Shown piece after piece: positions 1 to 24,022 of a DNA stretch of 24,022 bases. The notes beneath the pieces are model-generated. The model made no database searches. It saw only the letters and a program-made list of their open reading frames with translations, and was not told the origin of the DNA. The DNA comes from Candidatus Altiarchaeota archaeon. Lineage in GTDB: Archaea > Altiarchaeota > Altiarchaeia > IMC4 > SCGC-AAA252-I15. A program made the position numbers and the translations under genes. Every line of letters begins with the position of its first letter. The first letter of the stretch is position 1. The stretch lies in NCBI GenBank assembly GCA_043800255.1, contig JAZDNF010000002.1:1-24022 (forward strand), written 5' to 3'.

Positions 1-2
1 GT

Positions 3-494
3 ATCGCTGCTAGCGGAGTTGCAGCAGGTCAGGCAGCACGAGCGACAGCTAACGTATTAAGCGATCAACCTGCTGGCCAAGGACTGGGTCAACCACAAGA
101 CATGGCAGTTGATGCCATAGCATCACTAACCGGAGCAGCAGTAGGAAAAGCAATGTCAGGTAGTGTTCCATTAAATAAACTCTCACCCAATGATGTAGTC
201 GAAGTGGGTTTTGCAACATTCTTTCAAGGTACTGTAAGAAAAGAACTAGCAGATTCAAAAGTTACAAATAGATTTATTGATAATCTGAGGTCTCAACCAG
301 TAATCTATAAACCTGTCTCTGAATGGACTTCAGGAGTATATGGTACTACTTGGTCTGAACTTTGGGGAGATATTATCGGTGAAAGTGATGAATGGGGTTA
401 TCAATGTTATAATCTACAGCTAACTGACTCTAGCACTGATGATGCTGATGATGATACTGATAAAGAGTTACCCTATGAGGATCAGACACAATAA
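3..494 (+). CDS. 5'-truncated ORF, probable C-terminal (toxin) part of an RHS-type protein
   Basis: The frame is open from base 3 (IAASGVAAGQAARATANVLSDQ...) into ORF 102..494. It has a Gly/Ala-rich start and an acidic tail (DDADDDTDKELPYEDQTQ) like the two downstream RHS C-termini, and is followed by a small membrane gene. The RHS core itself is outside the window. Confidence 0.55.
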   Translation: MAASGVAAGQAARATANVLSDQPAGQGLGQPQDMAVDAIASLTGAAVGKAMSGSVPLNKLSPNDVVEVGFATFFQGTVRKELADSKVTNRFIDNLRSQPVIYKPVSEWTSGVYGTTWSELWGDIIGESDEWGYQCYNLQLTDSSTDDADDDTDKELPYEDQTQ

Positions 495-502
495 AAGATC
501 AA

Positions 503-763
503 ATGAGAGATAAGATAATTAAAAAGATCAGGGATGATTTCAGGGAATTTAAAAAAATAAATATTGCTATATTATTCTTCATCATAATCCTCTTTCTAAC
601 TATGCAGATTATGATATCCTTTCTTGGCTATTCTAAAACAGGACATACTAATCTAACTATCAACGATTTTGGGATTACTTACATCAAGTTATTTTTACTA
701 CTACTCTTCATCCAACTTATAATCACAACAGTCAGATGCGTTTTCGTACATATCAGAGACTAG
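503..763 (+). CDS. Small 2-TM membrane protein, putative immunity protein
   Basis: 86 aa with two hydrophobic segments (IAILFFIIILFLTMQIMISFLG; FGITYIKLFLLLLFIQLIITTV); starts 8 nt after the upstream stop. Confidence 0.6.
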   Translation: MRDKIIKKIRDDFREFKKINIAILFFIIILFLTMQIMISFLGYSKTGHTNLTINDFGITYIKLFLLLLFIQLIITTVRCVFVHIRD

Positions 764-784
764 AGGATTGACGGATAAGAAAGC

Positions 785-1837
785 ATGAAACATAAACCAC
801 ATAAGCTAAAGCCAATTGTTGTTGTAATATTGATTTTACTACTGATACCATCTATCTCTACCGCTTTCTCGTTAAACACAGTCTACTATTACGCTAATAA
901 TGAGTTGGTGGGTAGGAAAGATCCCGACGGGAGTACGTTCTACTATCACAGTGACCACTTGGGGGGTACTCACGTGGTTACAGATGGTGACGGCAACCTG
1001 GACGAGCGGAGTAGGTACTATCCGTTCGGGAAGATATTCAGGGAGGGTAGTTCGCGTAATTTGTTCACAGGACAAGAGTTTGACACTGACACTGGATTGT
1101 ACTACTACGGAGCACGGTATTACAACCCCGAAATCAGAAGATTCACACAACCAGACCCGATTATTCAGGATTATTTCAACCCACAAAATCTGAACAGGTA
1201 TAGTTACACATACAATAACCCACTGAAATACACGGATCCAACAGGACATAATGTCTATTATGTTGGTAGTACAGCATCTTATGGCACTTATCTTGGAAAT
1301 CTGTTTGGTATGTCCAATAAGAAAATTGGAGGGGGAAAGTCTATATCCCTAGGTTTGATAATAGGCTATTCTTCTTCAGGCAAATTTAGTGGGGGTATCT
1401 ATACAAGAAAAGGTGAGGGGGCCATAACTCCCTCAGTATCAATAGGACTTGAAGCTGGAATTTCTGAAAATATGGAAAATGTAGAACAATTTTCGGGTGG
1501 AACATTAGACGTGGGAATTGGTGGAGGGACGGGTGCTTATTCATTAGCAGCCGAGGAAAGTCATCCGACAAAGGAAGAGTATGATATCGATATCTCAACG
1601 AAAATTGTGCAGGGCACAGCCTCAATAGGTCTACCCATATTCCCTGCGTCAGCGTATATCCTAAACTCGAAGACTGAAGTAACAGAGATAAAGATTAACC
1701 TTGACTTAGCCGATATTTCAGGTGATCCTAGGCTTAAATTTATTATACATAATAAAGAACCACCCGATGACAATGAGGGGGATAATTGTAAGGTCGGCAG
1801 TTGTAATAAAGATCAGGAATCTACAACGGGGGGATAA
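785..1837 (+). CDS. RHS repeat-associated core protein with signal peptide and variable C-terminal toxin domain
   Basis: Signal-like N-terminus (MKHKPHKLKPIVVVILILLLIPSISTA), then YYHSDHLG, YYPFG, FTGQEFD.DTGLYYYGARYYNP..RRF.QPDP and NRYSY..NNPLKYTDPTG (RHS core end and autocleavage motif); C-terminal domain from about 1247. Confidence 0.92.
   Translation: MKHKPHKLKPIVVVILILLLIPSISTAFSLNTVYYYANNELVGRKDPDGSTFYYHSDHLGGTHVVTDGDGNLDERSRYYPFGKIFREGSSRNLFTGQEFDTDTGLYYYGARYYNPEIRRFTQPDPIIQDYFNPQNLNRYSYTYNNPLKYTDPTGHNVYYVGSTASYGTYLGNLFGMSNKKIGGGKSISLGLIIGYSSSGKFSGGIYTRKGEGAITPSVSIGLEAGISENMENVEQFSGGTLDVGIGGGTGAYSLAAEESHPTKEEYDIDISTKIVQGTASIGLPIFPASAYILNSKTEVTEIKINLDLADISGDPRLKFIIHNKEPPDDNEGDNCKVGSCNKDQESTTGG
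875..916 (+). repeat. RHS junction repeat, copy 1 (NTVYYYANNELVGR)
   Basis: 42-nt block that recurs at 2257..2298 and 3602..3643. Confidence 0.9.
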
Positions 1838-1858
1838 AAACAAAAAGTAAGTGGGATT

Positions 1859-2197
1859 ATGAAAGACACGAATTTACTCATATTGTTACCTTTGCTTATC
1901 CTATTGATTTTACTACCACTAGCATTGATCCTATATTCACTGATTAACAACTATAGACTTATTATCCATCTGAAGAAAAACAAACCAAACGTTTTTAATA
2001 AAATAACTCTTAGGATACCAATTCTAAACATAAGACCCAGTACCCCCCCATTTGTTTTTGCAAACCCTCTTAATTACGTTCTTTACTTTTTTGATGATTC
2101 AGAAGATGATAGACAGAGTTTATCTTACAAAAATAGATCTAGATACGCATTTCTTAGTGCAATCATTCTTTTTATAATAAATTGGTGGCTACTATGA
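1859..2197 (+). CDS. Small membrane protein, putative immunity protein
   Basis: 112 aa with N- and C-terminal hydrophobic helices; directly downstream of an RHS-CT gene. Confidence 0.62.
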   Translation: MKDTNLLILLPLLILLILLPLALILYSLINNYRLIIHLKKNKPNVFNKITLRIPILNIRPSTPPFVFANPLNYVLYFFDDSEDDRQSLSYKNRSRYAFLSAIILFIINWWLL

Positions 2198-3192
2198 TGG
2201 TTCATTTCGTCTCGTTTTGCTCTGAAGTTCAAGGGTGTTCCAATAACAGCGTCAACAATACCACTTATTACTATGCTAACAATGAGTTGGTTGGACGCAA
2301 GGATTCGGATGACAGCAAATATTACTATCATGGCGACCACTTAGGGGGGACTCACGTGGTCACAGACGAAGACGGCAACTTAGATGAGCGATCTAGATAC
2401 TATCCCTTTGGTAAAGAATTCACCAGCAATAGTCCAGACCCCGGATATACGGGGCACAGATACGATGCTGACACTGGATTAAACTATATGGTGAACCGAT
2501 ACTACCAACCAGAAATAAGACGATTCACGAGTCCAGATCCCATAATACAAGACTACTACAATCCCCAGAATCTGAATAGATACAGTTACACATTGAATAA
2601 TCCCTTAATTTACATAGATCCGACGGGGCATATAGCTCTAACGATAGACATCACTCTTAATATAGGTCTAGGTGCAGATTTAACTTTTTCATATGGGAAA
2701 GCTTATGCAATTTCGAATTCGGGAAAAATCACACAAGGAGTATTTGCGAGTAGTGGTAAAGGAATTAGTTCACCTACCGGTTCTCTAGGTATTCGTATCA
2801 TCGGCTACAAAAATGTTCAAGAAGTAGGTGAACTCGGAGGCAAAACAAACGAATTATCCCTAGATTTTACTGCAAGTCAAACTCCAATAATTTCGGGGCC
2901 TGCTTCTGGTGGTGGTGTAATGGTGTGGCAAAATGATGTAACTGAAAGTTCATTAACTGAAACATTTAAAACTTGTATTGAAACGGAACCTGAAGGTTTA
3001 GGGGTAAGTATTGCCGCAGATGTGAATTCTCCCATTTCAGTATCAGCTGGTTTTACTGAAGTCGATACTATAGTACTTGAGACACCAACAATAAACAATC
3101 CCGAATATGATGTACATGGTTCATACATTGGAGATATTCTAAAAGAATACCTAACAGGAAATTCAATGAAAGATGATGATGAAGATGACTAA
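2194..3192 (+). CDS. RHS repeat-associated core protein (orphan cassette) with variable C-terminal toxin domain
   Basis: YYHGDHLG, YYPFG, YTGHRYDADTGLNYMVNRYYQP and NRYSY..NNPLIYIDPTG; C-terminal domain from about 2629. Start placed at ATG 2194 (or 2197), overlapping the upstream TGA and preceded by GGTGG, rather than TTG 2182. Confidence 0.9.
   Translation: MMVHFVSFCSEVQGCSNNSVNNTTYYYANNELVGRKDSDDSKYYYHGDHLGGTHVVTDEDGNLDERSRYYPFGKEFTSNSPDPGYTGHRYDADTGLNYMVNRYYQPEIRRFTSPDPIIQDYYNPQNLNRYSYTLNNPLIYIDPTGHIALTIDITLNIGLGADLTFSYGKAYAISNSGKITQGVFASSGKGISSPTGSLGIRIIGYKNVQEVGELGGKTNELSLDFTASQTPIISGPASGGGVMVWQNDVTESSLTETFKTCIETEPEGLGVSIAADVNSPISVSAGFTEVDTIVLETPTINNPEYDVHGSYIGDILKEYLTGNSMKDDDEDD
2257..2298 (+). 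repeat. RHS junction repeat, copy 2 (NTTYYYANNELVGR)
   Basis: Same block as 875..916; homology with copy 1 continues through DPTG (about 2628 versus 1246). Confidence 0.9.
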
Positions 3193-3218
3193 TAAGAAAA
3201 TAAAAACAGGGTATATGT

Positions 3219-3515
3219 ATGATGTACGGGCCTAACTTCCTGATATTGCTTGTAATTGCTATACCGGGAGTGATGATATGGGCTTCAATAGTTGACTTAA
3301 CTCAGAAACTATCAGATTATATAACGAAAAACAAACTCAAAATAAAAATTCATTGGGGTGTTTTTGATTTCCATTTTTACAAATGGTTACTTATGAAAAA
3401 CCCTCATGATGATGATATGACCTTAGCTTATAAGAAGAGAATTCAAAGACGATGGATCATCGGAATGTTCTTAATCCTAATGGCATTCTACAAAATTCTA
3501 GAGGGAGGTATCTGA
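3219..3515 (+). CDS. Small 2-TM membrane protein, putative immunity protein
   Basis: 98 aa with two hydrophobic ends; the acidic-then-basic segment before the last TM (DDDMTLAYKKR) resembles DDRQSLSYKNR in 1859..2197. Confidence 0.62.
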   Translation: MMYGPNFLILLVIAIPGVMIWASIVDLTQKLSDYITKNKLKIKIHWGVFDFHFYKWLLMKNPHDDDMTLAYKKRIQRRWIIGMFLILMAFYKILEGGI

Positions 3516-3676
3516 TGATTACGTCAATTACATCAGATACTACCACATACTATCTTGGAAAAGACTATGAGGTTAAAGAATACGCTAATGAAACAGTTCA
3601 CAATACCGTCTACTACTACGCTAACAATGAGCTGGTGGGGCGGATGCATTATGATGTTCATCTTATCATGGTTTAA
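3515..3676 (+). pseudogene. Truncated RHS fragment closing the cassette array
   Basis: TGATG-coupled start after GGAGGT; encodes TTTYYLGKDYEVKEYANETVHNTVYYYANNELVGR, then homology stops abruptly and the frame ends. Confidence 0.7.
3602..3643 (+). repeat. RHS junction repeat, copy 3 (NTVYYYANNELVGR)
   Basis: Identical peptide to copy 1 with 7 synonymous nucleotide differences. Confidence 0.9.
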
Positions 3677-3708
3677 AAAAAATGTGAGTTTAATCTGAGG
3701 TGGTGTGA

Positions 3709-4764
3709 ATGAACAACAAAAAATTCGCAGGAATCTGTTTGATAGGACTACTTATGGTTGTTGCGATATATGTCACGGCGGAGGGGATGATTAAGACAGA
3801 TAGTGGTTATATCCTCTTGGATCCAGCTGATGGTAATGTTTATGTGGATGGTGATTTGGTGCGGTATGGCGTAAATGATTTCATAATAAGATCACAGGCT
3901 TCGAAGGATATTGAATTCGATCCCTCTAGTGGCGCTATTGAAGTTGATGGCGGGGGTTATTTCTATAACCCCGGACAATTGGGTGTTTCATCCCAGAGAG
4001 CGTATATAGGTCACGACGGATCAGACGGTAAAGTAACAACAGCTATAGGAGATATTATCCTCGACCCTGCCAGTGGGAAAGTTTATGTTGATGGACAGTT
4101 GGGTGTTGGGATGGCTAGCCCGGTATTCAATTTGCATGTATACAGCGATGGTGATGCTCATGTTGCCGTGGACGGGGCCAGCAATCATGAAGTTTCTTAT
4201 AGGTTTTACAAGGCAGGCAGTCATGTGGCTCAATGGTTTGTGCCTGTGAGTAGCACAAACTTGGCGTTATGGACTAACGCCCAAAGGCTTACTATCGAGC
4301 AGGACGGCGATTTTGGCATTGGTGATTCGACACCTGACAGGGATTTGGACATTGGCTCCAGTAGTATAAACTCCGGAGACTCCGCATGGACTGTAGAATC
4401 CAGTAGGGACTTCAAGGATAACCTCGTCCGGTTGGAGAGAGACAAGAGCATCTTGGATAAGTGGCTTGACGTGAACGTCTACAGATACAATTACAAGGGG
4501 GATTATCTGAAAGAGACATTGGATTTAAACGAGACGAATGGTGACCTTGATGCATCGGCAAGTGTGATTCACACCGGTCTGATGGCCGAAGAATTTAACC
4601 CTGCGTTCCTGGGCTCAAACAAAACAGACATCAACTACGGCGATGTGACCTACCAGATGATATTTGCAATACAAGAGCTGATCGAAGAAAACAACAATCT
4701 GAAGCAAGAATTATGCACAAAAGACGCATCTTATGCATTTTGTAAAACTATGAACGGTGGTTAA
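3709..4764 (+). CDS. Secreted tail-fibre-like protein with C-terminal Peptidase S74-type intramolecular chaperone domain
   Basis: Signal peptide and GAGGTGG RBS; beta-rich repeats (ILLDPADGNVYVDG, IEFDPSSGAIEVDG, IILDPASGKVYVDG); G.LGVG...P...LHV and RLTI..DG.FGIG...P...LDI fibre motifs; C-terminal SSRDFKDN...YRYNYK...HTGLMAEE...INYG....IFAIQEL plus coiled coil. Confidence 0.8.
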   Translation: MNNKKFAGICLIGLLMVVAIYVTAEGMIKTDSGYILLDPADGNVYVDGDLVRYGVNDFIIRSQASKDIEFDPSSGAIEVDGGGYFYNPGQLGVSSQRAYIGHDGSDGKVTTAIGDIILDPASGKVYVDGQLGVGMASPVFNLHVYSDGDAHVAVDGASNHEVSYRFYKAGSHVAQWFVPVSSTNLALWTNAQRLTIEQDGDFGIGDSTPDRDLDIGSSSINSGDSAWTVESSRDFKDNLVRLERDKSILDKWLDVNVYRYNYKGDYLKETLDLNETNGDLDASASVIHTGLMAEEFNPAFLGSNKTDINYGDVTYQMIFAIQELIEENNNLKQELCTKDASYAFCKTMNGG

Positions 4765-4765
4765 C

Positions 4766-5620
4766 ATGAATAAGAAAAAGATCATGGGGATATGTTTGAT
4801 AGGGGTTTTAATCACAGTCGCGATTTTTGTGGCTGCGGACGGCACGGTTAAGACGAGTAGTGGGGATGTCAAGATATTCGGGCAGGGTCAGGCGACGTAT
4901 GGTGTGGGGGTAAGTTACAATAGTACAATGCTTTCAGCACCTTTTCCGGTAATTCAATCCTTAGGCAAGCAGATATTGCATGTGCGAAGTAATTTAGCTG
5001 ATACATGGTTTCAATTTGAAATAAGTCCAAGTGGTACAGGAACACAAGCAGCTTACTCAATGTGGGGGGCAGACAAAGCCTCAGGTGTTTCTGGCTGGGG
5101 TAGAGTCCAGCATAATAATAATTCCATGATTTTGGATACAGGAGGGATAGGTGGAGCAAGCGGGGGTCATATCATCTTAGAGCCAGAAAGCGGAAGAGTT
5201 TATATTGGCAGTTCAGGAGTAGCATCAACTTCAAAGGATTTGTATGCCAAAGCAGTTTTCACCGATAATGGCACTTGTGGTGAGTGGGATGTTGCCGGGG
5301 ATGCGAATTATGACACCGACTTACTGGATAGCATAACTGCCAACAATGGCGTGTGGGACTTGAGCAAACTTGTAAAGAAAGATGCGACGGGTCAAGTTGT
5401 ACAATCAGTCCTTAAAACCGAGTTAGTACCCGAAACAGTTGAAGTCTTTAATGAAACAACAATGGGACCGATGAGAGTGCCTACTGGCAGGATGGTGAAC
5501 TCAATGTGGGTTGACATGGGACAGTTGGATGGTTATATCATTGGTGTATTAAAAGCACAGCAGAAAGTCATAGAGAACCTTACGGCAAGCATTGAGGTAC
5601 TGGAGTCAAAATGCAGTTAA
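4766..5620 (+). CDS. Secreted fibre-like paralog with degenerate chaperone/coiled-coil C-terminus
   Basis: N-terminus MNKKKIMGICLIGVLITVAIFVAADGTVKTSSG is homologous to the previous gene; it shares the IILEPESGRVYIG repeat and ends VDMGQLDGYIIGVLKAQQKVIENL. ATG 4766 after GGTGG is preferred to GTG 4757. Confidence 0.65.
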   Translation: MNKKKIMGICLIGVLITVAIFVAADGTVKTSSGDVKIFGQGQATYGVGVSYNSTMLSAPFPVIQSLGKQILHVRSNLADTWFQFEISPSGTGTQAAYSMWGADKASGVSGWGRVQHNNNSMILDTGGIGGASGGHIILEPESGRVYIGSSGVASTSKDLYAKAVFTDNGTCGEWDVAGDANYDTDLLDSITANNGVWDLSKLVKKDATGQVVQSVLKTELVPETVEVFNETTMGPMRVPTGRMVNSMWVDMGQLDGYIIGVLKAQQKVIENLTASIEVLESKCS

Positions 5621-5675
5621 CCAGGCTACGCTGATTTGAAGAGGGTGAAAACCTTTTATCTCCCTAGGTTCCAGT

Positions 5676-6866
5676 CTAGCTGAGAAACTTTTGTGCCAGA
5701 AACAGCAGTTTAGGCGATTTTTTGAGGAGGACGCCTGGGATGAAGCCGAAATCGCCCTCGGTGAGTTTGACGACCTGGTCTGCTGTGAATATGGTTGACA
5801 TCATCTCAATATCCTGGTCGTCCAGTTTTTCGACGTAGCCTCTCAGCTTGTAGAGTTTTTTGAGTTTGACTCCCTCTGTTTCCCTCCAGATTTTCTCATA
5901 CTCGAACAACCTGTCCCTGGAGAGGTCATCGTCTTTCAACGCTTCGGCGGCGACTCCGGCTGCTATCTGGGCTGCCTTCATCGCGATGGCGATTCCGCCG
6001 CCATGTATGGGGTTGACCTGCTGCGCCGCGTCTCCGACCAGCATTATGCTGTCCCCGACGAATGTCCCGCTGCCGGAGCTTACTGGGATGCCTCCCGTGT
6101 TTATCTCGATGGGGCTGGCATCCTTGAAAAACTCGGGCCTGCAGTCTATGAACCTGTCCAAATAGGTTAATGGGCTCTCATTCCCCTTCAGCTGGCTTCC
6201 CAGTATTCCGAGCCCGACGTTTGCGACGGTGTTGCCTTTAGGGAAAATCCAGGCGTAGCCTTTCGGCGCGATATTTTGGCCGAAGAATATGTGAATCGCA
6301 TTCTCCTTTATCTTCACGTTCGCCATCTCGTACTGGACGCCGCTGTGATAGTCGTTCAGTTTGTTGAGGGTGTTAAGTCCTGCGCTTTTCCCTATCTTGG
6401 AGTCGACGCCGTCTGCTCCTATTATAAGCCTGCAGCTGATCTCAACTGGGTTGCCCATCTTTGAGGCTCTTATGCCAGTAATCCTGTTGCCGTCCCTGAT
6501 AACCGATTCAGCCCTCGTCTTGACCATGTACTTGGCTCCGGCCTTTATCGCCTCAGCCGCAAGATGCTTTTCGAACATCTTCCTCTCGAGGATGTACCCC
6601 TCATGCTCTTTCAGGCTGATGTCGAAGGACTTCCCTGCTGGCGTGTACAGGACTGCGCCGTTTATCCTGTTGACAGCCCAACGTGGATCAGGCGTGAGGC
6701 CGACCGCCGTAAGCCCTGTTATGTTAATGCCTTCAGCGCACCTTTTCGGAGCCCCAATCTCCTGCCGCTTCTCCAGCACGAGCACGTCGACTCCGGCGTT
6801 CGCCAGGTTCAAGGCTGCGATGCTCCCGGCAGGGCCTGCTCCGACAACAACGACGTCGTGTTTCAT
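5676..6866 (-). CDS. ggr: Digeranylgeranylglycerophospholipid reductase (geranylgeranyl reductase family)
   Basis: DVVVVGAGPAG FAD-binding motif, PKRCAEG, IGADG, PKGYAWIFPKG, LVGDAA..VNPIHGGGI; start MKHD at 6866 overlaps the ferredoxin stop (ATGA). Confidence 0.93.
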   Translation of the reverse strand: MKHDVVVVGAGPAGSIAALNLANAGVDVLVLEKRQEIGAPKRCAEGINITGLTAVGLTPDPRWAVNRINGAVLYTPAGKSFDISLKEHEGYILERKMFEKHLAAEAIKAGAKYMVKTRAESVIRDGNRITGIRASKMGNPVEISCRLIIGADGVDSKIGKSAGLNTLNKLNDYHSGVQYEMANVKIKENAIHIFFGQNIAPKGYAWIFPKGNTVANVGLGILGSQLKGNESPLTYLDRFIDCRPEFFKDASPIEINTGGIPVSSGSGTFVGDSIMLVGDAAQQVNPIHGGGIAIAMKAAQIAAGVAAEALKDDDLSRDRLFEYEKIWRETEGVKLKKLYKLRGYVEKLDDQDIEMMSTIFTADQVVKLTEGDFGFIPGVLLKKSPKLLFLAQKFLS

Positions 6867-7030
6867 TTTTTTATCGACAACGCGCGGACTGGGCAGAATA
6901 TGACGCATATCCCGCAGTCATTGCATCTCTCATCGACTTGGAGGCTTGTGTCCTCAAGCGTCAGCGCATCCTGCGGGCATACGCCAACGCACCCTCCGCA
7001 GTAACAGCAGATCTGCCTGTCAACGTCCAT
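6863..7030 (-). CDS. 2[4Fe-4S] ferredoxin, 55 aa (not in supplied ORF track)
   Basis: Translated by hand: MDVDRQICCYCGGCVGVCPQDALTLEDTSLQVDERCNDCGICVIFCPVRALSIKK*, with two CxxCxxCxxxCP motifs; fills the gap between hom and ggr and overlaps both. Confidence 0.95.
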   Translation of the reverse strand: MDVDRQICCYCGGCVGVCPQDALTLEDTSLQVDERCNDCGICVIFCPVRALSIKK

Positions 7031-8024
7031 GTTGAATCTTTGAGACTATCTCGAGCACGTCTCCCAGCACGGCGCTTGAGGTTTCCCTCGGGCCGGCGCC
7101 CTTGCCTATCAGGGTTATCTCCCCTGCGACGTCGGTTTTAAGCATTATCGCGTTCAGCGAGCCTGAAACGTTCAGCGGGTGGCTTATTGGAACGAGGCGA
7201 GGCGAGACCTCCAACTGTGAGACGTCGCCTATCAACTTTATCGCATAGTTGTGCTTTCTGGCCAATTCCAGCGCCTCCTGGGTGACATCAGTTATCCCCT
7301 CGACCTTAAGGTCCTTGTAAGAGACAGCCCTCTCCATGAAGGTGTTGGCGAGTATCACAACCTTCGCTGCAGTGTCAACTCCCGTTATGTCATAAGTGGG
7401 GTCAGGCTCCGCGTATCCGAGCTCCTGCGCCTCCTTCAACGCAGAATCGAACTCGACTCCCTCGTCGAACATCTTCGACAGTATGAAATTAGTGGTGCCG
7501 TTCAGTATGCCGTAGGCTGACTCTACCTCGTTAATCTGCAATGAGTTCAGGTAAGTATTTATTATGGGAATCGCCCCGCCTACAGTCGCCTCATATTTCA
7601 GCGAGACCCTATGCTTCTCCGCCAGTCCCATGAGCTCATTGTACTTTAAAGCTAGAGGCGACTTGTTGGATGTCACCACGTTTATGCCGTTCCTGAGCGC
7701 GGCTTTCATGTGGCTTAAGCCCGGCTCCCCCGTTTTTATGTTGCCTGGAGTCAGTTCCAGAACGATGTCAGCAGACCCTGGGGACAACAGGTCCAGTGCC
7801 TTCTCCTTCCGCCAGCCGCTCATCCTGTTCAGCGGCTTAGAGAGCGCGGACTTCAGGCTTATCCCCCTATCATCCCATACGCTCCCATTGTGCTCGCATA
7901 TTCCCACAACCTTCAAATCGGTTCCAAGCTTCTTTCTTATGTAGTCTCTCTTCTCTGCCAGAGTCCTCGCAGTCCCCCTACCGATAAGCCCGAAACCGAT
8001 TATTACGATTCTTGCCTCTCTCAT
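7020..8024 (-). CDS. hom: Homoserine dehydrogenase
   Basis: IIGFGLIG Rossmann motif, VVTSNK, YEATVGGAIP, GILNGTTNFIL, AQELGYAEPDPTYD, GKGAGPRETSSAV; start at 8024 overlaps the upstream stop (ATGA). Confidence 0.96.
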   Translation of the reverse strand: MREARIVIIGFGLIGRGTARTLAEKRDYIRKKLGTDLKVVGICEHNGSVWDDRGISLKSALSKPLNRMSGWRKEKALDLLSPGSADIVLELTPGNIKTGEPGLSHMKAALRNGINVVTSNKSPLALKYNELMGLAEKHRVSLKYEATVGGAIPIINTYLNSLQINEVESAYGILNGTTNFILSKMFDEGVEFDSALKEAQELGYAEPDPTYDITGVDTAAKVVILANTFMERAVSYKDLKVEGITDVTQEALELARKHNYAIKLIGDVSQLEVSPRLVPISHPLNVSGSLNAIMLKTDVAGEITLIGKGAGPRETSSAVLGDVLEIVSKIQHGR

Positions 8025-8509
8025 ATCGACTCTATGAGCAGGAACTTCTTCCTGCTGCATATGCTCTCCAAAACGCCGTTAAGCTCCTTCAGCTGTCCGT
8101 TGTCCACGTCAACATTCAGCAGCACAGACGACTTCTCGTCAGGCGACGGCATCACAACGTCGATGTCAGACACCATACCCACCTTGTTTATCCTGTCTAT
8201 CGTATCCTGGACGTCGGTATCTATGACATGGCCGACGAGTATAAAGGACCTGCTCTCCCTTGAATAGTACCTCTTGCCTTCCACGTTTATCTCAGATATC
8301 CTAACCCTCTCCTTCTTCAGCTCCTTTTTCATGATGTCCAGAGACTGGACGTCCTTGACCTTGAAGTTTATCTGAACGTCAACCGTGTCTTTCTTTCCCC
8401 TCGTGTGAACGACGTTGACTATGTTGCCTCCGTGCGACGATATCGGTTCCAACGCCCTCAGCAGGCTTCCCGGCACGTCCTTCAACTGTAATCGCATGAA
8501 AACTTTCAT
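8021..8509 (-). CDS. ACT-domain protein, probable allosteric regulator of homoserine dehydrogenase
   Basis: LKDVPGSLLRALEPIS.HGGNIVNVVH ACT signature and FILVGHVIDTD; coupled directly upstream of hom, as in many euryarchaea. Confidence 0.88.
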   Translation of the reverse strand: MKVFMRLQLKDVPGSLLRALEPISSHGGNIVNVVHTRGKKDTVDVQINFKVKDVQSLDIMKKELKKERVRISEINVEGKRYYSRESRSFILVGHVIDTDVQDTIDRINKVGMVSDIDVVMPSPDEKSSVLLNVDVDNGQLKELNGVLESICSRKKFLLIESI

Positions 8510-8556
8510 TTTTCCCAAGGTATTTATTAGCATTGTCGTCTTAAAAGTTAGGTAAC
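8510..8556. promoter_or_regulatory. Compact divergent promoter (ACT-hom operon / topA-nurA)
   Basis: 47-nt AT-rich gap; TATTTATTA at 8521-8529 lies about 30 nt before the topA ATG, and CTTTTAAG on the minus strand (8540-8547) lies about 30 nt before the ACT ATG. Confidence 0.5.
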
Positions 8557-10578
8557 ATGACAACGCTCATCATCACCGAGAAGCCGAAAGTCGCGGAGAG
8601 AATCGCGAACTCAATAGGCAGCCCGAAGAAGAACTCGAAGAGGGGAGCGCCCTACTATGAGGTGGGCGACACCCTAATCGCTCCAGTAGTGGGCCACGTC
8701 TACAGCCTCACGGAGAAGAATCCAGGCAAGTGGGAGTACCCTGTCTTCGACATCGAGTGGAGGCCATCCTACGAGGTTGACAAATCATCCGACTTCTCGA
8801 AGAGCTACCTGCAGAACGTCAAAGAGCTGGCGAAAAAATGCGACCACATCATCAACAGCTGCGACTACGACATCGAGGGCGAAGTCATAGGATACAATGT
8901 CATAAAGTTCGCCTGCAATGTCAACCCATCATCCGACAAAGTCATGAGGATGAAATACTCCACCCTGACGAAGGAGTCGATATCAAAAGCATACGGCAAC
9001 CTGCAGAAGTGCGACATGAACCTGGCCGAAGCCGGGCTGGCGAGGCACATGCTCGACTGGTACTGGGGCATAAACATGTCACGGGCGTTAAGCCTCTCCC
9101 TGAGAAGGGTCGGCAGGTACGCGACCCTCAGCGTCGGCAGGGTCCAGGGGCCGACGCTGAAGTTCCTCGCAGTGACAGAGAAGAAGATCAGGGAGTTCAA
9201 GCCTGAAACCTACTGGCAGCTGGAGCTGGTCCTGATAAAGGACAGCGCACTCTTCTCCGCCTTCCACATAAAGGACAAGTTCCTGGACAAGGACGAGGTC
9301 CTGAGGATAAAAGAAAAATGCGGCAGCAAGGCCAAAGTCGTCGACCTGAAGAAGAGCAGGATAAAGCAGAAGCCTCCGACGCCGTTCGACCTCACGACAC
9401 TGCAGACCGAAGCCTACAGGTGCCTTAAGATAGACCCCAGGAGGACGCTGCAAATAGCACAGGATCTCTACATTGAAGCGTACATCAGCTACCCGAGGAC
9501 CGCTTCAGAGCAGCTGCCGCCTGACATAGACTGCAGAAAGATCATAAACTCGTTGAAAGCGATGGCCTCGGTAAGGCCTCTCGCAGAGAGCCTTCTCGCA
9601 AAGAAGAGCCTCAAGCCCAACAACGGGAAAAAGACCGACCCCGCGCACCCTGCCATCCACCCAACGGGAGAGATTCCGACAGGGCTTGACGGGGCGCACA
9701 AGGACATATACGAGCTCATAGTCCACCGGTTCCTGGCAACGTTCGGAGACGACGCCGTCAGGGAGAGCGTCACAGTTGAATTCGACAACAACGGAGAACA
9801 GTTCATAGCGAAAGGCATAACAACCGTCGTCAGAGGATGGCATGAGCTCTACGGCAGGTTCTTAAAACTGGAAGAGGAGCTGCTCCCGCAACTTGCTATG
9901 GGCGAGGAGCTCGACGTCAAAGATATCAACCTCCTTGAGAAGGAGACGAAGCCGCCGAAAAGATACACTCCGGCCTCCATAATACGGAAGATGGAGAAGG
10001 AGAACATCGGCACCAAGGCTACGAGGGCCAACATAGTCGACATACTGTACAAGAGAGGCTATGTTACGGGTTCGACGATAGAGGTCACCGAACTAGGCTT
10101 GAGAGTGGTCGACACCCTCAACAGGTTCTGCCCCGAGGTGGTGAATATAAAATTGACCAGGGAGTTCGAGGAGAGGATGGAGGACATACAGAACGGCAAG
10201 ACCGATTCGAGGCAGATAATCAGCGAGGGAAAGGCCACGATAGAGCGGATATCGGCAGAGTTCAAGTCCCATGAGAAGGAGATAGGAAAATCCCTCAGGG
10301 ATTCCATACTCTCAGCGCAGAAGGCGAAGGACACGCTCGGAGGGTGCATAAAATGCGACGGAAGCATGGTCATGAGAACGTCAAAGAACGGTCAGCAGTT
10401 CGTCGGCTGCGACAACTACCCGAACTGCACGTTCACGATGTCGCTCCCCAAGGGCAAGATAAAAAAGGCGGGAGAGTGCAAACAGTGCGGTTACGCCGTG
10501 CTCCAGGTTTCCGGCAGGAAGCCATGGCGGTTCTGCGCTAACCCCCACTGTCCGACAAAGAAGAATGCGACACTATAA
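8557..10578 (+). CDS. topA: DNA topoisomerase I (type IA, archaeal) with C-terminal Zn-ribbons
   Basis: Toprim motifs IITEKP and DYDIEGE, SVGRVQGPTL, catalytic ISYPRT, AHPAIHPT, IGTKATRANI; C-terminal CxxC...C..YP.C and CxxC...CANPHC. Confidence 0.97.
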   Translation: MTTLIITEKPKVAERIANSIGSPKKNSKRGAPYYEVGDTLIAPVVGHVYSLTEKNPGKWEYPVFDIEWRPSYEVDKSSDFSKSYLQNVKELAKKCDHIINSCDYDIEGEVIGYNVIKFACNVNPSSDKVMRMKYSTLTKESISKAYGNLQKCDMNLAEAGLARHMLDWYWGINMSRALSLSLRRVGRYATLSVGRVQGPTLKFLAVTEKKIREFKPETYWQLELVLIKDSALFSAFHIKDKFLDKDEVLRIKEKCGSKAKVVDLKKSRIKQKPPTPFDLTTLQTEAYRCLKIDPRRTLQIAQDLYIEAYISYPRTASEQLPPDIDCRKIINSLKAMASVRPLAESLLAKKSLKPNNGKKTDPAHPAIHPTGEIPTGLDGAHKDIYELIVHRFLATFGDDAVRESVTVEFDNNGEQFIAKGITTVVRGWHELYGRFLKLEEELLPQLAMGEELDVKDINLLEKETKPPKRYTPASIIRKMEKENIGTKATRANIVDILYKRGYVTGSTIEVTELGLRVVDTLNRFCPEVVNIKLTREFEERMEDIQNGKTDSRQIISEGKATIERISAEFKSHEKEIGKSLRDSILSAQKAKDTLGGCIKCDGSMVMRTSKNGQQFVGCDNYPNCTFTMSLPKGKIKKAGECKQCGYAVLQVSGRKPWRFCANPHCPTKKNATL

Positions 10579-11560
10579 CCTGTGGCTTGAGAAGTACAAC
10601 AGGAAGAGGGATGAGCTGCTGAGCGAGCTTGAAGCCCACGGCAGGCATATATCCAAGCTGAAAGGCAGCCTGCCGCTTGAAAAGCTTTTCCATGAGATAC
10701 CAGACTCCGGCGGGGAATATGGAAAGTACTGTTTCGTCGACGGCGGCGAGGGCATCAGAGAGCTTGTCGGATGCAGCGTCTACTTCATAAAATCGTCAGG
10801 CCTTGTGATGGAAAAAGACAGGAAAGACAGCCACAAGTTCGTGAGAGAGCTGGACATGGGAATCCTGGGCTATGATGACTACACCAAGGACAGGGTCGAG
10901 CTCATGAGGGATGCTATGGAATTCTCAACAGCAGTAAAATGCATCAGAGAACACCAGCCTGGAATGCTCTTCCTAGACGGCTCACTCTACGTGAAAGCCA
11001 ACAGAGCCAGGGTGAATTGCCCGGAGTTCGAAACTTATGTCAAAAAGTTCTCAGAGCTCATAGGGTTGTGCAGGGCTGAGGGCATCAAGCTTGTAGGCGT
11101 CTCAGAGGATTCCAAATCCAGGATATTCAAGCAGTACATCGAGTCAACATGCAACGTGAAATTTCCTGAGTTCATAACAGACCCGACGCTGCTGGAACTC
11201 CTGGCATCAAAGGCTAATGAAGTGTTCGTGACTGAAAAATTCGTTCCCCATTCTGAACACTTCACCTCTCCTACAGTATACATCAAGCCCACCAGGGTTT
11301 CAACGCCCCTGAGGGTGGATGTCCTGGACGGCGAGAAGGACTTCGACGGCATCATAAAAACGATAGTAGACCTGAGCAGAGGCTCTAGAGGCTACGGCTA
11401 CCCTCTGCCGCTGTACCTGGTACACCTTGATGCCAGAATCGAGAGAAAACATGCGGACTGGAGCGTTAATCAGATGGTGAACTACATACGCAGGAAGAAC
11501 CAGACGCTCTGGAACGCCCTGCTGAAGAAGAGGCGGCGGGAATCCCGCCCTGGGGAATGA
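10565..11560 (+). CDS. nurA: NurA-family 5'-3' nuclease
   Basis: FVDGG, LFLDGSL, LVGVSEDS, TD..LL and GYPLPLYLVHLDARI motifs; overlaps the topA 3' end by 14 nt. Confidence 0.88.
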   Translation: MRHYNLWLEKYNRKRDELLSELEAHGRHISKLKGSLPLEKLFHEIPDSGGEYGKYCFVDGGEGIRELVGCSVYFIKSSGLVMEKDRKDSHKFVRELDMGILGYDDYTKDRVELMRDAMEFSTAVKCIREHQPGMLFLDGSLYVKANRARVNCPEFETYVKKFSELIGLCRAEGIKLVGVSEDSKSRIFKQYIESTCNVKFPEFITDPTLLELLASKANEVFVTEKFVPHSEHFTSPTVYIKPTRVSTPLRVDVLDGEKDFDGIIKTIVDLSRGSRGYGYPLPLYLVHLDARIERKHADWSVNQMVNYIRRKNQTLWNALLKKRRRESRPGE

Positions 11561-11623
11561 TTCCACCCTTTTTATACCCTTGACTTTTAATAGTTTATTA
11601 TAACCCGCAGGGGTTGCCCTAAA
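11561..11623 (+). promoter_or_regulatory. Putative oligo-T terminator followed by a TATA-like promoter for the surface-protein operon
   Basis: CCCTTTTTATA just after the nurA stop, then TTTTAATA/TTTATTTATA about 22-39 nt upstream of ATG 11624. Confidence 0.4.
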
Positions 11624-14600
11624 ATGCCAGTCAGAAGACGAGAGGAGGAGCAGACTTCCAGCAGCATGCTACTACCACTCGTCCTCGTCCTACTGATTCT
11701 TGCATATTATACTACTGGCATAAACTACTCAATAGCGGCAGACGACAACGCAAACCAGGCAGGGTGTGCTTCTGGAATTGAAAACTGCGATACCGGAGGC
11801 GCCGGAGGCACATGTAATACCGCAGACTGTGTGACAGCTTACGGATTCAATTGCGACGCAGATGGTCTATTCGAGTCTGGAAACCAGTACTGCTGCGGAG
11901 ACGATTCGAGCGAGAGTTATAAGGCGTCAACCGCGGCCGTGAACGTTTCAAGCTACTCTGACGACACGGACGCATGCTGTGACACTAGTACGGACTGCTG
12001 TGACAACAATGCATGCACTGCAAACAACGCCGCGAAGGACATCACCGGGGCAACTGGCACAGACGATGATGCATTCTGCTCCAGCAGTACTTGGATAGAC
12101 TGCGACACAAGCTCGACAACATGCACAGCATGTGACACTGCAGGGTCTTACCCGTGCACTGGTGCTGGCTGTTGGATAGTGGGAGGGGAATCAGCAGCAT
12201 TTGGCGAATATGATTCAGGCACGGCGACAGAATGCTGCGGAGACGATACAAACGAGTTTTTTATCACAGACAGCGTGGACGCCGGAGCCTGCTGCAATTT
12301 AGTCACCGATTGCGAAAGCGGTGGAACGTGTTATGCCTTGCTAGAGAGCATGCCTGGAGGCAGGATATGTGGCTCATATGGAGGTGGAGGTGGCGATGGT
12401 GGGTGTGCTGAAGTCTATGACAATACTGCTACCTCAGGCACAACAGTGAATACTGAGGATAGTACATGTAATTGTGACGCTACTGGAAGTGACGGGGCTG
12501 CGCCTAACATATGCGATTCAGACCAAGATGAAACAGCCGACGGTATCTGCGTCGACAATGACGGCGACGGAGGGGGGACGACGTTCAGCTGCGACGCAAA
12601 CGAGGTCTGCGACGACGGCACGTACTTTGCTGACGACTGCGGTGACTGCGCCTCAGAGGTGCAATGCGACTCCAATGTAAACTCAGGCGGAACACCATAC
12701 CAGTTCCTGGCTGACGGAATGTGCGGCGAAGCCGATGCTGACGATACAGGCGATGACTGCCTCACGGGAGCAGCATGCAGGGACTCAGAAGACTCAAACC
12801 ACCTGAATGAAGGATGCGAATGCGCGACAGCGATTACGGACTGGGACCCCTATGACTCAGACGGCGGGACAACGTTCTCGGCGAACGGGATATGCATAGG
12901 AAGCACGGCCGACACCTCAGGCGAAGCCTGCCAGAGCGGCAGCAACTACTACAACGACTGCAGCTCCTGCTCGTCAGGAGACGCCTGTGACATGGACATA
13001 ACAAACGGGGCATACAGTGCAGACGGAACCTGCTACTCAGACAGCTGCGTACTCGCCGGCGGAGAGGTGGTAAGCGGCGAATACGGGACAGGAGTTACAG
13101 GAGGGACTGCAATCACCTTCGACAGCGGGAACGAGAATGCTGACTGCGATGCTGTCACAGACCAGGGCTTGGGATGCGACAGAGACGAGAGCGGGGGCGC
13201 AACCGCTGAAGGCATATGCGCGGACGGAGCATGCGAAGTAAGTTTGGTGTCATGCGACTGCGTTGCCGGGACGGCATGCGCGACAACGGACATGACAGAC
13301 GCGAAATGCGCCAACAGCTGCACGGCAGGGAAGGCATGCGACTCAGACGTGGGAAGCAACGGGTTCGAGCAGGACGGCATATGCGAGAATGATGGAACAG
13401 TATCCTGCGACACCTCAGGGCATGTCGTATTCAGCGGAACCTCAACCTATTATGCAGCATGCGCTGACGTAGGCGGAGGGGACTCAGGACACGCCTGCGA
13501 CGGCACTCTGACGGCAGGCAGCTTCCTGCAGGCTGGAATCTGTACTGATGGAACAGCCTGCACGACATCGGGAGCAGCATACGAGTCAGACAACGCTACC
13601 GCAACAGTTGACAGCCTCAAAGCAGGCTGCACTGTGAATGGCGCCCCATGCATCTCAGACGTGACAGCACTCAGCGGAACAGCCGACGAGTCAGACTTCA
13701 ACGGCATATGCATCAGCGATGTATGTGATACAAACGTTGTGGCATGGAACAATGCCACAGGGTGGTCAGGCTCGTGCGCGAGCGTTGAAGGATACTGGTG
13801 CGAAGCACAAGGTGCAGGCGACACTGACAGATTGTTTGATGAAGAAGGCTACTGTGTGGACGACCAATCTGCCACAATAATCTGCTGCGGAGACGATTCC
13901 GGGGAGGACATCGCATCAGGCGAGACAGCAGACCCGGCGGATGTAGGGTTAGACGCTGAATGCGGTTGCTCATCCGATACTGATGAGAACATCTGCCACT
14001 CTGACGCTAACGGGACATTCACGCCAGATGGAATCTGCGCAAAAGACGCAACGAACGCATGGGACTGCGACGTGAACGAGGTCTGCGACGACGGCACTGA
14101 CACCAGAGCCGACTGCGCCCAATGCGACAGCCTGGATTCATGCTGGTCAGACGTCAATGGAAGCGCCTATGACACCTACAAGAATGGGGTATGCTCAGGC
14201 TCAGACTGCTGCACGCAGTTCATCAGAGGCAGCACAACAACCAACCTTGACGCATGCGGTATAGAGGCAACAGTCTGCGGCGCAGGTTTCGGGGGGAAGT
14301 ACTGTGACGACATATCTGACGGCACAGTCAGCTGGGGCGATACCGAGGAGACCAACAAATACAGATGCGATGAGTCTGAGACACAGTGCATACTCTGCGG
14401 CAATGACAATGCAGAGGCTGCAGGCTCAGGAAACCTTACCGGGACGAATGGCGAATGCGATGCAGCCTGCGGAGCGCCGACAGCGTGTGATGACCTTGAC
14501 TCCGGCACGGTAAGCGGTTCAGCCTGCTGTTACACACCGTCAGGAGGCGACTGCTCATCGCAGACGTGCATGTGCACAGAGGCGACACTATTGGATTCCA

Positions 14601-15883
14601 ATGACACCTGTTGTTACAATCCGACAGACTACTGCAGCGCTACGACAGGATGCACTAACACGACGGAGACATGCAGGGACTTCTGCGTCAACGACAATGA
14701 CGGAGGAGACTGCACGCAATCCCGCACTGACCCGACGAACAACGACACATGCTATCACAGTGAATCCTGCTCAGACAGCGGCTGCGCTTACAGCAGCAGC
14801 GCAACACTGTCGGCGAACACGTGCGATTACTGCAGTGCGACAGGCAAGGTTTCAGGAGACAACGCTCCTGCCCTGAGCAGCACCTGCGATTCAACATCAC
14901 ACTGCCCCAACTCTGGAACAAGGTACTGGGATGAGACTACAAGCAGGGCCGACGACTGCTGGGGCTTGAACGGTACAACAAAGATCAACACCGAAAACTA
15001 TCAGACCGGCTACATCTGCGCAGACCAGACTGTGGCCTGCTCATGCAACAACGCCGAATGCAGGTACGACTGCCAGGAGAGCGGATACGGCAGGGGGACA
15101 TGCACAAGCGGAGTCTGCGAGTGCAACAGCCCGCCGACACTCGGCGTCATAACATCGTCAGATGACGTCACGCCAACATACAACGCGTCCACTATTGTAA
15201 GGTGCAATGTGACGGTGACCGACGTTGACGGATACGATGACGTGGCAGTCGGTGGAGCGGTCAGAGGGGTCATCTGGCACTCAACATCAACATTCGGGTC
15301 AGTTGATGAGCTGCAGACGCACTATTCCAACAGCAGCTGCGGCCAACTGGCGAATGACGGGCTCAACTCCATCAACTACTCCTGCACATTCTACCTCAGA
15401 TGGTATGCCAACCCCGGCGAGTGGACATGCGCGATAAACGTGTCAGACCGCTTCAGCTCAAACGTCTCCAACTCCAAGGAAGACATAACAATAGCGTCGT
15501 TCAAGGGCATCGGAGCGCAGAATACCCTGGCGTTTGGGACGATGGGTCCTGGAGACGTTACCGCCCTCGGCAGGGAAGCCTCGCTTCAGGTCACCAACCA
15601 GGGAACAACAGAGGCTGACGTGCAATTGAGCGTCGGAGGAGATTTATACTGTGCAGTAGGCACGATACCCTCATCGAACATACACTATGATACGAGCAGC
15701 AAAGCCTACGCCAGCATGTGCGCAATGGGCTCATCCTGCCCGGCGGTCGAGGAGCAGTTCGACCTAAGGACAAGGAACAGCGCGGATACGTCAGACCCCT
15801 CGGAAACACTGTATTTTGGGATACACATACCGATAGGTGTGTCTGGCACGTGCACAACATCAGTGACGGTAACACAAGTCTAG
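11624..15883 (+). CDS. Giant secreted Cys/Asp/Gly-rich repeat protein with C-terminal pilin/WxL-like domain (putative tip adhesin)
   Basis: 1419 aa with an N-terminal hydrophobic signal; about 1130 aa of Cys-rich repeats (CCGDD x3; C.SD...DG(I/M/T/V)C about 10 times); the last 250 aa or so (from about 15125) align by eye with ORFs 17767 and 19850. Confidence 0.8.
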   Translation: MPVRRREEEQTSSSMLLPLVLVLLILAYYTTGINYSIAADDNANQAGCASGIENCDTGGAGGTCNTADCVTAYGFNCDADGLFESGNQYCCGDDSSESYKASTAAVNVSSYSDDTDACCDTSTDCCDNNACTANNAAKDITGATGTDDDAFCSSSTWIDCDTSSTTCTACDTAGSYPCTGAGCWIVGGESAAFGEYDSGTATECCGDDTNEFFITDSVDAGACCNLVTDCESGGTCYALLESMPGGRICGSYGGGGGDGGCAEVYDNTATSGTTVNTEDSTCNCDATGSDGAAPNICDSDQDETADGICVDNDGDGGGTTFSCDANEVCDDGTYFADDCGDCASEVQCDSNVNSGGTPYQFLADGMCGEADADDTGDDCLTGAACRDSEDSNHLNEGCECATAITDWDPYDSDGGTTFSANGICIGSTADTSGEACQSGSNYYNDCSSCSSGDACDMDITNGAYSADGTCYSDSCVLAGGEVVSGEYGTGVTGGTAITFDSGNENADCDAVTDQGLGCDRDESGGATAEGICADGACEVSLVSCDCVAGTACATTDMTDAKCANSCTAGKACDSDVGSNGFEQDGICENDGTVSCDTSGHVVFSGTSTYYAACADVGGGDSGHACDGTLTAGSFLQAGICTDGTACTTSGAAYESDNATATVDSLKAGCTVNGAPCISDVTALSGTADESDFNGICISDVCDTNVVAWNNATGWSGSCASVEGYWCEAQGAGDTDRLFDEEGYCVDDQSATIICCGDDSGEDIASGETADPADVGLDAECGCSSDTDENICHSDANGTFTPDGICAKDATNAWDCDVNEVCDDGTDTRADCAQCDSLDSCWSDVNGSAYDTYKNGVCSGSDCCTQFIRGSTTTNLDACGIEATVCGAGFGGKYCDDISDGTVSWGDTEETNKYRCDESETQCILCGNDNAEAAGSGNLTGTNGECDAACGAPTACDDLDSGTVSGSACCYTPSGGDCSSQTCMCTEATLLDSNDTCCYNPTDYCSATTGCTNTTETCRDFCVNDNDGGDCTQSRTDPTNNDTCYHSESCSDSGCAYSSSATLSANTCDYCSATGKVSGDNAPALSSTCDSTSHCPNSGTRYWDETTSRADDCWGLNGTTKINTENYQTGYICADQTVACSCNNAECRYDCQESGYGRGTCTSGVCECNSPPTLGVITSSDDVTPTYNASTIVRCNVTVTDVDGYDDVAVGGAVRGVIWHSTSTFGSVDELQTHYSNSSCGQLANDGLNSINYSCTFYLRWYANPGEWTCAINVSDRFSSNVSNSKEDITIASFKGIGAQNTLAFGTMGPGDVTALGREASLQVTNQGTTEADVQLSVGGDLYCAVGTIPSSNIHYDTSSKAYASMCAMGSSCPAVEEQFDLRTRNSADTSDPSETLYFGIHIPIGVSGTCTTSVTVTQV
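12589..12621 (+). repeat. Internal repeat CD(A/V)NEVCDDG, copy 1 (copy 2 at 14065..14097)
   Basis: 31 of 33 nt identical between the two copies. Confidence 0.85.
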
Positions 15884-15887
15884 GAAC

Positions 15888-16820
15888 ATGAAGAGAGGAC
15901 TCACGATTTTGGCTGTGATGGCGCTGGTCATCGGGCAATACTCTGTTTCAGCCAACAGCATCGGCGCAGGCCCTGCGACGATAATCTTCAGGGACATGAT
16001 GGCAGGCCAGACCTGGGATGAGACTATAACAGTAAGCAACGGAGGGCATGAAACGCTTAAGACTTCAATATCGGTCTCAGGGCTTCCGGATGGCTGGATT
16101 ACATTGGAGCCTGAAGACGGTCAGACTGATGTCAGCAAGGAATTCACGCTCAGCTCAAACGAGCCTCTAAGAATAAAAGCTAATCTCGATCTGCCTGAAG
16201 GTGTCGAAGCTGGAGTCTACCAGGGAACAGTAGTGATAAAATCAAAGCCAGCGGAGGCTTCAGGGTCAGGCATAGTGATGGGGGTCGGAGTGAGCCTCAG
16301 CCTGGACGTCATCGTCAACGTAACGAACGTTCCAAAGAGGGAGGCGAAAGGACTGTACATAGTAGCCTACAATGGGAAGAAGGATGATACGATACTCCTA
16401 GAGTGCACGTTCGAGAACACGGGAAACGTTGACATCATGCCAGAACTGCAATACAACTTACAGGACAGGAATGGCGATTCAATAGGCAGCGGGACGATAG
16501 CATTCACGCTTCCAAGGGCGAGGGGCTCACAGACGTTCAAGAACCAGATAATCGTGAACTCGTCTAAGACAGGAGAATACATGATAGACGTGAGAGCCTA
16601 TCTGGACAATAAGACAATATACGTGGAGTCAAAATACTTTAACATATACGAGGTGACCACTCTCGGAACAACGATGCCGACCACTGTCATAAGCGTGCCG
16701 ACGACGTCCATCCTACCGCCGACCCCAACCGCCGGATGGGGTAGGGGCTACCTGGTTTATGCAGGAATCTTGGCCATAGTCCTGGTTGTAGTCTATGCTT
16801 TAAGTAAGAGAAAAAAGTAA
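15888..16820 (+). CDS. Membrane-anchored Ig-like protein, paralog 1 (chaperone/DUF916-like)
   Basis: Signal peptide; mature start SIGAGPATIIF; YQGTVVI..P, GVGVSLSLDVIVNV, FENTGNV; Thr/Pro linker; C-terminal TM and basic tail. Confidence 0.7.
   Translation: MKRGLTILAVMALVIGQYSVSANSIGAGPATIIFRDMMAGQTWDETITVSNGGHETLKTSISVSGLPDGWITLEPEDGQTDVSKEFTLSSNEPLRIKANLDLPEGVEAGVYQGTVVIKSKPAEASGSGIVMGVGVSLSLDVIVNVTNVPKREAKGLYIVAYNGKKDDTILLECTFENTGNVDIMPELQYNLQDRNGDSIGSGTIAFTLPRARGSQTFKNQIIVNSSKTGEYMIDVRAYLDNKTIYVESKYFNIYEVTTLGTTMPTTVISVPTTSILPPTPTAGWGRGYLVYAGILAIVLVVVYALSKRKK
15958..16021 (+). repeat. 64-bp exact direct repeat, copy 1
   Basis: GCATCGGCGCAGGCCCTGCGACGATAATCTTCAGGGACATGATGGCAGGCCAGACCTGGGATGA, identical to 16899..16962. 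Confidence 0.95.
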
Positions 16821-16828
16821 TTCTTATC

Positions 16829-17770
16829 ATGAGTTTCCGGCCTATTTTGTCATGCCTGTTACCCCTCCTTCTTATGGCATCAACAGTGTCCTCAGCAGGC
16901 ATCGGCGCAGGCCCTGCGACGATAATCTTCAGGGACATGATGGCAGGCCAGACCTGGGATGAACCATTTACTGTCAGCGTCAACAGCAACGGAACATTAG
17001 ACGTCAGAGTCTCCGTCTCAGGAGAGCCGGCAGCATGGACTACGCTAACCGCCGATAATTACGACCTCTCAGATGACGGTGGATTAGAGCTCATCCCGTC
17101 TAAGCCTATGCGTGGGAGGGTTAACCTGCAGATTCCTGATAATCTGGAGACTGGGACTTATCAAGGCAATATCCATATAATGTCAGAGCCTGCGGACGGC
17201 GAAGGTGAAGGAGTAAGCGCTCCAGTAGGGATTGGAGTGAACCTTGATCTTATAATATTCGTCACAAACAAGCCACGTTACAGCGTGAAGGAGCACAATC
17301 TGAAAGTGTATGACAATTACCAGGGCGAACCGGTGATAGTGGAATACGCTATCGAGAATACCGGAAACATTGACATAGACGCTATATTGAGGTATGATAT
17401 CATGTCCTTGAATTCGACACTCGACAACAGGCGCTTCTGGGAAAGAAAGGTGAAGGTCGAACAAAACCGCGAAATGCAGAACTTTCTTGATGTGATACCT
17501 ATCCTAGACCTTCCTCTGGGAGGATACAATCTTACGTTCAGGATATCATTTGGAGAGGATGACCTGTCAGCTGACAGCAGAGGGTTCAGGATAATGCACC
17601 CTGGAGCCGAACTTCCGGTCTCAATACCCCCCTATACCCTAACCCCAACAACGCGGCCGCAGGAGCCGGAATCCACGCCAGAAACTAGCAGCCGCCTGAT
17701 TATTATATCTTTAGGATTAATTATTCTAACAGTCCTGATCAGATTGGCTGTAAGGGGCAGGAGAAAATGA
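16829..17770 (+). CDS. Membrane-anchored Ig-like protein, paralog 2
   Basis: Signal peptide; GIGAGPATIIF; YQGNIHI..P, VGIGVNLDLIIFV, IENTGNI; Pro/Thr linker; C-terminal TM and RGRRK. Confidence 0.7.
   Translation: MSFRPILSCLLPLLLMASTVSSAGIGAGPATIIFRDMMAGQTWDEPFTVSVNSNGTLDVRVSVSGEPAAWTTLTADNYDLSDDGGLELIPSKPMRGRVNLQIPDNLETGTYQGNIHIMSEPADGEGEGVSAPVGIGVNLDLIIFVTNKPRYSVKEHNLKVYDNYQGEPVIVEYAIENTGNIDIDAILRYDIMSLNSTLDNRRFWERKVKVEQNREMQNFLDVIPILDLPLGGYNLTFRISFGEDDLSADSRGFRIMHPGAELPVSIPPYTLTPTTRPQEPESTPETSSRLIIISLGLIILTVLIRLAVRGRRK
16899..16962 (+). repeat. 64-bp exact direct repeat, copy 2
   Basis: Identical to 15958..16021. Confidence 0.95.
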
Positions 17771-18666
17771 ACGGGAGAACGGTTAATTTTACAAGGGTGC
17801 AAGCGGGCATACTCATCATCGCATTAATAATACTCTCCATAAGACCTGTATTCAGCCAGACTACTGAGCTCAGGGTTTCAGTCCAGAACATAGCCCCTAC
17901 CCTGAATAACTCCAACCTGGAATGCAACGAACCTGTGGTGCTGACGTCCGGACTGACGACCAGACTGTACTGCAACGTTACAGCATCAGATCAGAACGGA
18001 TGGCAGGACATTTACCGGATTGACGCTATGCTATGGTATAACAATACAGCCAACAAGAGCAGCGCAGACAACTACTTAAACCACTACAGCATGGTTAACT
18101 GCAATCTCACGTCCGGCAGCGAACTCTCAAGGACAGCTGAATGCTACTTTGACATGCAATTCTTTGCCGACCCCGGGGAATGGACGATAGAATTCAACGC
18201 GAGCGACCAGGCTGGAACGTGGCAGACGTACAACGTGTCGTACATAACGGTTGTTGACTTCCTGGCGCTTTCCGCGACAGGCATCATAAACTTCGGGTCG
18301 ATGCTGCCAGGACAGATCTCACAGGATGTAAAGAGTGCGGTCATAAACAACACATGCAATGAGGAGATTGACCTACTACTCGACGCTCCCTCCGCCATAA
18401 CGTGCGTTACGGGTGGCATACCCCTCTCAAACATACACTATGACAGCCTTTCCACTGATTATAGCAGCATGTGCGGGTCTCTGACGACCGACGCAGACGA
18501 CACTTGCTATAGACTGAGCCAGGCATTTAACCTGCAGAAGAGCCAGACGAAGACAGGCAATGTCGAAGTGCCGACAAAGAACACCTACTGGCATATCAGC
18601 GTGCCTGAAGGAGTCTCAGGCCTGTGTAATGGAACAGTAACCTATACTGCGATAAAGTCGACATAA
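17767..18666 (+). CDS. Secreted disulfide-rich pilin/WxL-like subunit 1
   Basis: Signal peptide and no C-terminal anchor; motifs CNVTASDQNGWQDI, DNYLNHYS..C, C.F....ADPGEW, INFG...PG, IP.SNIHYD, YW.I.VP.GVSGLC; many N-x-S/T sequons. Confidence 0.7.
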   Translation: MNGRTVNFTRVQAGILIIALIILSIRPVFSQTTELRVSVQNIAPTLNNSNLECNEPVVLTSGLTTRLYCNVTASDQNGWQDIYRIDAMLWYNNTANKSSADNYLNHYSMVNCNLTSGSELSRTAECYFDMQFFADPGEWTIEFNASDQAGTWQTYNVSYITVVDFLALSATGIINFGSMLPGQISQDVKSAVINNTCNEEIDLLLDAPSAITCVTGGIPLSNIHYDSLSTDYSSMCGSLTTDADDTCYRLSQAFNLQKSQTKTGNVEVPTKNTYWHISVPEGVSGLCNGTVTYTAIKST

Positions 18667-18667
18667 T

Positions 18668-19843
18668 ATGGACACAAAAGCCCTAATCCTGTTGATAATA
18701 ACCTTGGCGGCGCTGGACTATGCTGCAGCCATAAGCATCGGCGCCGGACCATCTACCATAGAGTTCCAGGACATGGTACGGGGGAGCTTCGCTGAGGTTG
18801 AGGTTACGGTCAGCACAGCCGAAAAGGTCGATCTGAACTGCTCCCTGCAGGTCACGGGCGATGTCGCAAGGTGGATCACTATAAAGCCTTCACAGAGCTT
18901 CGTGCTTCCGTCAGAGGGAAGGCATAGTTTCATGGTAATATTACAGCTGCCGGGAGACGTCGCCAACGACGTCTACCGCGGGTCGCTGGACATAAAGGCA
19001 GCTCCGGTGACGCAGGTAACGACTGGAGCAGGCTTTGCGGTCGGGGCTGGAGTATCCCTTGACGTGATAGTCAACGTCACAGGCATAGAGAAGTCCACCT
19101 ACAGGATCGTGAGAGCATCAGTCGGGAACACCGAGATAGGCTACCCGATAAACTTCAAGATAGAGGTTTACAACGGGGGGAACGTTATCAACACCCCCGA
19201 CATTGTGGTTGAAGTGGTCAATGCAACGGGGAATACTGCCCTGGTCGTCAGGCACAATACGACCGCAATCAAGCCTTCAAGGAGCGGGACGGTCGTGTTT
19301 ACGGCGTCGTCTGAGAACCTGAGCGTTGGATTCCATGAGGCCAGGGTGAATTCGAACATGATACTCAAAGACGAGGCTTCCAACCGGATATACGAAGCCT
19401 ACGTCAACCACAAGAACGTAACATTCGAGCTGCTGCCTGAGGGCGTGTTAAGCGCGAATGGGACTTTCATGACCTTCCTACTGGACAAGAAGAAGGTCGA
19501 AGTCGGCACGCCGGTCCGTGTCACGGCGCTCTTCAAGAACACGGGGGAGGTGCCGCTGATAGCGAAACTCAAGGGTGAGTTAGTAGCCGGGCAGAATTTC
19601 ATAGCAGCATTCGAGAGCGACGAGCTTGAGATAGCGCAGGGCGAGTCAAAAAACCTGATAGCCTACTTCACCCCGCAGGCATCAGGCAAATTTCAGGTTA
19701 AAGGGACCATAACATACGGGAAGAAGGTGAGTGACGCAGAGGTCGTAGAGCTTGAAGTCTCAGGAACAAGCTACAGGCTGTATGCGATAATAGGCGTCGC
19801 GTTGCTCGTGGTTGTGGGAGTTTTTTATAAGACTAGGAGGTAA
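18668..19843 (+). CDS. Membrane-anchored Ig-like protein, paralog 3 (three domains)
   Basis: Signal peptide; SIGAGPSTIEF; YRGSLDI..AP, VGAGVSLDVIVNV, VYNGGNV, FKNTGEV, YFTP...G; C-terminal TM and KTRR. Confidence 0.7.
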   Translation: MDTKALILLIITLAALDYAAAISIGAGPSTIEFQDMVRGSFAEVEVTVSTAEKVDLNCSLQVTGDVARWITIKPSQSFVLPSEGRHSFMVILQLPGDVANDVYRGSLDIKAAPVTQVTTGAGFAVGAGVSLDVIVNVTGIEKSTYRIVRASVGNTEIGYPINFKIEVYNGGNVINTPDIVVEVVNATGNTALVVRHNTTAIKPSRSGTVVFTASSENLSVGFHEARVNSNMILKDEASNRIYEAYVNHKNVTFELLPEGVLSANGTFMTFLLDKKKVEVGTPVRVTALFKNTGEVPLIAKLKGELVAGQNFIAAFESDELEIAQGESKNLIAYFTPQASGKFQVKGTITYGKKVSDAEVVELEVSGTSYRLYAIIGVALLVVVGVFYKTRR

Positions 19844-19849
19844 TAAGTT

Positions 19850-20782
19850 ATGGCAGGCTCATGTCAGAAGAAGTTGAAACCATCGCATATAGCCCTCATA
19901 ATAACTTTCACAATGTTGTCAATGATTGGCGGAATGGAGGCAGTAACCGTCTCAACAACGGTAACAATCTCGAACAGGGACCCGGTAATAAAGTCGGACA
20001 CTCTATCCTGCACCTTCGGAACGGACTCTGATGGAGTATATCAGCCGAGCGTCGGCTCCCGCAACGACAACAGCGCCGGCAACTATCCTGTCTGGTGCAC
20101 GGTCATCGTATCAGACAACAACAGCTACCAGAACATCAGCAAAGTCTGGGCTGAATTCTATCATAGCAGTTCCAGCCTCGGCGCGGCTGACAACTATGAC
20201 GTCCACTATTCAACTCCTGACTGTTTGAGCCTTAACAACGGCTCCGGAACCGATGAGGGCTACAATTGCACCTTCGGAAGCTTCAAATACTATGCGAACC
20301 CTGGCACGTGGACTTTCATTGTGAACGTGTGGGATGGCGGCGCAGGCAATAATGCGAGCGACTCCAACACGCAGACCATAAACTCCCAGGCCGGCCTGGA
20401 GGTTCAGTCGCTGCTGAATTTCGGCCTCCTGTCGCCTGGCATGAGGACAGACCCGCTCAGCAAGACGCTCTCGATCAACAATACCGGGAATTCCAATGGG
20501 ATTGTCGTTGTAACAGGCTCGGATATGAACTGCAGCAGGTCGAGTCTGGCGGCAAGCTCTGACATCCCGTCATCGAACGTGAAGTACGCGTTCTCAGGCA
20601 TAAGCTATGCTTCCGCATGCGGCACGCTTGGGACTGGCGCAGAATGGGACTGCGACACCTTCAACATACAGGGCCGCGACGTCAGCTCATCAGATGACAT
20701 CAACGTCTCCTACTGGGGCATCGAAGTGCCTACGGGGGTGGGGGGGTTGTGTAACGCTCGTTTGACATTTGACATAACGTAA
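19850..20782 (+). CDS. Secreted disulfide-rich pilin/WxL-like subunit 2
   Basis: Signal peptide and no anchor; CTVIVSDNNSYQNI, ADNYDVHYS..C, CTF...KYYANPGTW, LNFG...PG, IPSSNVKY, YWGIEVPTGVGGLC. Confidence 0.7.
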   Translation: MAGSCQKKLKPSHIALIITFTMLSMIGGMEAVTVSTTVTISNRDPVIKSDTLSCTFGTDSDGVYQPSVGSRNDNSAGNYPVWCTVIVSDNNSYQNISKVWAEFYHSSSSLGAADNYDVHYSTPDCLSLNNGSGTDEGYNCTFGSFKYYANPGTWTFIVNVWDGGAGNNASDSNTQTINSQAGLEVQSLLNFGLLSPGMRTDPLSKTLSINNTGNSNGIVVVTGSDMNCSRSSLAASSDIPSSNVKYAFSGISYASACGTLGTGAEWDCDTFNIQGRDVSSSDDINVSYWGIEVPTGVGGLCNARLTFDIT

Positions 20783-20795
20783 GATGGAGGTAAAA

Positions 20796-22025
20796 ATGCA
20801 CAATAGAATCGGGAAAATCTGGGTTTTTTTCGCGGTGCTGGTTCTAGCCGGCAGTGCGACAGCGATTAGCATAGGGGCTGGGCCGTCTTCTCTCGACTTT
20901 CAGAAGATGGTCCGCGGCGGATACTCGCAGAAATTTATAACCGTCAGTACTGCCGGAGACGATAACCTCACCATAACCTTGGATGTTGAGGGCGAAATCA
21001 ACGACTGGATGACATTTGAGCCAGGCCGAGAGTTCAACCTCCCAGGCAGATCCCGTTTGGAAGTTAAAGCTATTGTGCAGCCTCCAGAGGAGATAGCGAA
21101 CGGCGTCTACACCGGGAAGATCCAGCTCAGGGCGGCTCCAGTGTCCGAAGTCACTGAGGGGACTGGCTTTTCAGTCGGCGCCGGCGTCAGGCTGTCGGTT
21201 ACTGTAGACATAACTGGGGAGGAGATAGTCGACTACAAGGTGAAGTCGGTGACGGTCTCCGACACCGAGGTAGGGTATCCGGTAAGATTCAACATAACCC
21301 TAGAGAACCTGGGCAACGTGAAAGTCCAGCCTAGCGTGACCTTCGAGGTATACGCCGACCCTGACAAACAGAACGTTCTCCAGACTCTGGAATACTCTGA
21401 CTTGGAGATACTTCCGACGACGACCAAGAGCGGCATACTAGAGATACCGACGGAGAACATGCCTGTCGGCAGGTACTGGACTGACGTCACATCCGACATA
21501 GGCGGAGTCCAGACACTCACCTTTGACGTGCTTGAGCCTGGGACGCTTGCCATCAAGGGCAACCTCGAGCAGGTCAAGCTGAGCAAGATATGGGTCAGCG
21601 TGGACGAGATAGTGAAGGTGGAGGCGCGGTTCAGGAACGAGGGTGAGCTCCTCATAGAGAATGCCAAGTTCATCGGAGAAGCTTATCTGATTGATGAGAA
21701 GTACAATACTGAGCAGCTTCTCGGTGTCTTCGAATCAGCGCCTGCCAGCGTGCCCGTCAATGAGGATGTGCTGCTAATCTCATATTTCACGCCCAAGAGG
21801 GACGGCAGGTACTCTATCAGAGGATACGTCCAGTACTCAGGCAAGAAGTCCTACGAGAAGGGCTCAGTATTAAACGTGCAGGCGCAGCCCAAGAATTACA
21901 TATACCATTATATCGGCGTCGGCCTTGTGGTGTTGCTTTTAGTCTATTACCTGATCCAGAAGGGTTCAGACGGGCGGACGAGGCGGTTCAAAAGGCTTTG
22001 GAGAGACTACCTTAGCTTAAAGTGA
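20796..22025 (+). CDS. Membrane-anchored Ig-like protein, paralog 4 (three domains)
   Basis: Start MHNR after GGAGGT (alternative start 20784); SIGAGPSSLDF; YTGKIQL.AAP, VGAGVRLSVTVDI, LENLGNV, FRNEGEL, YFTP...G; TM and a longer basic cytoplasmic tail. Confidence 0.7.
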   Translation: MHNRIGKIWVFFAVLVLAGSATAISIGAGPSSLDFQKMVRGGYSQKFITVSTAGDDNLTITLDVEGEINDWMTFEPGREFNLPGRSRLEVKAIVQPPEEIANGVYTGKIQLRAAPVSEVTEGTGFSVGAGVRLSVTVDITGEEIVDYKVKSVTVSDTEVGYPVRFNITLENLGNVKVQPSVTFEVYADPDKQNVLQTLEYSDLEILPTTTKSGILEIPTENMPVGRYWTDVTSDIGGVQTLTFDVLEPGTLAIKGNLEQVKLSKIWVSVDEIVKVEARFRNEGELLIENAKFIGEAYLIDEKYNTEQLLGVFESAPASVPVNEDVLLISYFTPKRDGRYSIRGYVQYSGKKSYEKGSVLNVQAQPKNYIYHYIGVGLVVLLLVYYLIQKGSDGRTRRFKRLWRDYLSLK

Positions 22026-22034
22026 GGTGACAAG

Positions 22035-22748
22035 ATGGAGAGAGTAAAGACAGCAATTCCGGGAGTCGATGAGATGATTGGGGGAGGGTTCCTCGAGGAT
22101 AGCGTCGTCATAGTGTCAGGCTCGCCTGGCATAGGCAAGAGCAATTTCGCGATGCAATACCTGGTAAACGGGGCTGAGAAGTTCAACGAGTCTGGAGTGT
22201 ACATCACCGTCGAGGACACGCCTGAGAACATCAGATTATATGGCAAACAGTTCGGATGGGATATCGAAAAGCTTGAGAAAGAGAACAAGCTAGCGATTGT
22301 CGCACAGCCCATATACTCTGAAGAAAAGGGCAAAGGGAAGGACGCGCAGAAGAGGGAGACGCTTGCAAGCGCGATAAAGAGGGTTGGCGCCAAGAGAGTG
22401 GTCTTGGATTCCGTGACCCTGTTCAAATACCTGTTCCAGGATGAGATATCAAGACGGGTTAACCTGCTGAACTTCATAAAGCAGGTGAAGGATGCGGATT
22501 GCACGACACTGTTGGTAGCAGAACAGCATGAATCGTCTTTTGACATAACCTACCTGGATGAGCACTTCCTGGCTGACGGTCTAATCCTGTTGTTCTGGAG
22601 CAGGCACAGGGACAAACATGAGAGATGCTTCAGGGTCGTGAAGATGAGGGGCACGAAGATAAGCTCTGACATCAGGCCGATGAAGATAACAGATAACGGG
22701 ATAATAGTGTACCCTACCCAGGTGCCGTTGTCTCTTTCCGACGAGTAA
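22035..22748 (+). CDS. Single-domain KaiC/RAD55-like RecA-superfamily ATPase
   Basis: RVKTAIPGVDEMIGGG, Walker A GSPGIGKS, YITVED, Walker B VVLDS, VVKMRGT; GAGGTGA RBS. Confidence 0.92.
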   Translation: MERVKTAIPGVDEMIGGGFLEDSVVIVSGSPGIGKSNFAMQYLVNGAEKFNESGVYITVEDTPENIRLYGKQFGWDIEKLEKENKLAIVAQPIYSEEKGKGKDAQKRETLASAIKRVGAKRVVLDSVTLFKYLFQDEISRRVNLLNFIKQVKDADCTTLLVAEQHESSFDITYLDEHFLADGLILLFWSRHRDKHERCFRVVKMRGTKISSDIRPMKITDNGIIVYPTQVPLSLSDE

Positions 22749-22781
22749 GGTACTCTAGCATCAGGCTCATCATAGGTTCAA

Positions 22782-23342
22782 ATGGCAGATGATAATGTAA
22801 CGGAGTCAGATTCCGGGTTTCAGGGAGCCCAGATTCTCGTTCTAGTGATACCTGACAAGGACTATAAGACCAAGTGGATGGAGGTCGTAAAGCAGCTCTC
22901 GAATCTGGACGGCAAGATATGCTATATCTCATTGAACGTGCCCTATGAGACCCTCATCAAGTCTTTCAAGATGTTGGGCATAGACGCCAGCAAGTTCTAT
23001 TTTGTCGATGCCATCACCCAAACCGCTCAGATGTCGCCTGAAACGGAAAACTGCGAGTTCGTCTCATCGCCTGGAGCTCTCACAGAATTAAGCCTCAGCA
23101 TATCCAACATACTCGACAGAAAGGGTTTCAACTATGTCATATTCGATTCGCTTTCCACGCTTCTGGTCTATGAGTCTGAGATCACGGTCACGAAGTTCGT
23201 GCACCAGCTGATTTCGAAGATCAGGATAATAGGTTCCAAGGCCATCTTCTCCATACTAAAGCAGGATACGTCATCGGTCCTGCTGAGGGACATCAACATG
23301 TTCGCCGACAGGATACTGGACATAGAAAACTGGCACAATTGA
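22782..23342 (+). CDS. Inactivated KaiC/RecA-like ATPase-fold protein (DUF7504/DUF835-like)
   Basis: CYISLNVPY, FYFVDAIT, SPGALTELS, VIFDSLSTLLVY; no Walker A. Confidence 0.75.
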   Translation: MADDNVTESDSGFQGAQILVLVIPDKDYKTKWMEVVKQLSNLDGKICYISLNVPYETLIKSFKMLGIDASKFYFVDAITQTAQMSPETENCEFVSSPGALTELSLSISNILDRKGFNYVIFDSLSTLLVYESEITVTKFVHQLISKIRIIGSKAIFSILKQDTSSVLLRDINMFADRILDIENWHN

Positions 23343-23347
23343 GGCAT

Positions 23348-23896
23348 ATGGAAGCAAAGATAGAACGCTCCGTGAGGGATAAGAGGACGTGTTTCATAAT
23401 CACCGAACCTGACAAGCTTAGATTAGCCCTCACAAAAGCGGTTGACGTCCTGTTAAGGGAGGGTTATCGATGTTTGTACATAAGCCTGAACGAGCCTCAT
23501 AGCAGCGTTGAGGCGATGTTCTCTAAGGCGGGAATCAGGTCAGACAGGCTATACTTTATCGATTGCATAACCGCGATCTCTCACAAAATCCCCCATAAGA
23601 AGGCGGAAAATGTCGAATATGCCGAAAATCCATCGCATTTGACTGCTGAGGGCAAGGTTATCAGGTCTATAAACCAGTTCCTGGCGTCTGTTCCCGGGAA
23701 GAAGATGATTGTGATTGACGCTCTTAGGACTGTGCTATTGTATAACGAGCCTGCCCTTGTAGAGAAGTTTATCAGCGAGGTTATAGAGAACTCCGGCGAA
23801 TATGGCGCTAAACTGGTGGTTTTCACCAGAAAAGACGATGATCAAAAGATTGTAAGGGACATATCCTTCAAGTTTGACTGTATCGTAGAGATCTAA
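23348..23896 (+). CDS. Second inactivated KaiC/RecA-like ATPase-fold protein
   Basis: Paralogous motifs LYISLNEPH, LYFIDCIT, NPSHLT, IVIDALRTVLLY; no Walker A; ATG 23348 after GAGG (alternative TTG 23339). Confidence 0.72.
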   Translation: MEAKIERSVRDKRTCFIITEPDKLRLALTKAVDVLLREGYRCLYISLNEPHSSVEAMFSKAGIRSDRLYFIDCITAISHKIPHKKAENVEYAENPSHLTAEGKVIRSINQFLASVPGKKMIVIDALRTVLLYNEPALVEKFISEVIENSGEYGAKLVVFTRKDDDQKIVRDISFKFDCIVEI

Positions 23897-24022
23897 CGCA
23901 TCATGTTTTCCACCTGTACTCTCACATTTTTCGTAAGTCTCACATCTTTCACGAATGTCGAATAGTATTAACTTTAATATATATTTTGTATTAGATAGTA
24001 TAAAACTATAGTGACGTATATA

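Follow-up and report, generated by a model that had tools for sequence, protein, structure and literature searches.

A candidate usher-free, chaperone-type surface fibre system in an Altiarchaeota archaeon

We describe a cluster of ten co-oriented genes from an uncultured groundwater Altiarchaeota archaeon that looks like an archaeal version of two usher-free chaperone pili reported in 2026, Elr/WxL of Bacillota and Pam of CPR bacteria. We put the chances at about even that its products form a surface adhesin or fibre system of the chaperone type that works without an usher. A search of the full-text literature found no description of such a system in archaea.

The cluster occupies positions 11624-23896 of the + strand of the window, by which we mean the whole stretch of DNA analysed (24,022 nucleotides). 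It encodes three secreted proteins with a common C-terminal, Cys-containing two-domain module (SUB; g1, g4 and g6), four secreted paralogs bearing a transmembrane (TM) helix at the C-terminus (ANC; g2, g3, g5 and g7), a KaiC ATPase and, in degenerate form, two further KaiC-like proteins (Table 1). The tight, co-oriented layout claimed in an earlier note on this DNA was borne out: from g1 to g10, successive genes are separated by 4, 8, -4, 1, 6, 1, 9, 33 and -4 nt. Inspected by eye for type IV pilin signals, the N-termini of the secreted proteins resemble ordinary signal peptides in which small residues precede the mature start. The absence of an usher, which the note had stated for the window, extends to the 93%-complete genome of the organism, where a search with PF00577 found none and the E. 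coli control genome was matched; the Pfam models for usher, WxL and WxLIP together gave 0 matches in this genome. No Rfam family was found in the window. An origin in a methanogen or ANME archaeon was rejected, as the genome is without MCR alpha. Four runs of groundwater DNA, all from one study, contain 12-33% of the sampled words, and no RNA run was among the sequencing runs listed as containing such words. The cluster is presumably expressed.

Table 1. Features of the gene cluster and its upstream spacer, in window coordinates
Feature	Positions	Strand	Basis
Candidate archaeal promoter	11561..11623	+	AT-rich spacer 5' of g1 with TATA-like stretches, read directly; putative function
g1, whole ORF	11624-15883	+	
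g1 payload: signal-like N-terminus and acidic Cys-rich repeats	11624..15055	+	Composition, motif copies
g1 C-terminal SUB module: two beta-sandwich domains, reaching the protein C-terminus	15056..15883	+	blastp, profile match
g2, ANC: signal peptide, two Ig-like domains, Pro/Thr-rich stalk, C-terminal TM	15888..16820	+	
g3, ANC: architecture as g2	16829..17770	+	35% identity to g2, E 2e-47
g4, small SUB: signal peptide, N-terminal strand motif, domain 1 (FN3/PKD-like), domain 2	17767..18666	+	AF2 model, fold searches
g5, ANC: three Ig-like domains, C-terminal TM	18668..19843	+	35% identity to g7, E 2e-63
g6, small SUB: predicted g7 partner	19850..20782	+	Complex prediction
g7, ANC: PapD/WxLIP-like N-domain, two more Ig domains, TM 373-391, conserved cytoplasmic tail	20784..22025	+	AF2, fold, PDB profile
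g8, single-domain KaiC-family ATPase, Walker A and B	22035..22748	+	PF06745 E 1.5e-59
g9, KaiC-like without Walker A, probable pseudo-ATPase	22782..23342	+	PF06745, DUF7504
g10, g9 paralog without Walker A/B	23339..23896	+	blastp to g9 E 1.5e-16

The SUB modules of g1 (residues 1145-1419), g4 and g6 are mutually 29-33% identical (E 1e-26 to 1e-29), confirming the claim that one domain is common to three secreted proteins and in one of them stands behind a giant repeat region. Searched by blastp, the g1 module retrieved g4 and g6 at E 1e-29 and 2e-26, and the family profile matched g1 at 1146-1419. Four Cys, which probably form disulfide bonds, are invariant in an alignment of 29 sequences and nearly invariant in 113. 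Exhaustive HMMER searching yielded 3,735 representatives of the family; word-indexed homolog searches, restricted by their index, returned 2 and 4. In 124 of 149 representatives, no more than 4 residues follow the module before the protein ends. The g4 model (AF2, pLDDT 86.3) consists of two beta-sandwich domains, and the protein carries 10 N-glycosylation sequons. Fold searches with SUB led to generic tandems of Ig, FN3 and macroglobulin type (best Z about 10), with no pilin or WxL chain prominent among the matches listed; the best Foldseek match was CfaE-CfaB, at E 1.1e-4 but with a TM score of 0.33. The SUB profile matched no PDB sequence, and the WxL domain (PF13731) matched neither the SUB proteins nor the rest of the genome. 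By every test made, SUB is not a WxL domain. As leads only, the Atlas clusters nearest SUB come mostly from DPANN archaea, a taxon range taken from Atlas labels and a few source names, and the nearest named cluster is WxL, at 0.76.

The SUB carriers differ in what precedes the module. In the g1 payload, a module whose last residues are DG-[ITVMY]-C recurs about ten times over some 1,100 aa, and no Pfam or NCBIfam family matches; this part has 129 Cys, and its composition includes D (13%), G (13%), T (12%) and C (10.5%). We regard the payload as the candidate adhesin part of a tip protein. Small SUB proteins instead carry an N-terminal strand motif, V-x-[VI]-x-N-x-x-P, which lies at about residues 33-42 in g6 and is an unpaired coil in the g4 monomer model. 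Two positions of this strand are hydrophobic in 96% and 93% of 86 small proteins, against 65% and 51% of 63 large fusions, whereas core positions of the module are hydrophobic in 88-97% of small proteins and large fusions alike.

The four ANC proteins are related to one another (E 1e-15 to 2e-63). As the earlier note had read them, all four have a hydrophobic segment like a signal at the N-terminus and a hydrophobic helix at the C-terminus. Individually they gave faint family matches: g2 to NPCBM_assoc (21 bits, below cut-off) and g5 to a HYDIN/VesB-like Ig domain (25.3 bits, just below cut-off). In the AF2 model of g7 (pLDDT 89.2), residues 27-145 align with FimC, SfaE, Caf1M, PapD, FaeE and SafB at Z 12-13.5 and rmsd 2.1-2.7 Å over roughly 105-110 residues, the alignments beginning at residue 1 of those chaperones; the PapD-like fold is also found, at equal scores, in non-chaperone ASH/MSP/HYDIN domains (CEP192, Z 13.3; Scs2, Z 13.0), and the Foldseek list for g7 is headed by HYDIN-like proteins. 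Heading the structural matches to g7 is E. faecium WxLIP, at Z 13.6 over 208 residues in two domains (rmsd 12.5 Å). When a profile of 24 ANC sequences was run against 177,635 PDB sequences, the top two matches were EfmWxLIP1 (E 1.1e-4, profile 74-255 on chain 88-270), with HYDIN second best (E 1.9e-4). The WxLIP_HBD model PF11797 matched 8 of the 24 family members (E <= 0.01, best 2e-7), and neither it nor PF06030 matched g2, g3, g5 or g7. Profile and fold together suggest that ANC is a remote relative of WxLIP. As a lead only, CPR bacteria are the source of one of the Atlas clusters nearest g7 (score 0.96).

A direct pairing between members of the two families is predicted. Residues 28-370 of g7 and 32-310 of g6 gave complex scores of 0.81, 0.81 and 0.80 against 0.00 for all three controls, a score that is the predictor's own confidence, was obtained with custom alignments and may reflect memory of solved chaperone-pilin complexes; in a benchmark, 116 of 157 solved complexes attained that mark, as did 2 of 215 mismatched pairs. 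At least 81% of contacts were common to the runs, with partner pLDDT of at least 83 and 164-199 contacts. The predicted interface brings ANC 28-36 and 119-138, the two most conserved ANC elements, against SUB 178-194 and 299-310. Within it, ANC 129-134 would pair, in rising order, with SUB 303-309 and make further contacts to SUB 184-189. This would place the conserved strand in the SUB C-terminal domain, flanked on one side by that domain's first strand and on the other by its last, to which it would run parallel. Its hydrophobicity alternates: positions 129, 131, 133, 135, 137, 139, 141 and 143 are hydrophobic in 77-100% of 48 sequences. In this model, the geometry is that of donor-strand complementation. 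An interface between ANC and SUB is predicted, contrary to one of the outcomes that the earlier note had named as refuting, and together with the EfmWxLIP1 profile and structure matches it supports the earlier suggestion of TM-anchored Ig proteins acting as chaperones tethered to the membrane, of DUF916/DUF3324 or PapD type.

These features invite comparison with the Elr pilus of E. faecalis, in which ElrE is a DUF916/DUF3324-TM chaperone (WxLIP), ElrD and ElrC are WxL pilins and ElrA is the tip adhesin; among 4,698 genera, this type of system was found only in Bacillota (bioRxiv 10.64898/2026.10.17.759780). WxL/Csc clusters of Bacillota are also treated in PMC10599100, a source available in part. 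The enterococcal WxLIP was recently demonstrated to be a membrane-anchored pilus chaperone. Both systems lack an usher and have a chaperone, or here a chaperone-like protein, anchored by a C-terminal helix, a chaperone strand that here is predicted to run parallel to the subunit's C-terminal strand and to leave the subunit's N-terminal strand free, and a large protein in which a variable payload precedes the C-terminal module of the subunits. They differ in that the subunit here is a two-domain, Cys-containing module with no WxL domain, there is no cell wall, each SUB has one ANC rather than each operon one chaperone, the host is an archaeon, and the cluster includes three KaiC-type genes and a protein whose cytoplasmic tail is conserved. 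Elr/WxL systems also feature an LPxTG terminator and sortase anchoring; the SUB proteins end with the last strand of the module. The likeness to WxL/csc clusters drawn in the earlier note therefore holds for mechanism and chaperone and fails for the subunit family, since SUB is not WxL by the tests made.

The closest overall architecture is that of the Pam pilus of CPR bacteria which, in the portion of its description available to us, comprises the pilins PamA, PamB and PamE, the tip protein PamT, the TM terminator PamR, and PamC and PamD, TM-anchored PapD-like chaperones of two-domain pilins; that portion states that the pilins occur in CPR bacteria alone (PMC13278184). As described there, Pam pilins combine an N-terminal beta-sandwich with a C-terminal acceptor Ig domain; the g4 model has two beta-sandwich domains, and the ANC strand is predicted to enter SUB domain 2. 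Several TM-anchored PapD-like chaperones per operon (four ANC here), the lack of a trans-envelope machine and the proposal of donor-strand TM proteins as a base, for which this genome holds candidates, are further likenesses to the Pam system as presented in that portion. By the same partial account, Pam pilins donate an inter-domain linker strand, whereas the conserved candidate donor here is N-terminal, and Pam has no KaiC module; the comparison with Pam proteins is one of architecture.

With classical chaperone-usher systems (Fim, Pap, Caf1, CFA/I and Csu) the cluster shares the fold of the chaperone N-domain, common to ASH/MSP domains too, a predicted complementation by a G1-like strand plus an A1-like N-terminal strand, and a subunit whose last strand ends at the C-terminus. 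It departs from them in that no usher was found, the chaperone is tethered rather than soluble and the subunit has an extra complete domain. It is not a member of this class at the sequence level, because no PapD Pfam family was found in the four ANC proteins (E <= 0.1) or the 24 family members (E <= 0.01). Archaeal filaments built by strand donation (Sulfolobus threads, the TasA-like bundling pili of Pyrobaculum, Pyrodictium cannulae and haloarchaeal Tat-dependent pili) resemble it, going by partial sources, in their Ig-like or beta-rich subunits, strand donation and heavy glycosylation; those sources describe them as chaperone-free, whereas here a chaperone-like partner is encoded beside every subunit. 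A link to the hami of Ca. Altiarchaeum hamiconexum was rejected: in the sections of the two reports available to us, the hamus subunit has S_Layer_N, NosD and FKBP_C domains (PMC4975002, PMC4460559), a different architecture with no such Pfam matches in g1-g7, and a search of 61 genomes of the phylum gave no PF05123 match.

Synteny of the cluster, with its three KaiC genes, extends to six further Altiarchaeota genomes; this recurrence shows that the arrangement is not due to chance and substantiates the co-occurrence on which the earlier proposal depended. No additional conserved gene family was found in the six syntenic clusters. A g8 ortholog lies directly 3' of the g7 ortholog in all seven genomes, our own included. 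The cytoplasmic tail (residues 392-413) is the most conserved part of g7, and a search for related loci with an alignment of g7 orthologs gave 5, all located via the tail pattern. The earlier note's assignment of three closing genes to the KaiC fold stands in full for g8, which scored 201.6 bits with PF06745 (cut-off 26.6) and whose best NCBIfam model is KaiC_arch_3 (154 bits, below the cut-off of 249). It stands in degenerate form for g9, above the same cut-off at 35.5 bits (DUF7504, 29.9 bits) and devoid of a P-loop; g10 falls below cut-off with both PF06745 (20.5 bits) and DUF7090 (25.9 bits) and is placed by its paralogy to g9. Going by gene order and conservation, the KaiC genes may belong functionally to the SUB/ANC system. 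We know of no donor-strand pilus with a KaiC partner.

We propose the following mechanism. The seven extracytoplasmic proteins would be exported through their signal peptides, and the four ANC proteins would be held in the membrane by the C-terminal helix, serving as tethered PapD/WxLIP-like chaperones whose strand is predicted to complete and hold the fold of the SUB C-terminal domain. Polymerisation into a fibre would then follow as g4 and g6 join head to tail, the N-terminal strand of one displacing the chaperone strand in the next. The g1 protein, which keeps the acceptor module and has a degenerate N-terminal strand, may sit at the tip and carry a Cys-rich, acidic adhesin part. The base may be tethered to the membrane by the last ANC or by a donor-strand-bearing TM protein encoded elsewhere in the genome; candidates are the TM proteins encoded at C7:209811-210743 and C14:44471-46135, which have the donor strand only. 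Synteny and conservation suggest that the g7 tail most likely docks g8, g9 and g10, which could place assembly or display under cytoplasmic control. An outer membrane has been described for Ca. Altiarchaeum hamiconexum, in the available part of PMC4460559; if this lineage has one of that type, a fibre would need a conduit.

The main alternative, which we consider rather less probable, is that no fibre forms: each ANC would be the permanent anchor of its cognate SUB protein, with strand complementation as a non-covalent tether, and the anchor-cargo pairs would decorate the cell surface. The genes are arranged as SUB-then-ANC pairs, both here and in G024, G002, G016, G004 and G027, and the count of four ANC to three SUB genes, with every SUB gene preceding an ANC of its own, is a better fit to fixed pairs than to a catalytic chaperone. 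The stalks, formed in g2 and g3 by a linker rich in Pro and Thr and in g5 and g7 by a third Ig domain, would be superfluous in a mere chaperone, the predicted g7-g6 interface is confident and large, and proteins as long as 6,131 aa carry the module at their C-terminal end, as they would a domain for sorting or anchoring. However, 86 of the 149 representatives are small and have no cargo beyond the module, and exactly these keep the N-terminal strand motif, which lies outside the predicted chaperone interface. Nor does SUB-ANC pairing exclude polymerisation, because the Elr chaperone likewise remains at the fibre base (bioRxiv 10.64898/2026.10.17.759780).

A bolder extension of the fibre model strikes us as unlikely: the g7 tail would bring in a KaiC ATPase together with two pseudo-KaiC proteins for ATP- or phosphorylation-dependent gating or energising, across the membrane, of fibre assembly or release, a connection to the cytoplasm that would set it apart from every bacterial counterpart, the cluster would be the first archaeal chaperone-dependent donor-strand fibre, and its module family would be widespread in DPANN as a host-attachment organ. 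Least probable is that these are ordinary envelope Ig proteins without strand complementation, with ANC as anchored surface proteins of COG1361/CARDB/NEW3 type, SUB as secreted Ig proteins of, for example, an S-layer-like coat or substrate-binding function, and KaiC as a neighbouring signalling module: ANC family members do match CARDB (7/24), NPCBM_assoc (5/24) and HYDIN-type Ig (11/24), COG1361 S-layer clusters appear in the Atlas structure search with ANC but at TM 0.35-0.38, and the genome has abundant KaiC paralogs (at least 14 tblastn matches), yet the top PDB match by sequence and by structure is WxLIP and no S-layer protein, the complex prediction is specific and uses the two most conserved ANC elements, and the g8 orthologs, always directly after the g7 ortholog, are 66-74% identical, against at most 36% for KaiC paralogs within the genome.

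Usher-free pili with tethered chaperones have so far been reported, in the partly available sources on which we draw, in bacteria only, each type confined to one group, Bacillota or CPR. A homologous or convergent system in Altiarchaeota, if true, would mean that chaperone-guided strand exchange is a principle shared across domains, and the case would be strengthened if it extended to the DPANN archaea to which the nearest Atlas clusters point as a lead. For Altiarchaeota lineages without the hamus gene, the cluster is a candidate surface or attachment apparatus, and the conserved tail of g7 offers a concrete candidate partner for one of the many orphan KaiC-like ATPases of archaea.

Ten plus-strand open reading frames, g1 to g10, follow one another on the window, which is the complete 24,022-base contig C17 of a 1.75-Mb archaeal genome bin (93% complete). 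Successive gaps measure 4, 8, -4, 1, 6, 1, 9, 33, and -4 nt, upstream of g1 is an AT-rich spacer of 63 nt containing TATA-like stretches, and downstream of g10 are T-runs; from sequence, a single operon is plausible. The earlier note had described ten co-oriented, closely spaced genes of three classes, the last three of KaiC fold. The arrangement held, and all-against-all blastp bore out the classes: a module is common to g1 residues 1145–1419, g4, and g6 (29–33% identity, E 1e-26 to 1e-29), g2, g3, g5, and g7 are mutually paralogous (E 1e-15 to 2e-63), and g9 and g10 form a pair (E 1.5e-16). The Pfam model PF06745 identifies g8 as a KaiC-family ATPase (201.6 bits, Walker A and B) and accepts g9 above cut-off (35.5 bits, without a P-loop); g10, under the cut-off and without Walker A and Walker B, enters the class as the paralog of g9. 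Hydrophobic signal-like N-terminal segments occur in g1 to g7, among which only g2, g3, g5, and g7, the anchored proteins (ANC), close with a hydrophobic helix and then basic residues. The proteins with the common C-terminal two-domain module (SUB; g1, g4, and g6) contain 129, 9, and 9 cysteines, and N-glycosylation sequons number 10 in g4 and 8 in g6. An acidic module rich in Cys, with DG-[ITVMY]-C at its end, is repeated about ten times in residues 1–1144 of g1 (D 13%, G 13%, T 12%, C 10.5%), a region with no match in Pfam or NCBIfam.

Housekeeping genes (geranylgeranyl reductase, homoserine dehydrogenase, an ACT-domain protein, topoisomerase, NurA) lie 5' of the cluster. The start of the window is a low-GC block (37–39% versus about 50% genome-wide) with two paralogous-looking, RHS-like cassettes, each followed by a small ORF, whose RHS-repeat matches are weak (E about 7e-4, under cut-off), and an ORF with a Peptidase_S74 (endosialidase chaperone) domain. 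Lying at the contig end, this block may represent a mobile island or a group of orphan polymorphic-toxin cassettes.

An AF2 model of g7 built from 24 sequences (pLDDT 89.2) shows three beta-sandwich domains, a TM helix (373–391), and a short cytoplasmic helix, with a low-confidence loop (123–128) within a long hairpin. Its Foldseek list consisted mostly of HYDIN-type ASH/PapD-like Ig domains and included the Enterococcus faecium WxL-interacting protein (WxLIP; DUF916/DUF3324) bound to WxL (9i25_C, E 3.3e-9). Upon re-alignment of the hits to g7, apo WxLIP (9i1y_A) ranked first (Z 13.6, 208 residues, two domains), with an rmsd of 12.5 Å because the inter-domain angle differs. Tied with it were the N-domains of FimC, SfaE, Caf1M, PapD, FaeE, SafB, and DraB (Z 12–13.5, rmsd 2.1–2.7 Å), residue 1 of these chaperones aligning to g7 model residues 27–29. 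CEP192 and Scs2, non-chaperones of the same fold, scored equally, and the fold by itself is therefore no proof of a chaperone. Independently of structure, a 24-sequence ANC profile run against all PDB sequences found EfmWxLIP1, an E. faecium WxLIP, as its best match (E 1.1e-4, 180 aligned positions), the alignment covering the hairpin and second domain. Eight of 24 ANC family members also matched PF11797 (WxLIP_HBD, formerly DUF3324) at E ≤ 0.01, the window's own four giving no match. On these grounds we read ANC as remote relatives of WxLIP/DUF916-DUF3324 proteins, outside membership by Pfam criteria. Among control genomes, PF11797 matched in Methanocaldococcus jannaschii and PF06030 in Methanosarcina acetivorans and Thermotoga maritima; WxLIP-like domains thus occur beyond Bacillota. 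Complete WxL operons are reported from Bacillota only (bioRxiv 10.64898/2026.10.17.759780).

The AF2 model of g4 (29 sequences, pLDDT 86.3) has a signal helix, an unpaired N-terminal segment (24–44), a full FN3/PKD-like sandwich (40–165; Z 9–10 against numerous domains of that type), and then another sandwich (170–299). Four cysteines are invariant across the 29 aligned SUB sequences, and no pilin or WxL domain stood out in the SUB fold searches or profile search of the PDB. Exhaustive HMMER searches returned 3,735 SUB cluster representatives at E ≤ 1e-3, 982 of them at E ≤ 1e-30. The 149 listed representatives divide into 86 small, module-only proteins and 63 that carry the module behind 100 to about 5,900 extra residues; in 124 of the 149 its end is no more than 4 residues from the C-terminus. 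The small proteins bear a strand-like motif, V-x-[VI]-x-N-x-x-P, at the mature N-terminus; the residues at its two hydrophobic positions are hydrophobic in 96% and 93% of the small proteins versus 65% and 51% of the large fusions, adjoining core positions being equally conserved in both. Such a pattern would be expected if the strand were a donor for shaft subunits and dispensable in a tip protein, an indirect indication from alignment.

We predicted the complex of g7 28–370 (48-row alignment) with g6 32–310 (109-row alignment). Scores were 0.81, 0.81, and 0.80, the best of 3 controls scoring 0.00, with at least 81% of contacts in common among runs and partner pLDDT of at least 83. Of 157 solved complexes 116 reach this mark, as do 2 of 215 mismatched pairs; these counts are only rough here because our own alignments were used. 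The predicted interface sets the ANC N-terminal strand (28–36) and hairpin (119–138) against SUB 178–194 and 299–310, the inserted strand (129–134) pairing in parallel with SUB 303–309 and contacting SUB 184–189 on its other side; the SUB N-terminal motif lies outside it. This predicted geometry is that of donor-strand complementation as in chaperone-usher chaperones and ElrE, the chaperone of the Elr pilus (bioRxiv 10.64898/2026.10.17.759780). The inserted strand is also the most regular ANC element, alternate positions from 129 to 143 being 77–100% hydrophobic and positions 128, 132, and 134 being Gly. The score may partly reflect model memory of solved chaperone-pilin complexes, and the prediction shows likeness and lends support to binding, short of proof. 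The main rival would employ the same strand complementation as a permanent anchor, without polymerisation; we consider this possible, though less likely than not.

Four further proteins of this genome share the SUB N-terminal layout of signal peptide, strand motif, and domain 1 but have no domain 2; their C-terminal part holds a TM helix, and ANC-like segments occur in some. The one on contig C14 lies immediately upstream of a KaiC paralog. As a lead, these would be donor-only, membrane-anchored candidate fibre bases, to which PamR of the CPR pilus Pam may be comparable (PMC13278184).

Coordinates of the cluster and associated features (C, contigs of this genome; L, loci of relatives)
Feature	Location	Strand
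Cluster g1–g10	C17:11624-23896	+
g1 residues 1–1144	C17:11624-15055	+
g7 cytoplasmic tail	C17:21960-22025	+
Low-GC block	C17:1-4800	
RHS-like cassette ORF	C17:785-1837	
RHS-like cassette ORF	C17:2182-3192	
Peptidase_S74 ORF	C17:3709-4764	
Domain-2-less TM protein	C7:209811-210743	
Domain-2-less TM protein	C7:206937-209777	
Domain-2-less TM protein	C8:174318-177077	
Domain-2-less TM protein	C14:44471-46135	
KaiC paralog	C14:43713-44474	
Fused g9/g10-like domains (923 aa)	C1:14443-17214	
g9/g10-like domains beside KaiC paralogs	C7:225515-227395	
Small ORF family (ORF clustering)	L022:14471-14698	both strands
Small ORF family (ORF clustering)	L023:17231-17516	both strands
Small ORF family (ORF clustering)	L024:17061-17384	both strands
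Small ORF family (ORF clustering)	L025:5177-5545	both strands

The SUB family occurs in 15 of the order's 41 genomes, this one included (E ≤ 1e-3), and in 19 of the phylum's 61 species genomes (E ≤ 1e-10), many of the negative genomes being incomplete. The entire cluster was found again in five genomes (G007, G012, G013, G002, G006), in the order large SUB protein, ANC and SUB genes, g7 ortholog, KaiC, then genes like g9 and g10; in a sixth genome, a contig of 5.4 kb (L036) holds ANC-SUB-g7-g8. Isolated SUB-then-ANC pairs occur in G024, G002, G016, G004, and G027. Source labels of the g7 relatives and the relatives' contigs are Candidatus Altiarchaeota or Altiarchaeales; MCR had no match in this 93%-complete genome. 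ORF clustering of six syntenic loci yielded no extra conserved family beyond shadows on the opposite strand and a single family of small ORFs (72–122 aa, overlapping frames), found in four relatives a few hundred bases 3' of the g10 ortholog, a site short of which the window's contig stops. Identity to the window declines from cytoplasmic towards exposed proteins: 66–74% for g8, 43–56% for g9, 43–48% for g7, 29–35% for g5, and 24–31% for SUB. The earlier note's reading found support in those parts that could be tested: the TM-anchored Ig proteins resemble DUF916/DUF3324 and PapD, a subunit and an anchored protein are predicted to pair, and the genes co-occur in six further genomes. Analysis in silico established the paralogy and synteny, the chaperone-like fold, and a remote kinship with WxLIP; the complementation-type complex of ANC and SUB is a prediction.

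KaiC-type genes belong to this cluster, whereas its bacterial counterparts have none. We tie them to it because a g8 ortholog lies immediately 3' of the g7 ortholog in 7 of 7 genomes, this one included, and because both the g8 orthologs and the g7 tail are conserved, own-genome KaiC paralogs being at most 36% identical. The tail, which takes up about 20 residues (392–413) behind the TM helix, is nearly invariant in 18 orthologs and the best-conserved stretch of an otherwise fast-evolving surface protein; 16 of 48 ANC relatives, those of the g7 type, have it. Scanning 185,579 species genomes for the tail pattern gave 5 confirmed loci, 3 labelled Altiarchaeota or Altiarchaeales and 2 'uncultured archaeon', the latter on contigs of same-family relatives. 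The tail probably docks the g8-g9-g10 module. KaiC-like ATPases were reportedly proposed as archaeal signalling hubs by Makarova and colleagues in 2017. Outside the window, this genome has at least 14 more tblastn matches to g8, and g9/g10-like domains recur both fused and beside KaiC paralogs.

Two 2026 preprints describe usher-free pili with TM-anchored PapD-like chaperones: Elr/WxL, which screening of 4,698 genera is stated to place in Bacillota only (bioRxiv 10.64898/2026.10.17.759780), and Pam, said to occur in CPR bacteria alone (PMC13278184). The archaeal strand-donation filaments that our full-text literature search turned up are described as chaperone-free, and the search gave no chaperone-type system from Archaea. 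Among Atlas clusters, those closest to g4 and g7 are archaeal families without a name, mostly labelled Nanobdellota or Woesearchaeota, with one g7 neighbour from CPR bacteria, labels that derive from few members. A link to hami was rejected, this hallmark appendage of Ca. Altiarchaeum being built from an unrelated protein (PMC4460559; PMC4975002).

We give about an even chance to the cluster being an archaeal adhesin or fibre system that has tethered chaperones, no usher, and a cytoplasmic module of KaiC type. In such a system, SUB proteins would form a fibre with g1 at its tip, anchored in the membrane and coupled to the cytoplasmic KaiC module. If confirmed, it would be the first tethered-chaperone, usher-free system of this kind in Archaea.
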